DNA of 64,000 nt from Pseudomonadota bacterium. GTDB lineage: Bacteria; Pseudomonadota; Gammaproteobacteria; Ga0077536. The stretch spans positions 591 through 64,590 of the forward strand of contig JAYWAC010000240.1 in assembly GCA_043782755.1 (NCBI GenBank), given 5' to 3'. Shown piece by piece: positions 1 to 64,000 of this stretch (positions within the stretch are counted from its first letter, which is position 1; each line of letters starts with the position of its first letter). A program made the translations under genes and the position numbers. The notes below the pieces were generated by a model. That model saw only the letters and a list, made by a program, of their open reading frames with translations. It had not been told where the DNA came from and did no database searches.

Positions 1-153
1 TTTAATCCCCTCGCAGTAGTTCGCCTTTCGCCCGGCACACCGGCAGTTTGCGCGCCGACCGAAGAACATTCCGCGCAGCGGAGGCAAATTCGAAGCAAAA
101 TTTCTGGCCAATTCAGGCCGCCGTCTCTCGACGGTCGTACCGCACTGGGGAAT

Positions 154-1701
154 TTATCGGTCGCCGCGTCGCGATGACGCGGGCGTGCGCTTCAATAGCT
201 GTCGCTGGTGGGTCCACTCGAGTGGCAAATTTCGCGACTGCTTGATGAGGTGGCTGGCATTCAACTCGGGCGGGTGTCGCCCCTCCATGAGCGCCTGGGT
301 GATGTCGGGAGCCAGCCATGCCAGTCGCAAGACGGCGGTGAAGGTTGACTCGCTGATCTCGGCTTGCGCGGCGAGTGCCTTCATCGACATATCGACGTCG
401 GTGTTCATGACCCGCTCAAGATAGGCATGCGCCTTCTTGAGTAGCTTGATGAGGGTTGCATCCGGTTGCGGCTCGTCACGACGTCCATCGCCGAGCACGA
501 GCTTCAGTCCCCCTCGCACATGACATAGGCGAACTGGCGTGGTGACGGTGTCTGTGTCCTGCGGGTTGTGTGCGTTGTCGTGACGCTGTTGGAGCACGTC
601 ACGCAACGGCTGTTGCTCTGCGATGGCACGCACGACCTGCAAGTCGAAATGCAGCGTGAGCTGGTCGTGAGTGACGACGACGCGGATGAGTAACGCCAGG
701 ACGAGCGCCCGTCGATGGGCTGCAGGGAGGTCAGACCATTGTGTGGCGAGCGTGTCTAACGTCTCCATTCGTGCTTTGAGTGTGGTGACTGAAGGCTGAT
801 CGGCCATGAGATGCTCGCCCAAGGTCTTTCTATCTCGAAGCTGACGACACAGTTGTCGTGTGACTTCACGTTCGAGTTCGAGTTCGAGCGCGGGCAGGCG
901 GAGGCTCTCCGTGCGTGCGGACTTGCTGGCGATGGTGAGCGGGCGGGAGATGTAGTGGCGATAGCGCTTGTTGTCTTTGACGGCATGGGTCGGTGTGAGT
1001 CTGTCACCATTGGCGTCGAAGGCGAGTCCGGTGAGGAGACCCGCATGCGCCGCCTTCGGTCGCACCGCACTGTCAACACGGCTTTGCATCAAACGAGATT
1101 GCACCGCTTGCCAGAGGTCGTCATCGATAATGGCGGGATGTTGACCGGGGTAGATCTGGTCTTTGTGCGCAATCTGTCCGCGGTAGAGGGGATTGCTCAA
1201 CAACCGATAGAGCGCGCCGCGCTGCATCGGCGTCCCGCCCTGGCCCGGTCTGAGTTTGCTGACAATGCCGCGTGCCTCCAAATCGGACTTCAAGTCAGCG
1301 ACGCTGCCGAGTTCGAGGTAGCGTTGATAGATGAAGCCCACGGTCACGGCCTCGGGCGCGTTCACGACCAAGACGCGGTCGCGGCAGTCATAGCCCGTTG
1401 GTGGCAGGCTACCCATCCACAGTCCCTTGCGCTTCGAGGCCGCAATCTTGTCGCGAATTTGCTCGGCAGTGACTTCGCGCTCGAACTGCGCGAAGGACAA
1501 CAGCACGTTCAAGATCAAGCGTCCCATCGAGGTGGTGGTATTGAATTGCTGGGTGATGGAGACGAAGGAGACTTGATGCCCATCGAAGACTTCGACCAGC
1601 TTGGCGAAGTCAGCCAGAGAGCGGGTCAAGCGATCGACTTTGTAAAGGTGCTCATCCGCCCTTTTTGGTTCGAATTGACGATGCGCAATTCGAACGAGCA
1701 C
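154..1701 (-). pseudogene. large serine recombinase remnant, catalytic N-terminus missing
   Basis: 515-aa ORF. YKVDRLTRSLADF, TSMGRLILNVLLSFAQFEREV and RDKIAASKRKGLWMG match the end of the resolvase catalytic domain plus the large-serine-recombinase extension. The N-terminal part carrying the nucleophilic Ser motif is absent, and no minus-strand ORF upstream supplies it. Confidence 0.6.
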
Positions 1702-2024
1702 GACGGCTGATCAAACGCGAAACGGGCCGCAGTGAACCGGCATTCATCAGTCAGCTGGTATTGCTGGAGCCCGAGTGGGTCCTGCGCAGTCGTTACGGCG
1801 TGGCCAAGGCTGCAATTATTGCCGCGCTTTCAAGTTTACTGGAAGCACCCGAGCTGGACATCGAGGATGAGCCGTCGGTAGAGGAGTCGGTATTTGTCTG
1901 GAAGGACTGTTCTGCGGAATTTGCCGATTGCTTGATCAATGCTCATCACCGCGCGCTCCGCTGCCGGGTGACAGCGACGTTTGACTCGAAGGCGGTGAAG
2001 CTTTTGGGATTCGTCGCTGGCTAG
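1665..2024 (+). pseudogene. PIN-domain (VapC-like) toxin lacking its first strand
   Basis: 119-aa ORF opening at a TTG. LVLLEPEWVLRSRYG and FADCLINAHHRALRCRVTATFDSKAVKLLGF look like the central and C-terminal parts of PIN toxins. The N-terminal DTN-type acidic motif is missing and there is no antitoxin ORF upstream. Confidence 0.5.
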
Positions 2025-2167
2025 CGTCCATGCCATGCTGCGCTGAAGCGGGCGGCCGGAGTCGAGCCCGCTCGGTGTCACAACCTGCGGTTTCAGTTTC
2101 CCGGAAAGCTGATGGTCGAGCCCCGTGGGTTGACTATCGCGGTGACGTCACATCGAAAGCTGGTCCA

Positions 2168-5100
2168 TCACGCGGCTGCCCAGTGGCCGCATGCACTAAT
2201 CGGACTGCTGGACGCGTGTTGGGTATGCAGCTTGCTCAGAACCTGTTCGATAGGCTCTGGTCTATGGACCAGGTAGCCCTGCGCGAAATCAACGCCCAGC
2301 TCTTCTATCTTTGCGAGTATTTGGGCGTTTTCCACGAACTCGGCGATGGTCTCAATGCCAATGACGCGCGCCACCTCGATGAAACAACGCACCGCGACCA
2401 GGTCGAGTGGATTGTCAAGAATGTTTCGGATGAACTGGCCATCGATTTTCAGGTAATCCACCGGCAGCGATTTCAGATAGCCAAAAGATGATGCTCCGGC
2501 ACCGAAGTCGTCGAGCGCGATTCGAATACCGAGCGCGCGCATCTCGCGGATGAAGTGCCGCGCCGCGTCGATGTGGGTGATCACGGCGGTCTCAGTGATC
2601 TCGAAACACAGTTTGCGCACATCGAACCGCGCAGTAGGCAGCAGCCCGGCAACAAAGCGCAGAAATTCCGGGTCGCCTATCGATTGGCCGGAAAGATTGA
2701 CGGCGATGGTATCCAGCGCGTCAAGTCGCGCACCCTGTCCATTCATAAATTCGAACACGTGACAGAACACCCAACGATCGAGTCGCGAGGCGAGATGGTA
2801 ACGCTCGGCCGCCGGCAGGAACGCGCCGGGTGGGATGATGGCGTCCCCGGTGCCGCGCATTCGCAGCAGAATCTCGCAGTGGCCCTTTGAGGATGTGGCG
2901 TTGGTGGACGCGATGCGCTGTCCGTAAAGGACGAAGCGGTCATCGTCGATCGCCTGCTCGATGCGGTTCGCCCAGCGCATCTCCCCTTTGCGCACCGCCA
3001 TAGACTGGTCGGTATCGCGCCAGGTGTGCACGCGATTGCGGCCGGAGTCCTTGGCCGCGAAGCACGCGCTGTCCGCAGCCTGCAATACAGCCGCTTCGCT
3101 GCTCGACGCATCGGAGATCGGCACCAGTCCTATGCTGGCGCCGATGCGATAGCGCTTGACGTCATGGTCGAAACGGAACTCGTTCATTTCATCGCAGATC
3201 TGCTGCGCGACGCGCTCGGCCTGTTCGACACTGCAGTGCTCTAGTATCACACCGAATTCGTCTCCGCCTAAACGCGCGAGCGTATCTCGCTTGCGCACAC
3301 ACTGGCTGAGCAGTTCAGACACTTGCTTCAATAGTTGATCGCCAATTCTGTGGCCACACGAGTCGTTGACAATCTTGAATTGGTCGAGATCGATGTACAT
3401 CAGCGCATTAATCGAGGCTGCGCTCTGCGCATGATCGAACACGCGCTTTAGACGGTGTTCGAACTCGGCGCGGTTAATGAGCCCGGTCAGGGAGTCGTGC
3501 GTGGCACGATGTTGCATGGCCTGATTCAACCGGCGCTGGTCGGACACGTCGTGAAACACCAGTACCGCACCGAGAACGAGACCGTCACGGCCACGGATCG
3601 GTGAGGCGGAATCCTGGATGCCGTATTCCACCTTGTCGCGGGCGATAAGCATGGTACGGTCGGCAAGCTCGACGGTGCGGCCTTGGGTGAGGCACGCGTA
3701 CACCGGATTCTCCACTGTCGCGCGCGATTCTTCGTGGACGATTTCGAACACCTCGCGGATTGGCCGACCGCTGGCATCCGTTCGAGCCCAGCCGGTCAGC
3801 TTCTCGGCGACTGGATTCATCCACGTTACGGCGCACTCGACATCAGTAGTGATGACAGCGTCCCCGATCGACTCTAGCGTTACCTGCAACAGTTCGCGGC
3901 TTTCGAGCAACTCTTGTTCCGCCGCATACCGCCGCGTGATGTCCTGTAGTGCGCCGACCAGCCGCGCAGGCAGGCCGTTTTCGAATTCCACCTCGCCCGA
4001 TACACGGGTCCAGATACTGCGGCCGCCCGCAGTCACCATCTCGGCCTCAAGATCCCACGGGGTACCGTCGGCTTGTGCGGCCTCCAGAGCGGCAGCTATG
4101 GCCTCGCGGCTGCTGGGTGCGTAAGCACGCAAAGCCTCGACCACGGTCATGTGGGTGCCGGGCGGCAGGTCGAGCACCCGACAGGTTGCTTCGGACCAGT
4201 CAAGTCTGCCGCTCGCAAGGTTGATGCTCCAGCCACCGACGTGTGCGATCTTGCCCGTGCGTTCGAGCGCACAATGGCTTTCTCGCAGCGCCTCGGCGTT
4301 CGCTACCCGGGACGAGATGTCGGTATGCGTCCCCATCATCTTCAACGGCTGGCCGGCCGCGTCGCGCAAGGCGACGCGACCGCGATCGTGTAACCACACC
4401 CAATGGCCTTCTTTGTGGCGCATCCGGATCTCGCAGTCGTAATAGTCGATCTCGCCACGAAAATGGCGCTCAATGAGTGCAGAGGCGCGCTCCAGATCGT
4501 TCGGGTGAGTGACGCGTTTCCAGGTTGTGATAGTGGTCGGCGCCAGCTCTTCGAGGGTATAGCCGATGAGTTCCGCCCAACGCTCGTTGACAACAAGCTC
4601 GTCCGTTTGGACGTCCCATTCCCAGGTTCCGACGTTGGTGCCTTCGAGGATGCTGTGCAAACGGTTGCGCTGCTCCATTAGCCGCTGCGTCATACGCAGC
4701 GGCTCGGTGATGTCGCTCACCGATCCCACGTAGCCGGACATTCGGCCCTTGTTGTCGATCACCGGTTGCGCCCGTACATGCACCTGCCGTGCGTCCTCTG
4801 CGGAACGCAGAATGCGGAATTGCATGTCGAATTCGCCGTGGTCGCGAGCGCAGTCCTGCCAGCGCGCCGCGACTGCGGCGCGGTCTAGTGGATGAAGCGT
4901 CGCAGTCCAGCCATCGCCCGCGGCCTGGACGCCGGAGAGTCCGTAGATCGCCTGCCACGCCGGATTTGTGTATATACAGCGACCGTCCGCATCAGTGCGG
5001 AAGATGCCGAGCGGTGAACATTCACTCAAGGTTCGAAACTCCGCTTCGCTGGCGGCCAGCAAGGACAGTGCGCGTTGACCTTCTATCGCGCTGGCGGCAG

Positions 5101-5563
5101 CTTGGGCAAGGGCCTGGAGCGCCTCGCGCTGCATGGCGTTCAAATGCCGCGGCTGCTTGTCGATGACGCACAGAGTACCAATACGATGGCCGTCCTCAAG
5201 GCGGATCGGCGCGCCGGCGTAGAATCGGATGTTTGGCGAGCCGCACACCAAAGGGTTGGAGGCGAAGCGTGGGTCGAGTGTTGCGTCCGGGATCTCGAAC
5301 AGTTCATCGGACTCGATGGCGTGCGAACAGAACGCGACGTCACGTTCTGTTTCGGTCACACCCGGCAGACCGATGTTGGCCTTGAACCATTGACGATGTT
5401 CATCGATGAGGCTCACCAGCGCGACAGGCGCGCCGCAGATTGCCGACGCGGAGCTGACCAGCGCGTCGAACACGGGATCGGCGTGAGAATCGAGGATGTC
5501 CAGACCGCGCAGGCGCGCCAGTCGTGTCTGCTCGTTTTGACTCGCACCTGCTGGGGGGAACAT
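2168..5563 (-). CDS. GAF/PAS multi-sensor diguanylate cyclase-phosphodiesterase (GGDEF-EAL)
   Basis: 1131-aa ORF with an N-terminal GAF-like region and several PAS/PAC-like repeats. The GGDEF domain has an intact RLGGDEFGVIL motif. The EAL domain shows EILLRM, CFEITET and DDFGAG motifs. Confidence 0.9.
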   Translation of the reverse strand: MFPPAGASQNEQTRLARLRGLDILDSHADPVFDALVSSASAICGAPVALVSLIDEHRQWFKANIGLPGVTETERDVAFCSHAIESDELFEIPDATLDPRFASNPLVCGSPNIRFYAGAPIRLEDGHRIGTLCVIDKQPRHLNAMQREALQALAQAAASAIEGQRALSLLAASEAEFRTLSECSPLGIFRTDADGRCIYTNPAWQAIYGLSGVQAAGDGWTATLHPLDRAAVAARWQDCARDHGEFDMQFRILRSAEDARQVHVRAQPVIDNKGRMSGYVGSVSDITEPLRMTQRLMEQRNRLHSILEGTNVGTWEWDVQTDELVVNERWAELIGYTLEELAPTTITTWKRVTHPNDLERASALIERHFRGEIDYYDCEIRMRHKEGHWVWLHDRGRVALRDAAGQPLKMMGTHTDISSRVANAEALRESHCALERTGKIAHVGGWSINLASGRLDWSEATCRVLDLPPGTHMTVVEALRAYAPSSREAIAAALEAAQADGTPWDLEAEMVTAGGRSIWTRVSGEVEFENGLPARLVGALQDITRRYAAEQELLESRELLQVTLESIGDAVITTDVECAVTWMNPVAEKLTGWARTDASGRPIREVFEIVHEESRATVENPVYACLTQGRTVELADRTMLIARDKVEYGIQDSASPIRGRDGLVLGAVLVFHDVSDQRRLNQAMQHRATHDSLTGLINRAEFEHRLKRVFDHAQSAASINALMYIDLDQFKIVNDSCGHRIGDQLLKQVSELLSQCVRKRDTLARLGGDEFGVILEHCSVEQAERVAQQICDEMNEFRFDHDVKRYRIGASIGLVPISDASSSEAAVLQAADSACFAAKDSGRNRVHTWRDTDQSMAVRKGEMRWANRIEQAIDDDRFVLYGQRIASTNATSSKGHCEILLRMRGTGDAIIPPGAFLPAAERYHLASRLDRWVFCHVFEFMNGQGARLDALDTIAVNLSGQSIGDPEFLRFVAGLLPTARFDVRKLCFEITETAVITHIDAARHFIREMRALGIRIALDDFGAGASSFGYLKSLPVDYLKIDGQFIRNILDNPLDLVAVRCFIEVARVIGIETIAEFVENAQILAKIEELGVDFAQGYLVHRPEPIEQVLSKLHTQHASSSPISACGHWAAA

Positions 5564-6138
5564 CGGAAACTCCAGATTATTGCTAAGGGGCCAAATCCAA
5601 AACAGGCAGACATTTGGGGGTATCGGCCGGCCGGCACGGGTACTTGAAGCTACAACCCGACGTCACGGTAATGGCCGGCGGCGACCTGATCGCGTGGCAA
5701 AGCGCTGCGTGAGGGGTGCAGCGTTTGGCGCTGTCTCGCTCCTTCCTCTTTGCTACGTCGCGGGAGAGGAGAACAGACCTGTTCCACGCGTCACCTCTCG
5801 CACTGCTCAATGGCGTGGCGCCGCCTCCCCACGATCGAGTTCTGCAGTGAAATCATCAAGCGCGCGGTGCAGGGCAACACTGGTGAATTCGATGTCGGGG
5901 TATAGGCAGCAAAAGCAGTATCAAATTCGCAATCGAGTTGCGTGCCGATGGTTCGACGACCACCATTTCCACCACCCAAGCTACAATCGCCCGCACCGTC
6001 GCGGCTAAGCAAGGATTGGGCGTAGGACCGGCACAGTCCTTGGGTGAAACCCTCAATCGTGCCTGGCATCCGCCGCCGCGCAGGTCTATTGGTTCGAGTC
6101 GAGTTGCCCGCGCGTCATGGAATAAGGTTCTGTCAGGC

Positions 6139-7230
6139 ATGAATGCCATCTCCGCCTCGCGGTGTCCCGCTATCACGGGTCGTCTGTGTTTCATCGATGG
6201 CTTGCGCGCGCTAGCCGCGCAGCTCATCGTCTGGCATCACCTCGCGTTCTATGGGCCTTTGTCCGACGTCGCCCATCCTCTCACCCCGTTTATTCTGGAT
6301 TTGCTGCACGACCATGGGCGCATGGCGGTGCAGATCTTTCAGGTTATCGGCGGCTTCGTGACCGCCCAGCATCTCGATGGCCTGCAGCGCTTGGATCTGC
6401 GCGGTTTCTTTGACGAAATCTGGCGGCGCTATCGACGCACGGGCGGCCCCTATCTGGTCACCCTGGTGCTGGCGGTCGCGGCCAACGCGTTGGCCGATCA
6501 CTGGATGGACCACCGTTCGATCTCGGCCGCACCAAGCGTCGCTCAACTGATCGCGCATGCCTTCTATCTGCAAGACGTACTCGGCTACCAAGCCTTGAGC
6601 GCCGGCATTTGGTATCTGGCGGTCGATTTCCAGTTATTCGTGTTGGTGCTGGCAGTAGCGGGATTAGTGCGCTGGCTGGCACCACGCCTGTGTAACAGTG
6701 CGGAGGTGGTGACTACTCTCACCCAGATCGTGTTCGCCAGTCTCGCCGTTGCCTCGTTGCTCTGGTTCAATCGCGATACCACTTACGATCATTGGGCGGT
6801 GTATTTCTTCGGCAGCTATTTTCTCGGCATGTTGTTGCGCTGGGCGCTCGGCGGCGCGATCGCGTTGTGGAGTTTGTGGGCTTATTTCGCGGTCGTGGTG
6901 GCGGCCCTCACCATCGATTGGCGGCCACGCTTGCTGGTGGCGGGCCTTACCGCCGTCGTTATCCTGCTCGCCGCCCATCGTCACATTCTGCAGCAGTGGC
7001 CGAAGAACACGTGGATTGCTTATCTCGGGCGTATTTCCTTCAGCCTGTTCCTGGTCCACTTTCCGATCTGCCTGATTGTCAACGCATGGTTCTCGCGTCT
7101 GCCGCTTTCGCCGCTGCAATCTTGGTTGGCGATGTTCGGCGCCTATGGCGCGAGTCTCGCGGTCGCGGTGGTGTTTCACCATTTCGTTGAGTCGCCGTTT
7201 CAGCGCGTGGGGCGACGGATAGCGCAGTAG
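6139..7230 (+). CDS. acyltransferase family 3 membrane protein
   Basis: From ORF 5938..7230. Start moved to ATG 6139 (MNAISAS) because the FIDGLRALAAQLIVWHHL signature follows directly and the upstream 67 residues are low-complexity. The rest is polytopic and hydrophobic. Confidence 0.75.
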   Translation: MNAISASRCPAITGRLCFIDGLRALAAQLIVWHHLAFYGPLSDVAHPLTPFILDLLHDHGRMAVQIFQVIGGFVTAQHLDGLQRLDLRGFFDEIWRRYRRTGGPYLVTLVLAVAANALADHWMDHRSISAAPSVAQLIAHAFYLQDVLGYQALSAGIWYLAVDFQLFVLVLAVAGLVRWLAPRLCNSAEVVTTLTQIVFASLAVASLLWFNRDTTYDHWAVYFFGSYFLGMLLRWALGGAIALWSLWAYFAVVVAALTIDWRPRLLVAGLTAVVILLAAHRHILQQWPKNTWIAYLGRISFSLFLVHFPICLIVNAWFSRLPLSPLQSWLAMFGAYGASLAVAVVFHHFVESPFQRVGRRIAQ

Positions 7231-7253
7231 TGTGCGAATGAATTCGCACCTGC
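7227..7253. repeat. REP-like palindrome, family 1 (GTGCGAATGAATTCGCAC core)
   Basis: gtagtgtgcgaatgaattcgcacctgc lies immediately after the acyltransferase stop. The same core recurs at 12135, 17652, 22867, 24255, 26198 and 26259. Confidence 0.75.
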
Positions 7254-7371
7254 CGGGGCTGGATCGATACGTAACCGGACGACGGAACCGCGCAGAAGAT
7301 CAAACGCCGCAAAGTCCAGGAATACGCCTTCGATAACCGCGACAAGCCACGCAGGTGCCCGCCGCGAAGTG

Positions 7372-8895
7372 TCAGCGTGCACCGTGCTTGGCGATGAACT
7401 GCGTGGCGAGATGATCCGACCACGCAGCGATCGTCATGGACGGCGGCCCGCCTGGCGCGCGCGGCAGGGCTGCGGCATCGGCGACATAGAGGCCCGGGTT
7501 GTCGAATACCTGACCGTCAGCATCGACCACGCCATGCTCGATGCTGCTGCCGAGACAGGCGCCGCCGGTAGGATGCACGGTGATGGGCGTCTTTGGCGCA
7601 TAGATCTTCCTGCCGGTCTGCGCCGCCATCTTGTCGAAGGTGTCCTTGATGCGCTTGAAGATAGTGCTGCGACTGGTGTCGTACTCGATGTTCAACTTGC
7701 TGCCACGTAAAGACACCGTGCCACACATGTCGTCTTCGCCGAGACCGGCAATCATGGTGCCGCGCTTCAAACGCTCACGCACACGCTTAGGCAGCGGATA
7801 GCTGTCGACCGAGGGTAGACCGCCACCGCCGATCATCGGCGCATCGCTATCGCCACGTGGTCGCACGCCACCGGTAGTCGGCAGACCCAAGGTCTGATCG
7901 AGCCCCGGCTCGTTGTAATCCCAGAAGCCGAAATAATCACCGTTGCTGCCGAAGTGCTTGCCGAGTTGCGGCATGCCGTTCAGACCACCGATCACATCGC
8001 GGCTATGCAACAGAATGCGCAGTGTGTTGAGTGTGCCGGCCGCGAGGATCACATGGCTCGCGGTTAGCGCTTCGCGCTTGCCGCTGTGATGATCGATGTA
8101 CTCGATGCGATAGCGCGAATCGGGCGCGCTGCCTAAACGCACGATGGCGCCCACTTCCGCCATGTCGCGCACCTTCAAACCACGTTTCAAGGCCGGCGCG
8201 AGATAGACCGCATCCAAGGTCGTCTTGCCGCCCTTGGGCGACCCTAGGAATCCGTCGTCATTGCCCTTGTAATCGACCTCGTAGCGTTCGACGCCGTTCT
8301 CGTCGGTGAGCTTGACCGGGTGGTCGGGATCTTCCGGCAGCATATAACCGAGACGCGGATCGGGTGGCGGCGCGGCCGGCTCCAGCACCGGGTTGTCCTT
8401 GAAGCGCGCGGTCGACGTGTTGGGAATGCGATGGTCGGCCATCGGCGTGGTCGAGCCCATGCGTTCCAGCACCGCGTCGTAATGGGGTGACATCACCGCG
8501 TCGGAAATCCCCTCGTGATGCCCTTCCCAGTAGCGCTCGGCGAGCGGCCGCACGTTGACCGCCGAATAGACATGGCTGCCGCCGCCCACACTCGAAGAAC
8601 AGGCGATCGTCACGCCCTTGGCGAAGAACAGTTCAAACAGACCATGCTTGCTCAGCTTCAAGCGGCTGCCGGGCATCCAATTGCCGCCGATGGCGCGCAA
8701 CAAGCGGGTCGGTATCTGCCAGCCACGCGGCAAGGGTGATCGTTTGGCGATACCCATGGAGCGCACCGGCACGGTGTCGCGCCATGGTCCGCGTTCGAGC
8801 AAGGTCACGGCAAAGCCTGCTTCCGCCAGCCGCGCCGCGCTGACCGAGCCGCCGAAGCCGCTACCGATCACTACGATATCAATGCCCTTGTTCAT
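7372..8895 (-). CDS. GMC-family FAD-dependent oxidoreductase (cholesterol-oxidase-like)
   Basis: Start set at MNKGIDIVVIGSGFGGSVSAARL (Rossmann GxGxxG) instead of the 568-aa extended ORF. The C-terminus is GMC-like (HPTGGACLGS). Confidence 0.8.
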   Translation of the reverse strand: MNKGIDIVVIGSGFGGSVSAARLAEAGFAVTLLERGPWRDTVPVRSMGIAKRSPLPRGWQIPTRLLRAIGGNWMPGSRLKLSKHGLFELFFAKGVTIACSSSVGGGSHVYSAVNVRPLAERYWEGHHEGISDAVMSPHYDAVLERMGSTTPMADHRIPNTSTARFKDNPVLEPAAPPPDPRLGYMLPEDPDHPVKLTDENGVERYEVDYKGNDDGFLGSPKGGKTTLDAVYLAPALKRGLKVRDMAEVGAIVRLGSAPDSRYRIEYIDHHSGKREALTASHVILAAGTLNTLRILLHSRDVIGGLNGMPQLGKHFGSNGDYFGFWDYNEPGLDQTLGLPTTGGVRPRGDSDAPMIGGGGLPSVDSYPLPKRVRERLKRGTMIAGLGEDDMCGTVSLRGSKLNIEYDTSRSTIFKRIKDTFDKMAAQTGRKIYAPKTPITVHPTGGACLGSSIEHGVVDADGQVFDNPGLYVADAAALPRAPGGPPSMTIAAWSDHLATQFIAKHGAR

Positions 8896-9143
8896 GTCGT
8901 TGCTCCGCGTGGGGATGTGCTGCGTGAGCGGCGCGGCCGCGTCACGCGCAGGGAGGCCGCATGTTACAACCGCAGGCCGCCGCCTGGCATCCTCTGGTAC
9001 ACGCGGCAGACGCGGCATGATCGCGGTCAAGGCCCTAACCCGCGCCACGCTATCCAGTGCCGCGCCGGGGCGCGACAATGACCAGCACTTAAGGCCGCGT
9101 CAGCGGCGCGCGCGTTTGAATTCAAGACAGGAGCGAGGAATAC

Positions 9144-9929
9144 ATGGCTAAGTTGAGCAATCGAGTGGCATTGGTCACGGGTGGCGGACGCGGTATCGGG
9201 CGTTCGGTGGCACTCGCCTATGCACGGGCCGGCGCCAATGTCGCGATCACCTCGCGCACGGCATCAGAACTGGATAGCGTGGTGAGTGAGATCGAGAGCC
9301 ACGGTGTGCGTGGTCTCGCCATCGTCGCCGATGCGATGAGTTACGAGGACGGCCAGCGCGCAGTGGCGACCGCAGTCGACAAGCTCGGTGCCATCCACAT
9401 TCTGTTCAACAACGCCGGTGGCATTGCCATGCCCAAGACCGCCACGGGGCTCGCCGCTGCGTCCCACGAGGACGAAGCCTTCGTCAACAACATCCTCTTG
9501 AATCTTATCTCGGTGCAACGCATGTCGCGCGAAGCGCTGCCACACATGATCAAACAGGGCTGGGGCCGCATCATCAATATCGGTTCGGGCTATGCGACGC
9601 ACGGTGGCGGTCTGTTGGCTTACACCGCCGCCAAGCATGGCGTGGTCGGTCTCACGCGCGGCATGGCGACCGAAGTCGCGATGCAGGGTGTGACGGTTAA
9701 CTGCCTGTGCCCGGGCTGGACCAATACTTCATTACTGGACTGGGACGTGCTGGGCGCCGCTTGGGGTGTGGATGCCGCCACTGCCAAAGCGCGCGCCGCC
9801 GCCGATTGTCTGCAGAACCGCGTGCTGGAACCCGATGAACTGGGGCCGATGGCGGTGTTGCTGGCGTCTGACGAAGGGTATGGCATCACTGGCCAAGTGC
9901 TCGCCGTGGATGGTGGCTTCAAGGTCTGA
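9144..9929 (+). CDS. SDR-family oxidoreductase
   Basis: 261 aa with TGGGRGIGRS cofactor motif and YTAAKHG catalytic YxxxK. GAGG-type RBS lies upstream. Confidence 0.9.
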   Translation: MAKLSNRVALVTGGGRGIGRSVALAYARAGANVAITSRTASELDSVVSEIESHGVRGLAIVADAMSYEDGQRAVATAVDKLGAIHILFNNAGGIAMPKTATGLAAASHEDEAFVNNILLNLISVQRMSREALPHMIKQGWGRIINIGSGYATHGGGLLAYTAAKHGVVGLTRGMATEVAMQGVTVNCLCPGWTNTSLLDWDVLGAAWGVDAATAKARAAADCLQNRVLEPDELGPMAVLLASDEGYGITGQVLAVDGGFKV

Positions 9930-9977
9930 TGGATTTCTGCCTCTTCCTGGACGCAGGAAGAGAGGCTCTGGAATGAG

Positions 9978-10001
9978 AGTCCAAATGAATTTGGACCTAC
10001 A
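9978..10001. repeat. REP family 1 variant with altered stem (GTCCAAATGAATTTGGACCTAC)
   Basis: agtccaaatgaatttggacctaca keeps the AATGAATT centre and the ACCTAC tail of family 1. GCG/CGC in the stem is changed to CCA/TGG on both arms. It overlaps the stop codon of the FAH gene. Confidence 0.6.
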
Positions 10002-10977
10002 CCAGCGCCACCCGCTGCTCGATGGCGCCGAATACCGATGCGCCCTGTGCATCGAACATCTCGATGCGTACGACGTCGCCAGCCGCGAGCCACGGTGTGC
10101 GTGGCTCGGCGAACGCTTCCTGTTCATCGACCCGTGCCTCGGCGATGCAGCCATGCCCCGTGGCTGCATCGCGGTTTGACACCGCACCGCCGCCGATGAT
10201 GGTGCCCGCGCTGAGGGCGCGCGTGCGCGCAGCGTGGGCGATGAGTTGCGGATAGGTGAAGAACATGTCCCGACCGGCATCAGGACAGCCGAGTTGTTTG
10301 CCGTTCACGTAAGACAGCAGCGGCAGGCAGATGCGCCCACCGTCCCAGGCCACGCCCAGTTCGTCCGGCGTCACCGCCACGGGCGAGAAAGCGCTCGCTG
10401 GCTTGGACTGCACGAAGCCGAAGCCTTTCGGTAGTTCGCTACGGGTCAGGGCGCGGGCCGTCCAGTCGTTCAACAACATGACGAGTTTGATATGGGTTGC
10501 GGCTTTGGTGACCGTTACGCCCATCGGTACGTCGTCGGTGACGATGGCGATTTCAGCTTCGTAGTCGATCTCGAGATCTTCGTTAGGAAAACGCATCGCA
10601 TCACAGGGCCCACCAAAGGTATCGGACAAGCCCTGGTACATGAGCGGTTCGGTCGTGTGCTTGGGCGGCATTGCCACACCGCGTGCGCGCCGCGCCTTTT
10701 CCATGTGATGCAGATACACCGAGCCGTCGAGGAACTGATAGCTGCGCGGCAGAGGGCTGGCGGTCTCGCGTGGCTCGAAGGCAAACGCGTCGGCGCAGTG
10801 GCCGGCTTCAAGAGTCGCACTCACGATTGCGAGTTGCGGCGCCATGCTGGCCCAATCATCCAGCGCTTGTTGCAGCGTGCTTGCGAGGTGGGGCACGGCC
10901 ACCGCACGACCAAGCGCGCGATCGACCACCACCAGGGTGCCGTCCCGTCCGCCGCGTTTCAAACTCGCGAGTTTCAT
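9997..10977 (-). CDS. fumarylacetoacetate hydrolase (FAH) family protein
   Basis: FAH-family layout. Start set at MKLASLKRGGRDGTLVVV (ATG 10977); the ORF allows 6 more residues. Confidence 0.8.
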   Translation of the reverse strand: MKLASLKRGGRDGTLVVVDRALGRAVAVPHLASTLQQALDDWASMAPQLAIVSATLEAGHCADAFAFEPRETASPLPRSYQFLDGSVYLHHMEKARRARGVAMPPKHTTEPLMYQGLSDTFGGPCDAMRFPNEDLEIDYEAEIAIVTDDVPMGVTVTKAATHIKLVMLLNDWTARALTRSELPKGFGFVQSKPASAFSPVAVTPDELGVAWDGGRICLPLLSYVNGKQLGCPDAGRDMFFTYPQLIAHAARTRALSAGTIIGGGAVSNRDAATGHGCIAEARVDEQEAFAEPRTPWLAAGDVVRIEMFDAQGASVFGAIEQRVALV

Positions 10978-11100
10978 GGCGATGCATTGCTCCAAAACGT
11001 CTTCAATTCAGGCTCGATTGTAGAAGCGGAACGCAGCGCCGGTTGACGCGTGTGTTATGTTCGCGCGACGACCCACCTGCCGCCATAGCGAGGTTCCGAC

Positions 11101-12138
11101 GTGTCGCCCGACAAACTATTTTCGACCACGGTCATCGGCAGCTATCCGCAACCGCTATGGCTGGTGGATCAAGATCAGCTCCGCGCCAAGCTCGTACCGC
11201 GTGTGCGCGCACCGGAGATCTGGCGCGTACCTGAAGCCTGGCTCACGCAAGCACAGGACGACGCCACGCTGCTTGCGATTCGCGATCAGGAGCGGGCCGG
11301 CATCGATATCATCAGCGACGGTGAGATGCGTCGCGAGAGCTACTCCAATCGCTTCGCGACGTCGTTGCAGGGTCTGGATCTTGCCCAACCGTTCATCCGT
11401 CATGTGCAAGGGTTCGAAGTGCCGTTGCCGCGCATCATTGCTCCGATCACGCGACCGGCGGCGGTCGAAGTGGAAGACCTGCGTTTTCTCAAACGCAATA
11501 CTGAGCGCAAGGTGAAGATCACCCTGCCCGGACCCTTCACCCTCAGCAAGCAGGCCCACGATAATTATTACGGCGATCCGGAAGCGGTGGCCATGGCCTA
11601 TGCGGCGGCGGTCAATGAAGAAGTGCGCGATCTGGCCGCCGCCGGTGCCGATGTCATCCAGCTCGACGAGCCCTGGTTGCGCGATGATCCCGATGGCGCG
11701 AATCGCTACGGTGTGAAGGCCATTAACCGCGCATTGCAAGGCATCGACGTCACCACCTGCGTGCACTTGTGTTTTGGCTACGGCTTCATCGTCTCGCCGC
11801 ACAAGCCCAAAGCCTATGCCTTCCTCGCCCAGCTTGCTGATTGTGTGGTCGATCAGATCTCCATCGAGGCCGCGCAGCCGCATCTCGATCTGGGCGTGCT
11901 CAAGGATCTTTCGACCAAAACTATCGTGCTCGGCGTGCTGGATCTGTCGAGCAACGAAGTGGAGAGCGTGACGACCTTGGTCGAACGCATTCGTCGCGCC
12001 TTGCCCTTTGTCCCGCCTGAGCGCTTGATGCCGGCGCCGGATTGCGGCATGAAATATCTGACTCGTGAGGCGGCGTTTGGGAAGTTGCGAGCGCTGGTGA
12101 TAGCTGCCGATACCTTACGCAAGGAGCTGTCGTTGTAG
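11101..12138 (+). CDS. cobalamin-independent methionine synthase (MetE C-terminal-like) family protein
   Basis: 345 aa with a GTG start after GAGG. TTVIGSYPQP and DGEMRRESY near the N-terminus and CGMKYL near the C-terminus are typical of the MetE-like / methylcobamide:CoM methyltransferase superfamily. Confidence 0.75.
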   Translation: MSPDKLFSTTVIGSYPQPLWLVDQDQLRAKLVPRVRAPEIWRVPEAWLTQAQDDATLLAIRDQERAGIDIISDGEMRRESYSNRFATSLQGLDLAQPFIRHVQGFEVPLPRIIAPITRPAAVEVEDLRFLKRNTERKVKITLPGPFTLSKQAHDNYYGDPEAVAMAYAAAVNEEVRDLAAAGADVIQLDEPWLRDDPDGANRYGVKAINRALQGIDVTTCVHLCFGYGFIVSPHKPKAYAFLAQLADCVVDQISIEAAQPHLDLGVLKDLSTKTIVLGVLDLSSNEVESVTTLVERIRRALPFVPPERLMPAPDCGMKYLTREAAFGKLRALVIAADTLRKELSL

Positions 12139-12155
12139 GTGCGAATGAATTCGCC
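12135..12155. repeat. REP-like palindrome, family 1
   Basis: gtaggtgcgaatgaattcgcc overlaps the stop of the MetE-like gene. Confidence 0.7.
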
Positions 12156-12177
12156 CATTCAACTGCTGCTCATCTTT

Positions 12178-12205
12178 GTGAGTCCGACAGAAGTCGGACC
12201 CACAA
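12178..12205. repeat. REP-like palindrome, family 2 (GTCCGAC-N-GTCGGACCCAC)
   Basis: gtgagtccgacagaagtcggacccacaa. Related copies occur at 44076 and 44137. Confidence 0.7.
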
Positions 12206-12228
12206 TAGAGTGCACAGTCCGATTTGCC

Positions 12229-13053
12229 TTAAGCAATCCCAAACCGCGCCACCGTACAGCCCACCGCGAACAACGGCAGCTCCGCCGTGTAGTACTGCAA
12301 CACCCCTTGCCCACGCGCCGCCGCAGCTGTAGCGATATAGGTACGAATCTCGAAGCCCCCCTGACCCGCGTCGCGATAGGTCTCTTCGTCTGTATAAGAC
12401 AGAAGTGCGCCCCGATCCTGCCCGAGCAAGCGATCGAGGAACGCGCGGTCCCAGGCCTCATTGATCCTCCCTGAATCCGGCGTCGCCGGCCAGTGGGAAA
12501 TTCCTCCGGTGCCTATCAGGGCAATTTTTTCCGGCACACAATCGCAGGCTCGACGCAAAGCCTCGCCAAAAGCCCAGGCGCGCGACAATGGTGTGAGCGG
12601 CGGACCCTGGCAATTGATATTGGCGGGAATGATCGGCAGATCGTAGTTCGGCGTCAGGAAATGCAGTGGCACCATGATGCCGTGATCGAATTTCCATTCC
12701 TCGGCATAGGCCGTATCGACAGTCTGCATCACTTCGTGCACGAGGCGGCGACTGAGATCAGCATTGCCCGGCACGCGGGTACGCGCGATGCGCAGCCAGT
12801 TAGGATCTTCAATGGGCCCTGCATAAGTGTCGGCCATGCCGATACAGAAGGCCGGCATGTTGTTCATGAAGAAATTCGCGAAATGTTCGGCCGCTATCAC
12901 TAACAGTGCTTGTGCGCCGCTCGCTACGATCTCCTGGCGCATGACCTCCATCTTGGCGAACAACTCATCGCGCCGTACGGTGTTCTCGACCAGGTGGGCG
13001 CGCCCGGTCATGCCCGGGCCATGGCTGCAGACGCCGGCATAGACCAGACTCAT
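12229..13053 (-). CDS. class III extradiol ring-cleavage dioxygenase, catalytic (LigB-like) subunit
   Basis: 274 aa with LigB-family layout (AGVCSHGPG N-terminus, GTGGISHWP). Its start overlaps the stop of the upstream small-subunit gene as ATGA. Confidence 0.8.
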   Translation of the reverse strand: MSLVYAGVCSHGPGMTGRAHLVENTVRRDELFAKMEVMRQEIVASGAQALLVIAAEHFANFFMNNMPAFCIGMADTYAGPIEDPNWLRIARTRVPGNADLSRRLVHEVMQTVDTAYAEEWKFDHGIMVPLHFLTPNYDLPIIPANINCQGPPLTPLSRAWAFGEALRRACDCVPEKIALIGTGGISHWPATPDSGRINEAWDRAFLDRLLGQDRGALLSYTDEETYRDAGQGGFEIRTYIATAAAARGQGVLQYYTAELPLFAVGCTVARFGIA

Positions 13054-13385
13054 TGCGCCGCTCCTTCCTGGGTAAAGCTCGCGCCGTCACCGGTCGTGGC
13101 ATAGACCCCGGCGCGCACTGGCCCATATTTTTTTATGCCTGCGCGCATGAGTTCCAGGTAGTCGAACCAGGCGATGCCGAGAAAGGCCGCGTAGTGCATG
13201 AGAATCTGGCCGTTGACGCCAAGCACATAGAGCAGGCCGACATCGCTGTCACGCAGCGCGCGCCCTTCTTCGTCATTGAGGTCGTAGCGTGTGAGCAGGG
13301 TGTCGAGGTCTTGCTTGTATTGCGCCTGAGCCTCTGGTTCGCGGTTCAACACATAGAGGAATTTCTGTAGCTGATAGAGACTCAT
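13050..13385 (-). CDS. extradiol dioxygenase small (LigA-like) subunit
   Basis: Start set at MSLYQLQKFLYVLNREPEAQ (ATG 13385), which overlaps the ALDH stop. The size of about 111 aa and the sequence resemble protocatechuate 4,5-dioxygenase alpha-chain-like proteins. Confidence 0.7.
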   Translation of the reverse strand: MSLYQLQKFLYVLNREPEAQAQYKQDLDTLLTRYDLNDEEGRALRDSDVGLLYVLGVNGQILMHYAAFLGIAWFDYLELMRAGIKKYGPVRAGVYATTGDGASFTQEGAAQ

Positions 13386-14905
13386 CACGCCCCCAGTTTC
13401 GGCATGACGTGGGTGCCGAGCGCCACGCACACGTTCTTGGTTTCCATGTAGAACTCGAAGCTGTAATCGCCGCCGTCGCGACCGATGCCGCTGGCCTTCA
13501 TGCCGCCGAAGGGTGCCGGCAGATGGCGGTTGTTCTCGGAATTGATCCAAACCATGCCGGCCTCGAGCGCGTGCGCCAGACGATGACTGCGCCCGACATC
13601 ACCGGTCCACACATAGGCGGTCAAGCCATAGGGCACGTCGTTGGCGAGCGCCAGCGCCTCGGCTTCGTCGCGGAAGGTGATGGCGGTCAGCACCGGCCCG
13701 AAGATTTCTTCTTGGGCGATGCGCATGCGATTGCTGGCGCCAACGAACAAGGTTGGTTCGACATAATTGCCGGTGGCGTTGATGGTTGCCGGCTTGCCGC
13801 CGGCGGCGATGGTGGCGCCATCCTCGCGCGCGATATTGAAATAGCTGCAGACCTTGTCGTAGTGACGGCGATGGATCAGCGGCCCGATTTCGGTGGCGGG
13901 ATCGAGTGGATGGCCGACCTTGAGGCGTGCAATGCGCGCCTTCAATTTCTCAACGAAGGCCGGCGCGATGGACTCCTGAATCAATAAACGACTCGACGAG
14001 GTGCAGCGCTCGCCGTTCAAGCTGTAGATCATGAACACCACGGCATCGAGGGCACGTTCCAGATCAGCGTCGTCGAAGACCATGACGGGATTCTTGCCGC
14101 CGAGTTCGAAGTGCACGCGTTTCAAGGTCGCCGCACCCTGGCGCATGATGTGACTGCCGGTGATGGATTCGCCGACAAAGGCCACCGCCTTGATGGCGGG
14201 ATGCTCGGTGAGCGGCTTGCCGGCGTCTTCGCCGAGTCCCTGCACAACATTCCACACCCCGGCCGGCAAGCCCGCCTCATGGGCAATCTCGGTCAGCAGC
14301 ATCGCTGACAGCGGCGACCATTCCGCCGGCTTGTGGACCACCGTGCAACCGGCAGCGAGGGCCGGCGCAATCTTCCAGGTGGAGAGCATGAAAGGCGTAT
14401 TCCACGGCGTGATCACGCCGACCGGGCCGATAGGCTGACGTAGGGAATAATTAATATGCTCCTGTGCCGGCAGTGACTGACCGTCGCGTGCACTGGGTGC
14501 ACGGTCGGCGAAGAAACGGAAGTTCTCGGCGCCACGCACGGCGGCCTTGCTCATGAAGCGCAGGGCCTGACCGCAGTCGACACTTTCCACCAGCGCGATA
14601 TCGCGGGCGCGGGCTTCGATGGCGTCGGCGACGCGATGTAGAAGGGCTTTGCGCTCATCGCCCGGTAGGTCGCGCCATGCTGGAAACGCGGCCTGCGCCG
14701 CACTACAGGCTGCATCGATATCTTCGGCGTTGCCGGCCGACACCTGGCCGATGACGCTGTTGTCTATCGGTGTCAGGTTATCGAAAGTCCGGCCACTGCG
14801 ACCGGCGACGGGCTTGCCGTTGATGAAATGCGGCAGCGTTTCCGCACGAAAACGCGCGAGCAGTGCGTCAGCGGCCTGGAGATTGTCTTGCAGGGGTGTT
14901 GTCAC
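13385..14905 (-). CDS. hpaE: NAD-dependent aldehyde dehydrogenase, 5-carboxymethyl-2-hydroxymuconate semialdehyde dehydrogenase-like
   Basis: ALDH motifs FELGGKNP and NGERCTSSSR (catalytic Cys). Start placed at GTG 14905, preceded by AAGGA and 11 nt after the upstream gene stop. The symbol is inferred from cluster context. Confidence 0.8.
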   Translation of the reverse strand: MTTPLQDNLQAADALLARFRAETLPHFINGKPVAGRSGRTFDNLTPIDNSVIGQVSAGNAEDIDAACSAAQAAFPAWRDLPGDERKALLHRVADAIEARARDIALVESVDCGQALRFMSKAAVRGAENFRFFADRAPSARDGQSLPAQEHINYSLRQPIGPVGVITPWNTPFMLSTWKIAPALAAGCTVVHKPAEWSPLSAMLLTEIAHEAGLPAGVWNVVQGLGEDAGKPLTEHPAIKAVAFVGESITGSHIMRQGAATLKRVHFELGGKNPVMVFDDADLERALDAVVFMIYSLNGERCTSSSRLLIQESIAPAFVEKLKARIARLKVGHPLDPATEIGPLIHRRHYDKVCSYFNIAREDGATIAAGGKPATINATGNYVEPTLFVGASNRMRIAQEEIFGPVLTAITFRDEAEALALANDVPYGLTAYVWTGDVGRSHRLAHALEAGMVWINSENNRHLPAPFGGMKASGIGRDGGDYSFEFYMETKNVCVALGTHVMPKLGA

Positions 14906-14916
14906 GATGGTTTCCT

Positions 14917-15312
14917 TCAGGCCGTGCCGCGCTTGGCCAGGTATTCGCGGATATTGCCGCCCTTGTAATTCAGCACCGAGTCGATTTCGCTGATCTCGAA
15001 GGACAAGGCCAGCGGCCGCTGCTCGACCAGCGGTTGTAATTCGCGACACAAGGTCTCGAACAATAGATCGCCCGCCGCCTTGCGTACTTCGATCGTGCGG
15101 CCGTGGGCAATGCGCAGGCTCAAATGGATGAAGGCGTTGTCAGGATGACCATCGGCAATGAGGTAGTGATCGCGACGTTCGGCGCGGGTGCGCAGTCCCG
15201 CTAGCGGAAAGGCCTCGATGCCGGCCGCCACCTTGTGCAGGGCCTCGATCAAGGCCGGCAGTTGCAATGCCGGTTCGAGATTGGCGGTGTATTCGATGAT
15301 GATATGAGGCAT
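14917..15312 (-). CDS. hpaF: 5-carboxymethyl-2-hydroxymuconate isomerase (tautomerase superfamily)
   Basis: Begins MPHIIIEYTANL (Pro after the initiator Met, as in CHM isomerases), about 131 aa. It sits directly upstream of the ALDH on the same strand. Confidence 0.8.
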   Translation of the reverse strand: MPHIIIEYTANLEPALQLPALIEALHKVAAGIEAFPLAGLRTRAERRDHYLIADGHPDNAFIHLSLRIAHGRTIEVRKAAGDLLFETLCRELQPLVEQRPLALSFEISEIDSVLNYKGGNIREYLAKRGTA

Positions 15313-15340
15313 GAGTGCAGAACTCCCGCGTTGCAAGCGA

Positions 15341-15352
15341 TTAACATGTTAA
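15341..15352. promoter_or_regulatory. perfect 12-bp palindrome TTAACATGTTAA in the divergent hpa promoter region (candidate MarR/HpaR operator)
   Basis: Lies in the 108-bp gap between hpaF (minus) and the DapA-family gene (plus). A related TTAATATATTAA lies upstream of the second MarR gene. Confidence 0.4.
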
Positions 15353-15420
15353 CTATACTCGCGGCACCGTCGAGGTCAAGCCGAGCGCGGCTTTGAATCA
15401 GTTCCAGGAGATCAAGCGCG

Positions 15421-16332
15421 ATGTCGAATTTGCAGGCACTGAAGGGCTCCATTCCGCCCGTGGTCACACCGTTCAAGAACGGCGCGGTGGACTACGAGAC
15501 CTATGCGCAGTTGGTCGAGTACCAGGTCGCCCATGGCTCCCATGGCGTGCTGGTCAACGGCACCACCAGTGAACCCTCCACCCTCACCACCGCCGAGCGC
15601 AATCGACTGGTCGATATCGCCATGGCGACCGTCCAAGGTCGCGTGCCGGTAGTTGCCGCCACCGGTTCGCAGTCCTTGGCCGAAACCGAAGAGCTGACCC
15701 GCCACGCGGTTACCGCCGGCGTCGATGCACTGCTGGTGGTCACACCCTATTACATTCGCCCGCCGCAGCGTGGTCTGGTGCAGTACTACCTGACACTCGC
15801 CGCTCAGCACGAGGTGCCATGGATGATCTATCACATCCCCGGTCGCGCCGCAGTCAATGTCACGCTCGAATCGATGCAACAGATCCGCGAGCAGTCGCCG
15901 CATTTCGTCGGCATGAAGCACGCGGTCAATGATCTGGGCTTTGTCAGTGAATGCCTGGCCGCGTTTGGCGATGACTTCAAGATTTTCGTCGGCCTCGAGG
16001 AGTTGTCTTTCCCGATGATGGCTATCGGTGCCTGTGGTCTCATGAATGCGGTCGGCAATCTGCGCCCGGACGTGTTAGCGCAGATGTGCGAGGCGGTATG
16101 GAAGGGCGACATGGCGAGCGGCCGTGCCTTGCATCAGCGCCTGCTCGAGATCAACCAGGCGGTGTTCTACGACACCAATCCGATCCCGATGAAATACATG
16201 ATGAAGAAGCTCGGCCTGCTCCACACTAATGAACATCGTCTGCCCATGGTGCCGGCCACGCCGGAACTGGAACGGCGACTGGACAGCGTGCTGGAGCGCG
16301 CGGGCCTGCTTAAGGCGGAGCGCGGGCGATGA
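15421..16332 (+). CDS. dihydrodipicolinate synthase / class I pyruvate aldolase family protein
   Basis: 303 aa with GTTSE motif and Schiff-base Lys context (VGMKHAVND). Overlaps the next gene by ATGA. Confidence 0.8.
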   Translation: MSNLQALKGSIPPVVTPFKNGAVDYETYAQLVEYQVAHGSHGVLVNGTTSEPSTLTTAERNRLVDIAMATVQGRVPVVAATGSQSLAETEELTRHAVTAGVDALLVVTPYYIRPPQRGLVQYYLTLAAQHEVPWMIYHIPGRAAVNVTLESMQQIREQSPHFVGMKHAVNDLGFVSECLAAFGDDFKIFVGLEELSFPMMAIGACGLMNAVGNLRPDVLAQMCEAVWKGDMASGRALHQRLLEINQAVFYDTNPIPMKYMMKKLGLLHTNEHRLPMVPATPELERRLDSVLERAGLLKAERGR

Positions 16333-17189
16333 AATTCCTGAGCTTCAGCCACCGTGGCCGCGCCAGCTTTGGCGCGGTGATCGGCGAAGGCGTGGTTGAT
16401 CTCGGTGCGCGTCATGCTGAGCTGCCCGATCTGCGCGCGGCGTTGCGGGCCGATAGACTTGGCGCGCTGGCCGACGAGGCCCGTGCCGCCAGCGCCGATG
16501 TCGCGCTTGCCGATATCACCTATCTGCCGCCGATACCGAACCCCGAGAAAATCATCTGCATCGGCGTCAACTATGCGAATCGCAATGAGGAATACAAGGA
16601 CGGCTCGGAAGCACCCAAATATCCGAGCGTGTTCATGCGTTCGCGCGACTCCCTGGTCGGCCATTTGCAAGCCATTCTCGATCCACCGGAATCGGATCAG
16701 CTCGATTACGAGGGCGAAATCGTCATCGTGATCGGCAAGAGTGGACGACGTATTGCGGCTGATGACGCGCATAAGCATGTCGCTGGTCTGACCATCATGA
16801 ACGAGGGCTCGGTGCGCGATTACTTGCGCCACTCCAAGTTCAACGTGACGCAGGGCAAGAACTTCGAGCATTCCGGCGCGATGGGGCCGTGGTTGGTGAC
16901 GAGCGATGAGTTGAATCCCATGGGCGAGTTGCAGGTCATCACGCGTGTGAATGGCGAGGAACGTCAGAACGACGTGACGGCCAATCTCATGTTTCCGTTC
17001 CGCTACCTGGTCAGTTATCTCTCGACCTTCTACCGTCTGCAGCCTGGCGACATCATCGCCACCGGCACGCCCAATGGCGCCGGTGCGCGCTTCGACCCGC
17101 CCAAATACTTACGGCCCGACGACGTGGTGGAAGTGGCAGTGCCCGGCATCGGCATATTGCGCAATACGGTCGTGGCCGAAAGCGTGTGA
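16329..17189 (+). CDS. hpaG: FAH-family protein, HpaG-like isomerase/decarboxylase
   Basis: 286 aa with FAH-fold motifs (DYEGEIVIVIGK, GDIIATGTPNG). The symbol is inferred from hpa cluster context only. Confidence 0.7.
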   Translation: MKFLSFSHRGRASFGAVIGEGVVDLGARHAELPDLRAALRADRLGALADEARAASADVALADITYLPPIPNPEKIICIGVNYANRNEEYKDGSEAPKYPSVFMRSRDSLVGHLQAILDPPESDQLDYEGEIVIVIGKSGRRIAADDAHKHVAGLTIMNEGSVRDYLRHSKFNVTQGKNFEHSGAMGPWLVTSDELNPMGELQVITRVNGEERQNDVTANLMFPFRYLVSYLSTFYRLQPGDIIATGTPNGAGARFDPPKYLRPDDVVEVAVPGIGILRNTVVAESV

Positions 17190-17230
17190 GCGCTGCCACG
17201 GCCCGCGCTAAAGCCCGCGCCAGCGGCTTC

Positions 17231-17656
17231 ATGCGGGACATCGAGTTGTCGCTGCCTTTGCAACTGTTGAAAGCGCGTGAAGCGGCGATGGCGCGCTTTC
17301 GGCCGATGCTGAGAAGTCATGGCCTGACGGAGCAGCAATGGCGCGTCATTCGCGTGCTGGCTGCCGCCGATGCGCTTGATGGTCGCGAGTTAGCCCGCCG
17401 CAGTTTTCTGCTTGCGCCCAGTCTGACCCGTATCCTGCAGAATTTCGAAGCGCTGGGCGTGATCAAGCGTGGTGCGCATGCGAGTGATCAGCGACGTGCC
17501 TTGTTTGAATTGACCCGCAAGGGTCGCAAGGTTTTCGATGAGGTGGCACCGGACTCCGAGCGTTTGTATGGCGGCATCGCCGCTGAGTTCGGGGTGGAGA
17601 AGCTGGAGACCTTGTATCAGCTGTTGGCGGAGTTCTCGGCGGCGCTCTCTGTGTAG
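17231..17656 (+). CDS. hpaR: MarR-family regulator, homoprotocatechuate operon repressor HpaR-like
   Basis: LLKAREAAMARFRPMLRSHGLTEQQWRVIRVL closely parallels the E. coli HpaR N-terminus as I recall it. Start set at MRDIELS (ATG 17231). Confidence 0.8.
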   Translation: MRDIELSLPLQLLKAREAAMARFRPMLRSHGLTEQQWRVIRVLAAADALDGRELARRSFLLAPSLTRILQNFEALGVIKRGAHASDQRRALFELTRKGRKVFDEVAPDSERLYGGIAAEFGVEKLETLYQLLAEFSAALSV

Positions 17657-17679
17657 GTGCGATTTCATTCGCATCTACA
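17652..17679. repeat. REP-like palindrome, family 1 variant
   Basis: tgtaggtgcgatttcattcgcatctaca lies between the convergent hpaR and hpaB genes. Confidence 0.7.
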
Positions 17680-17689
17680 CAGAGTCGAC

Positions 17690-19150
17690 TCAAGTTCTGT
17701 GCAGCAACTCTTCCACGCGCGCGATCATCTCGTCCTTGTTGTAGAGGTCGTAGTAGATCGATGCCATGACGGTCTGCGGTCCGAAGAAGAAGCGCTCGTA
17801 TAAAGTCTGACGACTGCCGAAAGCCGAGACCGCGACATCGTGGGCGAGACGGAACAGCGCGACGCGCTCGCGACTGTCGAGATTGATGGTCTGGAAGTAC
17901 TGCGCGATATCGGGCGCGATCGCATTGCCGAAGTCTGCTTCGCAGGGGATCGCCATCAAGGAACTCGAGCCCAGCAACTGCACCAGCTCGATCAGGCGCG
18001 GGTACATTTTCGGAAACAGATTGCGCGAAGTATCGAGCGGACGGCGCAGCGGCATGAACACACCGCGCTGATCGGCATGGGCCTGGCCTTCACCCGCATA
18101 GCGGAAGGCGCGCACGCTCTCGGCTATCCACATCGCTTCCGCGATCTGCGCCTTGACCTCCATGTCCTTGTCTTTGCCGGTGGCGCGCGCCATCGCGCAC
18201 AACAGGCCGACGATGAATTCGGCCTTGGCCAGCTTGCCGCATACCACCTGATGCATCATGTGGATGACGGCATTGGTCTCGGAGAAGGCGCGATTGCACA
18301 GCAAGGGATCGCGGTACATGAACACCCGTTCCCACGGCACCAGCACGTTGTCGAACACCACCACCGCATCCATTTCCTCGAAGCGCGAGGCGAGCGGCGC
18401 GTCATAGTGCGACTGCGAGTGATCGTAGCTGTCGCGACAGATGAGGCGTATGCCTGGTGTGCCTATCGGCATCGCGAAGGCAAACGCAAAGGGCAGGTTG
18501 TCGGGGGAAGCGGTCAGCAAGGTCGAGGGGAATACTTCGATTTCGTCGGCATGAGGCCCCAGCGTCGCGAGCAGGCGCGCGCCGTTGACGATGATGCCGG
18601 CATCGGTTTCCTTGACGAGTTGCAAGGCGACCTTGTCACTATATTTGCCTTCCTTGGCCTGCGCGTGATTGAAGGTTGGATTGACCAGCGTATGGGTCAA
18701 GACTTTGTCGTTGTCGCGCACATAGTCGTAGTAGCGCCGCATGTTGTCGCCGAATTCAGGACGCCCTTGCGCGAGGAAATCGGCACCAGCCGCGAAGGCC
18801 ATCACCGAAGCGTTCTTGTAGTCCGGTGTGCGACCGAACATGCCGTTAGACCAGCTCGCCCATTCGTAGAAGGCCGCGCCGCGGCGCGCGACATCGGCGG
18901 GTGAGCGCGGTGTGAGGAAGGACATGCCGTAGCGCCGGCCGTTCTGTTCATAGGTGAGTTTGTCGGCCAGCGCCGGGTCGAATTGTCGATCCATGAAACC
19001 CGCCAGTGTATGGGCTCCACGACCTAAACCGGGTTCGGTGGTGACATCGGCGACACGCTTGCCAGCGAGCCATACTTCGCGTCCATCCTTAAGGCCGGCC
19101 AGATATTGACGGCCGTTGCGTATGCCGCTGCCGGCGCTTGCTGTGCTCAT
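17690..19150 (-). CDS. hpaB: 4-hydroxyphenylacetate 3-monooxygenase, oxygenase component family
   Basis: 486 aa with HpaB-family layout (RNGRQYLAGLKDGREVW start, FGRTPDYKN). Its start overlaps the stop of the upstream MarR gene as ATGA. Confidence 0.85.
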   Translation of the reverse strand: MSTASAGSGIRNGRQYLAGLKDGREVWLAGKRVADVTTEPGLGRGAHTLAGFMDRQFDPALADKLTYEQNGRRYGMSFLTPRSPADVARRGAAFYEWASWSNGMFGRTPDYKNASVMAFAAGADFLAQGRPEFGDNMRRYYDYVRDNDKVLTHTLVNPTFNHAQAKEGKYSDKVALQLVKETDAGIIVNGARLLATLGPHADEIEVFPSTLLTASPDNLPFAFAFAMPIGTPGIRLICRDSYDHSQSHYDAPLASRFEEMDAVVVFDNVLVPWERVFMYRDPLLCNRAFSETNAVIHMMHQVVCGKLAKAEFIVGLLCAMARATGKDKDMEVKAQIAEAMWIAESVRAFRYAGEGQAHADQRGVFMPLRRPLDTSRNLFPKMYPRLIELVQLLGSSSLMAIPCEADFGNAIAPDIAQYFQTINLDSRERVALFRLAHDVAVSAFGSRQTLYERFFFGPQTVMASIYYDLYNKDEMIARVEELLHRT

Positions 19151-19629
19151 GATTTTTTCCTCTTGCGTAGTGGCGGTGTGCGCGCTGATGCGACGGACGC
19201 AGGTGGTGTCTCGCCGGCCAGACGCAGCAGGCCGAATTCCAGTTGTGCCCAGGTGGTGTCGTCCAGCGAAGCCTTCAGTTCGGTGTAGACCTTGGCGACT
19301 TCGGGCATGAGCTTTTCTTCCAAGCGACGGCCGGCGCGGGTCGCGGCCACATACATCACGCGCCGATCTGTTTCTGAACGCCGCCGCGCTATGAGGCCAC
19401 TAGCGGCCAGCCGGTCAAGCACACCTATCAAGCTGGGCGGCGGAATCAGGGTCAGCCCGGCCAGTGCGTTCTGCGCGATTTCCTGGTGTTCCCATAACAC
19501 CCGCAACACCCGCCATTGCTGTTCGGTCAAGCCGGCGGCGGTGAAGATACGGCGGAAGCGCGGCATCACTGCGTCCAGCGCGCGATACAACAGCATCGGC
19601 AAGGAATGGCTGAAGTCCTGCATTGCCAT
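19147..19629 (-). CDS. MarR-family regulator (second HpaR-like paralog)
   Basis: 160 aa. RFRRIFTAAGLTEQQWRVLRVLWEH parallels the other HpaR-like gene. Translationally coupled to hpaB. Confidence 0.8.
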   Translation of the reverse strand: MAMQDFSHSLPMLLYRALDAVMPRFRRIFTAAGLTEQQWRVLRVLWEHQEIAQNALAGLTLIPPPSLIGVLDRLAASGLIARRRSETDRRVMYVAATRAGRRLEEKLMPEVAKVYTELKASLDDTTWAQLEFGLLRLAGETPPASVASARTPPLRKRKKS

Positions 19630-19647
19630 GGCGGCGGAGCGCTCTCG

Positions 19648-19674
19648 TTAATAACTTAATCGTTAATATATTAA
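19648..19674. promoter_or_regulatory. tandem TTAA-N4-TTAA sites (TTAATAACTTAA and perfect palindrome TTAATATATTAA) upstream of the MarR-hpaB operon
   Basis: Located 19 to 45 nt upstream of the MarR start codon in an AT-rich patch. The half-site arrangement matches 15341-15352. Confidence 0.4.
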
Positions 19675-19740
19675 GTAATCGTCCGAGATAGCAAGCACTA
19701 GAAGTGCATGGCTTCGTGTGCGGCGGGGCGAGCAGCAGCC

Positions 19741-22152
19741 TCAGGCGGCGGCGGTTTGCGCCTCGAGCTTATCGATGAGTTCGCCGAGCACGCGGTCGAA
19801 CAGCGGGTCCGCTTCAGCGCGGATGATGATTGCGCGCTTGTCCTTCATCTGCTGGGCGAGATCGATGAGCGTGGTGTCGCGCATCATGTCGCCCTGGCGG
19901 TTGGTGAACAAATAGCGACCGGTGGTCGGGCTGATCCAGGTGAAGCGGCCGCGCGCGACGGTACCGCCGGCGTCGGTGAATTCCATCCAGTCGCCGAGAT
20001 CGAGCGTCGTGATCTCCTCGACATAGTGTTCGAGGTCGGCATCGTTCGGCAGCTCGTCGATGAAGGTATTGACAGGGTCGTCGATGACCGACTCCGGTTC
20101 AAAAACCGAGAAATCGATATCGAGCTCGATGGGCTCGCCGACCTTGCGCTCGAAGATGCGTGCCAGACCACGTTTGATGAATTCCTCGCTGGACGGGTCG
20201 TTGACGTCGGCTGGTTTGGCTGGCGTCACGGGGATAGTCTCGGGGCCATGACTCAGCTTGCGCGCCGCGATGCTCGATTCCTCGATGTTCTTGATCGCCA
20301 CCACATGCAGGCTGGCGAGCATGCTCAGGAATTTTGAGCATTCGGGATTCGACATTTCTAACGTCACCATACCGCGCTTGATGCTCTTCAGCATGCGCGG
20401 CAGACGTACGCTCAATTGCTTGCGATCTTCGGGCGTGGTCTTGGGCTGCACCGACCACACCAGTTCATCGACGGTGTCGAGGTGAGCTTGCCATTCTTCG
20501 CTACCGACGCCCTGTTCGACATGGGCGATGATGAGCAGTTGACGCCAGTAGTCGAGCACGAAGTTCTGTACGAACTCGCGCACGTCGAAACCCTTCAGAC
20601 GCGCGCGCAATTCTTCGTCGACCGCCATCTTGGCCAACACGATCTGTTCGCGAGTGCGTAGCGAGCGTGAGGATTTTTCCGCGCGCTGTTCGGCATTAGC
20701 CGTTTCTTGTTCGATGAAGGCGCTGAAATCGTCCAGCACTTGCTGGAACAGCGCAACGTCGTCGTCGAATTCGCTGACGATGCGCTCGACGGCCTTTTCG
20801 ATCTTGTCGTAGAGCGCATCGGACTGCGGCAGGCCTTCGTACCAGCCGACCGCCGCGCGCGCCAGGGTATCGAGCAGACGCCGTGCCGGATGGGTCTTGT
20901 GGGAAAACACCTCGCGTTCGAGGAGCGCGACTTTCAAGACCGGGATTTGCAGGCGGCTGAGCAAGGCTTTCAGCGCGTCGGGAATGGATTTGTCCTGCAG
21001 GATGTAATCGAACAGCAGGGACACGATTTCCAGCGTCATGTCTTGGGTCGGCGCCATCTGCCCCAACACACCGCTAGTGCGCAGACCACGCAACACATTG
21101 GCTTGTCCCTGCGACACCCATGCACCACCGCTTTCGCCGTTGCCGAGGCCGATTCCTGCTCCAGTACCGGCCATCAAGTCACTGCGCTGCAAGTGTGTCA
21201 GCGTATCGACCAGCGCCGGCACGCTCAGGAATTCACCCACCTGATCTAGATTCAGGCTCGGAAAGCCGCCGACACCGCCCGCTCCGCCGGCCAGATTGAC
21301 GATGGTCGGTAGCCCACCCCCCCGTATGCCGAGACCCGCGCCCATGGCGGTCGCACCACCGACACTGCGGCCGGCCTGGCTTTGCATCAATTGCGTGAGC
21401 GTCGAGAACACATCGTCACCGCTCGCTTCGACGCGCTCGTCGTTGCTCTCGATGATCACGCGGGTGCGACGCGACGCGGTGTTGGCGCTGGGATTGTTCA
21501 ATTGCGGCAGCACACCACCATGGGCGAGCAACTGGTTCAGTTCGGCATAGAAAGGCAGGATGGCCGGCGTGCCAATCTTGTCGAACAGTTTATAGAGTGT
21601 GATGCGCGCTTCGATGTCGGCATCGAGCGTTTCGCAGGCATCGCGCAATGCACGCCCGATGGCGAGTGGACTTAAGGGATTGTTCTCATCGGTGAGCGTG
21701 GACTGCTTGAGTAGCACGGCCAGGCGCTGTTCGACGGCGAACAGTTCGCGCGCGCAGCGGTTTTTCGCGTTGGCGACGAAGGTATTGATGGCGAGGTCTT
21801 CTTCCACCTCATCCATGCCGATCAGAGACAGCTCGCCCTCGAAAGCGCTCGACAGACCGCGTGCGCCGGGCCGTGGCGGTTCGCTGGCGTCGCGCAGGCC
21901 GCCGCGCAGATTCTTCAGGAAAGCCGCTTCGACCTGCCCACGTTTCAAGCGCAGTTCGCGCATGGCGTCGAAGAACCGATTCTGGCGCCGCGAGTTGTCG
22001 GCGCCATTAGCGAATTTGAACAGGACATCGTCGGCCTGGGTCAGCACTTCCTTCAGAATCTCAGGCAGCCGCGAACTGGCAAGGCGCTGGCACTCGTCCA
22101 TGAGTAGTTTGGATTTGGTCGGGACGATGGGCGTGACAGTGGCAGTTGCCAT
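19741..22152 (-). CDS. DUF1631-family protein
   Basis: 803 aa. The N-terminus (DDVLFKFANGADNSRRQNRFFDAMRELRLKR) and C-terminus (GDWMEF...RGRFTWISPTTGRYLFTNRQG) resemble DUF1631 proteins of gamma/beta-proteobacteria. This is from memory only. Confidence 0.6.
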   Translation of the reverse strand: MATATVTPIVPTKSKLLMDECQRLASSRLPEILKEVLTQADDVLFKFANGADNSRRQNRFFDAMRELRLKRGQVEAAFLKNLRGGLRDASEPPRPGARGLSSAFEGELSLIGMDEVEEDLAINTFVANAKNRCARELFAVEQRLAVLLKQSTLTDENNPLSPLAIGRALRDACETLDADIEARITLYKLFDKIGTPAILPFYAELNQLLAHGGVLPQLNNPSANTASRRTRVIIESNDERVEASGDDVFSTLTQLMQSQAGRSVGGATAMGAGLGIRGGGLPTIVNLAGGAGGVGGFPSLNLDQVGEFLSVPALVDTLTHLQRSDLMAGTGAGIGLGNGESGGAWVSQGQANVLRGLRTSGVLGQMAPTQDMTLEIVSLLFDYILQDKSIPDALKALLSRLQIPVLKVALLEREVFSHKTHPARRLLDTLARAAVGWYEGLPQSDALYDKIEKAVERIVSEFDDDVALFQQVLDDFSAFIEQETANAEQRAEKSSRSLRTREQIVLAKMAVDEELRARLKGFDVREFVQNFVLDYWRQLLIIAHVEQGVGSEEWQAHLDTVDELVWSVQPKTTPEDRKQLSVRLPRMLKSIKRGMVTLEMSNPECSKFLSMLASLHVVAIKNIEESSIAARKLSHGPETIPVTPAKPADVNDPSSEEFIKRGLARIFERKVGEPIELDIDFSVFEPESVIDDPVNTFIDELPNDADLEHYVEEITTLDLGDWMEFTDAGGTVARGRFTWISPTTGRYLFTNRQGDMMRDTTLIDLAQQMKDKRAIIIRAEADPLFDRVLGELIDKLEAQTAAA

Positions 22153-22461
22153 GGCGGAATCCCCGCGATCTTTAGGTTCGTGCGCCCTTGAGCGACATCG
22201 CGGCGAGAATCCTGAGGGCTTGCGGCCCGCAATCGGGTGTGCATGTGACGCCCGTCACTTGGGCTTGTAACAGTTTGTGACGAAGTCTGCAGGGTGAACG
22301 CCTGAGCGCCGCGCGCCAGCCGTAGGCGTCGGTCGCCCAGCGATGACCGACAGTGCGTCGCACACAGCTACATCTGTGTCGAATTTATCGGCGAGCTAAG
22401 CCGCGACTTGAGAGACAGTCACCGTCCCGTGCCTGTTCTTGGGCGCGCCGCCTTGAGGATA

Positions 22462-22845
22462 ATGGCTGCCATTTTCACGCCAACGACCAAGGATCCGATG
22501 ATGGAAAGAGACTACGCGCAGTATCCCGACGATGAGAACGGCAATGTGCTGTGGAAGATGCAGCAGGGCGGCGACCAGCTTGATATTCCCCGCGAAGTCG
22601 ATTTCGTGGTGATTTTTCCGAGCGAGCAGGCCGCCATGGATTTCGCCGTGCGTCTGCTGCGCTATGGCCAGAAGGTTTCCATGGGCCAGTCGCAAGGGGT
22701 GTCGGATTTTCCCTGGCAGGTGCAGGCTCATCCGATCATGGTGCCCAGCTACGAACACGTCAGCAGTTATGAGAGACAGCTCGGTAAGGACGCGACGGCA
22801 CTGGGCGGGCGCAATGACGGCTGGGGGTGTTACGGGCGCGAGTGA
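22462..22845 (+). CDS. rraB: ribonuclease E inhibitor RraB-like protein
   Basis: Start at ATG 22462 after GAGGA. REVDFVVIFPSEQAAMDFAVRL and the C-terminal DGWGC match the RraB-family layout. Confidence 0.6.
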   Translation: MAAIFTPTTKDPMMERDYAQYPDDENGNVLWKMQQGGDQLDIPREVDFVVIFPSEQAAMDFAVRLLRYGQKVSMGQSQGVSDFPWQVQAHPIMVPSYEHVSSYERQLGKDATALGGRNDGWGCYGRE

Positions 22846-22866
22846 CGGATAGGCGCTGAAACGAAT

Positions 22867-22886
22867 GTGCGAATGGTCGCACCTAT
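22867..22886. repeat. REP-like palindrome, family 1
   Basis: gtgcgaatggtcgcacctat lies between the convergent RraB-like and MFS genes. Confidence 0.7.
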
Positions 22887-24139
22887 AAGGGGAGGCCCAA
22901 ATCCGTAGCATTCTTGAAGGTGCGAATTAATTTCTTCCGGCGCGCGGTGACCGCAATCCAGTAGCCGAGGGTGCCGAGCAGGGCGCCGGCAAACACTACC
23001 CACAACATCGCGCGACTGCTGCCGGTCGCCGACCACACTTGCGCGGTCAGCGAGGGTGCGGTCGCCATCGCGACTGACATCGGCAAGGCGATGGCGCCCA
23101 TGGTGCGCGCGAAATGCTCGCGGCCCAGCCATTCGACGGGCGCGATACCACGCAGGATAGTGGTGATGCCGTGACCGGTGGCGAAACAGATCGCGAACAG
23201 ATAAAGCCAGCCAGCCTGGTGCGGCGCCAGGATCAGGATCAGCACAGCGAGCGGCGAGAGCGACGAAGTGAAAGCGCCGAGTCGTGCGATCGAGGCATGG
23301 CGCGCGATGGTCACGATCACCATGCGCGCCGCGACTTGCATCGGCCCGATCAGGGCGAAGGCAGTGAAGATCACCGTGTCCGGTACCTGCTCGGCGCGCA
23401 GCACTGGCACGAATTGAAAGATGATGCTGGAGGCAGTCAGGCTGTAGGAGGTGTACCACAGCGCCAAACCCCAGAACACCGGGTTGCGCAGGCGACGACG
23501 CATGACTACGCGACCGCGCATCTGTCTCATCGGATGATGCGCTTTACCGCCCGCCTTGCATGGCGGCACGAAGCACCAGTGCACCGGCGCGCAATAGAGC
23601 AGATTGAGCGCGCCGAGGATGGCCATGGTCGCGCGCCAGTCGAGCACATTGATGAGATGACCGCTCAGGGGCACGAACACCGTACCCGACAGGCCAGTGA
23701 CCATGCTCGCCGCGATGATGCCGCGCCGCGCCTCCTTGCCGAACGCCTGATTGATGACCGCCATCAAGGGTTCCATAAGACAGCAGGCCATGCACACACC
23801 GAGCATTGACCACATCACGAAGAACTGCGGCAGCGTGCGAATATCAGACCACAGCAAGAGCAGTAAACCGGCACCCAGCGAGCCCAAGCTCATGAGCCAG
23901 CGACCGCCGTTGCGATCGAGCAGCGTACCGATGGGATAGGCCACCACGCCGGTCATCAACAGCCCTAAGGTCAGGGCCGAGTTCATGACCGGCTGCGACC
24001 AGCCGAGCTCGCGCTGCATGGGACCAGAGAACAGCGAAAAGCTGTAATACATCGTGCCCCAGGAGGTCATCTGTGCAAGCGCCAGTGGCCACAGCATCAC
24101 CCAGGGCTCGTGACGTCGGTTCCAGAGTTGTCCTATCAA
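22883..24139 (-). CDS. MFS transporter
   Basis: 418 aa with about 12 hydrophobic segments and an MFS-like loop motif (LLDRNGGRW). Confidence 0.8.
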   Translation of the reverse strand: MIGQLWNRRHEPWVMLWPLALAQMTSWGTMYYSFSLFSGPMQRELGWSQPVMNSALTLGLLMTGVVAYPIGTLLDRNGGRWLMSLGSLGAGLLLLLWSDIRTLPQFFVMWSMLGVCMACCLMEPLMAVINQAFGKEARRGIIAASMVTGLSGTVFVPLSGHLINVLDWRATMAILGALNLLYCAPVHWCFVPPCKAGGKAHHPMRQMRGRVVMRRRLRNPVFWGLALWYTSYSLTASSIIFQFVPVLRAEQVPDTVIFTAFALIGPMQVAARMVIVTIARHASIARLGAFTSSLSPLAVLILILAPHQAGWLYLFAICFATGHGITTILRGIAPVEWLGREHFARTMGAIALPMSVAMATAPSLTAQVWSATGSSRAMLWVVFAGALLGTLGYWIAVTARRKKLIRTFKNATDLGLPL

Positions 24140-24254
24140 GCGGGTGTCCGGGAGCGCGGCGGCGTGATCAACAGGGTGGCATTATGTTGGATCGCGCGGT
24201 GGGCAGGAATTGCGCGATGAAGCAGATCTGTCGAAGGCGGAGGATTTTCCTCCC

Positions 24255-24280
24255 GTAGGCGCGAGTTCATTCGCACCTAC
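24255..24280. repeat. REP-like palindrome, family 1
   Basis: gtaggcgcgagttcattcgcacctac. Confidence 0.7.
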
Positions 24281-24322
24281 GGGAGAGATGGCGCAAAGGA
24301 TACCGATGAATAAAATGTCACC

Positions 24323-24619
24323 ATGACCCACCGCGCTGATCTTCTGGCGGCATTGGCGTGGGAACTCGAGGCCGAGGGCGTGCGCGTCTGCGCGCTGTGC
24401 GCGGGCTTCACGTATTCGGAATTCCACGATGTGACGAACACCCACGCCCAGCTGGCAGCGCTATCCAGGTGGCTGTGGATGAGTGCGGAACGGGTCGCCG
24501 AAGAAGGGCTGGCGGCGGCTGAAGCAGGCCGGCTGGTCCCTATTCCCGGCCGCATCAACCGCGTCATCGGACATTATCTTGCGCGGCGCGGATCGCGACG
24601 CTTGCGTGATATTCACTGA
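24323..24619 (+). pseudogene. C-terminal fragment of an SDR-family oxidoreductase
   Basis: 98 aa. LAWELEAEGVRVCALCAGFTYSEFHD and MSAERVAEEGLAAAEAGRLVPIPGRINR correspond to the region after the YxxxK motif of SDRs. The Rossmann N-terminal half is absent and an in-frame TAA lies at 24311. Confidence 0.5.
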
Positions 24620-24624
24620 GCCAT

Positions 24625-25428
24625 ATGGCTCGTCAGCGAGGGTTCCAGCGTTTGAGCATACAAGTATCGTGGCAGGATCAAATCGCGCCGGTGGTCGCGG
24701 CCCTTCGCCAAGCACGCCGCGTGGTGGTGTTGAGCGGCGCCGGCATGTCGGCCGATTCAGGACTGCCGACCTATCGCGGCATCAACGGTCTCTATAACGA
24801 CATCGAGATCGAGCAAAACATGCCCATAGAGGAAATTCTGCACGCCTATACTCTCGCGCGTAATCCGGCGCTGACCTGGAAATACATCGCGCAGATCGAC
24901 AACGCCTGTCGCGCCGCCGCACCGAACGACGGACATCGTGTACTGGCGCAATGGGATGCGCGTTTCGAGTGTTGGGTAGTGACGCAGAATGTCGACGGCT
25001 TTCATCGCGCCGCCGGCAGTCGCAATGTGATCGAGCTACACGGCAATCTGTCGCGCCTGTATTGCTGCGCGTGTCGCGCCCCGTTCAACAATCTCGATTT
25101 TGATCTGAGCGTATTGCCGCCACGCTGCACGCATTGTGATGGACTGGTGCGGCCCGACGTGGTGTTGTTCGGCGAGCTGTTAGCGCAGAGCGCGGTCAAT
25201 CAATACGAGCTTGAACTGGCACGCGGCTTCGATGTCATGATCGCGGTCGGTACTACCGCCGCCTTTCCCTACATCGCCGAGCCGCTGCTGAACGCGACCG
25301 CGCGCGGCTGCATAACGGTCGAGATCAACCCCGACAGCACCACGCTTTCCAACGACGTGCGCTATCGCATTGCGGGCCCGGCGTGCGAGGTTTTGTTGGC
25401 GCTTGAGCTGCAACTTTCACGGAGCTGA
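24625..25428 (+). CDS. cobB: NAD-dependent protein deacylase (Sir2 family)
   Basis: VVVLSGAGMSADSGLPTYRG, QNVDGFH and two Cys pairs (CCAC, CTHC) for the zinc ribbon. Confidence 0.85.
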   Translation: MARQRGFQRLSIQVSWQDQIAPVVAALRQARRVVVLSGAGMSADSGLPTYRGINGLYNDIEIEQNMPIEEILHAYTLARNPALTWKYIAQIDNACRAAAPNDGHRVLAQWDARFECWVVTQNVDGFHRAAGSRNVIELHGNLSRLYCCACRAPFNNLDFDLSVLPPRCTHCDGLVRPDVVLFGELLAQSAVNQYELELARGFDVMIAVGTTAAFPYIAEPLLNATARGCITVEINPDSTTLSNDVRYRIAGPACEVLLALELQLSRS

Positions 25429-25772
25429 CAGCGCGTTCGCCGCGAGCACCTCGCGGTTTCCTCGGGCAGCGCTGCGATCTGGCCCACGAGGCTGGCGATT
25501 TCTCGGAAAAATCGGCCAAAAAGCTCGTGCAAGGGCTTCCCTTTTCGGTGGCGGTGATTATAGTAGCGCGGTCGATTTCGACCTGTTGCACGAAAGCGTC
25601 CCTAGCCTGACGAAAACGTGCGGTCGAGCTCGTGCCCGGCGCTACTCGAATGTCAGCGTCGTCGCACCAGTCTTCGCCCATGACAGGACCGATAGACCCA
25701 GAACGAAAGTTGCGACGACTAAATCAAGAATCTAGCGACTCCAATACGCTGCCACCTTACAAGGGAGACATC

Positions 25773-26108
25773 ATGAGCAAAGCCAAGACCAGTGCGATCA
25801 AGGAAAAGCAAACCAAGTCGCAGATCATCGCTGCGCTGGCCGACGATACCGGCCTGACCAAGAAGCAAGTTCAGTCGGTTCTGACGGCAACCAAAGCCCT
25901 GGCGGCACGCCATCTGATCAAGAACGGTTCCGGTGAATTCGCGGTGCCGGAAATCGGCATCAAGCTGCGTCGCGTGCAGAAGGCCGCGCGCAAGGCCGGC
26001 ATGGCGCGCAACCCCTTTACCGGCGAGATGGTGAAGGTCGAAGCGCGTCCGGCCAGCCTGTCGGTGCGCGCCGCTGCGATGAAGGCTATCAAGGACGTCG
26101 TCGCCTGA
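25773..26108 (+). CDS. HU/IHF-family DNA-binding protein with Lys-rich N-terminal extension
   Basis: Start at ATG 25773 after AAGGGAG. Shows TKSQIIAALADDTGLTKKQV and the RNPFTGEMVKV arm motif. Confidence 0.8.
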   Translation: MSKAKTSAIKEKQTKSQIIAALADDTGLTKKQVQSVLTATKALAARHLIKNGSGEFAVPEIGIKLRRVQKAARKAGMARNPFTGEMVKVEARPASLSVRAAAMKAIKDVVA

Positions 26109-26144
26109 GTTCGTAAGTAGCAGAAGGATCTGCATGAGAGTCTG

Positions 26145-26171
26145 GATACGGCCGACCTTGTCGGCCGTATC
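26145..26171 (+). terminator. rho-independent terminator candidate after the HU-like gene
   Basis: Perfect 11-bp stem gatacggccga/tcggccgtatc with a 5-nt loop, followed by tacatttat. Confidence 0.55.
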
Positions 26172-26197
26172 TACATTTATCCAGCCAGTGCTGTCTG

Positions 26198-26279
26198 TGT
26201 AGGTGCGGCCATTCGCACCTTCATTCCAGAGCATGAATGCCGGGGTGCACCATTGAATGTGCGAATGGTCGCACCTACA
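26198..26279. repeat. inverted doublet of family 1 REP elements (REPIN-like)
   Basis: tgtaggtgcggccattcgcacct (26198-26220) and gtgcgaatggtcgcacctaca (26259-26279) lie in opposite orientation about 38 bp apart. Confidence 0.7.
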
Positions 26280-26321
26280 GGGAGCCCTCAAGGTGTTTGC
26301 CACGCCGCAGGTCATCACGCA

Positions 26322-27587
26322 ATGCGCATCATCGTCGTCGGCGCCGGCCTGCTCGGTCTGACGACCGCCTATTTCCTGCGGCGTCACGGCGCGGAGGTCG
26401 AGCTTATCGAGCGACGGCCTGGACCTGGGCTCGAAACCAGTTTCGCCAATGGCGGCATGTTGCACGCGAGTCAGGCCAATCCCTGGAACGAACCGGGCGT
26501 GTTGTGGCAGGCCTTGCGTATGTTGGGACGCGAGGACGCCGCTCTGTTGATCCGTCCGCGCGCGCTGCCGCGCATGCTCGGTTGGTCGTGGTGCTTCTTG
26601 CGCAATTCCTCGTTGCCGCGCTATCTCGCCAATGTCGAAAAGAATGCGCGGCTTGCCGACTATTCATTGGCGGTGCTGGCTGAGCATTTCGGCCCGCTGG
26701 CGTTGCCTTTCGAGCGCGCCGACAGGGGCACACTGAAGATTTACCGTAGCCAGGCCGAACTCGACACCGCCAGTCGCTTCGCTGAACGTTGTCGTGCTTT
26801 CGACGTGCGCTACAACGTGCTGGCGGCCAGCGAAGTCGCGCGACTCGAACCCGCGCTCGCGCCTATCACCGCTGACTTGTCGGGCGGTATTCATTTTCCC
26901 GATGATGTGTCGGGCGATGCGCAGCGCTTCTGTCGTGCGCTGGCCGAGCACTGTGAAGCTAAGGGTGTGCGCTTTCGCTACGCAGCGCACGCCGAACAGG
27001 TGTTGACCAGCGGCGGGGCGGTGAGTGGGCTCATGGTCGATGGCGAAGCGCAGCGCGCCGACGCGGTGGTGCTGGCCGCCGCCAGTCATACCCCGGCACT
27101 GGCCGCCAGCTGCGGCTTGAAAGTGCCGGTGCAGCCGGTCAAGGGCTATTCCATCACGGTGCCGATGGCGCACTGGCGCGTGCAACCCGAGGTACCTGTC
27201 ATCGACGAGCGCTATCATGCGGCCGTGTGTCCGCTCGGCCAGCAATTGCGCGTCGCTGGCACCGCCGAGTTCGCTGGCTTCGATACCACGCTTACGCAGA
27301 GCCGCATCGGTAATCTCTACGATCTTATTGCGCGCATCTATCCTGCTGAGAGTCGTGACATCGATCGCCGCACCTGCGCGGAGTGGACAGGCCTGCGGCC
27401 GATGAGTCCCGATGGCGTCGGCATCATGGGTCGCACCGCCGTGCAAGGCCTTTATCTCAACACCGGCCACGGCCATCTCGGTTGGACTATGGCGCCGGGC
27501 GCCGGTAAATTGGTCGCCGACGACATCATCCTGAACGACACCGAACTTCCGCGAGCCGACTTCGCGCTCGCGCGTTTCGACACCTGA
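26322..27587 (+). CDS. dadA: FAD-dependent D-amino acid dehydrogenase family protein
   Basis: Start at MRIIVVGAGLLGLTTAYFL. PVKGYSITVP and WTGLRPMSPDG...NTGHGHLGWTM parallel E. coli DadA as recalled. Confidence 0.75.
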   Translation: MRIIVVGAGLLGLTTAYFLRRHGAEVELIERRPGPGLETSFANGGMLHASQANPWNEPGVLWQALRMLGREDAALLIRPRALPRMLGWSWCFLRNSSLPRYLANVEKNARLADYSLAVLAEHFGPLALPFERADRGTLKIYRSQAELDTASRFAERCRAFDVRYNVLAASEVARLEPALAPITADLSGGIHFPDDVSGDAQRFCRALAEHCEAKGVRFRYAAHAEQVLTSGGAVSGLMVDGEAQRADAVVLAAASHTPALAASCGLKVPVQPVKGYSITVPMAHWRVQPEVPVIDERYHAAVCPLGQQLRVAGTAEFAGFDTTLTQSRIGNLYDLIARIYPAESRDIDRRTCAEWTGLRPMSPDGVGIMGRTAVQGLYLNTGHGHLGWTMAPGAGKLVADDIILNDTELPRADFALARFDT

Positions 27588-27678
27588 GCCACGACGCAAT
27601 CGCGGAGACTCGAGCCTTGGAATTCTCACAACTGACGCGCGAACCCCATCGGGCCGGCGACGCGGCGGCAGAGCGACG

Positions 27679-28062
27679 ATGACACGCTTATCCGATTTTC
27701 GTTGCTGGCGCTGCGGTAGCCAGCTCGCGGAAGACCAGCTACCGATTCGACGCGCCGAGCTGTGTCCAGCCTGCAATGCCGATCTGCACGTGTGCAAGAT
27801 GTGCGGCTTCTATAACACGTCGGTGGCCGACGCTTGCGAGGAAACCATCGCGACTGTGGTCAGCAACAAGCAACGTGCCAATTACTGTGATTACTTCAAG
27901 CCCTCGCCACGCGCCTTCCAGGGCGCGGCCGATGACGCTGCGACGCGCGTGCGTGCCGAGCTCGACGCCTTGTTCGGCGGCGCGGCGAGCAGCGCGCCCA
28001 GTACCGACGCGACGCGTAACCAGAGCGAATTGGAACGTCTGTTCGATCTCAAGAAGGACTGA
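27679..28062 (+). CDS. Cys-rich zinc-ribbon-like hypothetical protein
   Basis: 127 aa with CWRC, CPAC and CKMC pairs plus further Cys, and an Ala-rich C-terminal tail. No family recognised. Confidence 0.5.
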   Translation: MTRLSDFRCWRCGSQLAEDQLPIRRAELCPACNADLHVCKMCGFYNTSVADACEETIATVVSNKQRANYCDYFKPSPRAFQGAADDAATRVRAELDALFGGAASSAPSTDATRNQSELERLFDLKKD

Positions 28063-28094
28063 ACTCGTGCGGGTAGCGCGTCTGCAGCACACTT

Positions 28095-28243
28095 GCTAGA
28101 ACCGGTCTCAAGATTGCTGCGCTTGTTATTTTGCGCGTCGGCGGTGCTCGAAATCCTCACATACTTCTTTGTATGCTGCGGTTTCTCCGCGCCGGCGACG
28201 CGCAAACTGACTGCGCTCGCTTAATCTTGAAACCGGTTCTAGC
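28095..28243. repeat. 149-bp MITE-like element / long imperfect hairpin with 21-bp terminal inverted repeats
   Basis: Termini gctagaaccggtctcaagatt and aatcttgaaaccggttctagc match 20 of 21 as reverse complements. Internal arms also pair (ttgcgcgtcggcgg with ccgccggcgacgcgcaa). The centre is catac-ttcttt-gtatg. Confidence 0.6.
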
Positions 28244-28285
28244 TTTTCCGACACAATCAAACTCGACAATCACCCAGGGGGAGTC

Positions 28286-29140
28286 ATGGCGAAATACACA
28301 CTAGAAATGTTGGCGGACGGATTCATTTTTCTGGAAGGCCCACGCTGGCACGACAACCAACTGTGGCTGTCGGACATGCGCGGCGAAACGGTCTACACCC
28401 TCACCGAGGCCGGCAAGCGCAGCAAGGTGGCGTCCTTCCCCAAGCATCCCTCGGGCATCAATTTCCTGCCGGACGGTCGCGTGGTCATCGTCTCCATGCA
28501 GGACCGCAAGCTCATGCAGGTCGATGCCGGCGGCAAGCTGAGCGAATACGCTGATCTCTCGAAGATGGTGTCCTATGACATCAATGACACGGTGTGCGAC
28601 GCCAACGGCAACATCTATGTCGGTAACTTCGGCTACGATCTCCTGGCCGGCGAAGACCCCAAGACCGCTGACCTCATCATGGTCGCGCCCTCGGGTCAGT
28701 GCAAAGTGGTGGCGAGCGGGCTCGAGTTTCCGAACGGCGCGGTCATCACACCAGACGGTCGCACCCTGATCATCGCCGAGACTTTCGGCCACAAGCTCAG
28801 CGCCTTCGATCGCGCTGCTGACGGCACGTTATCCAACCGGCGCGTATGGGCGCATCTCGGTGAGCGTACACCGGACGGCATCTGTCTTGATGCCGAAGGC
28901 GCGATATGGGTGTCGTCCTTCGTCACCAGTGAATTTGTGCGGGTGCTGCCCGATGGTTCTATCGGCGACATCATCACCACACAGGGCAAGCGTGCCGTGG
29001 CCTGCAACCTCGGCGGTGCCGATGGTCGCGCGCTGTTCGCTCTGACCTTCGCCGGTGAACTGGCGGATCTTGGCTCGGGTAAGCCGCTGGCGGCGGTGGA
29101 AGTGTGTCGCGTCGAGGTGGCGGCGGCGGGTTCGCCGTAG
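28286..29140 (+). CDS. SMP-30/gluconolactonase/LRE-family protein
   Basis: 284 aa with GGGGAG RBS. Beta-propeller lactonase-like motifs (LEGPRWH, PNGAVITPDGRTLIIAET, PDGICLDAEG). Confidence 0.8.
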   Translation: MAKYTLEMLADGFIFLEGPRWHDNQLWLSDMRGETVYTLTEAGKRSKVASFPKHPSGINFLPDGRVVIVSMQDRKLMQVDAGGKLSEYADLSKMVSYDINDTVCDANGNIYVGNFGYDLLAGEDPKTADLIMVAPSGQCKVVASGLEFPNGAVITPDGRTLIIAETFGHKLSAFDRAADGTLSNRRVWAHLGERTPDGICLDAEGAIWVSSFVTSEFVRVLPDGSIGDIITTQGKRAVACNLGGADGRALFALTFAGELADLGSGKPLAAVEVCRVEVAAAGSP

Positions 29141-29163
29141 CCCGGCACATCGCTAGCGGAAAA

Positions 29164-29469
29164 TCATTCGATGTTGAACAGCTGGTCGAAATTGGCGACC
29201 GCGAGAATGTCGCGAATCACTGGTTGGGCGTTGGTCAGACGTACGGCCTGACGCTGGCCGCCGGCATGTTCGCGCAACTGCAACAGCATGCCGAGCGCGG
29301 CGCTGTCCATATAAGTGGTGCCGCGCAGGTCGAGCACGTAGTTGCCAAAGTGCTTGCCGGCGGCTTCATAGGCCTGGCGCAGCTCGCGATGGACGTTGAA
29401 GTCGAAGCGATCCTGAACATGGATGGTCAGGGTCTGGCCGTCGCCAGAGGTCTGGGTGCTGATGCTCAT
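29164..29469 (-). CDS. STAS-domain protein (anti-sigma-factor-antagonist-like), last gene of the che operon
   Basis: Start at MSISTQ (ATG 29469) after GGAG. LDLRGTTYMDSAALGMLLQL is the STAS core and retains the Ser at the SpoIIAA phospho-site position. Confidence 0.7.
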   Translation of the reverse strand: MSISTQTSGDGQTLTIHVQDRFDFNVHRELRQAYEAAGKHFGNYVLDLRGTTYMDSAALGMLLQLREHAGGQRQAVRLTNAQPVIRDILAVANFDQLFNIE

Positions 29470-29534
29470 CTTGAGACTCCGATGCAATATTTTCTGGGAT
29501 ATTCGAACGCTGGCCAGTCAGTGGCGGTGGGCGC

Positions 29535-30716
29535 TCAGAACAATTCGATCTCGCCTTCGACCATGGTCGCTTGATGGGCCGGTTTACGCGGCTGCATCTC
29601 GTGCAGGACATCGGCCGTGAGACGCAATTGCTCAAGGCTGGCGTCGAGGGCCTGCGACGACCAGCGCATAACGCCGGTTTCAACCACATTTTCGAAGCGT
29701 GCCAGCGCTTGCTCGCCGTGCTCGGCGACTTGCCGCGCGATGTCCTCGAATTGCAGCGCGCGCACTGCGCTGTTGGAGCGTTCGGCGATTTGCGCCGCCA
29801 GGCCCGAGGTCTCACCTAGCAGCCCGTGCAAGGACGATTCCAGCGTAGACAGATGCTTCGTCATGCCGTCGATGCTGGACTTGTGAGTGAGCAGCTTGCT
29901 CATGTCCGTTGATGCCGAATCACCGACCAGCTTGCGCGTCGAATGCATGGTGGTCTGCGCGCTTTCAACCTGGGAGCGAATCTGTTCGTTGAAATGCGCG
30001 GAGTTGAGCGACAGCTTGCGCACCTCGTCGGCCACCACCGCGAAGCCACGTCCAGCCTCGCCGGCGCGCGCGGCTTCGATGGCGGCGTTCAAGGCCAGCA
30101 GATTGGTCTGATCGGCGATGCCTTTGACATCGCCCAGCAGTTCGAAAATCTGCGTCATCTGGGTGTTCATGGTGTCGATCATGTTGACGATGTCCATGCC
30201 GCGTTTGCTGGCGACAATGGCGTTGTCGACGAAGCCTTGCAGCACATGGGAGGTGTCGCGCACGAACTTGCTGATGGTGACGTTTTCTTGCGGGTCGTTG
30301 CTGGCGTTTGAATTGGGCGAACCGTTGGCGAGCGTGTGTAGCGCTTTGTCCATCAGCGACTTCTGGGTCTGCGCGTCGGCGTGAAAGCCGTCAAACGAAT
30401 AGCCGAGTGCCGCGACTGCATCGCGAATCAATTCGCGGATCTGCACCATGTCGCCCTGCAGTTGGCGGATCGTCTGGCGCGAGGCGTCATGCAGCAGTTC
30501 GATGCGTTCGGCATGGTGGAGGCTGGCGTCGGATTGTGCAGCCTGTGCGGCGGCACTGCTGGCAAGGGCGTCGCGGCTGCGGCGTTCATCCCACATCCAG
30601 GCCGCCGCCACCGCCAGTAGGCAGATCAGCGCGACCGGAGATTGATCGATCACCATCGTGCAAAGCGCGGCGGTGACGGTGACCAGTCCGGGAATCACGC
30701 GATGGGAGTCGTTCAT
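29535..30716 (-). CDS. methyl-accepting chemotaxis protein without a recognisable sensor domain
   Basis: 393 aa with two closely spaced N-terminal hydrophobic segments. Conserved signalling hairpin [29 protein letters not shown]-terminus GEIELF. Confidence 0.85.
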
Positions 30717-30814
30717 GCGTTGAGATCTCGCGAGCCGTTTTTTTTTCCGTCGCGAAGTACATCGGAAACAGCGAATTTTTCTTTAGGCCAGGTGACCCCG
30801 CGTCAGTGATTTCG

Positions 30815-31876
30815 TCAATTTCGAGTAAGTCGGGAAGCGAGCTCTGCGATTTCATCGAGCGGCACGACATGGTCGGCGGCGCCGAGCTTGACCGCCTCGC
30901 CGGGCATACCCCACACCACGCTGGACGCCTCGTCTTGGCAAATGGTCTTGGCGCCCGCCTTGTGCATGTTGAGCATGCCCTTGGCACCGTCGGCGCCCAT
31001 GCCGGTCAGCAGCACACCGACCGCGTTGGGGCCCAGGTTGCTGGCCACCGCATCGAACAGCACATCGACCGACGGACGGTGACGATTGACCAGTGCGGTG
31101 TCGTGCAGACGGCAGCGATAACGCGCGCCGGCGCGCTCGACCGTAAGGTGACGGTGACCAGGAGCGATGTAGGCATGGCCTTGCAGTAGCGGCTGGCCGT
31201 CCTCGGCCTGACATACCCGCATCGGACTGGACTTGTCCAAGCGCGCTGCGAACGCCGCACTGAAGGCTTGTGGAATGTGCTGGGCAATAACAATAGCCGC
31301 ACTGTCGTGGCTCATGTTTTCCAGCACTTCGCGTATCGCCTCGGTGCCGCCGGTGGAGGCGCCAATGGCGATCAGTGTCGGCGGCATGGCTAGCCCGGCG
31401 ACCGGCTTGGCAACGCTGACTGCTGCTTTGATGGCGGCACGCGCCGGATTGAAGGGACGCAAGCGCGCGCGCGCGACGGCCTTGACCTTGGCGATGATCT
31501 CGCCCGCGTAGTCTTCGAGATGGTGGGACAGATCGAGCTTGGGCTTGGTGACAAAATCGACCGCGCCTATTGCCAGTGCCTGGAAAGTGATATCGGCACC
31601 CTGCTCGGTCAATGATGACACCATCACCACGGGCATCGGCCGCAGCCGCATGAGCTTGGACAGGAAGGTCAGGCCATCCATGCGCGGCATTTCGACATCC
31701 AGGGTCAACACGTCGGGATTGAGCTGTTTGATCATGTCGCGTGCCATGAGTGGATCATGCGCGCTGCCGACCACCTCGATACCGGGATCGGAAGCGAGCA
31801 TCTGACTCATGACTTTGCGCACCAGCGCGGAGTCGTCGATCACCAGCACGCGTATCGGTGTAGCACGCCTATCCAT
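30815..31876 (-). CDS. cheB: chemotaxis response regulator protein-glutamate methylesterase
   Basis: REC domain ([19 protein letters not shown]) plus methylesterase motifs GASTGG, AQHIP and GMGADG. Confidence 0.9.
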
Positions 31877-31888
31877 AGTCTGTGTCGC

Positions 31889-32545
31889 CTAGAACAGTTC
31901 GACCTCGCCGCTCGCCGGCTTGCGTTCGATGTGGGCGCGGTAGCTGCCTTCCTCGGCGATGACGTCACGGCGCTCGGCGGATGCCAGTGGCTTGACCTGC
32001 GCGGCGCCACTCACAGGATGAAAGCGCACTTGGCGGCCGCAGTGACCACCGACATCCTCGCCGGCGATTTGTATACCTTCGTTGGTGAGGTATTCGCGCA
32101 CGAACTGGATATTGCGCTCACCGATATCGCTCGCGATCCGCAGCACGTGTCCGCCGCCGACTATTTTGGCTTTGAGTCGTTCGCGGCGACCACCAGCCTT
32201 GAGAATGGCATTGATCAGATGTTCCATCGCGAACGAGCCGTAGCGCGCCGCGTCACTGCCACCGTCGCCCAGACTGATGTCGGCCAGGCGTCCGTCGCCG
32301 ACCTCGGGCAGCATGAAGTGGTTCATGCCACCGACCTTGAGCAGCGGGTCCCACAGGCAGGCCGATACGCAGGAGCCGAGTGTGGTGGTGATGAATTCGT
32401 TCTCGCCCGTGGCGTAGTACTCGCCCGGCAGGATCTTGGCCACCACCGCACCGAGCTTGGCGTCAAAGCCTTTGCGGATATGCGTGAACTGCGCCGCGAG
32501 TTGGGCCTGGCTCCGCGTCTGTATCGCGTCGCTACTTGTGCTCAT
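31889..32545 (-). CDS. cheD: chemoreceptor glutamine deamidase
   Basis: 218 aa with LGSCVSACLWDP (catalytic Cys context) and KIVGGG. C-terminus GEVELF. Overlaps the cheR stop. Confidence 0.85.
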   Translation of the reverse strand: MSTSSDAIQTRSQAQLAAQFTHIRKGFDAKLGAVVAKILPGEYYATGENEFITTTLGSCVSACLWDPLLKVGGMNHFMLPEVGDGRLADISLGDGGSDAARYGSFAMEHLINAILKAGGRRERLKAKIVGGGHVLRIASDIGERNIQFVREYLTNEGIQIAGEDVGGHCGRQVRFHPVSGAAQVKPLASAERRDVIAEEGSYRAHIERKPASGEVELF

Positions 32546-33408
32546 CTCGCACTCGCTTGCCGATAGGTCGTCCGCCCTATCAGGTCAAAGCGTGTGCAGG
32601 TACCTAACATGGTTTCCGAATGTCCGATGAAAAGATAACCGTGGCGCGCGAGCACGTCGGCATAGCGACCAAACAGGCGGCTCTGGGTCTCTTTGTCGAA
32701 ATAGATCACGACATTGCGACAGAAGATCACATCGAACGGGCCTTTGAACGGCCATTGCTCCATGAGATTCAGCGGTGCGAAGCGAATCATGCCGCGCACT
32801 TCGTCCTTGACACGCAGATTGTCGGCACCACCGCCGGCGTTGGTAAAGAAACGCTTGAGGCGTGCTTCACTAAGACCCTGCTGGCGATTAGTTGGGTAGA
32901 TGCCAGCGGCCGCCGTCGCGACCACATTGGAGTCGATATCGGTGGCGAGAATCTTGACGTCCCAGCCACTGTTATTGCCGAGCGCTTGCCGCAAGGTCAT
33001 GGCGATGCTGTAGGGTTCTTCGCCAGTCGAACAGCCGGCCGACCACACGCGGATGCGACGGCTGGCGGCATTGGTCTTGAGCAGCACGGGCACCACGGTC
33101 TGGGCAAGACATTCGAAATGATGGTGCTCGCGAAAGAACGACGTCAGGTTGGTGGTGATGGCGTTGATGAAGTTCTCGATCTCGGCGTTGTTCTCGTCGC
33201 GCACCAGCGCGCAGTAGGCATCGAAGCCCGACAGGTTCATGGTGCGAATACGGCGCGCCAGGCGGCTATAAACCAGCTGGCGTTTGGTGTCGTTCAGACT
33301 GATGCCGGCATACTTGCCGACCAGTTTGCGCAGCAGTTCGAAATGTCCGTCGGTAAACGTATATTCCTGCGGCGCGTCCAAGGTCTGAGCGATAGCGAGG
33401 GAGGTCAT
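32542..33408 (-). CDS. cheR: chemotaxis protein methyltransferase
   Basis: Start set at MTSLAIAQ (ATG 33408). TSFFREHHHFE and the SAM-binding VWSAGCSTGEEPYSIAM are present. Confidence 0.85.
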   Translation of the reverse strand: MTSLAIAQTLDAPQEYTFTDGHFELLRKLVGKYAGISLNDTKRQLVYSRLARRIRTMNLSGFDAYCALVRDENNAEIENFINAITTNLTSFFREHHHFECLAQTVVPVLLKTNAASRRIRVWSAGCSTGEEPYSIAMTLRQALGNNSGWDVKILATDIDSNVVATAAAGIYPTNRQQGLSEARLKRFFTNAGGGADNLRVKDEVRGMIRFAPLNLMEQWPFKGPFDVIFCRNVVIYFDKETQSRLFGRYADVLARHGYLFIGHSETMLGTCTRFDLIGRTTYRQASAR

Positions 33409-33570
33409 GCTGTCTGTCCTGATCGGTATGGGTTCCGCATCCTGCATTGCACGATGACGACTTGGTCGACGGATCCGTTGGTGCGATCGACGCCGTCGCT
33501 GCGTTAGCACTGTTAGCTGCCGTTGTTCTGTCCCTTGGCTATGTTTATCCGTGGCGCTTGCGACCATGGA

Positions 33571-33900
33571 TCAGTGGGCGTTGAGACCGAGCGGCACGGC
33601 GTAACCGGACACCATGACGGCGTTGGTGAAGGCCGCCGACGGTGTGCGGATCTCAAAGCTGCGGGTCTGGCGGCTACAAACGCCGGCTAGAGCAGCCAGG
33701 TACTGCAGTGCGGCTGCGTCGATGAACTCGACCGCACTGGCGTCGCAAGCCACGTTGGCATGGCTGCCAGCCGCCAGCTGGGCGTCGCATTGCTGTTTGA
33801 ATTCGGCGATATCGCCGATACGCAGTGTTGTACGAAGAGGCATCAGGATCGTGTCGCCGTCGATGTGCGAGCGGGTGTCAGTCGTCATGTCCATTTTCAT
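33571..33900 (-). CDS. STAS-domain protein between cheW and cheR
   Basis: 109 aa. CDASAVEFIDAAALQYLAAL is a STAS core in which the phospho-Ser position is Ala. Confidence 0.6.
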   Translation of the reverse strand: MKMDMTTDTRSHIDGDTILMPLRTTLRIGDIAEFKQQCDAQLAAGSHANVACDASAVEFIDAAALQYLAALAGVCSRQTRSFEIRTPSAAFTNAVMVSGYAVPLGLNAH

Positions 33901-33954
33901 GGGCTGCTTACGTCGGAATCGAAGGAGCTTGCGTGTGGCGCGACGTTCACGATG

Positions 33955-34470
33955 TCAGTGCGCGGTAGCCGTCATGTCGAACTGTTCGGTGCTGAGCAGA
34001 CGATCGATATCGAGCAGAATGATCATCTTCTCCTCGACGGTCGCCAGTGCGCGGATGAAGTCCGTGTCGACGTGGCTACCGAAGTCAGGCGCCGCGCGAA
34101 AGTGGTCGGCCGACACCTTGTAGACATCGGATACCGCGTCGACCACGAAGCCGATGGTGCGCTCCACGCCTTCATTGCGAACCTTGAGCACAATAACGAC
34201 CGTGGTCGCGGTGTACTCGATGGCCGGCAGCGCAAAACGTTGACGCAGATCAATAATCGGCACGATGGCGCCGCGCAGGTTCATCACGCCGCGAATGTAG
34301 TCTGGGGTGTTTGGAATCTTGGTGGCCGGGCTCCAGCCCTTGATCTCCAGCACACGCAGGATGTCCACACCATATTCCTCACCATTCAACATGAAGGTCA
34401 GATACTGGTCCGCGTTGACCACCCCGCCGAGATCGAGATCGGCGACTTGCTTTGCTCTGCTAACTTCCAT
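33955..34470 (-). CDS. cheW: chemotaxis coupling protein
   Basis: 171 aa with QYLTFMLNGEEYGVDILRV and GVMNLRGAIVPIIDLR. Confidence 0.9.
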   Translation of the reverse strand: MEVSRAKQVADLDLGGVVNADQYLTFMLNGEEYGVDILRVLEIKGWSPATKIPNTPDYIRGVMNLRGAIVPIIDLRQRFALPAIEYTATTVVIVLKVRNEGVERTIGFVVDAVSDVYKVSADHFRAAPDFGSHVDTDFIRALATVEEKMIILLDIDRLLSTEQFDMTATAH

Positions 34471-34479
34471 CCTCGCCTC

Positions 34480-36537
34480 CTAGGCAGCCTGGGAATGGTC
34501 TTCAGTGGACGAGCTAGACTGCCGATTGCGGACCAGCTCGATGACGCCGCCGGCGTCGATGATCATGGCGACCGTGCCATCGCCAAGAATAGTGGCGCCG
34601 GAGATGCCGTCGACCTTGCGGTAGTTGGTTTCGAGACTCTTGACCACGACCTGCTGCTGACCGAGCAACTCGTCGACGAAGATGCCGGCGCGGCGACCCT
34701 CGCCCTCGACCACTACCAAGAGGCCCTCTTTGAGCACCGTCGAGTGCGGCTCGATGCCGAACAGTTCGTAGAGGCGGATGATTGGAATGTATTCGCCGCG
34801 CAGGCGGTAGAGTTCGGCACTGCCGGTCACCGACTTGACGCGATCGGGCGTGGCTTGCAGCGATTCGATGATCGAGACCAGCGGCACGATGTAGGTTTGG
34901 TTGCCAACCCGCACCAGTTGTCCATCGAGAATCGCGAGCGTCAGTGGCAAGCGGATACGGATGGTGGTGCCGACCGCGACCGTCGATTCCAGTTCGATGA
35001 TGCCGCCGAGTTCCTTGATGTTGCGGCGGACCACGTCCATGCCGACACCGCGGCCAGACACCGCGCTGATTTCCTTGGCGGTCGAGAAGCCGGGATGGAA
35101 GATGAGGTCGCGAATGGCTTCCTCGGACATCGTTTCCTCGGCGCCGACGATGTTGCGCTCGCGGGCCTTGGCGAGCAGCACGTCGGTGTTGATGCCAGCG
35201 CCGTCATCGACGATTTCGATGACGATGTTGCCGCCTTCATGACGAGCCGCCAGTGACAGCGTGCCGAAGTTCGGCTTGCCGGCCGCCGCGCGCTGTGCGG
35301 GCCTTTCGATACCGTGGTCGAGCGCGTTGCGCACCAGGTGCACCAGCGGGTCGCCGATCTTCTCCAACACGGTCTTATCGAGTTCGGTCTGTTCACCACT
35401 GATCTTGAGTTCCACTTGCTTGCCGAGCTTGGCACTCAAATCCCGCACCAGACGCGGAAAGCGATTGAAAGAGACGCTGATCGGCAGCATGCGGATGCGC
35501 ATCACGCTTTCCTGCAGCTCGCGCGTATTGCGTTCGAGCTGAGCCAGACCTTCGCGCAGCTTGGCGAAATTGCGTGGCTGGGAGTCGTCGTTGAACTGGC
35601 CGAGCATGGATTGCGTGATGACCAATTCGCCGACCAGGTTGATCAGCGAATCCACTTTAGAAATGTCGACGCGGATCGACGCGGCAGCCGTGCTCTGACC
35701 CTCCCCCTGGCGGCGATCAGTCTGGCGCCTGTCATTCCGACGGCGGTCATCGGTTGCCGGCACGGCGCTCAAACCTTCGCTCGCGGCGGTGGTATCGAGC
35801 ATCGCCAGGGTGGTCGGTGGCTCGCGGCTCAGAGTGATCTTGGCGTCGTCTTCGACCCACTCGAACACTTCACGGATGACGGTTTCGTCGACGCTGCCGG
35901 CGAGGGTGATGCGCCATGCCGAGTAGCAGATCTCGGCATCGTAGAGTGCATAGTCGGGGAGGCGCGAGAGGTCTAGCTCAGCGCTGTAGGGGCCGAGGCG
36001 TTGGAGTTCACGCAGGATGCGCACCGGGTCATTGCCGGTGGCGAACAGGTGCGGTTCGGGCGTGAATTCGATATGCCAGGGGTTATTGTTGACATTCCCT
36101 TTAGCCACGACCGCGTCGCCCGTGGCGGCGACACTGTCAGGCGCGGCGCCATGATGCAGTTGCTCCTCGAGCTTGTGGTGCACCTCGGCGACCGCTTGCG
36201 CGTCGAAATCCGTAGCGCTGCGCGCGGCATCAAGCATGGCGCGCAGACTGTCGACCGCCAACAGCAGCACATCGACCGCCTCGCGCGTGACCTGACGGGC
36301 GCCGCTGCGCATTTCGTCGAGCAGGGTTTCCAGGAGGTGGGTGAAATCGCTGATCGCACCGAAGCCGAATGTGCCACTGCCGCCCTTAATGGAGTGGGCG
36401 GCGCGGAAGATGGCGTTGACGGCCTCAATGTCGGGGCGTCCGACTTCGAGGTCGATCAGACCCGCTTCCATGACTTCGAGACCCTCGAAGGACTCCTCGA
36501 AAAAGACCGGGTGAAATTGCGCGATGTCGATGGACAT
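34480..36537 (-). CDS. cheA: chemotaxis histidine kinase
   Basis: 685 aa. Hpt site RAAHSIKGGSGTFG, N-box HLVRNALDHGIE, G1 DDGAGI, G2 GRGVGMDVV and a C-terminal CheW-like domain. Confidence 0.95.
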   Translation of the reverse strand: MSIDIAQFHPVFFEESFEGLEVMEAGLIDLEVGRPDIEAVNAIFRAAHSIKGGSGTFGFGAISDFTHLLETLLDEMRSGARQVTREAVDVLLLAVDSLRAMLDAARSATDFDAQAVAEVHHKLEEQLHHGAAPDSVAATGDAVVAKGNVNNNPWHIEFTPEPHLFATGNDPVRILRELQRLGPYSAELDLSRLPDYALYDAEICYSAWRITLAGSVDETVIREVFEWVEDDAKITLSREPPTTLAMLDTTAASEGLSAVPATDDRRRNDRRQTDRRQGEGQSTAAASIRVDISKVDSLINLVGELVITQSMLGQFNDDSQPRNFAKLREGLAQLERNTRELQESVMRIRMLPISVSFNRFPRLVRDLSAKLGKQVELKISGEQTELDKTVLEKIGDPLVHLVRNALDHGIERPAQRAAAGKPNFGTLSLAARHEGGNIVIEIVDDGAGINTDVLLAKARERNIVGAEETMSEEAIRDLIFHPGFSTAKEISAVSGRGVGMDVVRRNIKELGGIIELESTVAVGTTIRIRLPLTLAILDGQLVRVGNQTYIVPLVSIIESLQATPDRVKSVTGSAELYRLRGEYIPIIRLYELFGIEPHSTVLKEGLLVVVEGEGRRAGIFVDELLGQQQVVVKSLETNYRKVDGISGATILGDGTVAMIIDAGGVIELVRNRQSSSSTEDHSQAA

Positions 36538-36583
36538 GCTGCCTCCCGCAATGAGCCCTGGTGCGGAACGCCGGTGCTCGGCC

Positions 36584-36946
36584 CTAGCCGAGCACCTTGG
36601 CGATGGTCGCCAGCAACTGCTCAGGGTTGAAAGGTTTCACCAGCCAGCCGGTGGCGCCGGCGGCTTTGCCCTGGGCCTTCTTGTCAGCTGCGGATTCAGT
36701 GGTCAGCAACAGCATGGGCGTGAATTTGTACTTCGGCAGCTGGCGCAATTGGCGCACCAGCTCTATGCCATCCATGTTCGGCATGTTCACGTCGGTGAGG
36801 ATCACATCGGCGCCGCCTGATTTGGCTTTTTCGAGCGCATCCTTGCCATCGACCGCCTCGATGACGTTGTAGCCCGCGCCTTTGAGGGTGAATGCGACCA
36901 TTTGGCGCATGGAAGCCGAATCATCGACCGCGAGAATGCTTGCCAT
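36584..36946 (-). CDS. cheY: chemotaxis response regulator
   Basis: 120 aa single REC domain (AVDDS, LTDVNMPNMDG, LLLTTES, LVKPF). AGGAG RBS. Confidence 0.9.
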   Translation of the reverse strand: MASILAVDDSASMRQMVAFTLKGAGYNVIEAVDGKDALEKAKSGGADVILTDVNMPNMDGIELVRQLRQLPKYKFTPMLLLTTESAADKKAQGKAAGATGWLVKPFNPEQLLATIAKVLG

Positions 36947-37003
36947 TGCGGGATCTCCTGAGCTTGAGTCTGCGGCGCTTGCAGCGATATTGGGTCTGAC
37001 GGG

Positions 37004-37031
37004 TTAGCGGCAATGAACTTGAAACTCTTGA
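37004..37031 (-). promoter_or_regulatory. sigma-28 (FliA)-like promoter candidate upstream of cheY
   Basis: The minus strand reads TCAAG-N15-GCCGCTAA, about 58 nt upstream of the cheY ATG. The -10 element matches GCCGATAA in 7 of 8 positions. The spacer is 1 to 2 nt longer than consensus spacing as I recall it. Confidence 0.3.
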
Positions 37032-37373
37032 TAGCCAGCAGGGGAAATGACGCATCACCTGTGCGCTATTTTTTTACCTGCTTCACTCTCGTCCTGACGG
37101 CTGCGGACAGTGAGCGCTATGGCGTCGCAGGTCGCCCTCAGAGGCGATACTGAAAATCGACCAACAAGTGTTCTGTGTGACGCTCGAAAACCAAGGCCGC
37201 AGGCGCGACTGTTCCAAGCCCATCGTGCGTGGGACAAAGCTTTATCGGTGTCTATTGGACCGACTTTTGTGCAATGGGCGTCGGCCATGCACGGCGTGTA
37301 CACTTAAGCCCGCCTTTGGCCGGCGGACCAGTCGCGACCGGGCAAAAATAAAGACAAAAGAGGGAGACCAGTC

Positions 37374-38531
37374 ATGCAACGCAGCGACCAACGCATCCTG
37401 ACTACACACGTCGGCAGCCTGCCACGCCAGCGCGAACTGTCCGATCTGTTGATCGCCCAGGAAGCGGGTCAGACAGTTGACGAGAAACGTCTCGACCAGC
37501 TCGCCGAGGCCGGCGTCAAGCGCAGCGTCAAGGCGCAGGTCGATGCCGGTGTAGACATCATCAATGACGGTGAACAGCCGCGCGTCGGCTTTCAGACTTA
37601 TGTCAGCCAGCGTCTGCAGGGCTTTGGCGGCGTCAGCGAGCGTGAGCCCTTCACCGATTTTGCCAAGTACCCTGATTTTGGCCAGGTGTGGGCCAACCGC
37701 GGCATGGTGATGTCCAAGGTGTTCGATGCACCGGCGGCCAATGCCGAAGTGCGCTACACCGATCTGGCTCCCGCCAATCGCGAGTTCGACATGTTCGATG
37801 GTGCCTTGAACGAGGTAAAAAATCGCTACAGCGAAGCCTTCATGACTGCCGCCTGCCCGGGTATCGTTTGCACCACGCTCGGCAACAAGTTTTACGATAG
37901 CCACGAAGCCTATGTGCGCGCCGTGGCGCGTGAGATGCAGAAGGAATACGAACTCATCCATCAGCGCGGCTATGTGTTGCAGCTCGACTGCCCGGATCTC
38001 GCGATGGAACGTCACGGCCAGTGGCAGCACGCCTCGCTGAAGGAGTTCCAGGACGCCATCACCATACACATCGATGCCATCAACCAGGCCTGTGTGAACA
38101 TTCCGGCTGAGCGCATCCGCCTGCATGTGTGCTGGGGTAATTACGACGGCCCGCATGATTGCGACGTGCCGCTGGCTGACATCTTCCCGATCATAAGCCA
38201 GGCCAAGGTCGGCGCACTGTCTATAGAATTCGCCAACCCGCGTCATCAACATGAATATGCCGCGCTCAAGAAGTGCGGCATGCCGACGGACAAGATCCTG
38301 ATCCCCGGTGTGATCGATTCCACGGTTAACTACATCGAGCATCCCCAGGTGATCTGCAACCGCATCCTCGAAGCGATTGATGCGGTGGGTGACAAGGAGC
38401 GCGTGATCGCCGGCGCTGACTGCGGTTTCGGCACTTTCGCCGGTTGGGAAATGGTGGCCGCTTCGGTGGTGTGGGCGAAATTCGCTGCGCTTGCCGAGGG
38501 CGCGCGACTGGCCAGCCAGAAACTCTGGTAG
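37374..38531 (+). CDS. cobalamin-independent methionine synthase II (MetE-like) family protein
   Basis: 385 aa with GAGGGAG RBS. ILTTHVGSLPRQ, INDGEQPRV and AGADCGFG are typical of the MetE-like family. Confidence 0.75.
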   Translation: MQRSDQRILTTHVGSLPRQRELSDLLIAQEAGQTVDEKRLDQLAEAGVKRSVKAQVDAGVDIINDGEQPRVGFQTYVSQRLQGFGGVSEREPFTDFAKYPDFGQVWANRGMVMSKVFDAPAANAEVRYTDLAPANREFDMFDGALNEVKNRYSEAFMTAACPGIVCTTLGNKFYDSHEAYVRAVAREMQKEYELIHQRGYVLQLDCPDLAMERHGQWQHASLKEFQDAITIHIDAINQACVNIPAERIRLHVCWGNYDGPHDCDVPLADIFPIISQAKVGALSIEFANPRHQHEYAALKKCGMPTDKILIPGVIDSTVNYIEHPQVICNRILEAIDAVGDKERVIAGADCGFGTFAGWEMVAASVVWAKFAALAEGARLASQKLW

Positions 38532-38633
38532 CTGCAAGTCGTGCGGCGCGGGCCCTTCAGTCCGCGCCGTTTTTTCTCGACCGAGACGTGGGTCGGACTG
38601 ACGCGCTGACGCGGTCCCGGCAGCGGAGACTCC

Positions 38634-38948
38634 ATGGATCAACTCTACGCACGCATCTTTGCCGATGCCGAGTTCCAGGCCTTGCAGCAGCGACGCCAAC
38701 GCTTTACCTGGCTATTGTCGGCACTGGTGTTTGCCGCCTTCCTGATCTTTATCTTGTTGGTGGCTTTCGCGCCGGCGCAGCTGGCGGTGCCGATAGCCTC
38801 GGGCAGTGTCATCGCACGCGGCATTCCTCTCGGTTCGGCCACGATTGTTTTTGGTTTCGTGCTGACCGGCCTCTATGTGCGACGCGCCAACGGTGAGTTC
38901 GATCGCGACATGGCGCGCATCATCACGCGCTGTGCCGCCGAGATCTGA
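38634..38948 (+). CDS. DUF485-family inner membrane protein (YjcH-like)
   Basis: 104 aa with F..L...R.RF followed by two TM helices. Sits immediately upstream of the ActP-like symporter, as in yjcH-actP operons. Confidence 0.75.
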
Positions 38949-38952
38949 AGCG

Positions 38953-40617
38953 ATGGCGCGCAACAACGGCCGCGCGCTGTTCGCGTTTGTCATGACGCTC
39001 GGCGCACCGCTAGTCCAGGCGGTCGGTAGTGATGGCCCGCTGCAACGCGAACCTGTGAACCTGCCGGCCATCGCCATGTTCTTGGTGTTCGTGGCAGTGA
39101 CCTTGGGCATCACTTGGTGGGCGGCACGACGCACGCGCACTGCGGCTGATTACTACGCCGCTGGCGCCAGCATCAGTGGCACGCAGAACGGTTTTGCCAT
39201 CGCCGGTGATTTCATGTCGGCGGCGTCTTTCCTCGGCGTCACAGGGCTCATCTACAGTGGCGGTTTCGATGGTTTGATCTGGGGCATAGGCGGCCTCGCC
39301 GGCTGGCCACTGCTGTTGTTTCTGTTCGCCGAGCGCTTGCGCAATCTCGGTCGTTATACCTTCGCCGACGCGGTCAGTTTCCGCCTCGCGTCCGGGCCTA
39401 TGCGCATGTTGTCGGCGTGTTCGACCCTGGTCGTGATCAGCCTCTATCTGATCGGGCAGATGGTCGGTGCCGGCACGTTGATCCAGGTCTTGTTCGGTCT
39501 GCCCTATAGCGGCGCGGTGTTGACGGTTGGCGCGCTGATGATTTTCTACGTGACTTTCGGCGGCATGATCGCGACCACCTGGGTACAGATCACCAAGGCG
39601 GTGTTGTTGCTGTTCGGTTCGACCGTGTTGTCGGTACTGGTGATGGCGCAGTTCGATTTCTCTTTCGAGCGACTGTTCAGCACCGCCGTGCAAGTGCACA
39701 AGAGGGGCATAGGCATCATGTCGCCGGGTAGCCTCGTGACCGATCCGATTTCGGCGCTCTCGCTCGGCACGGCTTTGTTATTCGGCACCGCTGGCCTGCC
39801 GCACATCCTCATGCGCTTCTTCACCGTGCCGGATGCGCGTGCTGCGCGCCACTCGGTGTTTGTCGCCACCGGTCTCATCGGTTACTTCTATATCTTGATC
39901 GTGATCCTGGGCTTTGGCGCCATTGCGCTGCTGGCGCAGAACCCGGCGTTTCTGACCGAAGCCGGTGGCCTGCGCGGCGGTGACAACATGGCCGCCATTC
40001 ATCTATCCCAGGTGGTGGCGGGCGATTTGTTTCTAGGTTTCATTTCGGCGGTGGCCTTCGCCACCATTCTCGCGGTGGTGTCGGGTCTGACCTTGTCGGG
40101 CGCTTCAGCCATCGCCCATGATCTCTATGCCAACGTCATCCGTCGCGGGCGCGCGACGGAAGCCGAAGTGATCCGCATCTCGCGCGTGTCGGCGATCGTG
40201 CTCGGCGTGTTGGCGGTGGTGCTTGGCATCGCCTTTGAAGGACAGAATGTCGCCTACATGGTGTTGCTGTCCTTCGCGGTCGCGGCGAGCGTCAATTTCC
40301 CCATCCTGTTCCTGTCACTCTACTGGCGGCGTTTGACCACGCGCGGTGCGCTGGTCGGTGGCAGCTTCGGATTGCTGACAGCCTGTGTTTGCGTAGTATT
40401 CGGACCCACCGTGTGGGTCGATCTCCTGCATCACGCCGCGCCCGTGTTTCCCTATAAATACCCGGCGCTGTTCGCGCTAGTCGCCTGTGTCAGTGTCACG
40501 GTGCTGGTCTCGCTGACTGACCGCAGTGCGCGCGCGGCGCTGGAGATCAAGGCCTTTGAACACCAATATGTGCGCGCAGTGACAGGCTTGGGCGCGAGCG
40601 GCGCCAGTGCGCACTGA
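38953..40617 (+). CDS. actP: cation/acetate symporter (SSS family)
   Basis: Start at MARNNG (ATG 38953), 5 nt after the DUF485 stop. Polytopic with [18 protein letters not shown] and [12 protein letters not shown] motifs. Confidence 0.8.
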
Positions 40618-40662
40618 AGTCGATCTCGCAGGTCATCATCATCAACAATAAGGAGTGAGCCC

Positions 40663-41163
40663 ATGGCCCTCGTAGTCACCAGTGAAAGTTTCAAAGAAGG
40701 CGAGCTGCTCGGCGCCGCGCATGTATTGTCAGAAGACTATGGCTTCGGTTGCGCCGGTAATAATCTCTCGCCGCAATTGTCCTGGAGCGGCGCGCCGGCC
40801 GGCACGATGAGTTTCGCCATCACCTGCTTCGATCCCGATGCGCCTACCGGCAGTGGTTTCTGGCATTGGGTGGTGGCGAATATTCCAGCGAATGTCAGCA
40901 GCCTGCCTCTCGGTGCGGGTGACCCCACCAAGGGCTTGATGCCGGCCGGTGCACTTGAAGTGCGCACCGATTTCGGCAAGCCCGGCTACGGTGGCCCGTG
41001 CGCACCGCCGGGCGACAACTTTCATCGCTACATCTTCACCGTGCATGCGGTGGATCTGAAGTCGCTGCCGGTGACTGCGGACACTTCGGCGGCGGTGGTC
41101 GGTTTCTATCTCAACTTCCACACGCTGGCCAAGACCAGCTTGATCGGCATCTTCCGCCGCTAA
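40663..41163 (+). CDS. YbhB/YbcL-family (PEBP-like) protein
   Basis: 166 aa with CFDPDAPTGSGFWHW and GPCAPPGDNFHRYIFTVHA. Confidence 0.85.
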   Translation: MALVVTSESFKEGELLGAAHVLSEDYGFGCAGNNLSPQLSWSGAPAGTMSFAITCFDPDAPTGSGFWHWVVANIPANVSSLPLGAGDPTKGLMPAGALEVRTDFGKPGYGGPCAPPGDNFHRYIFTVHAVDLKSLPVTADTSAAVVGFYLNFHTLAKTSLIGIFRR

Positions 41164-41239
41164 GGTCGGTGCGTGACGGACGACGCCCGGTCGTTGTCCG
41201 TCACGCCATTGTTGCCGCGATGACGGCATACTTGGCGTC

Positions 41240-43918
41240 ATGAGCATCCGCAATCTCGACAGTCTGTTCAAACCGGCGTCCGTTGCCATCATCGGCGCGA
41301 GTGAACGCCCCGGTGCCATCGGCCAGGTAGTGACGCGTAATATTCTCGAGGCGGGCTTCAAGGGGCCGGTGATGCTGGTCAACCCGGGCCACGACGAATT
41401 ATTCGGCCGCCCGGTTTACGCCGATGTCGCGAGCCTGCCCACCAGGCCTGAACTCGCCATCATCACCACGCCGGCCGAGACTGCTGTGCAAGTGGTAGCC
41501 GAACTCGCGACGCGCGGCACACGCGCGGCGGTGGTGATCGCGGCCGGTTTCTCCGGTGGTTCCGATACCGCCGGCGGACGACTTCGCCAAAGCTTGCTCG
41601 CTGCGGCACGCCCCGCGCTGCTGCGTGTCATCGGTCCCAATTGCCTCGGCATACTCGCGCCGGCGGTGGGTCTGAACGCGAGTTTCGCGCAGTTGACTCC
41701 GCGCGCGGGTGGCCTCGCCTTCGTCGCACAGTCAGGCGCGATCATCACCTCAGTGTTGGATTGGGCGGCGCCACGCAACATCGGTTTTTCGCTGCTGGCC
41801 TCGCTCGGCGACATGGCCGATGTCGACTTTGGCGACATGCTCGACTATCTCGCCAACGACGCCGACACGCGCGCCATTCTGCTCTATATCGAAGGCGTTA
41901 CCCATGCGCGCAAATTCATGTCGGCGGCGCGTGCTGCCTCGCGCATGAAGCCGGTGATCGTGGTCAAGGCCGGCCGTCATGCCGCCGCCGCCCAGGCCGC
42001 CGCGTCCCACACCGGCGCACTGGCCGGTGTGGACGCTGTGTATGACGCCGCGTTCCGACGCGCCGGCATGTTGCGCGTGATGACCTTGGAAGACTTGTTC
42101 GACGCGGTCGAGACTTTGGCGCTGGCGCGTCCGCCGCGCGGTGAGCGGCTGGCGATACTCACCAACGGCGGTGGCGTGGGTGTGCTCGCGACCGACGCCT
42201 TGATGGATGCCGGCGGCACGCTCGCGGTATTGTCGCCCGAGACCATCGCCAAACTCGACGCGGTGTTGCCGGCCACCTGGTCGCGTGCCAATCCCATCGA
42301 CATCATCGGTGACGCCAATGCCGAACGTTACACCGCCGCCGTGCAAGCGGTGCTGGGCGCGCCGGAAACCGATGCCTTGCTGGTATTAAATTGCCCGACG
42401 GCGGTGACTTCATCCGATGCGGCGGCGGCGGCCGTGCTCGCAGCCTTGCCGACGCCGAATCGATTTCCGCTCTTCACCAGTTGGGTGGGCGGTGCCGGCG
42501 CGGCCAGCGCGCGTGAGCGTTTTCGTGCCGCCGGCGTGCCGACCTATGACGCGCCCGAGGAAGCGGTGCGTGGCTTCATGCAGTTGATCGACTATCGTCG
42601 CAATCAGGCGGCGTTGCTGGAAACGCCGCCGTCTCTTCCCGAGGACTTCATACCCGAACTCGACAGCGCGCGCGCCATTATCGCGGCGGCCTTGTCCGAG
42701 CAACGCGAGTGGCTGTCGGAACTGGAAGCGAAATCCGTACTCGCGAGTTTCGGCATTCCGACTGTCGCCACGCGACTTGCCACCAGCCCGGAACAGGCCG
42801 CCACTTATGCTGCGGCCCTCGGTGGTCGTGTCGCGTTGAAAATCGTCAGTCGCGACATCACCCATAAATCCGACGTCGGCGGTGTGATGCTCGATCTTGC
42901 ACCAGCGGACGTGCTCGCCGCCGCGCAGGCGATGGCGGCCCGCGTGCGCGCCGCGCGCCCGCTGGCGCAGCTCGAAGGCTATGCGGTGCAGGCCATGATC
43001 GAGCGGCCCGCCGCCCATGAGTTGATCGCCGGTGTGATCGACGATCGCGAATTCGGCCCGGTCATTCTTTTCGGCGCCGGCGGCGTCGCTGTCGAAGTAT
43101 TGAACGACAAGGCTTTAACCCTGCCGCCGCTCAATATGAAACTCGCGCGCGATGTCATTGCGCGGACACGGGTGGCCAAGTTATTGGCCGGCTATCGTCA
43201 GGTCGCGGCGGCCGACGTCGATGCCATCGCCTTGACCTTGGTGCGACTCTCGCAATTAGTGATCGACCTGCCACAGGTCGCGGAGTTGGATATCAATCCG
43301 CTGTTGGCCGATGCCGAGGGCGTGCTGGCGCTCGATGCGCGTATCCGTCTGCGTCGCGATGTGAAGCTGGGCAGCACGCGGCTTGCGATTCGTCCTTACC
43401 CTCGGGATCTCGAAGAACTCATCACCAATGACGACGGCCAGTTGCTGTTGTTGCGCCCCATTCTGCCGGAAGACGAAACCGCGCTACGTGCAACTTTCGC
43501 GCGCCTGACTCCCGAGGAAGTACGCTTTCGCTTCTTCGTGCCGATGAAACTCATGGACCACGTCACCGCCGCGCGTTTCAGTCAGATTGACTATGACCGT
43601 CAGATGGCGCTGGTGCTGACCGTGCCAGGCATCGCCGGTGAAACGGAAATCTTCGGCGTGGTACGTTCGATCGAAGACCCGGATCGCGAGCAGGCCGAAT
43701 TCGCCATTGTCGTTGAACAACGCATGGCGGGGCGGGGCTTAGGCCAACACCTCATGCATCGCATCATCGACTATGCCCGTGGTCGTGGCGTGCGCGAACT
43801 CTATGGCGAAGTGTTGGCTGACAATCACCGCATGCTGACGCTGTGTCGTGAGTGTGGTTTCAACGAAGCCAAGGACATGCAAGAGCTGGGGGTGGTGCGG
43901 GTGGCGATGCGTTTGTAG
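41240..43918 (+). CDS. bifunctional ADP-forming acyl-CoA synthetase-like / GNAT protein lysine acetyltransferase (Pat/YfiQ-type)
   Basis: 892 aa. N-terminal CoA-binding domain (SVAIIGASERPGAIG), succinyl-CoA-synthetase-like and ATP-grasp regions, and a C-terminal GNAT with QRMAGRGLGQHLM. Confidence 0.85.
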   Translation: MSIRNLDSLFKPASVAIIGASERPGAIGQVVTRNILEAGFKGPVMLVNPGHDELFGRPVYADVASLPTRPELAIITTPAETAVQVVAELATRGTRAAVVIAAGFSGGSDTAGGRLRQSLLAAARPALLRVIGPNCLGILAPAVGLNASFAQLTPRAGGLAFVAQSGAIITSVLDWAAPRNIGFSLLASLGDMADVDFGDMLDYLANDADTRAILLYIEGVTHARKFMSAARAASRMKPVIVVKAGRHAAAAQAAASHTGALAGVDAVYDAAFRRAGMLRVMTLEDLFDAVETLALARPPRGERLAILTNGGGVGVLATDALMDAGGTLAVLSPETIAKLDAVLPATWSRANPIDIIGDANAERYTAAVQAVLGAPETDALLVLNCPTAVTSSDAAAAAVLAALPTPNRFPLFTSWVGGAGAASARERFRAAGVPTYDAPEEAVRGFMQLIDYRRNQAALLETPPSLPEDFIPELDSARAIIAAALSEQREWLSELEAKSVLASFGIPTVATRLATSPEQAATYAAALGGRVALKIVSRDITHKSDVGGVMLDLAPADVLAAAQAMAARVRAARPLAQLEGYAVQAMIERPAAHELIAGVIDDREFGPVILFGAGGVAVEVLNDKALTLPPLNMKLARDVIARTRVAKLLAGYRQVAAADVDAIALTLVRLSQLVIDLPQVAELDINPLLADAEGVLALDARIRLRRDVKLGSTRLAIRPYPRDLEELITNDDGQLLLLRPILPEDETALRATFARLTPEEVRFRFFVPMKLMDHVTAARFSQIDYDRQMALVLTVPGIAGETEIFGVVRSIEDPDREQAEFAIVVEQRMAGRGLGQHLMHRIIDYARGRGVRELYGEVLADNHRMLTLCRECGFNEAKDMQELGVVRVAMRL

Positions 43919-44075
43919 GGCGTGTTGCCTGTGTATCTTCGCCCTGTGGGCGGCGCGTGGCGCACAGGCGGCGCCCTGGAAGGAAGGTGCGCATGAATTG
44001 GGTGAAGGTCTGAAACTGAACTATCCAATTCAGCGCTTGGCTCTATCTGGAGCTACTCACTCGCCGAGCTTGCCC

Positions 44076-44160
44076 TTGTGGGTCAGACTTTAGTCTGACA
44101 TTCATGAACTGCCGAGGCTCTCGGGGCTGAGCGAGTGTCAGACTGAAGTCCGACCCACAA
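44076..44160. repeat. inverted doublet of family 2 REP elements (REPIN-like)
   Basis: ttgtgggtcagactttagtctgac (44076-44099) and gtcagactgaagtccgacccacaa (44137-44160) lie in opposite orientation. Confidence 0.7.
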
Positions 44161-44313
44161 AGGACTAGAGAGGTGGCGTGGTAGAGGCGTAGTGAAGCAG
44201 ATAGAAAGCCAGCCCTGAATCCAAACTCCAAACTCTCCGCTCATCAGATGATCAGTTTCAGACCTGCACCCGGTGAACTCGCACGAGGGACCCACGGCAA
44301 GACAGGGGAAACT

Positions 44314-44336
44314 GGGCTGAGCGTTTTGCTCAGCCC
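44314..44336 (-). terminator. hairpin terminator candidate after the 146-aa repeat-protein gene
   Basis: 9-bp stem gggctgagc/gctcagccc with a 5-nt loop, 10 nt past the TAG. The downstream U-tract is weak (aguuucccc on the minus strand). Confidence 0.4.
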
Positions 44337-44345
44337 ATGGCGCGC

Positions 44346-44786
44346 CTACTTGCGCAGGAATATGGTCGCCAGTATCGCGGCGGCTATCGCGAGGGCGATG
44401 GCTATCCACTTGCCTACGCCGGGCTGCGGGGATGTCGGCGATATTGCCGCTGCCGGCGTAGCGGCGGGTGCTGCCGGTATCGACACTTCGCCACCACCGA
44501 GATCGAGATCCAGCGGCGCAGGGCTGCTCGCGGTCTCGATCTCGTGGCCACCGGTCAGATCGAAGTCAAGGGTGGCATGGCTCGCCGCCTCTTCTTCTTC
44601 GTCGCCACCGCCGGTCAAGTCGAAATCCAGGGGCGCGCGGGCTAAGGCCGCCGCGTCCAAAGCCTGGACGCGGGCCGCCGCGCTCATCACGGCGGTGCGA
44701 TCGTCGTCGTCGCCCGTTGCGACACTGCCACGGCTAGGTAGGGTATGCGGTGATACGACGCGGGTACGGTCTTCGTCAGCGGTCAC
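44346..44786 (-). CDS. small acidic repeat protein with C-terminal transmembrane anchor
   Basis: 146 aa with three repeats (PLDFDLTGG, TLDFDLTGG, PLDLDLGGG), a Pro/Ala linker, then WIAIALAIAAAILATIFLRK at the extreme C-terminus. Confidence 0.55.
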   Translation of the reverse strand: MTADEDRTRVVSPHTLPSRGSVATGDDDDRTAVMSAAARVQALDAAALARAPLDFDLTGGGDEEEEAASHATLDFDLTGGHEIETASSPAPLDLDLGGGEVSIPAAPAATPAAAISPTSPQPGVGKWIAIALAIAAAILATIFLRK

Positions 44787-44920
44787 GGTCGGCCTCGATC
44801 ATTGTGCAGTTGGGGAGCACGTGCAACATACCTAGCGAGCGGAAGAAAAACCACTGCGTTGAACAAATTTCCTGGGCAGGCCGGCAGGAGTTCGCCGCAG
44901 CGCTCCCCCAATCGCCCGGT

Positions 44921-45970
44921 TCAATGCCCGTGTCTATGGTGCGCGTCGGGAAAATGGGCGTGCTGATGTTGCAGCGACCCATGACGGTGCTGGTGTGTGT
45001 GCGGGGTGTCGTCCGATAGCGGCTCGTCGTGAGCGTGCTTATGGTGTGCGTCGTGCATATGGCTGTGTTCGTGCGTCAGCGCTTCGTGCAGGTGTTCATG
45101 CACGTGATGCTCGGTCAGATGCAGCCACACGCCAGCCGCCATCAAAACGCCGGCCGCGACCAAGGGCAAGCTCAGGGGCTCGCCTAGCAAGAGGGCGAGC
45201 AGGGCACCGAAGAACGGCGCTACGGAGAAGTAAGCGCCACTGCGCGCGGTGCCAAGATGACGCAAGCTGACGACGAACAGACTCAGGCTGACACCATAGG
45301 CCAGCAGTCCCAGCAGCATCGCGCCACACACCAAGGGTGGCGACGGGAAGTGTGCGCCGAGCAGCACGGCGAGAGTCAGATTCACAAGTCCCGCGCTCAC
45401 GCCTTTGACGGCGGCAATCCAGGTCGCATCGGTGAGCGAGACCTTGCGTGTCAGATTGTTATCAATGGCCCAGGCCAGGCAGGCGCCGAGCACCGCCAAG
45501 GCCGGCGCGGAACCCGTTAATTGCAGATCTTTGGGCCAACTCAAGATCAGCGCGCCTGCTACTACCGCCGCCATGCCGAGAGCAATACGCCGATCGAAAT
45601 TTTCCTTGAAGACGAACCACGCCAAGAGCGCGGTAAACGCCGCTTCGGCGTTCAGTAACAAGGACGCACTGGACGCCGCCATGCCGGACAGACCGAACAT
45701 CAACAACAGTGGTCCGCACACGCCACCGGCGACTATCGCGCCGCTCAGCCACAACGCTTCACGGCGCGGCAGACGCACTGACGGTGCGCCTATCAAGCGG
45801 CGATATAGCCACAAGCCGAGGCCCGATCCGGTGTAGAGCAGGCCGGCCAACATCCACGGACTGACTTCGTTCAGCAGCAACTTGGCAAGTGGCGTGCCCA
45901 TGCCGAACAGTAGCGCGGCCATCAAAGCAGCGGCCACGCCGGGTTGGCGCCAAACAGCGAGTGGATTCAT
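44921..45970 (-). CDS. DMT-superfamily (EamA) transporter with His-rich C-terminal tail
   Basis: Start at MNPLAVW (ATG 45970). About 10 TM segments, then a tail of about 65 aa that is very rich in His (HLTEHHVHEHLHEALTHEHSHMHDAHHKHAHD...HFPDAHHRHGH). Confidence 0.8.
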   Translation of the reverse strand: MNPLAVWRQPGVAAALMAALLFGMGTPLAKLLLNEVSPWMLAGLLYTGSGLGLWLYRRLIGAPSVRLPRREALWLSGAIVAGGVCGPLLLMFGLSGMAASSASLLLNAEAAFTALLAWFVFKENFDRRIALGMAAVVAGALILSWPKDLQLTGSAPALAVLGACLAWAIDNNLTRKVSLTDATWIAAVKGVSAGLVNLTLAVLLGAHFPSPPLVCGAMLLGLLAYGVSLSLFVVSLRHLGTARSGAYFSVAPFFGALLALLLGEPLSLPLVAAGVLMAAGVWLHLTEHHVHEHLHEALTHEHSHMHDAHHKHAHDEPLSDDTPHTHQHRHGSLQHQHAHFPDAHHRHGH

Positions 45971-46001
45971 GACGAGGTGACAGCGCTGAGCATGGCGAGC
46001 C

Positions 46002-46790
46002 TCAGCGCGGCGACTCTCCATAGACGAGCCCAAACAATTCGCTCTTGTAAGCCAGCAGTGTGAGTAGCGATTCGGAAGCCTGTTCCATCACCTCGGGCCG
46101 CAAGGATAGAAACCAGTTCTCCTGGGTGCGATAGGTCGGCGTGGTGTAGAACGGAAACACCGCCGCACGCTGTTGATCTTGGGTAGTGTTGGCGCCCGTG
46201 CGATGCCACAGCCGGCTTTCGAATACGAACACGCTGCCGGCCGGTGCTTCTATCGGCACGAGTTCGTCGAGGGCGGTATCCGTTGCTGGATTGCTCATAC
46301 GTCGATGACTGCCCGGCACGACCTCGGTCGCGCCGTTATCACGCGTGAAGTCGTCGATACACCACGCGACATTGAGCCCCTGCGGACGCTTCGGCCAGGG
46401 TAAGGGCACGAACACCTGATCGGCATGCAACACACCGGCGCTCGCGCCAGGGCCGGTAATGTTGCCGGAGATATTGCTGAGCAAGGCCGGCCAGCCGATG
46501 GTCGCGCGCACGAATTCGAGCGCGAGCGGATGTTCCGCCAGCATCGCGAATAGCGGATCGCGGTTCAGCAGATTCCACACGCGGTGATTGCGTTCGTCGC
46601 GGTCGAGTGCGAAACCGCGATTGCGCCGACCATCCCGGTCATCATCGTCGGCGGCGCGATAAAGCGCGTCGCGTATCCGCGCCAGCGTGTCGGCGTGCAG
46701 CACCTCGGGCATCACACACAGGCCGTGTTCGCGCAGATCGCGCAAAGCCTGGTCGAGATCGCGGGTAGGAGGGGGAAGTGAAGGCGGCAT
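46002..46790 (-). CDS. phytanoyl-CoA dioxygenase (PhyH) family Fe(II)/2-oxoglutarate oxygenase
   Basis: Start at MPPSLPPP (ATG 46790). H-x-D in VLHADQVF, and GATEVVPGSH. Confidence 0.75.
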   Translation of the reverse strand: MPPSLPPPTRDLDQALRDLREHGLCVMPEVLHADTLARIRDALYRAADDDDRDGRRNRGFALDRDERNHRVWNLLNRDPLFAMLAEHPLALEFVRATIGWPALLSNISGNITGPGASAGVLHADQVFVPLPWPKRPQGLNVAWCIDDFTRDNGATEVVPGSHRRMSNPATDTALDELVPIEAPAGSVFVFESRLWHRTGANTTQDQQRAAVFPFYTTPTYRTQENWFLSLRPEVMEQASESLLTLLAYKSELFGLVYGESPR

Positions 46791-46803
46791 GGGTTCGCGC
46801 GGT

Positions 46804-47871
46804 TCAGCCAATGCGCAACAGCGCGCGTTGCAACAGATGGATGGCATGTCTATGCAGACGTTCACCGGTGGCTAGCGGTGCCTGGCCGGCACAGGCGCGG
46901 GCATGGGTGCCTTCGATGATGATGGCAAGCTTGTAGCAGGCGAGTACAAGGTACCAATCGATAGCGCTGACATCGCGGCTGCTGCCTTGAGCGTAACGCG
47001 CAACCAGTTCTGACGCCGTCGGAAAACCCTCCCAGGGCTCGACCACCAGGCCATCGAGTTCATTGCCGTCGTCACCGCGCCAGGTGGCGAGCACCCAACC
47101 GAGATCGAGCAGCGGGTCGCCTATCGTCGAGAGTTCCCAGTCGATGATCGCGGCGAGCTTGGCGCTGTCGGTCTCGAACATGACGTTGGCCAAATGATAG
47201 TCGCCATGGATGATGCCGGGCTGGTATGACGAGGGACGATGAGCGTCGAGGAAACGCGCGATGCGTTCGACGTCCGGCAGGCCGCCAGCGCCCGGCCATC
47301 CCGCATATTTTTCATAGCTCGCCAGCTGGCCGCGCCAACGTTCGACCTGACGTTCGAGATAGTTCTCGGCCTTGCCGAAGTCCTCAAGACCGACTGCGCG
47401 GTAATCGACGCGGCCGAGGGCGGCAATCGCGTCAATCAGGGCGAAACCCATGTCGCGACGGAGAGCGGGTGAGCCGCGATGGAGTTCGGGCAGAGCGACT
47501 GTCGCGTTGAAACCATCGACCGCTTCCATGAGGTAGAAAGCCACACCCAACACCGAGTCATCGCTACAGGCGGCGATCAGACGTGGATGCGGTACTTCGC
47601 TGTCGGCCAATGCACCCAGCACCCGCGCTTCACGACGCATGGTGTCGTTGCTGGTCGCCATCGGCACCGCCGGCGGTCGACGCAAGACAAAGGGACGCCC
47701 CCCCTTGATGAAGCGGAACAGCAGGTTCTGCGTGCCACCCGCCAGTCGCGTGACTGCCGTAATGGGCGCGCTACTGAAGCCCTGCGCCACCATCCAGGTC
47801 GATAGACGCGCAGCGTCGATATGACCTTGCCAGGGATCATCATCGACATTGGCTTCGTGAGGCGTTTGCAT
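46804..47871 (-). CDS. phosphotransferase (APH/choline-kinase-like) family protein
   Basis: 355 aa. Brenner motif IIHGDYHLANV and IIDWELS. Confidence 0.8.
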   Translation of the reverse strand: MQTPHEANVDDDPWQGHIDAARLSTWMVAQGFSSAPITAVTRLAGGTQNLLFRFIKGGRPFVLRRPPAVPMATSNDTMRREARVLGALADSEVPHPRLIAACSDDSVLGVAFYLMEAVDGFNATVALPELHRGSPALRRDMGFALIDAIAALGRVDYRAVGLEDFGKAENYLERQVERWRGQLASYEKYAGWPGAGGLPDVERIARFLDAHRPSSYQPGIIHGDYHLANVMFETDSAKLAAIIDWELSTIGDPLLDLGWVLATWRGDDGNELDGLVVEPWEGFPTASELVARYAQGSSRDVSAIDWYLVLACYKLAIIIEGTHARACAGQAPLATGERLHRHAIHLLQRALLRIG

Positions 47872-47888
47872 GGTGCGGATACGCGCCG

Positions 47889-48989
47889 TCAGGCAACTTT
47901 GACGTTGCGCAACGCGGCCGGCACCACCGGTGGCTTGCCCTTGAAGCGCGGCATCACTTCGTTGGCGAACAGCCGCATCGAGTCACGTACATGTTTGTCA
48001 TCCAATCCACCGACCTGCATCCACAGAATGACTTCCTGCTGCCCCATGTCGTTGCGTACCTCATCCATGCGTTGCGCGGCGAATTCCGGCGTACCAAGAA
48101 TGAGATTGCCAATCTCGTTCAAGGTCTCGACCGGAAAGCCGCCTGCTTCGTGATAGGCGTCCGCCGCGGCCGCGAAAGCTTCATAGGACTTCGGTGACTT
48201 CGCGCCCTGCGGTACCAAGGACAGCAGGGTATCGAAATACCACTTCAAGGCGCTGGCCGAACGCTGCTTGCCTTCGGCGAAGCTGTTCGCGACATGGGTG
48301 ATCCACAGCAAGGGAAAATCGAGGCTCTCGGCGGCATGACCGTTCTGCATGAGTTTGCGTTTGGCCTCCAGGCAGAAGGACTTCAACTCGGCGAGCGGCA
48401 TCAAGGTTGCGGCCTGAATGATGTTGAGATTCTTGGCCGCGACCATGCCGAAAGTCTCAGGACTGATGGCGGCAACATGAATAGGCACGGGCTTTTGTAG
48501 CGGCTGCGGATGGCATTCCACTTCTTCGAGTTGCCAATGCTTGCCCTGATAAGAGAACTTCTCGTTGTTCCACAGGCCGAGCACAATATCGAGAGATTCC
48601 TGAAACAGTTCGCGACTGTGATCCTGTCTATCGGCCAGCCCCATGTTCTTGAACTCTAGCGGTTGATAGGCGCGGCCCACGCCGAAATCGAGTCGTCCAT
48701 TGCTGATCACATCGACCATCGCGAAATCTTCCGCCGTGCGCACCGGATTGTCGAAGGGCAGGATAGTGACCGCCGTGCCGATACGCATGGTGGTGGTACG
48801 TTCGGCGATCGCGGCAGCCGCCACCGCCAGGCGTGGCATCGAGCCATACAGGGAGCCGTGGTGCTCGGCCAACCAGACACTCTCGTAGCCGAGTTCCTCG
48901 CCGTACTGAATCTGACCCATCATGCGCGTCCAGGCTTTGCGGTAATCGCCGTCCGGCGCCTCGAGCACGTAGAACAATCCGAACTTCAT
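47889..48989 (-). CDS. LLM-class (luciferase-like) flavin-dependent oxidoreductase
   Basis: Start at MKFGLFYVLE (ATG 48989). Luciferase-like TIM-barrel layout (SVWLAEHH, RLDFGVGRAY). Confidence 0.8.
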   Translation of the reverse strand: MKFGLFYVLEAPDGDYRKAWTRMMGQIQYGEELGYESVWLAEHHGSLYGSMPRLAVAAAAIAERTTTMRIGTAVTILPFDNPVRTAEDFAMVDVISNGRLDFGVGRAYQPLEFKNMGLADRQDHSRELFQESLDIVLGLWNNEKFSYQGKHWQLEEVECHPQPLQKPVPIHVAAISPETFGMVAAKNLNIIQAATLMPLAELKSFCLEAKRKLMQNGHAAESLDFPLLWITHVANSFAEGKQRSASALKWYFDTLLSLVPQGAKSPKSYEAFAAAADAYHEAGGFPVETLNEIGNLILGTPEFAAQRMDEVRNDMGQQEVILWMQVGGLDDKHVRDSMRLFANEVMPRFKGKPPVVPAALRNVKVA

Positions 48990-49259
48990 GATGCGACTTC
49001 CCCGAGTGTATGGTCTGGCGGCGAACCTAGGCTTTTGCGCGATGCCGAGCGTCAGCGTAGCAGTTAGGATGCGATCTGTAGCAGACACTACAAATCGCCG
49101 CAAGCGGCAGCGCCGCTATCCGCAGTGCAATATTTTTTGGCGCTTTGGTGAAGGCGGCGATTCGACTAGATTAGTCAGCGCCTGCCACGGCGTGGCAACG
49201 GTGCACGAGTTCAGCAACCCACAAATCACGTACGGTGTCACCGTGCCAAGGGAGCGTCG

Positions 49260-50024
49260 ATGATCAAACTCGCAGTGTTGTTGAAACGCAAAGCAGGTAT
49301 GTCGTTCGAGCAATTCGATCGTTACTGGGATGGCATCCATGGCGATCTGGTGATCAGCCTGCCGGAGTTCACTCAGCACGTCGCTCGCTACAGTCAGGCG
49401 CACATCATCGATCCCAACTACGGCGGTGAAGGCATGGCCTGGAAGCGTGCCGATTTCGATGGCATCGCCGAGGTGTGGTTCGACAGCACGGCGCACATGA
49501 CACGCGCTTTCAACGAACCGCGTTTCGTCGATGTGGTCGGTCAGGACGATGCGAAGTTCATCGACCCGCAGGCAGTGTCGGTGATGGTGACCGAGGAAAT
49601 CGAGAAGATTCCCTTGAACGGATCACCCAAGGTCAAGCTGTCGGTCGCCATCGGCCGGCGTAAGGGCATGAGCTTCGAACAATTCGATCACTACTGGAAT
49701 CACATCCACGGCGCCATCGTCACCAGTGTGCCGGAGTTCACCCGCCATGTGCGGCGCTACGTGCAATCCCATCTGGTCAGCGACTATAGCGGCACAGGTG
49801 ACGCGAGCAAGCTCAGCACGCAATGGCGCAAGGCGCCTTATGACGGTATCGCCGAACTGTGGTTCGACAGCATCGCCGACATGGTCACCGCCTTCAACGA
49901 ACCGAAATTCATGGAGAAGATCGCGCCGGATGACGAGATGTTCGTCGAGGGTGCGACCACCCAGCTATTCACGTTGAAGGAAATCGAGAAATTTCCACTC
50001 AAACGCCGCATGTACGACGACTGA
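49260..50024 (+). CDS. tandem EthD-domain protein
   Basis: 254 aa made of two homologous halves (KRKAGMSFEQFDRYWDGIHG... and GRRKGMSFEQFDHYWNHIHG...). Each half ends in EIEK(I/F)PL. Confidence 0.7.
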   Translation: MIKLAVLLKRKAGMSFEQFDRYWDGIHGDLVISLPEFTQHVARYSQAHIIDPNYGGEGMAWKRADFDGIAEVWFDSTAHMTRAFNEPRFVDVVGQDDAKFIDPQAVSVMVTEEIEKIPLNGSPKVKLSVAIGRRKGMSFEQFDHYWNHIHGAIVTSVPEFTRHVRRYVQSHLVSDYSGTGDASKLSTQWRKAPYDGIAELWFDSIADMVTAFNEPKFMEKIAPDDEMFVEGATTQLFTLKEIEKFPLKRRMYDD

Positions 50025-50026
50025 CC

Positions 50027-50650
50027 ATGGCGGCGAACGTTCGACAATTGCGGCGCGACAGCGTGCTCGAAGGCGTGGTTGATCACCTGCTCGAGCACGG
50101 TCTTGGCAATGCCAGCCTGCGCTCGTTGGCGGCGGCGGTCGGCACCAGCGATCGCATGCTGCTCTATTACTTCTCAAACAAGGACGAGCTGATGCTGGAG
50201 GCCTTCGCCACCCTCGTGCAGCGTCAGTCGGCCTTGCTGGACAAGATACTGCCGAGCGGGCGGCAGCCCTTCGAGGTGCTGCTGGCGCGGATGTGGCAGA
50301 TCCTGAAAGCGCCCGACTACGAGCCCTATATGCGTATCTGGTACGACGCGCTCGGCCGCGCCTCCCAGGGCGAGGAGCTGTATCGCACGCTCACCAGTCG
50401 CGTCCTGGATCTGTGGTTTGAATGGTTCGAACCCCATTCATCTGCGCCTTCGACGAAACGTCGCGACGAGATTGCGGCGGTGATCGCCACGGCCTGCGGG
50501 CTGGTGATGCTGCGTTATCTCGGGCGGGCGAAGGAAGCAGAGAGCGCGGCGCGCGCACTGTCGGGTGGTAGGACGGCCGCGCGCCAGTCGGCGGCGCTTA
50601 CGGTGAAGTCAGCGCCGCCACGCACATCGCGGCTGCGTACGCAGCGCTAA
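50027..50650 (+). CDS. TetR-family transcriptional regulator
   Basis: 207 aa. N-terminal HTH (GLGNASLRSLAAAVGTSDRMLLYYF). Confidence 0.8.
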   Translation: MAANVRQLRRDSVLEGVVDHLLEHGLGNASLRSLAAAVGTSDRMLLYYFSNKDELMLEAFATLVQRQSALLDKILPSGRQPFEVLLARMWQILKAPDYEPYMRIWYDALGRASQGEELYRTLTSRVLDLWFEWFEPHSSAPSTKRRDEIAAVIATACGLVMLRYLGRAKEAESAARALSGGRTAARQSAALTVKSAPPRTSRLRTQR

Positions 50651-50684
50651 GATCGCTTGAGCGCTCAACGCGCCATCCTGCTTG

Positions 50685-52316
50685 TTAGCGTTGCTCACCC
50701 AGGGCCTGGCGATAGTAGTTGCACAAGCGCGCGCTCACGCGTTGGCGTTTGGCCAGCGTCTCGGCAGCGGCGGCCTGCGCCGCGCTCGCCTGCGCGTCAC
50801 CGAGCTGCCGATAGACCAAGGCCAGTTCATATATCGCACTGACCTGCATGGCATCGTCGTAGGCCGGTGTGGCCAGTGCCTCTTTGAACAAGGCGACAGC
50901 GTCTGCGACATCGCCCTGATCACGCGTCGCGCGGGCCAACAGCAGGCGGCCTTGAAAACTGCGTGCTCGTTCCGGGATACGCTTTTCTACCGCGATAGCC
51001 TGGCCAAAATCGCCGGCGGTCTGATGAGCGAGTGCGAGATTCTCGAGCGCGAAGTGTGAGTCAGGACGGGCGGTGACGGCCCACGAAAACAAGGACACGC
51101 CGTCGTGCCACAGACGCGTGATGCTGAGATTGGTGACGGCCAGCGCGCATAGCCATAGCGCCGTGAGCAGCCACAACCAACGGCGTGTGCGCGGCGCAGG
51201 GTGGTTGATGCCTGGGCCGCTCAAGGCGGTCAGCGTGGCGGCGAAAATGGGAAAATACAGATAACGGTTTTGTACCAGGTCGAGGCGCAATGGCACGAGA
51301 TTGGCGGCGGGTGCGAGCGCCAGCGCCCACACGCTGAAGGGCAGCAGTGCCGGCCAGCGCAGACCGGCGACAGCCAGCACCAGTGCCACCGCGCCGAGGC
51401 CGGCATAGCCATAGACCGCGCCCGGGTCGCTGCCCATCTCATGCAGTGGCGCAAGATTCCACAACGGCAACAGCGTCATCTGCAGATAAGTGCCGAGCGT
51501 GCGCGCAATCAACAGCAGATGCTCGCCAGCGGCGTTGTGGGTTTGCACCTGAAAGGCAGTGTCCTTGACCAGGGGCAGCTGCAAATAGCCGACACGCAGG
51601 GACAGATAGAGGGCACAGCCCGTGAGCAAGGCGGCGCCGTGCCAGCCGGCTTGCGTCGCGATCGCAGGCCTGTCATGCAGGCTCGCACGACGGACCATGC
51701 ATGCCACCAAGAGGGGCCCGACCGCGACATAGGCCAGAGTCGATTCCTTGCAACACAAGGCCGCGAAGAAGGCGAGCGTCACAGCGATGAAGCGTCGCGA
51801 CGGCGATTCGATGCGTGTCGCGGCCAACAGGCTCAGCAACAGAAAGAACGTGTAGAACAGATCGAAGCGGCCGGACACCCACACGACAGGTTCCACCAGT
51901 ATGGGATGGATGGCCAACACCGTGATGGCGAGCGGCAGCAGCAAAGCTGGTCTTGCGCTATGTGTGCGCCGCGCAAGCGCGATCACCAGCCACAGGTTCA
52001 GCAAATGCAGGGCGAGATTCAAGCCATGCAGGAAGACCGGGCTCTGACTGACGGCGAGTTGCAGGGTCAAGACTGCGGCCACCAGCGGCCGATAATAAGA
52101 GACCAGGGTATGGTCGGTGAGATTGGTCTTCAGCAGCGAGAGCAAGTCATGGCGGCGGAATTCGTTCACCCAGATCTGATCGTCCCACACCAACTCGAAG
52201 CCGAGCGCGGCGCCATAGAACACCGCAACCAGTACGCCGGCGAGCAGCGCACAGCCCCACGCGCTGGTGAAGAACACCTCGTGAGCAGCAGTTTTCTCTG
52301 ACGACATGGAAGGCAA
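50685..52316 (-). CDS. polytopic membrane protein with C-terminal TPR repeats (TMTC/PMT-like)
   Basis: 543 aa. N-terminal multi-TM region with a DD motif (VWDDQIW, YYRPL), then TPR-like helices (ALENLALAHQTAGDFGQAIAV...). Confidence 0.65.
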   Translation of the reverse strand: MPSMSSEKTAAHEVFFTSAWGCALLAGVLVAVFYGAALGFELVWDDQIWVNEFRRHDLLSLLKTNLTDHTLVSYYRPLVAAVLTLQLAVSQSPVFLHGLNLALHLLNLWLVIALARRTHSARPALLLPLAITVLAIHPILVEPVVWVSGRFDLFYTFFLLLSLLAATRIESPSRRFIAVTLAFFAALCCKESTLAYVAVGPLLVACMVRRASLHDRPAIATQAGWHGAALLTGCALYLSLRVGYLQLPLVKDTAFQVQTHNAAGEHLLLIARTLGTYLQMTLLPLWNLAPLHEMGSDPGAVYGYAGLGAVALVLAVAGLRWPALLPFSVWALALAPAANLVPLRLDLVQNRYLYFPIFAATLTALSGPGINHPAPRTRRWLWLLTALWLCALAVTNLSITRLWHDGVSLFSWAVTARPDSHFALENLALAHQTAGDFGQAIAVEKRIPERARSFQGRLLLARATRDQGDVADAVALFKEALATPAYDDAMQVSAIYELALVYRQLGDAQASAAQAAAAETLAKRQRVSARLCNYYRQALGEQR

Positions 52317-52370
52317 TAGCGTGCCGAAAGACGATGCCTTAAGTGACAGATGGTCGAGCGCGATAGCGCG

Positions 52371-53576
52371 CTAGATCACTTGCAGCGGCAGGGATTTCAA
52401 ACCGACCAGACGATTGTTCGGCATCCACTGCGGTACGCCGTCCGGTCGGAAATTCAAATCCGAACGTAACAACTCCTCGAACACCACGCGCAGTTCCAGC
52501 CGCGCCAGCGACGAGCCCAGACAGAAATGCACGCCCGCACCAAAGCCGAGATGCTTGTTCGGGTTGCGCGCGATGTCGAATTCAAAGGGACGCTCGAACA
52601 CCCGCTCGTCACGATTGGCCGACATTTCCCAGAAGGTCACCTTGTCGCCCTCGCGAATGCGCTTGCCTGAATGTTGTAGGTCGCGGGTCGCGGTGCGGCG
52701 CTTGTAACAGGAGGGCGTGGTCCAGCGCACGATCTCTTCGACCGTGGTCTTGAGCAGGTTTGGCTCGGCGCGCAGCCGCGCGTAAGCATCGGGTCGTTCG
52801 ATGAGCGCCAGCAGGCCGCCGCTGATAGAGCGCGTGGTGGTTTCGGCGCCAGCCGGGAACAACAGGCCGAAGAAGGAACGCAGTTCATGATCCGAGAGCG
52901 TTGAACCATCGGCCTCGAAGCGCGCGTGGACTATGGTGGAGAAGATGTCGTTCTGCGCTTGTGCGCGCTTGGCTTCGATCAAGCCTTGCGCATAGCGCCT
53001 GACCTTGCGCACGTATTCCTCGGCGATGACCTCATCGGAGGGTGCGGCGATGCCCTGGTCTATCCAGTCGGCGAGCATCAGGCGATCCTCTTCCGGCACA
53101 CCGAGCACGATGCAGATGGCCTGGGTCGGAATCTCACGCGCGACCTTGAGCGCGAAGTCGATGTGCTCGCCGCGTTGCAAACCGCCCAGCAGGGCGCGCG
53201 TGCGGCGGCGCAGTTCGTCTTCCAGCGCAGAGATGGCCTTGACGCTGAAGCCTTCGTTGACGATCGCGCGCAGCCGCTTGTGCAGCGGATCGTCAGTCTG
53301 GTTCATGACCCTACCGGCCGACACTTCGTCCTTGATGGTGGTGCCGCCAGCGGTGCGCGTGCCGCCCTTGTCGGAAGAGAAGGCCTGCGGGTCCATGATC
53401 ACGCTATCGACGTCGGCATAACGACTCACCACCCAGAAGCCCTCGCCATCGGGTGTGATGGCCGTAGGCTCGTGCCAGTACAAGGGCTCGTGGGCGCGCA
53501 ACCAGGTGAAGAACGCGTGGGGAAAACCTTGGGCGAAGGTCTGACTATCGGAGAGATCGAGGAACGGCGTATCCAT
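52371..53576 (-). CDS. cytochrome P450
   Basis: Start at MDTPFLD (ATG 53576). I-helix AGAETT, ExxR (EEIVRW) and heme loop FGAGVHFCLGSSLA. Confidence 0.9.
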   Translation of the reverse strand: MDTPFLDLSDSQTFAQGFPHAFFTWLRAHEPLYWHEPTAITPDGEGFWVVSRYADVDSVIMDPQAFSSDKGGTRTAGGTTIKDEVSAGRVMNQTDDPLHKRLRAIVNEGFSVKAISALEDELRRRTRALLGGLQRGEHIDFALKVAREIPTQAICIVLGVPEEDRLMLADWIDQGIAAPSDEVIAEEYVRKVRRYAQGLIEAKRAQAQNDIFSTIVHARFEADGSTLSDHELRSFFGLLFPAGAETTTRSISGGLLALIERPDAYARLRAEPNLLKTTVEEIVRWTTPSCYKRRTATRDLQHSGKRIREGDKVTFWEMSANRDERVFERPFEFDIARNPNKHLGFGAGVHFCLGSSLARLELRVVFEELLRSDLNFRPDGVPQWMPNNRLVGLKSLPLQVI

Positions 53577-53787
53577 GGATATGACTCTGGTGTTGAACGT
53601 CGAACCCATCATGCATCGACGCTGCACGCACGACCATTGATCGTCGCGCGCAATAAGCGCGTGCCGCACACGGGCTCACGATTAGAGCACCGCCTATCGG
53701 GCAATTCCAGCGCAGGGCAGGGCGGTTATACTCGGACTGCAACACAGGACCTACCACGGTCTTGCGTGTTATCTGAAGGAGATTGCG

Positions 53788-55425
53788 ATGTCCAGTACGA
53801 GTCCCGCGTCGTCCGTGCCAGCGACCGAAGCCGAGGAAGTCTTTGACGCGGTCATCATCGGTGCTGGCATCTGTGGCATGTATCAACTTCATCGTCTGCG
53901 CGAGCTGGGATTGTCAGTGCGGGTGTTCGAAGCCGGTGCCGGTGTGGGTGGCACCTGGTATTGGAATCGTTACCCGGGTGCGCGTTTCGATTCGGAGTCC
54001 TATACCTATGGCTACTCGTTTTCCAAAGCGCTCATGCACGAATGGGATTGGAGCGAGCATTTCTCGGCCCAGCCCGAGACGCTGCGCTATCTGGAATTCG
54101 CCGCCAGCAAGTTCGATCTCAATAAGGACATCCGTTTCACCGCGCGGGTGAAATCGGCGCACTACGATGCCGAGCGCAATGTCTGGAAGATAGTTACCGA
54201 GCACGGCGAACAGGTCGAGGCCCAATATCTGATCACGGCGGTCGGTGTCTTGTCCGCGCCCTATACGCCGAGCATCCCCGGCCGCGAAGATTTTCAGGGC
54301 GAGATCTGGCATACCGCGCAATGGCCTCATCACCCGGTTGATCTCAGCCACAAGCGCGTGGGCGTGATCGGCTCCGGTGCGACGGCAGTGCAGCTCATCA
54401 CCGAAGTGGCCAAGAACGTCGGTCATCTGACCGTCTTCCAGCGCACCGCGAACTACTGTATCCCGCTCAATAATCGCGCCATCGCAGCCGCAGAGCAGGC
54501 CGCGCTCAAGGCGCGCTATGCCGATATGTTCGCGCGCTGCCGCGAGACTTATGCGGCCTTCATCCATGATTTCGATCCGCGCTCGGCCTTCGATGTCTCC
54601 GCCGCCGAACGCGAAGTCATCTATGAGCAGTTGTGGAAGGAGCCGGGCTTCGGCTTCTGGCTGGGCAATTTCCACGACATCATGACCAACGAACAGGCCA
54701 ACGAAACCATCGCCGAATTCGTGCGCAAAAAAATACGTGAGCGAGTGCATGACCCGCTCACGGCGGAAATGCTCACGCCACGCGACCATTGTTTCGGCAC
54801 CAAGCGCGTGCCCCTCGAGAGCGGTTACTACGAGGCTTATAACCGTGCCAATGTCGAGCTGGTCTCGCTACGCGACACGCCTATCGAAAGCATCACGGCC
54901 AAGGGCATCAAGACTGCCGCCCGTGAATACGAATTTGACATCATCATCTTTGCCACCGGCTTCGATGCCGTGACCGGCGCCTTGACACGCATCGACATTC
55001 GCGGCGAGCACGGTATCGCGCTCAAGGACAAATGGCAGGACGGGCCACGTACCTATCTCGGTCTGCAGATCGCCGGTTTCCCCAATCTCTTCACCGTGGT
55101 CGGCGCACACAATGCCGCCAACTTCTGCAATGTGCCGCGCTGCGGTGAACAGAATGTCGAATGGGTGACGGATTGCATCCGTCATATGCGCGATAGCGGC
55201 CTCAAGCGCATCGCGGCGACGGTGGCAGCGGAAGAAGCCTGGCGTGATCACTGCGAACAAGTGGTAGCTCACACCTTGTTCTTGAAAACAGACTCATGGT
55301 TCATGGGCGCCAATATCCCGGGCAAGAAACGCATGTTTCTCGGTTATGGCGGCGGTCTGCCTCGTTACCGCGAGAAATGCGCGGAAGTGGCCGCGCGGGG
55401 TTATGACGGCTTCATTCTGGAATGA
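53788..55425 (+). CDS. Baeyer-Villiger (type I flavin-containing) monooxygenase
   Basis: 545 aa with AAGGAG RBS. GAGICG, GGTWYWNRYPGARFDSES, BVMO fingerprint FQGEIWHTAQWP and a second Rossmann GVIGSGATAVQ. Confidence 0.9.
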   Translation: MSSTSPASSVPATEAEEVFDAVIIGAGICGMYQLHRLRELGLSVRVFEAGAGVGGTWYWNRYPGARFDSESYTYGYSFSKALMHEWDWSEHFSAQPETLRYLEFAASKFDLNKDIRFTARVKSAHYDAERNVWKIVTEHGEQVEAQYLITAVGVLSAPYTPSIPGREDFQGEIWHTAQWPHHPVDLSHKRVGVIGSGATAVQLITEVAKNVGHLTVFQRTANYCIPLNNRAIAAAEQAALKARYADMFARCRETYAAFIHDFDPRSAFDVSAAEREVIYEQLWKEPGFGFWLGNFHDIMTNEQANETIAEFVRKKIRERVHDPLTAEMLTPRDHCFGTKRVPLESGYYEAYNRANVELVSLRDTPIESITAKGIKTAAREYEFDIIIFATGFDAVTGALTRIDIRGEHGIALKDKWQDGPRTYLGLQIAGFPNLFTVVGAHNAANFCNVPRCGEQNVEWVTDCIRHMRDSGLKRIAATVAAEEAWRDHCEQVVAHTLFLKTDSWFMGANIPGKKRMFLGYGGGLPRYREKCAEVAARGYDGFILE

Positions 55426-55448
55426 TGGTTCGAGGGGAGTAGTACGGC

Positions 55449-56360
55449 ATGGGCGAAACAGGATTCATAGGCACCGGCACCATCGGCAGTCCGATGGCCA
55501 TGCGCATCATCGATGCCGGCCATCGATTGCAGGTCTTCGATCTGAATGTCGAGGCGACCCGTGCCCACCAAGACAAGGGCGCGTCACGCGCCGCCTCGCT
55601 GCAGGCACTCGCCGCGACTTGCTCGATCATCTTGCTGTCGCTGCCCGGTCCCAAGCAGATAGAACAGGTCATGCTCGGTGCCGATGGCGTGCTTGCCCAC
55701 GCCGCGCGTGGCACGACGATAGTCGATCTCTCGACCAATGCCATTGCGCTCAACCGTCGCATCGCCGCCGAGGCTGCATCACGCGGCATGCATTATCTCG
55801 ACGCGCCGGTGTCCGGCGGCCGGGTCGGTGCGATCGCCGGCAAGCTGGCGGTGATGGTGGGCGGTGACCGTGCAGCCTTCGACGCGGTGCGCGATCTCAT
55901 CGCCTGCTTTGGCGAGAACATCTTCTATCTGGGCGAGGCCGGTGCCGGCACGCTCACCAAGCTCATCAACAATCAGATCTTTCTCGCCGCCAGTGTGTTG
56001 GTGCAGGAAGGTTTCGTGATGGGCGCCAAGGCCGGCATGGATCCGGCGACGGTGCTTGATGTGTTGAAAGTCAGCTCGGCCGGCTCGGTGGTCGGGCGCG
56101 CCGGCCTGTTTCTATCGCGCAAGTTCGAATCTGACATCTTCGCCCTGTCGATTGCGAGCAAGGACATCGATGTCGCGCTGGCGTCGGCGCAAGACCTCGG
56201 GGTCGAGATGCCGATGACGACGGCGGCGGCGGCGGTCTATCACCGCGCTCTTGCCGAGGGTCTCGGCGCGCAGGATTTCTACGCGACGGTCAAGGTGCTG
56301 GAAGCGACCGCCGGCGTCAGCGTGCCGGCCTTGCATAAGCCGGTCAGCGTCAAGTCCTGA
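55449..56360 (+). CDS. NAD(P)-dependent 3-hydroxyisobutyrate / 6-phosphogluconate dehydrogenase-family oxidoreductase
   Basis: 303 aa with GFIGTGTIGSPMA Rossmann, DAPVSGG and KLINNQ. Confidence 0.85.
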   Translation: MGETGFIGTGTIGSPMAMRIIDAGHRLQVFDLNVEATRAHQDKGASRAASLQALAATCSIILLSLPGPKQIEQVMLGADGVLAHAARGTTIVDLSTNAIALNRRIAAEAASRGMHYLDAPVSGGRVGAIAGKLAVMVGGDRAAFDAVRDLIACFGENIFYLGEAGAGTLTKLINNQIFLAASVLVQEGFVMGAKAGMDPATVLDVLKVSSAGSVVGRAGLFLSRKFESDIFALSIASKDIDVALASAQDLGVEMPMTTAAAAVYHRALAEGLGAQDFYATVKVLEATAGVSVPALHKPVSVKS

Positions 56361-56368
56361 CGCATTTG

Positions 56369-56746
56369 TTATTTATCCTCGATGGGCGGTTTGCGCGGCG
56401 CATAAACCTCTTCGACTTTGCGCAAGCCCGCCACGCCGGTCGGCCAACCGCCGTAGTGGGCAAGATGCAGCATCATCTCTTCGACTTTCTCGCGTGGAAT
56501 GCCGATGTTCTTCGCGCCATGCAGATGGGTCTTCAATTCCTGCTCACGCCCTAGTACGGTCAAGGCCGCGATGGTGATCATGGAACGTTCTGCGAGTTCG
56601 AGACCCGGCCGACTCCAGATATCGCCGAACAGATTGCCGACCGTGACCTGCATGAAATCGCTGCTGATGGCGGCCTCATCGAGGGTGCGGCCGAACAGGC
56701 GTTGCATGACATTCTTGCCTTTCTCGATACGGGTGCTGTCGGTCAT
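56369..56746 (-). CDS. carboxymuconolactone decarboxylase (AhpD-like) family protein
   Basis: 125 aa with CMD-family layout (FGDIWSRPGLELAERSMITIAAL...HLHGA). Confidence 0.75.
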   Translation of the reverse strand: MTDSTRIEKGKNVMQRLFGRTLDEAAISSDFMQVTVGNLFGDIWSRPGLELAERSMITIAALTVLGREQELKTHLHGAKNIGIPREKVEEMMLHLAHYGGWPTGVAGLRKVEEVYAPRKPPIEDK

Positions 56747-56789
56747 GGGGTGCTCCTTGTGAGCGATGGTCGATGTTTAAGAGGTGTGG

Positions 56790-57584
56790 CTAACTGCCGC
56801 TGAATTCCGGTCGACGCTTGTCGACGAAGGCGCTGATGCCCTCATGAAAATCGGCGCCGGTGGCACAGTCGACAAACAGCTCGGCTTCGAGTTGTAGCTG
56901 GGCTTCAAAAGTGTTTTCGCGCGAGCGATAGAGCAGACGTTTGGTGTTTGCATAGGCATGGGTCGGCCCGTTCGCGAGTCGCGCGGCGAGCTGCGCGGTG
57001 GCTGTGGCCAGCGTGCCGGTGGGCACCAGCTGATTCACCAGCCCCATGCTCGCCGCCGCATGCGCATTGAAGCGATCACCGAGCAGCGCGATCTCCATCG
57101 CCTTCTTGACACCGACCACGCGTGGCAGCTGAAAGCTCGCACCGCCATCGGGCGTGGTGCCGAGGTGGCAGTAAGCCAGGGTAAAGAAAGCGCTCTCGTC
57201 GGCGATGATGAGGTCCGCCGCCAGCGCCAGGCTGACGCCAGCGCCAGCGGTCGCGCCGGCGACACTGGCGATGATCGGTTTGGCCATGCGCCGCATGGTA
57301 ATCATGATGGCGTTCAGATCATGCAGTCGCAGCAGGAACTGGCCAGCCAGCGCAGCGGCAGGCTGGTCGAGTACGCCGGAGATGGCCTTCAGATCGCCGC
57401 CCGCCATGAAATGTTCGCCCGCGCCTTTCATGACCACGCAGCGCACCTCGTCATCACTCTCAAGTTCGAGCATGGTCTCGCGTAGCGAAGCGCGCATGGT
57501 GGGACTCAGGGCATTGCGGCTGGCGGGGCGATTGAAGATCACCGTCGCGATAGCGCCGTCGCGTTCGACCAGCAAAGGCTGCAT
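56790..57584 (-). CDS. enoyl-CoA hydratase/isomerase family protein
   Basis: Start at MQPLLVERDGAIATVIFNRP (ATG 57584). Crotonase-fold motifs (FMAGGDL, GATAGAGVSLALA). Confidence 0.85.
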   Translation of the reverse strand: MQPLLVERDGAIATVIFNRPASRNALSPTMRASLRETMLELESDDEVRCVVMKGAGEHFMAGGDLKAISGVLDQPAAALAGQFLLRLHDLNAIMITMRRMAKPIIASVAGATAGAGVSLALAADLIIADESAFFTLAYCHLGTTPDGGASFQLPRVVGVKKAMEIALLGDRFNAHAAASMGLVNQLVPTGTLATATAQLAARLANGPTHAYANTKRLLYRSRENTFEAQLQLEAELFVDCATGADFHEGISAFVDKRRPEFSGS

Positions 57585-57649
57585 GACAAGATCCCGTCTG
57601 TGAGGAATGGGGCGCAAGGCGTGAACCAGGTCGCGCCGCGCGGGGACGC

Positions 57650-58513
57650 TTAGTCCAATGCCGACTCCGTGGCGGGATCGCCGCGCACCCGTGTATGCAT
57701 CATCACACGCGGATGAGCGTGGTCGTAAGGGCGTGCACGATGCAACACGCAGCGGTTATCCCATATCGCGATGTCGCCGGGCTGCCAGGTGTGACGATAA
57801 ACGCGCGGTTCACGACAGGCGAAATCCATGAGGCCATCGAGCAATGCTTCGGACTGCGCCGGATCCATGCCGGGGATATGGCAGGCATGACGACCGATGA
57901 ATAGCGCCCTGCGCCCGGTTACGGGATGAATCTTGACCAGCGGCCGTCGCGGCGTGTCGCCCCCGCTGAATCCGTAATAGTCGCCGACCTTGGCCTGCGC
58001 ACCGATGCGCGACTGCGAATAGAACAACGAGTGAAAAGCGGTGAGTCGCTCAAGCCGCGCACGCATGTCGACATCGAGTGCGTCGTAGGCGGCGCGCATG
58101 TCGGCCCATTCGGTTTCGCCGCCGGTCGGTGTCACGACATGGGCCGACAGCACCGAGGCCTTGGCGGCGAGCGGCATGTAGGAGCTGTCGGTATGCCAGC
58201 CTTCGTTACCGCGCAGCAGCTGCATGAAGACCGAATCTTCGCGCAGCGTCTGGCCGCGTTCGCCGCGATTGGAAATCGCGATGGTGGTCTTGCCTTCGAC
58301 CAGCACTTCGATTTCACCGAAGCGTCGCGCGAAGGCGACTTGCTGTTCGTGATCGAGATGCTGGGCCGGGAACAGCAGCAGCGCGTGTTCGTGAAAAGCC
58401 TGCTCGATGACGTACCAGTCAACGTCGTTGACTGCGCTCAATTCCACGCCGACCACTGCGGCGCCCAGCGTGCACCCATGACGCTGGGCCAAGGATGTGA
58501 TGGTCAGGCTCAT
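57650..58513 (-). CDS. TauD/TfdA-family Fe(II)/2-oxoglutarate dioxygenase
   Basis: Start at MSLTITS (ATG 58513). H-x-D in WHTDSSY, and IAIWDNRCVLHRA. Confidence 0.85.
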   Translation of the reverse strand: MSLTITSLAQRHGCTLGAAVVGVELSAVNDVDWYVIEQAFHEHALLLFPAQHLDHEQQVAFARRFGEIEVLVEGKTTIAISNRGERGQTLREDSVFMQLLRGNEGWHTDSSYMPLAAKASVLSAHVVTPTGGETEWADMRAAYDALDVDMRARLERLTAFHSLFYSQSRIGAQAKVGDYYGFSGGDTPRRPLVKIHPVTGRRALFIGRHACHIPGMDPAQSEALLDGLMDFACREPRVYRHTWQPGDIAIWDNRCVLHRARPYDHAHPRVMMHTRVRGDPATESALD

Positions 58514-58636
58514 GCGCGCGCTCCCCCATTTGCTCAGCCGCAGTATTCCACGGAATTCTAAGCCTGCGACAGACCCGCGAAATGGGAAGGGGGAGGCCAC
58601 CGAGGCGCTGACAGCGCGGCGCCTCGGTGGCAAGAC

Positions 58637-59620
58637 TCAGAGCTTCGGCAGGATGTCGTGCACCAGGCGGCGCATGTCGACCAGGGTCTTGGCGGTCGGC
58701 GTGCCGCTGAAGGGCGGCCACAACAGTGGCATGGTCAGGCCGGCGTCCTTGTAACGTTTCAAGTTGTCGGTGATCTGTTCGATCGTGCCAACCAGCGTCG
58801 GGGTGAGCTTGCCGCGCGGCGTCTGGTCGGTTTTGTCGCGCGTGATATCAAAGGGCAGCATGCTTGAGATCTCGAGCTTGTCGATAGCATGACCGCCGCC
58901 CGACTTTTGCAATTCCACCTCGATGGCGGCGCGCCAGGTGGCGATCGCGTCGGGCGTGTCCATGATGCCTATCCAGCCATCGAGGCCGTATTGGGCGACG
59001 CGGCTCGCGGCAATCTCCGGTCGACCGAGACCACCGAAGAACATCGGCGGACGCGGCTTCTGCACGGGCTTGGCACCAAAGCCGCATTTCGGGAAGTCGG
59101 CAAACTCACCGTGATATTCGAACAACTCGTTGGTCCAGATGCCCTGCATGATCTCGATGGTCTCGATGACATGCTTGTTGCGTCGTGTGTAACGATCACT
59201 GGCGCTGGCGGCGGCGAATTCTTCCGGCATCCAGCCCGAGCCGACGCCGACATTGATGCGGCCACCGGAGAGTTGATCCCAGGTCGCGATCTCCGCCGCC
59301 AGCACACCGGGCGCGCGATAGGGCGTGACGATGACGCTGACACCGATGCGGATGCGCTTGGTGATCGCGGCGAGATAGGGGATCAGCGCCGGCCCGTTCA
59401 GAAATTCGCCGCGCGCGCTGACCGGCAGCGCGTTGGGGAATTCCTTCATGAAGCCAAAGGGCTTGGCGAGGCCGCCGCTATCCGAAGCCTCGGGTATCAC
59501 GATGCGATCCAAGGTCCACACGGAATCGAAGTCCAGAGCCTCGGCCTCGTGGGTCAAGGCTTCGATTTCAGCGACCGAAATCTTGTCGCGCAGGTTCGGC
59601 AGATAAAGCGCCAGTTTCAT
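58637..59620 (-). CDS. LLM-class flavin/deazaflavin-dependent oxidoreductase
   Basis: Start at MKLALYLPNL (ATG 59620). Luciferase-like layout (FDSVWTLDR, RINVGVGSGW). Confidence 0.8.
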   Translation of the reverse strand: MKLALYLPNLRDKISVAEIEALTHEAEALDFDSVWTLDRIVIPEASDSGGLAKPFGFMKEFPNALPVSARGEFLNGPALIPYLAAITKRIRIGVSVIVTPYRAPGVLAAEIATWDQLSGGRINVGVGSGWMPEEFAAASASDRYTRRNKHVIETIEIMQGIWTNELFEYHGEFADFPKCGFGAKPVQKPRPPMFFGGLGRPEIAASRVAQYGLDGWIGIMDTPDAIATWRAAIEVELQKSGGGHAIDKLEISSMLPFDITRDKTDQTPRGKLTPTLVGTIEQITDNLKRYKDAGLTMPLLWPPFSGTPTAKTLVDMRRLVHDILPKL

Positions 59621-59806
59621 CGGTAATCCCCTTTTGCCCTTGAGCATAGCCGCGCATGGCGCCAGCCTGCCCGTCTTGTTGTTACATCGTCAGGCCTCGA
59701 ATTCTATGCGCGGACGGCGCGCCATACACCAGTGTGCTCGGCGCTTGCACGAGTCCGCAGCGTGTTCCACCATCGCTTCCTGAAAATATTTTCTTGAGGT
59801 CAAACC

Positions 59807-60148
59807 ATGAGCAAGCAGATCAACTGGTACTACTTCCGCAAGGGCTGAACCAGCTGTGACAGCGCGTCCAAGTTTCTGGACGCAAGCGGGATAACTCCCA
59901 AAGAAAGTGTGCCCGCTTCGCGCCGCTTAAGCGCGGAGGATGCAAGGGCCCTGGCGGCCGCAGCCACCACGGTCATCGTTGCCAAGGGCAAGCAGCTTGA
60001 GACCTATAAGCCGGCGGGCAAACCGACCGCCGAGCTTATCGCGGCCATGCTCGGCCCGACCGGCAATCTGCGCGCGCCGACCCTGGTCAGCGGCAAGACC
60101 GTGCTGGTCGGATTCAACGAGGCGAGCTACGCCGAGGTGCTGGGCTGA
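59807..60148 (+). CDS. ArsC/Spx-family thioredoxin-fold protein with in-frame UGA at the CxxC position (candidate selenoprotein; alternatively a pseudogene)
   Basis: ATG 59807 lies 7 nt after GAGG. The frame is continuous with track ORF 59909..60148 except for TGA at 59846-59848. It reads MSKQINWYYFRKG-U-TSCDSASKFL...GNLRAPTLVSGKTVLVGFNEASY. The U-T-S-C sequence sits where the family has C-x-x-C. Confidence 0.55.
59864..59883 (+). promoter_or_regulatory. SECIS-like hairpin 15 nt downstream of the in-frame UGA
   Basis: Perfect 7-bp stem gcgtcca/tggacgc with the 6-nt loop aguuuc. Confidence 0.4.
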
Positions 60149-60292
60149 AATGCAGGACGCCGTCGACGATGCGCGGCGGCGTCCATGTCGACAGGCGCAC
60201 TGGTTTAAAGATCCGGATGTTTGCGATGCCAGCTTGTGGCCTGTTGAAAGGCATGGGTCGCGCTGATCAATACACCTTTGGTCGTCAGTTGA

Positions 60293-61633
60293 TCACACCG
60301 CGCGCGCCGCGCCGAAGGGCATGCGTACGCCAAACGCCGTGAGGAAGGCATAGGCCGACATCGTCGTCAGCGCCACCGTCGCGGCAAACCACATCGACAC
60401 CATATAAGTCTGACCGCACAGCCAGCCTACCAGCCACAGCGCCGGCCACAGTGTTGGTGCGATCGCCATGAACAGCACCATCAAGCGCCACGGCTCGTCA
60501 TTGCGGCGACTGCACAGGCCCGTCAGCAACAGCAGCAAACTCAAACCCCCATAAGCGGCCCAGTAGAAGCACAAGCCCAGCGCATCGACGGGTTGTTGGT
60601 CGTGACGCGCTGTGATCGCGATGGCGCCCAGCGCCGAGAGCGCGACCAGCAGCACACCAATGCGCGTGATCGCCTGGTCATCAAGCACTCGTGCAATCTC
60701 ACGCGGCGCGCGCCAGGCCAGCAGCGCGGCGGGCAAGGCCCAGATCACGGCGATGAGCGGCAGACGCTCCGTCGCGCCGCGCCAGGCACCGAGTAGATCG
60801 AAGCCCAAAGGCGCGAGCAGTCCTTCATGCACGATAACCGCCGTCGCGCCATAGCCAAACAGCGACAGCAGTGCAGCGGTCGGCACCACCATGCGACGTC
60901 GCGCTGGCAGATCGACGGCGCCGATGTGATGCATCCATAAGGTCATGATCAAAACGCAGAGCACGGCGAGCGAACTCACCGCGCCTTGATTGATCTCATG
61001 CATGTCATAGGGCAGGACCATGCCGAACACGGCCCATTCCAAGCGCAGCACCGGCGCGGTCAGCAGCGCCGCCATCATCAAGGCCATGAAACCCATATGC
61101 GAACGGAAATCGCGACGGCGAATGGCGAGCACCGCCGCCGTGACCGCGCTGAGACAGGCGAGCGCCAAAGCCCACAGCGCGAGGCCGAAGGCAGGGCTGG
61201 CATAGATGTCGGCTAAGGGTGTGCGGACGAGGTAAGTGAGCGCGCCGATCATCGAAGCGCCGACCCCGACAATCACAATGCCACCGACGGCACGGTGAGC
61301 GACGCGATAACGTCGGCGCAGGGCCGGCACGAACTGCAAGACACCGAGCGTGATGGCGAAGCCACCGAGCAGGGTGTGCGAGGTCATCGCCGCCAGTGCC
61401 TTGCGATAGGTGGGATACATGAGGTGAGCGGAGCCCGGGCCGAGGGAATAGGCCTCGCTGGTCATAGCGGCCTGCACGCGTGCCCACCAGCCGGCGTCGT
61501 CAGCGCGCAGTGCAAAGTTGAATTGCATCGCCATCACGCCGAACAACACACAAATGACGGCGGCCAAGATCCAGGCCCAGGCGCGCGGCCGTTGCTGGCC
61601 GGTAGCGCTCGTCGCTGACATCGATACGGCCAT
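60293..61633 (-). CDS. polytopic membrane protein, N-terminal half DUF2306-like
   Basis: Start set at MAVSMSAT (ATG 61633) so that it does not overlap the upstream gene. About 12 hydrophobic segments. The DUF2306 assignment is from memory of the family layout. Confidence 0.55.
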   Translation of the reverse strand: MAVSMSATSATGQQRPRAWAWILAAVICVLFGVMAMQFNFALRADDAGWWARVQAAMTSEAYSLGPGSAHLMYPTYRKALAAMTSHTLLGGFAITLGVLQFVPALRRRYRVAHRAVGGIVIVGVGASMIGALTYLVRTPLADIYASPAFGLALWALALACLSAVTAAVLAIRRRDFRSHMGFMALMMAALLTAPVLRLEWAVFGMVLPYDMHEINQGAVSSLAVLCVLIMTLWMHHIGAVDLPARRRMVVPTAALLSLFGYGATAVIVHEGLLAPLGFDLLGAWRGATERLPLIAVIWALPAALLAWRAPREIARVLDDQAITRIGVLLVALSALGAIAITARHDQQPVDALGLCFYWAAYGGLSLLLLLTGLCSRRNDEPWRLMVLFMAIAPTLWPALWLVGWLCGQTYMVSMWFAATVALTTMSAYAFLTAFGVRMPFGAARAV

Positions 61634-61779
61634 AGCGCAATTCCTGACTGACGGTGAACACCCGCAGGTCATGGTAGAGCGTGCTGCGCGGACTGGGCAA
61701 ACAAGTCCGGTGCAACCGTTACACCGGCGCGGATGGCACGGGTGGCGGATGTTCTGTCCACCACCCGTGCATTTGAGCT

Positions 61780-62631
61780 TTAGCGGGCAGTCTTCGCGGC
61801 GCGACGACGGCGCGCCAACAACAAGCCCGCTGCCGGCGCCAACATCCACAAGCTGGACGGCAAGGGCACCGGCCGAATGTCATCGAGCGCGAAATAGAGC
61901 GGTGTATTGGCGCCGAAAGGGCCGACGTCGGACGAGGTCAGACTGAACTCAAGGGCCGATACCGCGCCGAGACTTGCGAGTTGCACCTGCGTCCATTGCT
62001 GGACGATGTAGTCCTGCGCGCTATTGGTGGCGCGAAAATCCGCTAGATAGAAATCCACCGTGCCGGTCACGGCATTGGTGTTGTCGCGCCCGACGATGGT
62101 GAGGACGAGGAAGTCCGGCTCAGTACCGTCCGCGCCACCGAACTGCTTGGCGAAGGAATCGCCGTTGCGCATCGACAAGGCGGTGTAGGTGGTGTTGGTG
62201 AACATTGCGCTGGCCAACACCGTCGGCGCATCGAAGTCGATGCGCGGCGCGGACAAACCGCCGGCATAGGCGAGACCATAGGTCGCGCTGCCGCCCGCAC
62301 CGCTACCGGCATAGGCGCTGAATTCATTGCTGAAGCCGGCGGTGGTGGCGTCGGTGGTGCGCGAATAGGCAAAACCATTCCAGAAGGTCGCACCGCCGCA
62401 GCATTCATTGTTGAGGTTGTTGAAGTGCGCGCCGTGGGAGTTGAACTGACTCGCGATGCTGCTATCGGTGGGTGGCACCAGGCCCGACCAATAGCTGCCG
62501 CCACCCGGGCCGGCGTAGGTTTGTTCGTTAGGCATGCTGACATCCTCGAAGTCGATGGTGGCGGCATGGCTGAGGTTAGCTGTCAGTGCGATCAATGCCA
62601 GCACGGTGGCGCGTGGGAAAAGTGTGTTCAT
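61780..62631 (-). CDS. DUF4465-domain secreted protein with PEP-CTERM sorting signal
   Basis: Signal peptide (ALIALTANLSHA). FWNGFAYSRTTD, NTTYTALSMRNGDSFAKQF and DFYLADFR match the DUF4465 layout. C-terminus is VPLPSSLWMLAPAAGLLLARRRR. Confidence 0.7.
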   Translation of the reverse strand: MNTLFPRATVLALIALTANLSHAATIDFEDVSMPNEQTYAGPGGGSYWSGLVPPTDSSIASQFNSHGAHFNNLNNECCGGATFWNGFAYSRTTDATTAGFSNEFSAYAGSGAGGSATYGLAYAGGLSAPRIDFDAPTVLASAMFTNTTYTALSMRNGDSFAKQFGGADGTEPDFLVLTIVGRDNTNAVTGTVDFYLADFRATNSAQDYIVQQWTQVQLASLGAVSALEFSLTSSDVGPFGANTPLYFALDDIRPVPLPSSLWMLAPAAGLLLARRRRAAKTAR

Positions 62632-62674
62632 GCAATAGTCCTCGATGGGGAAGTGATTTGTTGTGGAGCGATCT

Positions 62675-63478
62675 TCAGACCGATGACCGTTTGCGTAAGG
62701 CGAGTGCGGCCAAGGGTGCCAGCATCAGCAGCGCGGGTGTCGGCAACGGTATCGGCGCTGGCGCCGAGGCATGCAAATAGCGCACACCGAGCGCTTCTAG
62801 ATCGAAGCCGCCGCTGCCGGTGGTATGAAAGGGGTCGTAGATGAAATGCGGACCGCCGAGATTGCTCGGCCAGTTGTCTTTCTCGCTGCCATTGCCGACC
62901 ACATCCACCAGCCGCACTTGGGTGATGTGGTTGACATCGATGCCCGCGACGTTCTTGAACAGATCGAGATCGAAGGGCGTGCCGAAACCCTGGCGATACT
63001 TGCCAGCGAGGCCATCTACGTTGGTGGGATCGGTAGTGCCGAAGGCGCCGACCGGCGAAGGCGTAAATGAAAACGCCGGAAAGCGGAAGAAGCTCGTGCC
63101 GTTGGATGACACTTCGACAAAGGCGAATTCGAGAAACGTATCGCTGAAGCTGTTTTCAAACACCGCGAAATCCCAGCCCGGACCGTTGAAGATCGAGCCG
63201 CTGAAAGTCAGCGTGATGCGTCCAGCATCGCCCAGCGCGACGATGTCGAAGCTGTTACCCAGCGCCGGCCCGAGCGCCTTGTCGGGCGTACGAAAAGCGG
63301 CGTCCACATTGCTGCCCGGTAGATAGTGCTCATAGCCGCTGGCCCAGGCGGTGATCAAGCTGCTGTTTTTGGCGATGGCCGTCGAACCGCTCTGGCCGGC
63401 GGCGGGCGCGAAGGGCCCGGCCTGCGCGCTGGCACAGATCGCGCACAACGCGAAGGCAATGAAAGTCTGGTGGGTCAT
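62675..63478 (-). CDS. secreted PEP-CTERM protein of unknown function
   Basis: Signal peptide (FALCAICASAQA), GWDFAVFEN motif, and C-terminal IPLPTPALLMLAPLAALALRKR. Confidence 0.65.
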   Translation of the reverse strand: MTHQTFIAFALCAICASAQAGPFAPAAGQSGSTAIAKNSSLITAWASGYEHYLPGSNVDAAFRTPDKALGPALGNSFDIVALGDAGRITLTFSGSIFNGPGWDFAVFENSFSDTFLEFAFVEVSSNGTSFFRFPAFSFTPSPVGAFGTTDPTNVDGLAGKYRQGFGTPFDLDLFKNVAGIDVNHITQVRLVDVVGNGSEKDNWPSNLGGPHFIYDPFHTTGSGGFDLEALGVRYLHASAPAPIPLPTPALLMLAPLAALALRKRSSV

Positions 63479-63503
63479 GATTGAAGGCTCCTTGGAGTAG
63501 TGC

Positions 63504-64000
63504 TCAGAGGTCGAGGGAAAATTCCAGCATCAGGCTACGAGACGGCATCGGATAGACGGTGTCGCTGTAGCCTGTGGTGGCATAGGTTTCGTTGAGTGCG
63601 TTGTTGACGCTCAAGCCCAGCGCAAAGCGCGCCGGGTGCCATTGCAGTCGCGCATCGACCACTTGGTAGGCGGCGAGCCGGTGATAGCTCTGATTGTCGA
63701 AGTCGTTGCCGTCGAAGCGTGCGCTGACGTGCGAATAGGATGCCGAGAGGCTGAAGTGTGGCTGCAGATCCCAGATCAAGCCGGCAGCGATCTGGGCACG
63801 CGGCACCAGCGGCATGAAGGCATGATTCGTGTCCAGCCGCGCGTCGATATAACTCAAATTGCTCCAGGTCTGTAGTGCGGCCGTGAGCTGCGCTTTCAAT
63901 TCGAGCTCGACACCGCGTCGCTTGCTGCGGCCATCGAGGTTGCGATTCACTTCGCGTCCACTCGCGACGTCGTAGCCAAAGAAGATTTCGTCATCGACGC
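63504..64000 (-). CDS. TonB-dependent outer-membrane receptor, C-terminal part (gene continues beyond the window)
   Basis: The frame stays open to position 64000. Alternating beta-strand pattern, ending in the typical terminal segment RSLMLEFSLDL. Confidence 0.75.
   Translation of the reverse strand, partial: VDDEIFFGYDVASGREVNRNLDGRSKRRGVELELKAQLTAALQTWSNLSYIDARLDTNHAFMPLVPRAQIAAGLIWDLQPHFSLSASYSHVSARFDGNDFDNQSYHRLAAYQVVDARLQWHPARFALGLSVNNALNETYATTGYSDTVYPMPSRSLMLEFSLDL

Follow-up and report, generated by a model that had tools for sequence, protein, structure and literature searches.

A gammaproteobacterial chemosensory operon with two STAS genes is probably a stage 1 F7 cluster reduced by gene loss

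The chemosensory operon described here appears, on balance, to be a reduced copy of the stage 1 (ancestral) F7 cluster in which two STAS genes belong to two different modules. The window, the analysed 64,000-nucleotide stretch of DNA from an uncultured gammaproteobacterium (assembly GCA_043782755.1, contig JAYWAC010000240.1, here C240), carries nine intact minus-strand genes in the order cheY-cheA-cheW-STAS1-cheR-cheD-cheB-MCP-STAS2, as given by the list of open reading frames and by Pfam, which backs every domain assignment (Table 1). The gene order and coordinates of the initial annotation matched, and both small ORFs that it read as STAS proteins score above the STAS_2 gathering cut-off of 29.2 bits. 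For STAS2 the start at 29469 is most likely, not that at 29487, and yields the 101 residues initially assigned.

Table 1 Features of the operon and its upstream region (positions in the window)
Feature	Position	Strand	Description
cheY	36584..36946	-	120 aa, single receiver domain; Pfam Response_reg 97.6 bits
cheA	34480..36537	-	685 aa; four Pfam domains (Hpt, dimerisation, HATPase, CheW-like)
cheW	33955..34470	-	171 aa; Pfam CheW 127 bits
STAS1	33571..33900	-	103-109 aa by start choice; Pfam STAS_2 47.4 bits
cheR	32542..33408	-	288 aa; Pfam CheR and CheR_N; ORF open up to 33567
cheD	31889..32545	-	218 aa, C-terminal GEVELF; Pfam CheD
cheB	30815..31876	-	353 aa, receiver and methylesterase; Pfam CheB_methylest 216.6 bits and Response_reg
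mcpA-like MCP	29535..30716	-	393 aa, C-terminal GEIELF; Pfam MCPsignal 97.7 bits
STAS2	29164..29469	-	101 aa; Pfam STAS_2 54.6 and STAS 41.8 bits; NCBIfam ant_ant_sig 50.8 bits
Candidate sigma-28 (FliA)-type promoter	37004..37031	-	TCAAG-N15-GCCGCTAA, upstream of cheY

CheA matched the E. coli-type model PRK10547 over its full length (644 bits; positions 1-666 of 670), in keeping with class F7; the F7, 36H and 44H classes used here were assigned from this alignment to an E. coli model, from lengths and from synteny. CheD scored 223.1 bits against NCBIfam PRK13487 (cut-off 223), and its C-terminus, G(E/D)(I/V)E(L/M)F, is kept in distant clusters. The 288-residue CheR of relatives aligns from the Met encoded at 33408, and thus the first 53 codons of the cheR ORF are probably not translated. 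The mcpA-like MCP has a membrane hairpin and a long signalling hairpin, the sensor domain being absent. Its tip motif lies at residue 218 with arms of about 154 residues versus about 126 in Aer2-class receptors, lengths that suggest a signalling hairpin of about 44 heptads. Upstream of cheY the regions of the window, L014, L015, L025 and L027 have diverged, and only a promoter-like block and the ribosome-binding region are strongly conserved. The block is a candidate sigma-28-type promoter with a spacer that we take to be about 1 nt longer than the sigma-28 consensus.

Stage 1 F7 clusters were described in gammaproteobacteria, examples being V. cholerae cluster III and Methylomicrobium alcaliphilum, with the order STAS-cheY-cheA-cheW-cheW-aer2-cheR-cheD-cheB-mcpA-STAS-Ser phosphatase, their hallmark being a pair of anti-sigma-factor antagonists together with a serine phosphatase (Ortega et al. 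2020, PMC7184735). The window resembles them in having a second STAS gene from a different family and in the separate F6 cluster (flagellar system) of its genome. It differs in that its first STAS gene lies between cheW and cheR rather than 5' of cheY, in its single cheW, and in the lack of the aer2-like receptor and serine phosphatase genes, both of which are present in sister genomes. The Che2 cluster of P. aeruginosa, a stage 2 F7 system (mcpA, cheY2, cheA2, cheW2, aer2/mcpB, cheR2, cheD, cheB2), shares with the window the cheY-A-W-x-R-D-B core, cheD, a cluster-linked mcpA-like receptor and an Aer2-class receptor that carries an xWxxF tether at its C-terminus and is, in the window's genome, an orphan on contig C1. 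To our knowledge the Che2 cluster has no STAS gene, and we take it to keep aer2 in the slot held by STAS1 in the window. The likening of the operon to Pseudomonas che2 and Vibrio cluster III was thus apt, both being F7 stage 1/2 systems.

Sister genomes gave direct evidence of what the window has lost. At the same locus they carry cheY-cheA-cheW-aer2-STAS1-cheR-cheD-cheB-MCP-STAS2-REC/PP2C, and the full set, including aer2 and a REC-SpoIIE gene directly 3' of STAS2, is found in L025, L027 and L017 and likewise in five of the nine same-genus genomes having STAS2. In L025, L027 and L017 the first cheW (cheA-cheW-aer2) occupies the slot of the window's cheW; in L017 the downstream SGL gene is seen as well. 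The more distant genome L028/G012 has the window's exact gene order plus REC-PP2C-HATPase_c_2. Both aer2, the gene for an oxygen-type receptor, and the REC/PP2C gene were cleanly lost from the window operon: the cheW-STAS1 gap is only 54 nt and 23 nt separate the STAS2 stop from the convergent SGL gene. The window's own genome, as assembled (93.9% complete, 345 contigs), has no orthologue of aer2 or of the cluster REC-PP2C, the best matches being a PP2C protein 32% identical to the cluster enzyme and, for Aer2, a match over the signalling half only (58%). In a tree of 5,835 DNA columns the window grouped with the aer2-bearing L017, L025 and L027, and L014, a second aer2-less lineage, with the aer2-bearing L019/20 (100/100). 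As the AU test rejected a clade of the window plus L014 (p = 0.0001), the two aer2 losses were independent.

The initial annotation had seen no partner-switching kinase or phosphatase and no sigma factor in the window, and this was borne out: whole-genome scans with SpoIIE and HATPase_c_2 gave no match on C240, and three queries for sigma-70-family members other than ECF factors were negative in the window. Sister genomes carry REC-PP2C(-kinase) directly after STAS2, and hence the partner-switch enzyme is gone by recent deletion rather than absent by design; a paralogue is encoded elsewhere in the genome.

Given such losses, the whole F7 system could be a decaying relic, with receptor and output enzyme lost and the STAS genes functionless leftovers. 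Stepwise reduction within the genus is consistent with this: G010 lacks the PP2C gene, L014 and the window lack both PP2C and aer2, G001 (a fragmented MAG with 7% contamination) seems to retain only cheR-STAS2 at the locus, and G009 has no F7 core. Moreover, the window's genome holds only four MCP genes, one with an internal stop. We consider decay quite improbable, however, as all nine ORFs are intact and every gene of the operon has a dN/dS of 0.01-0.19 against its relatives (0.33 for STAS1 against L014), the strongest constraint being on cheY (98% identity to relatives, dN/dS 0.01-0.02). STAS2 has a dN/dS of 0.04 even between two PP2C-less lineages at a dS of 0.5-1.3, and purifying selection has therefore long continued. 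The conserved promoter block is also retained, and elsewhere the genome still encodes an Aer2-class receptor bearing the pentapeptide tether for CheR: the orphan on contig C1 aligns to the Aer2 signalling domain without gaps and ends in VWNQF.

STAS1 and STAS2 have no sequence relationship and seem to be parts of separate functional modules, the former going with the F7 core and the latter with the last receptor gene. In an alignment with TM1442, an antagonist of solved structure (YMDSAGLG), the STAS1 motif FIDAAALQ places Ala on the phospho-Ser column, as the initial annotation had it. The string VEFIDAAALQ is invariant in 20/20 STAS1 homologues (19 of them in alignment A1) and close members number about 27. 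Because this Ala is invariant, STAS1 of the window's clade is predicted to be a protein that cannot be phosphorylated. An AF2 model (pLDDT 80) gave TM scores of 0.74-0.76 to TM1442/SpoIIAA. Among 400 further genomes of the class, 36 had matches to a STAS1 profile. All 11 loci examined were F7-like che clusters in which the gene lies 5' of cheY or else between aer2 and cheR, with a common signature D(A/T)xxLQ ... PS..F ... LGL, the site reading (A/T)-x-x-LQ. Within the genus STAS1 was present in 7/7 genomes with an F7 CheA and in 0/2 without one. These patterns argue for an F7-specific STAS family inherited with the F7 core.

A precedent for a che-operon STAS-only protein is S. meliloti CheS, which binds to CheA and makes the binding of CheY1 stronger (PMC12654446). 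The CheS of Sinorhizobium meliloti and Agrobacterium fabrum is, like STAS1, a small product of a che operon, and it plays its part with no sigma factor involved; it serves here as a working analogy, drawn by description and not by sequence. Taken strictly, it would have STAS1 bind the CheA P2/linker and alter CheY docking and dephosphorylation, STAS1 being no component of the array or of adaptation. STAS1 does track the F7 core and its family lies directly 5' of cheY-cheA in many genomes. This strict form seems unlikely to us, since the CheS system has two CheY proteins (a sink) and the window operon one, hence no phosphate-sink pair; the STAS1 gene adjoins aer2 and cheR, not cheY/cheA, both in the clade of the window and in several more; and CheS comes from alphaproteobacterial clusters of another class, which we take to be F5. 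The looser reading that we prefer is that STAS1 would bind, independently of phosphorylation, as a subunit or adaptor of the F7 machinery of CheA, CheW, receptor and CheR, CheS-like in that sense.

STAS2 is, judged by its sequence, an HsbA/CrsA-type antagonist of anti-sigma factors, from a characterised family (PMC6482189, PMC9855816). A protein named HsbA by JGI shares 41% identity with it. Its motif YMDSAALG puts Ser56 on the phospho-Ser column of TM1442, again as initially noted, and Ser56 coincides with the HsbA phospho-site Ser56. Length (about 100 aa), Ser56 and the TTYMDSAALGMLL motif are shared with the antagonists of CrsR-CrsA (Shewanella oneidensis che1 locus) and HsbR-HsbA (P. aeruginosa HptB pathway), and the REC-PP2C-HATPase_c_2 enzyme that follows STAS2 in relatives has the CrsR/HsbR architecture. 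The window's genome likewise encodes RpoS, FlgM, a FliA-like sigma factor and an HsbR-like enzyme beside a hybrid kinase with Hpt. Unlike the CrsA/HsbA systems, the window operon lacks a cognate enzyme gene, and the assembly has no orthologue; the sole candidates are the orphan paralogue, at 32% identity, and a GAF-PP2C-kinase with its own STAS already. The initial annotation knew of no characterised example of such an arrangement. This fails for the operon, given the published stage 1 hallmark, and for STAS2; it stands for STAS1, for the family of which we found no published characterisation in the literature.

Across the genus STAS2 is 89-99% identical with a dN/dS of 0.02-0.05, and YMDSAALGMLLQLR is invariant across 11 relatives. 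It is kept in G010 despite the missing PP2C gene, and its gene nearly always comes after that of the sensor-less mcpA-like MCP, lying directly 3' of it in 10/10 loci having this MCP, including the isolated pair kept in G009. STAS2 might need no kinase or phosphatase, being an always unphosphorylated stoichiometric ligand of the mcpA-like receptor or of FlgM and present at a level set by sigma-28-dependent transcription, not by a partner switch. In keeping with this, the cognate enzyme was lost at least twice with STAS2 still 93-99% identical, the block upstream of cheY is sigma-28-like, P. aeruginosa FlgM is bound by unphosphorylated HsbA (PMC6482189), and a REC-PP2C-kinase has been proposed to reach a chemoreceptor via its STAS target (Mo et al. 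2022, PMC9239204). We regard this as doubtful, however: Ser56 and YMDSAALG are invariant in PP2C-less lineages, which fits phosphorylation although it could be structural, G009 has a REC-PP2C-HATPase (49% identical) elsewhere, and the window's genome keeps its orphan HsbR-like enzyme. The latter, a REC-SpoIIE-HATPase_c_2 protein on contig C35, lies beside a hybrid HK-Hpt gene with no STAS of its own and is 83% conserved in G008, again with no adjoining STAS. As it coexists with the cluster enzyme in full-cluster genomes, it has its own job and so may not act on STAS2.

Gene content, homologies, deletions, selection and phyletic patterns are what the sequences show directly, whereas in our preferred reading we infer the biochemical roles, binding partners and phosphorylation steps of STAS1 and STAS2 as follows. 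The genus ancestor would have had cheY-cheA-cheW-aer2-STAS1-(cheW)-cheR-cheD-cheB-mcpA-like MCP-STAS2-REC/PP2C(/kinase), from which the window lineage deleted the Aer2-like receptor and REC-PP2C genes. STAS2 and the sensor-less mcpA-like receptor would form one unit, and in intact clusters the adjoining REC-PP2C-kinase would set Ser56 phosphorylation. In the window's genome STAS2 would be serviced by the C35 enzyme or act mostly unphosphorylated, relaying its state to a very conserved partner. That partner may be FlgM or sigma-28, as for HsbA, a kinase/anti-sigma domain holding RpoS, as for CrsA, or the mcpA-like receptor itself. The F7 kinase would most likely receive its input from the C1 Aer2-class receptor, and transcription of the operon would, by appearance, be sigma-28-dependent. 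The operon is thus of a type already described, and the window would hold a reduced variant of it without aer2 and the phosphatase/kinase gene.

All nine ORFs of the minus-strand chemosensory operon at 29164-36946 are intact, with short gaps or overlaps, and the nine-gene order and coordinates proposed in the initial annotation were borne out by ORFs and Pfam matches for every gene. The assignment of both small ORFs as STAS proteins also held, as each exceeded the STAS_2 gathering score in a Pfam profile search. The operon is flanked by a convergent gene of the SGL family, which lies 23 nt beyond the STAS2 stop, and on the cheY side by a MetE-like gene in divergent orientation at a distance of 427 nt. 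Upstream of the start common to all relatives, the cheR reading frame remains open for another 53 codons; this extension is Arg-rich and probably untranslated, and the downstream start would leave ~160 nt between STAS1 and cheR.

Positions of the operon genes and of other features discussed in the text
Feature	Sequence	Position	Strand	Basis or remark
cheY	window	36946-36584	-	Pfam
cheA	window	36537-34480	-	Pfam
cheW	window	34470-33955	-	Pfam
STAS1, 109 aa	window	33900-33571	-	Pfam STAS_2
cheR	window	ORF from 33567; real start probably 33408	-	Pfam; start used by all relatives
cheR 5' extension	window	33409-33567		
cheD	window	32545-31889	-	Pfam
CheD C-terminus GEVELF	window	31889-31909		
cheB	window	31876-30815	-	Pfam
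MCP, 393 aa	window	30716-29535	-	Pfam
MCP C-terminus GEIELF	window	29535-29555		
STAS2, 101-107 aa	window	29487/29469-29164	-	Pfam STAS_2
TCAAG-N15-GCCGCTAA block	window	37031-37004	-	~58 nt upstream of cheY; kept in four relatives
Orphan REC-SpoIIE-HATPase_c_2, 580 aa	L011 (contig C35)	3851-5593	-	
Orphan receptor, 922 aa	L023 (contig C1)	5802-8570	-	
MCP gene with in-frame TGA	contig C111	3493-3942		
Three-gene slot	L029	3452-5777		
Three-gene slot	L030	3847-5848		

The six genes cheY, cheA, cheW, cheR, cheD and cheB all lie in this one cluster (Pfam and NCBIfam matches, 6/6). CheA aligned end to end with the E. coli-type model PRK10547 at 644 bits, under the equivalog cut-off of 793, and CheW and CheR match E. 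coli-type models (NCBIfam). Gene content and order make the operon a probable reduced form of the oldest ("stage 1") gammaproteobacterial F7 cluster defined by Ortega et al. 2020 (PMC7184735) rather than a new kind of system. It has in common with that cluster the six core genes and two STAS genes, one of which follows an mcpA-like receptor gene. As in that class, F6 genes are found elsewhere in the genome: a second CheA gene, beside motCD, encodes the F6-type protein, and contig C87 of the fragmented assembly carries cheA-motA-motB-like ... cheW-DUF2802. On another contig (C76) a sigma factor gene adjoins a cheY. The window differs from the stage 1 cluster in having neither the Aer2-like (PAS/HAMP, 36H) receptor nor the Ser phosphatase (REC-PP2C) that follows the second STAS gene. 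Whole-genome scans for SpoIIE and HATPase_c_2 found nothing on the contig of the window, and three sigma-70-family queries, which do not bear on ECF sigma factors, had no match within the window. The initial annotation had known of no characterised example and had seen no partner switch. The enzyme is indeed missing here, but the STAS pair is a known stage 1 F7 signature, and the absence proved to be a lineage-specific deletion, since the enzyme gene is found in relatives.

The homologous loci, found through STAS1 and STAS2 homologues, show that the operon is syntenic with the aer2-bearing clusters of relatives, and their gene orders indicate that the window corresponds to L025/L027 with aer2 and REC-PP2C removed.

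Gene orders at homologous loci
Locus	Order
L025, L027	cheY-cheA-cheW-aer2-STAS1-cheR-cheD-cheB-MCP-STAS2-REC/SpoIIE
L017	L025/L027 order plus a second cheW after STAS1, then convergent SGL gene
L019/L020/L026	cheA-aer2-STAS1-cheW-cheR...
L014-L016	cheY-cheA-STAS1-cheW-cheR-cheD-cheB-MCP-STAS2; flanking genes of the window; without aer2, without PP2C
L028 (= G012, same family)	exact window order plus REC-SpoIIE-HATPase_c_2

An in-cluster aer2 is present at L017, L025 and L027 and in comparison genomes G002-G005 and G008; the enzyme gene lies next to the STAS2 orthologue at these same loci and genomes and at L028-L030. Neither gene has an orthologue in the present assembly (93.9% complete), where the best PP2C match has 32% identity and the best Aer2 match covers the signalling half only (58% identity). 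The public title of L025 (CAMCBY010000005.1) is that of a Klebsiella pneumoniae MAG, a label that looks wrong given the 80-98% identity between its che genes and those of the present uncultured gammaproteobacterial genus.

A protein-level tree of CheR+CheD+CheB left the genus unresolved, whereas a DNA tree with CheA and MCP added (cheA+cheR+cheD+cheB+MCP, 5,835 columns) resolved it, placing L014 with the aer2-bearing L019/20 (100/100) and the window with L017/L025/L027. A single ancestral aer2 loss common to the window and L014 was rejected, as was the clade that it needs, by the AU test (delta lnL 203, p = 0.0001). Hence, the aer2 losses were independent. PP2C was lost at least twice, because genome G010, which has an L019/20-like arrangement with aer2 present, also ends in MCP-STAS2 followed by SGL. 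As G010 keeps aer2 without PP2C, the two losses are separate events, and we rejected their co-occurrence as evidence of coupling.

Within the genus, one syntenic locus can be followed through a natural series of deletions: the full cluster; the cluster without PP2C; without PP2C and Aer2; cheR-STAS2 only; and MCP-STAS2 with PP2C elsewhere.

F7 components among genomes of the genus (+, present; -, absent)
Genome	F7 CheA	STAS1	Cluster Aer2	STAS2	Cluster REC-PP2C
G002, G003, G004, G005, G008	+	+	+	+	+ (64-76% identical)
G010	+	+	+	+	-
G000 (window), L014	+	+	-	+	-
G001 (fragmented MAG)	-	-	-	+	-
G009 (single-contig genome)	-	-	-	+	49% homologue with HATPase_c_2

In G001 (L036, G001:C803) only cheR-STAS2 is left between the MetE-like and SGL genes. 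G009 (L035/L039) has the REC-PP2C-HATPase gene alone at the syntenic MetE-like/SGL locus and an isolated MCP-STAS2 pair in an unrelated neighbourhood 570 kb away. The genomes compared are of MAG quality; STAS2 is present in 9 of the 11 genus genomes, the two without it being 80% and 87% complete. STAS1 was found in all seven genomes with F7 CheA and in neither of the two without it. By this pattern of presence and absence, the deletion series places STAS1 and STAS2 in separate modules.

The two proteins have no BLAST similarity to one another. Alignment with TM1442 (YMDSAGLG), an antagonist of known structure, confirmed that the Ala of STAS1 (FIDAAALQ) and the Ser of STAS2 (YMDSAALG) both fall on the phospho-Ser column. 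Structure prediction, proposed in the initial annotation, gave STAS1 a canonical SpoIIAA/TM1442-type STAS fold (AF2 model, pLDDT 80; TM 0.74-0.76 to SpoIIAA/TM1442). Where the SpoIIAA/RsbV type has a conserved Ser/Thr phospho-acceptor, at the beginning of helix 2, STAS1 has Ala, and VEFIDAAALQ, with Ala at the phospho-site, is invariant in 20 of 20 homologues aligned (19 in alignment A1); the family has ~27 close members. Given this residue, STAS1 of the present clade cannot be a phospho-switch. It is also the fastest-evolving operon gene (58-66% identity, dN/dS 0.17-0.39).

An exhaustive HMMER search with the STAS1 profile gave a tight family and then a long tail of weak matches. The profile was also run on 400 genomes sampled evenly from the class and matched in 36 others; all 11 matching loci examined were F7-like clusters, in which the STAS gene lies immediately 5' of cheY-cheA, as published for stage 1 (PMC7184735), or between aer2 and cheR. 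The context of distant matches (L031, L032, L040) was again aer2-STAS-(x)-cheR-cheD. The HMM alignment gave a common family signature, (V/I)D(A/T)xx(L/M)Q ... PS..(F/L) ... LGL, with the phospho-site residue of the wider family being A (10), T (5) or I (1). The matches 5' of cheY together with the common signature indicate that STAS1 is the first stage 1 F7 antagonist, at a different position.

We favor a role for STAS1 as an F7-core binding subunit that acts independently of phosphorylation and would resemble in mode CheS of Sinorhizobium meliloti, a STAS-only protein of another che class that binds CheA (PMC12654446). The contexts differ in that CheS belongs to a two-CheY phosphate-sink system, whereas the window operon has one CheY. 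A tblastn search of a plasmid collection with STAS1, aimed at annotated CheS-like genes, found nothing. We also considered that STAS1 might partner a ParA-like ATPase that positions arrays, prompted by loci L029 and L030 and by the basic N-termini of several distant homologues. This link is weak because L032 and L040 lack a ParA-like gene and the N-terminus of the window STAS1 is acidic. At L029 and L030 themselves, three genes lie between a globin-coupled Aer2-like receptor gene and cheR; they encode an ATPase of the ParA/MinD type, a long STAS protein of 202-325 aa with a basic peptide at its N-terminus and a region of acidic repeats, and a 190-aa coiled-coil-like protein. This slot may be an array-positioning module.

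STAS2 is a single STAS domain of 101 aa with Ser56 within TTYMDSAALGMLL (Pfam/NCBIfam), the Ser that aligns with that of TM1442, and is 41% identical to a protein named HsbA by JGI. The phospho-site of HsbA is likewise Ser56 (PMC6482189). In the che1 locus of Shewanella oneidensis (stage 2) the antagonist CrsA and the REC-PP2C-kinase CrsR form a partner switch acting on RpoS (PMC9855816, PMC6482189), and in the P. aeruginosa homologues HsbA and HsbR a switch between FlgM/FliA and RpoS/HsbD is set by Ser56 phosphorylation (PMC6482189). STAS2 resembles HsbA and CrsA in being a STAS protein of ~100 aa with a phosphorylatable Ser in DS(A/S)(A/G)LG. It differs in that no cognate REC-PP2C-kinase/anti-sigma enzyme is encoded next to it in the window; in relatives a REC-PP2C-HATPase_c_2 enzyme gene lies directly 3' of STAS2. 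The genome also encodes FlgM, RpoS and a FliA-like sigma factor.

STAS2 of the window is 93-96% identical to that of relatives (89-99% across the genus, with 77-80% for the outlier G009), and its dN/dS of 0.02-0.05 is undercut only by CheY (0.01-0.02). Even between two PP2C-less lineages the value is 0.04. The cluster enzyme has only 64-76% identity among relatives, and this difference suggests that STAS2 has a partner more conserved than its enzyme. The operon could instead be decaying after the loss of Aer2 and REC-PP2C, with the STAS genes as leftovers lacking current function, but the low dN/dS values and the invariant VEFIDAAALQ argue against decay.

Only two RsbW-type kinase domains were found in the genome. 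One, on contig C10, belongs to a GAF-PP2C-kinase with its own adjoining STAS. The other is the HsbR-like orphan REC-SpoIIE-HATPase_c_2 protein of contig C35, whose gene is divergent from that of a PAS-HisKA-HATPase-REC-REC-Hpt hybrid kinase, as in the HsbR/HptB layout. The STAS encoded nearby is MlaB of the mla operon, which leaves the C35 protein with no STAS partner gene of its own; the paralogue in G008 (83% conserved) likewise lacks an adjoining STAS. The C35 protein is not the relocated cognate enzyme: it is 32% identical to the cluster enzyme, compared with 70-98% for the other che proteins, and the same paralogue occurs alongside the cluster enzyme in G002-G005 and G008. It is the best candidate for an enzyme that would act on STAS2, a step we infer only, as full-cluster genomes carry the C35 type in addition to the cluster enzyme. 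The STAS gene on contig C160 and its neighbors gave no informative family matches.

Four MCP genes are present in the genome. The operon MCP combines a membrane hairpin with arms of ~154 residues on either side of the tip and lacks a sensor domain; these lengths point to an mcpA-like receptor of ~44H. McpA of S. oneidensis co-clusters with the F6 kinase, whereas F7 is served by Aer2. The orphan receptor of contig C1 (4HB_MCP + HAMP_2 + MCPsignal) has a signalling half that aligns without gaps to the Aer2 of relatives (58% identity) and ends in VWNQF, a pentapeptide of the CheR-tether type; orthologues also occur in sister genomes. This receptor is the likely input to the F7 kinase after aer2 loss. 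In a further MCP gene, on C111, the open frame around the MCPsignal match contains an in-frame TGA, and the gene may be a pseudogene.

CheD and the mcpA-like MCP end in GEVELF and GEIELF, respectively. The motif G(E/D)(I/V)(E/D)(L/M)F is kept in distant F7 clusters, in both proteins at L028, L029 and L030 and in CheD at L031 and L032, and is missing from the MCP of G009, the only genome to have lost F7 cheR/cheD/cheB. It may be an F7 adaptation-enzyme tether distinct from the Aer2-class xWxxF pentapeptide.

Mo et al. proposed that a REC-PP2C-kinase could act on a chemoreceptor via its STAS target (PMC9239204). A joint reading, which we consider unlikely, is that the sensor-less MCP takes its input from STAS2 as a two-gene module and that STAS1 is a separate structural subunit of the F7 array. 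STAS2 would then bind the cytoplasmic hairpin of the MCP, in a phosphorylation-dependent or simply dose-dependent manner, and the state of the partner switch would thereby be fed into the flagellar (F6) chemoreceptor array. Such an MCP-STAS2 module would be self-sufficient, outliving the kinase/phosphatase and even the whole F7 core, and STAS1 would act, independently of phosphorylation, only in F7 arrays.

The window, L014, L015, L025 and L027 differ from one another upstream of cheY, and only the ribosome-binding region and the block T(C/A)AAG-N15-GCCGCTAA have escaped this divergence. This block resembles a sigma-28 promoter and is a candidate for one. Such a promoter would put the operon, with STAS2, in the late flagellar regulon, a placement that would fit an HsbA-like link of STAS2 to FlgM.

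Ortega et al. 2020 (PMC7184735) describe the output and purpose of the ancestral stage 1/2 F7 systems as still unclear. The reduced cluster variant, the deletion series and the sequence definition of an F7-specific STAS family are new, though modest. The signature D(A/T)xxLQ ... PS..F ... LGL can be used to annotate that family. The series sorts the parts of the cluster into modules and gives concrete partner candidates for two proteins until now only listed in gene-order diagrams: as read from conservation and gene retention, STAS2 is the most indispensable and, after CheY, most conserved piece, which stays with the sensor-less receptor, and STAS1 is an accessory of the F7 core, non-phosphorylatable in the present clade.

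Follow-up and report, generated by a model that had tools for sequence, protein, structure and literature searches.

The segment from position 59807 to 60148 on the forward strand of the analysed stretch of DNA (64,000 nt, in the following referred to as the window) can, from sequence comparison, be regarded with high confidence as a real gene in which the internal UGA very probably stands for selenocysteine (Sec), i.e., as the gene of a predicted selenoprotein. The family concerned, one of small redox proteins, has figured among the catalogued selenoprotein families since 2008, such that the call of a selenoprotein in the first-pass annotation is correct, yet not new; the window gene constitutes a new, mis-annotated member of this curated family.

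The complete predicted coding sequence (59807..60148, +) comprises 113 codons, including that of Sec14, followed by the terminal TGA at 60146-60148. A Shine-Dalgarno-like GAGG (59796-59799, +) is situated 7 nt before the ATG at 59807, as is evident from direct reading of the sequence. The first 13 codons (MSKQINWYYFRKG; 59807..59845, +), which correspond to strand beta1, lie 5' of the predicted Sec codon and are missed by gene callers. They are followed by the in-frame TGA at residue 14 (59846..59848, +), with which the U-T-S-C redox motif (Sec14...Cys17; 59846..59857, +), apparent from the translation and from 80 relatives, begins. Further downstream, residues 82-91 (60050..60079, +) form the family signature LGPTGNLRAP, which consists of invariant alignment columns and contains R89. 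Translation of 59807-60148 gives MSKQINWYYFRKG, a stop and then TSCDSASKFLDASGITPKESV..., this TGA at 59846-59848 being the sole internal stop, and the joined product accordingly reads MSKQINWYYFRKG-(TGA)-TSCDSASKFLDASGITPKESVPASR...EVLG-(TGA). At this locus the mechanical ORF list contains only a 79-aa ORF starting with GTG (59909..60148, +), a pipeline call that represents a restart artefact after the TGA, and the public annotation of the metagenome scaffold behind the window likewise gives just a 79-aa unnamed fragment, to which no family is assigned. The layout originally described, i.e., an ATG preceded by GAGG, a frame open except for one TGA, an ORF track with nothing but the 79-aa ORF and a full gene missed by standard callers, was found again in all of these points on rereading and translating the sequence.

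Concerning family membership, searches in which Sec was entered as Cys yielded a match to the NCBIfam model NF041106 ('ArsC_rel_Se_1, ArsC family (seleno)protein') at 105 bits, compared to a curated cutoff of 85 (E 3e-30). This match spans residues 5-108 of the product and positions 1-107 of the 107 positions of the model, and its score above the cutoff backs the proposal of a UxxC selenoprotein of the ArsC/Spx family. The Pfam ArsC model (PF03960) is matched at 20.3 bits (E 7e-4), which is below its gathering threshold of 24, and the Spx/MgsR model TIGR01617 at 21 bits, such that its cutoff of 75 is missed. TIGR00014, the model of true arsenate reductases, is absent among the NCBIfam matches at E <= 1. 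Despite the sub-threshold score for PF03960, kinship with the ArsC/Spx/YffB superfamily is supported by the profile match to Spx (E 2e-6) and by the Foldseek matches described below. With about 113 aa, a UxxC motif with Sec in first position, the LGPTGNLRAP segment and a downstream SECIS hairpin, the window gene shows no difference of substance from the NF041106 family; it is a member that has been deposited as a 79-aa fragment.

Selenoproteins named 'arsenate reductase' were described with a UxxS motif in the Sargasso Sea survey (PMC1088965), and the GOS survey (Zhang & Gladyshev 2008; PMC2398784) added 'Arsenate reductase 2, cd03032, UxxC', with 42 Sec sequences from 21 samples and 238 Cys homologs. 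Both papers bear out the earlier statement that ArsC-like selenoproteins occur in metagenomic selenoproteome surveys. As judged from its predicted product, the window gene belongs to NF041106, which equals the GOS group 'Arsenate reductase 2 (cd03032, UxxC)'. In a 2026 review the family is named 'Arsenate reductase-like protein', with citation of the GOS paper (PMC13188914). According to this review, such families are known from bioinformatics only, without proof by 75Se or mass spectrometry, and their functions are largely uncharacterised (PMC13188914).

A search of 5.8 billion proteins yielded 2,338 relatives. Most of the nearest database relatives are deposited as fragments of 79-100 aa, whereas the full-length entries show Cys or Trp in the Sec column. 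The called starts vary among homologs (79, 85, 90, 91, 99 and 100 aa), as would be expected if gene finding resumes at whichever in-frame start codon comes first after the TGA. When GTDB species were scanned with one genome each, 595 relatives were obtained, and for the best 80 of these the DNA was compared. All 80 loci contain full-length colinear homologs with TGA at the Sec column, preceded by M-x-K-x-(I/V)-(D/N)-W-Y-Y-x-R-K-G and followed by T-S-C. Additional frame-disrupting mutations, which had been named as a possible sign of decay, were looked for among these 80 loci, and the close relatives proved to be free of them. There are 78 unique sequences among the close relatives, which are thus not assembly duplicates of one sequence. 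The hosts of the best 80 are metagenome-assembled genomes (MAGs) labelled Gammaproteobacteria, Myxococcota/Deltaproteobacteria, Acidobacteriota, Binatia, Opitutales, Spirochaetaceae and others, and the nearest relatives of the window gene are found in MAGs labelled Gammaproteobacteria. True Cys forms account for around 7 of the 120 best database proteins; look-up of the DNA confirmed genuine TGC codons for P0028, P0082, P0021 and P0118 (loci L085, L086, L093 and L095). The column thus holds TGA in all of the best 80 loci and TGC in the Cys forms, which answers the proposed check of whether homologs carry TGA or Cys at this position. From these comparisons the subfamily appears to be almost entirely of the Sec form, the best 80 of the 595 genome relatives all being predicted to contain Sec.

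TGA is the commonest stop in the window, where it ends 24 of 40 long non-overlapping ORFs, and it also ends the gene itself; the organism uses the standard code. Decoding of the internal TGA therefore calls for a recoding signal close by. A hairpin of the SECIS type is situated at 59864..59883 (+), with a 5' arm GCGUCCA (59864-59870), a loop AGUUUC (59871-59876) and a 3' arm UGGACGC (59877-59883). This is the perfect 7-bp stem (GCGTCCA/AGTTTC/TGGACGC in the DNA) that the first-pass annotation had pointed out, and it begins, as given there, 15 nt past the TGA, overlapping the codons of the A-S-K-F-L-D-A peptide. The isolated hairpin exhibits a minimum free energy (MFE) of -10.9 kcal/mol, and the 66-nt region reaches z = -2.5 against dinucleotide shuffles, 1 of 200 of which folds as well.

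The hairpin was compared among 77 distinct sequences, which were aligned without gaps. The named helix is paired in 95.9% of cells, whereas a displacement of the 3' arm by 1-3 columns leaves only 26-37% paired; in 500 column shuffles the observed pairing or covariation is never reached, and RNAalifold recovers the identical helix independently. Covariation is modest, as two of the seven pairs are compensatory (pair 24:39 with GC, GU, CG, AU, UG and UA; pair 22:41 with GC and UA) and three are invariable, and the conservation of the stem is partly confounded with that of the A-S-K-F-L-D-A peptide. Codon usage inside the hairpin differs from that elsewhere in the same genes: Ser +7 is encoded by TCC in 70 of 70 cases (14% TCC elsewhere), Lys +8 by AAG in 71 of 71 (71% AAG elsewhere), and Leu +10 by CTG or TTG in 70 of 70 (49% elsewhere). 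In the hairpin the synonymous sites are thus frozen. As a control for this freeze, the Cys forms give a mixed picture and not a clean negative: L085 and L086, which are distant, no longer show either the hairpin or the freeze, and two close ones keep a weakened remnant of the hairpin.

For bacterial SECIS elements (bSECIS), the 2026 review (PMC13188914), in its summary of the bSECISearch model, lists a loop of 3-9 nt on a stem of 4-16 bp, a G within the first two positions of the loop, usually followed by G or U, a distance of 16-37 nt between UGA and loop, and an MFE of -7.5 kcal/mol or lower. Scored against these four published properties, as had been proposed, the window element exhibits all of them (a loop of 6 nt, 7 bp, G at loop position 2 followed by U, 22 nt, -10.9 kcal/mol), and it is conserved with covariation. 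By a simple automated parse, all four are likewise present in 74 of 81 family members. The fdhF element of E. coli has a bulged U, which is not present in the window hairpin. No Rfam model matches the hairpin, permissive thresholds giving chance-level matches only.

Two further features were observed around the hairpin. The close Cys forms L093:301-642 (P0021) and L095:298-636 (P0118) possess a weakened stem (-5.5 and -6.8 kcal/mol) and keep the SECIS codon string CGA GCG TCC AAG TTT (C/T)TG. 'Fossil SECIS' have been reported in an earlier paper (PMC1794560) in Cys forms descended from Sec ancestors, and the hairpins of L093 and L095 look like such fossils after a recent conversion from Sec to Cys. 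Directly 5' of the hairpin, the Arg +5 codon (A2 columns 19-21, window 59861-59863) is CGA or AGA in 60 of 63 Arg-bearing sequences, and the A directly before the stem is conserved to more than 90% and has no pairing partner (L001-L080). The window has AGC (Ser) at this codon. The conserved A may be a contact of SelB or a structural feature.

Concerning the machinery for Sec insertion, ARAGORN, Rfam searches and tblastn with the SelA, SelB and SelD proteins of E. coli detected neither selA, selB and selD nor tRNA-Sec in the 64 kb of the window, and no Sec machinery was found up to 6 kb away from the 80 relatives either. As a rule, Sec genes lie apart from the genes of selenoproteins, and their absence from the window therefore says little. 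The main residual alternative is nevertheless connected to this point: the gene might be a relic or orphan in a host that has lost the Sec machinery, in which case the UGA would end translation after 13 residues or be read at a low level by near-cognate Trp or Cys insertion, and the gene would be heading to decay or conversion. The lack of Sec machinery in the window is in line with such a relic, as are the conversions existing within the family, i.e., the Cys forms L093 and L095 with their remnant hairpins and one locus with TGG (L084, see below). Yet the window copy is intact, with all family-invariant residues and without frameshifts or additional stops, its hairpin is perfect at -10.9 kcal/mol, its score for NF041106 lies above the curated cutoff, and the 80 relatives are equally devoid of nearby Sec genes, such that the absence from 64 kb carries little weight. 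A relic is thus considered improbable, and a gene functioning as a selenoprotein gene remains the preferred reading.

ARAGORN reported a 'tRNA-Ile (gat)' of 92 nt at 39116-39207 (-). A sodium:solute symporter gene (38875-40617; PF00474) contains it in antisense orientation, Rfam gives no tRNA match for it, and the call is almost certainly a false positive.

The part of the gene preceding the TGA was compared at the codon level between the window and its closest relatives, L003-L007. Across the 13 upstream codons, each of these differs from the window by 2-5 synonymous changes and by no replacement, and the N-terminal peptide WYYxRKG-U-TSC is conserved at the protein level in the 80 relatives. 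The segment 5' of the TGA hence appears to be under purifying selection as translated sequence, and coding conservation on both sides of the UGA, the general criterion for selenoproteins, is found here. The check for coding conservation that had been proposed for the upstream segment thus turned out in favour of the gene, and the restriction to synonymous change upstream of the TGA rules out, for practical purposes, two further readings. According to the first of these, the locus is an ordinary pseudogene, namely a Cys-form gene hit by a nonsense mutation from TGC or TGT to TGA. A single-base change would suffice for this, and pipelines do treat the locus as a truncated ORF; however, the TGA column is shared by 80 of 80 relatives across phyla, by which the reading is effectively refuted, and besides the selection upstream there is a conserved hairpin of the SECIS type after the TGA. 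A pseudogene is accordingly very improbable.

No better off is the reading that the true product is the 79-aa protein starting with the GTG at 59909, the upstream similarity being that of an untranslated leader. This ORF is the only one seen by the mechanical caller, but the upstream region evolves as coding sequence, the GTG corresponds to the conserved Val of V-P-A-S-R, and homolog starts are inconsistent, ranging from 79 to 100 aa. Moreover, strand beta1 and helix alpha1 of the thioredoxin fold would both be missing from the 79-aa form, as would the redox motif, and the probability of this reading is considered to be just as low as that of a pseudogene.

Use of genetic code 4 or 25, in which TGA stands for Trp or Gly, as several database homologs deposited with W in the Sec column might suggest, has a practically negligible probability, given that TGA is the most frequent genuine stop of the window and also ends this gene and that the 'W' entries P0036 and P0025 (L087:229-570, L088:117-458, L089:76-417) have TGA in their DNA, the W being an artefact of code-4 translation.

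The loci of the P0036/P0025 type are located on short contigs with around 44% GC, and public metagenome gene calls apparently translated them with code 4. By this reading of TGA as Trp, clusters of 'GWTSC' proteins (with as many as 38 members) have arisen that have no natural counterpart. The supposition that all 'W' homologs are such code-4 mistranslations proved to be mostly right, with one exception, L084:145-501 (ENA ERZ23499032 scaffold_27014; P0017), which is represented by a single contig and possesses a genuine TGG and the motif G-W-T-S-C. At this locus the GCAUCC...GGAUGC hairpin is kept, but Asp stands in place of the loop Lys, and the C-terminus diverges. The TGG, which is one base away from TGA, could reflect a natural loss of Sec to Trp, decay of the copy, or an error in sequencing.

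Concerning the fold of the predicted selenoprotein, the family profile matches Spx structures (6ghb, 1z3e, 3gfk) with E about 2e-6. In the profile alignment the Sec column coincides with Cys10 of the Spx motif C10-T-S-C13, to which U14-T-S-C17 corresponds exactly; Spx thus possesses C-T-S-C at the aligned position, as had been stated for the protein of B. subtilis. The AlphaFold model refers to the Cys homolog P0021, which is 60% identical, and not to the window protein itself (pLDDT 94, pTM 0.86). In this model the first Cys follows a strand (5-10) and immediately precedes a helix (15-26), which would place the active site at the beta1/alpha1 junction, the classical position in the thioredoxin fold. 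Foldseek ranks Spx, an ArsC-related protein and YffB on top, followed by glutaredoxins; the TM-scores amount to only 0.5-0.56, which indicates a divergent branch of the superfamily.

Despite the general similarity to the known members of the superfamily, there are differences from each of them. Spx/MgsR (TIGR01617; PDB 1z3e, 3gfk, 6ghb), a group of regulators that sense redox state and bind RNA polymerase, is the best match among solved structures by profile and by fold and has the G-x-L-R-x-P segment in common with the family, the LGPTGNLRAP motif being aligned with G-L-L-R-R-P of Spx. However, the TM-score is about 0.5 at an rmsd of 6-8 A, and Spx proteins consist of 131-132 aa compared to 113 aa here, the C-terminal tail of Spx being absent from the window protein. 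Selenoproteins are not known among Spx proteins. With the glutaredoxin-coupled arsenate reductase ArsC (R773 and E. coli b3503; TIGR00014) the window protein has the superfamily in common; in an hhalign alignment, which covers just 25 columns (residues 8-32) with E 0.14, the catalytic Cys12 of the E. coli protein (b3503) lies opposite the Sec column. The ArsC of R773 possesses an oxyanion-binding triad of Arg60, Arg94 and Arg107. The single invariant Arg of the family is R89 within NLRAP, and no alignment was obtained for the other two positions. The selenoproteins designated 'Arsenate reductase 1' in the GOS and Sargasso data differ in their UxxS motif from the UxxC found here. The protein belongs neither to the canonical arsenate reductases nor to the Spx regulators; from its sequence and the model of its homolog, it is most likely a small redox protein that acts on its own, with a U-x-x-C couple of selenol and thiol.

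The following course of events would be consistent with these observations. When a ribosome reaches the UGA at 59846, the complex of SelB, GTP and Sec-tRNA(Sec) would be tethered by the hairpin (59864-59883), in which the loop AGUUUC, at a distance of 22 nt from the UGA, would present the G-U recognised by bacterial SelB. Sec would be inserted at codon 14, and translation would continue to the ordinary TGA stop at 60146. In the product, Sec14-x-x-Cys17 would be situated at the N-terminus of helix alpha1, where it would most likely cycle between the selenol/thiol and the selenenylsulfide state. For the source organism, we infer both the insertion of Sec and the redox function from the sequence comparisons described above.

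The family occurs in at least five phyla, in uncultured lineages that are for the most part aerobic, and its SECIS is nearly invariant. It is conceivable, albeit rather unlikely, that it acts as a redox sensor similar to Spx, or as a reductase dedicated to an uncharacterised substrate, and depends on selenium such that Cys would be unable to replace Sec; if this were true, selenium would have a widespread use in aerobic bacteria that has yet to be characterised. The predicted gene implies use of Sec by its source organism, which is uncultured and probably a gammaproteobacterial aerobic heterotroph. It adds one more intact member to a family of uncharacterised function and leaves the knowledge of Sec decoding and of the ArsC/Spx superfamily unchanged. 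Its value lies in the correction of the annotation and in pointing to a functionally uncharacterised, strikingly Sec-dominated family. It constitutes a clear case of a selenoprotein gene that is truncated (79-100 aa) or mistranslated (W, code 4) by public pipelines, and hundreds of such entries exist for the family in protein databases, by which family statistics and MAG annotations are distorted.

Concerning the genomic neighbourhood, the gene is flanked upstream by genes for a luciferase-like monooxygenase, TauD and an enoyl-CoA hydratase and downstream by DUF2306 and DUF4465 genes, all of them on the opposite strand. There is no ars operon context (arsR, arsB/ACR3) at the window locus, and no neighbour is conserved across the 80 loci, the best true neighbour being an SDR gene at 11 of 80. 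The top clusters in the neighbour comparison turned out to be shadow ORFs over the gene itself and not real neighbours. A CMD/AhpD-like gene at 56369-56746 (-) was considered as a second selenoprotein gene and rejected, as it ends with TAA and has no CxxC or CxxU motif.

A scan of 59500-60400 for promoter and terminator consensus sequences gave no result, and the frame past the stop of the gene is not conserved in relatives. A strong, though imperfect, inverted repeat, GGACGCCGUCGAC...GUCGACAGGCGC, is situated at 60153-60202 (+), starting 5 nt past the stop of the gene. The repeat region (60149-60210) folds at -28 kcal/mol and contains no U-tract, which is why the terminator scan did not call the repeat. 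It may be a terminator or stabiliser common to the gene and the convergent DUF2306 gene.

At the left edge of the window, a large serine recombinase with Resolvase and Recombinase domains is encoded at 154-1701 (-). It hints at a mobile or integrated element nearby; it lies around 58 kb from the selenoprotein gene and is unrelated to it. On the other side of the gene, at 61780-63478 (-), the DUF4465 protein (283 aa) and an unassigned protein of 267 aa adjoin a TonB-dependent receptor (beyond 63504), which is complete in L091:407-2530. Both the DUF4465 protein and the 267-aa protein possess hydrophobic, Arg-rich tails that resemble sorting signals of the PEP-CTERM type.
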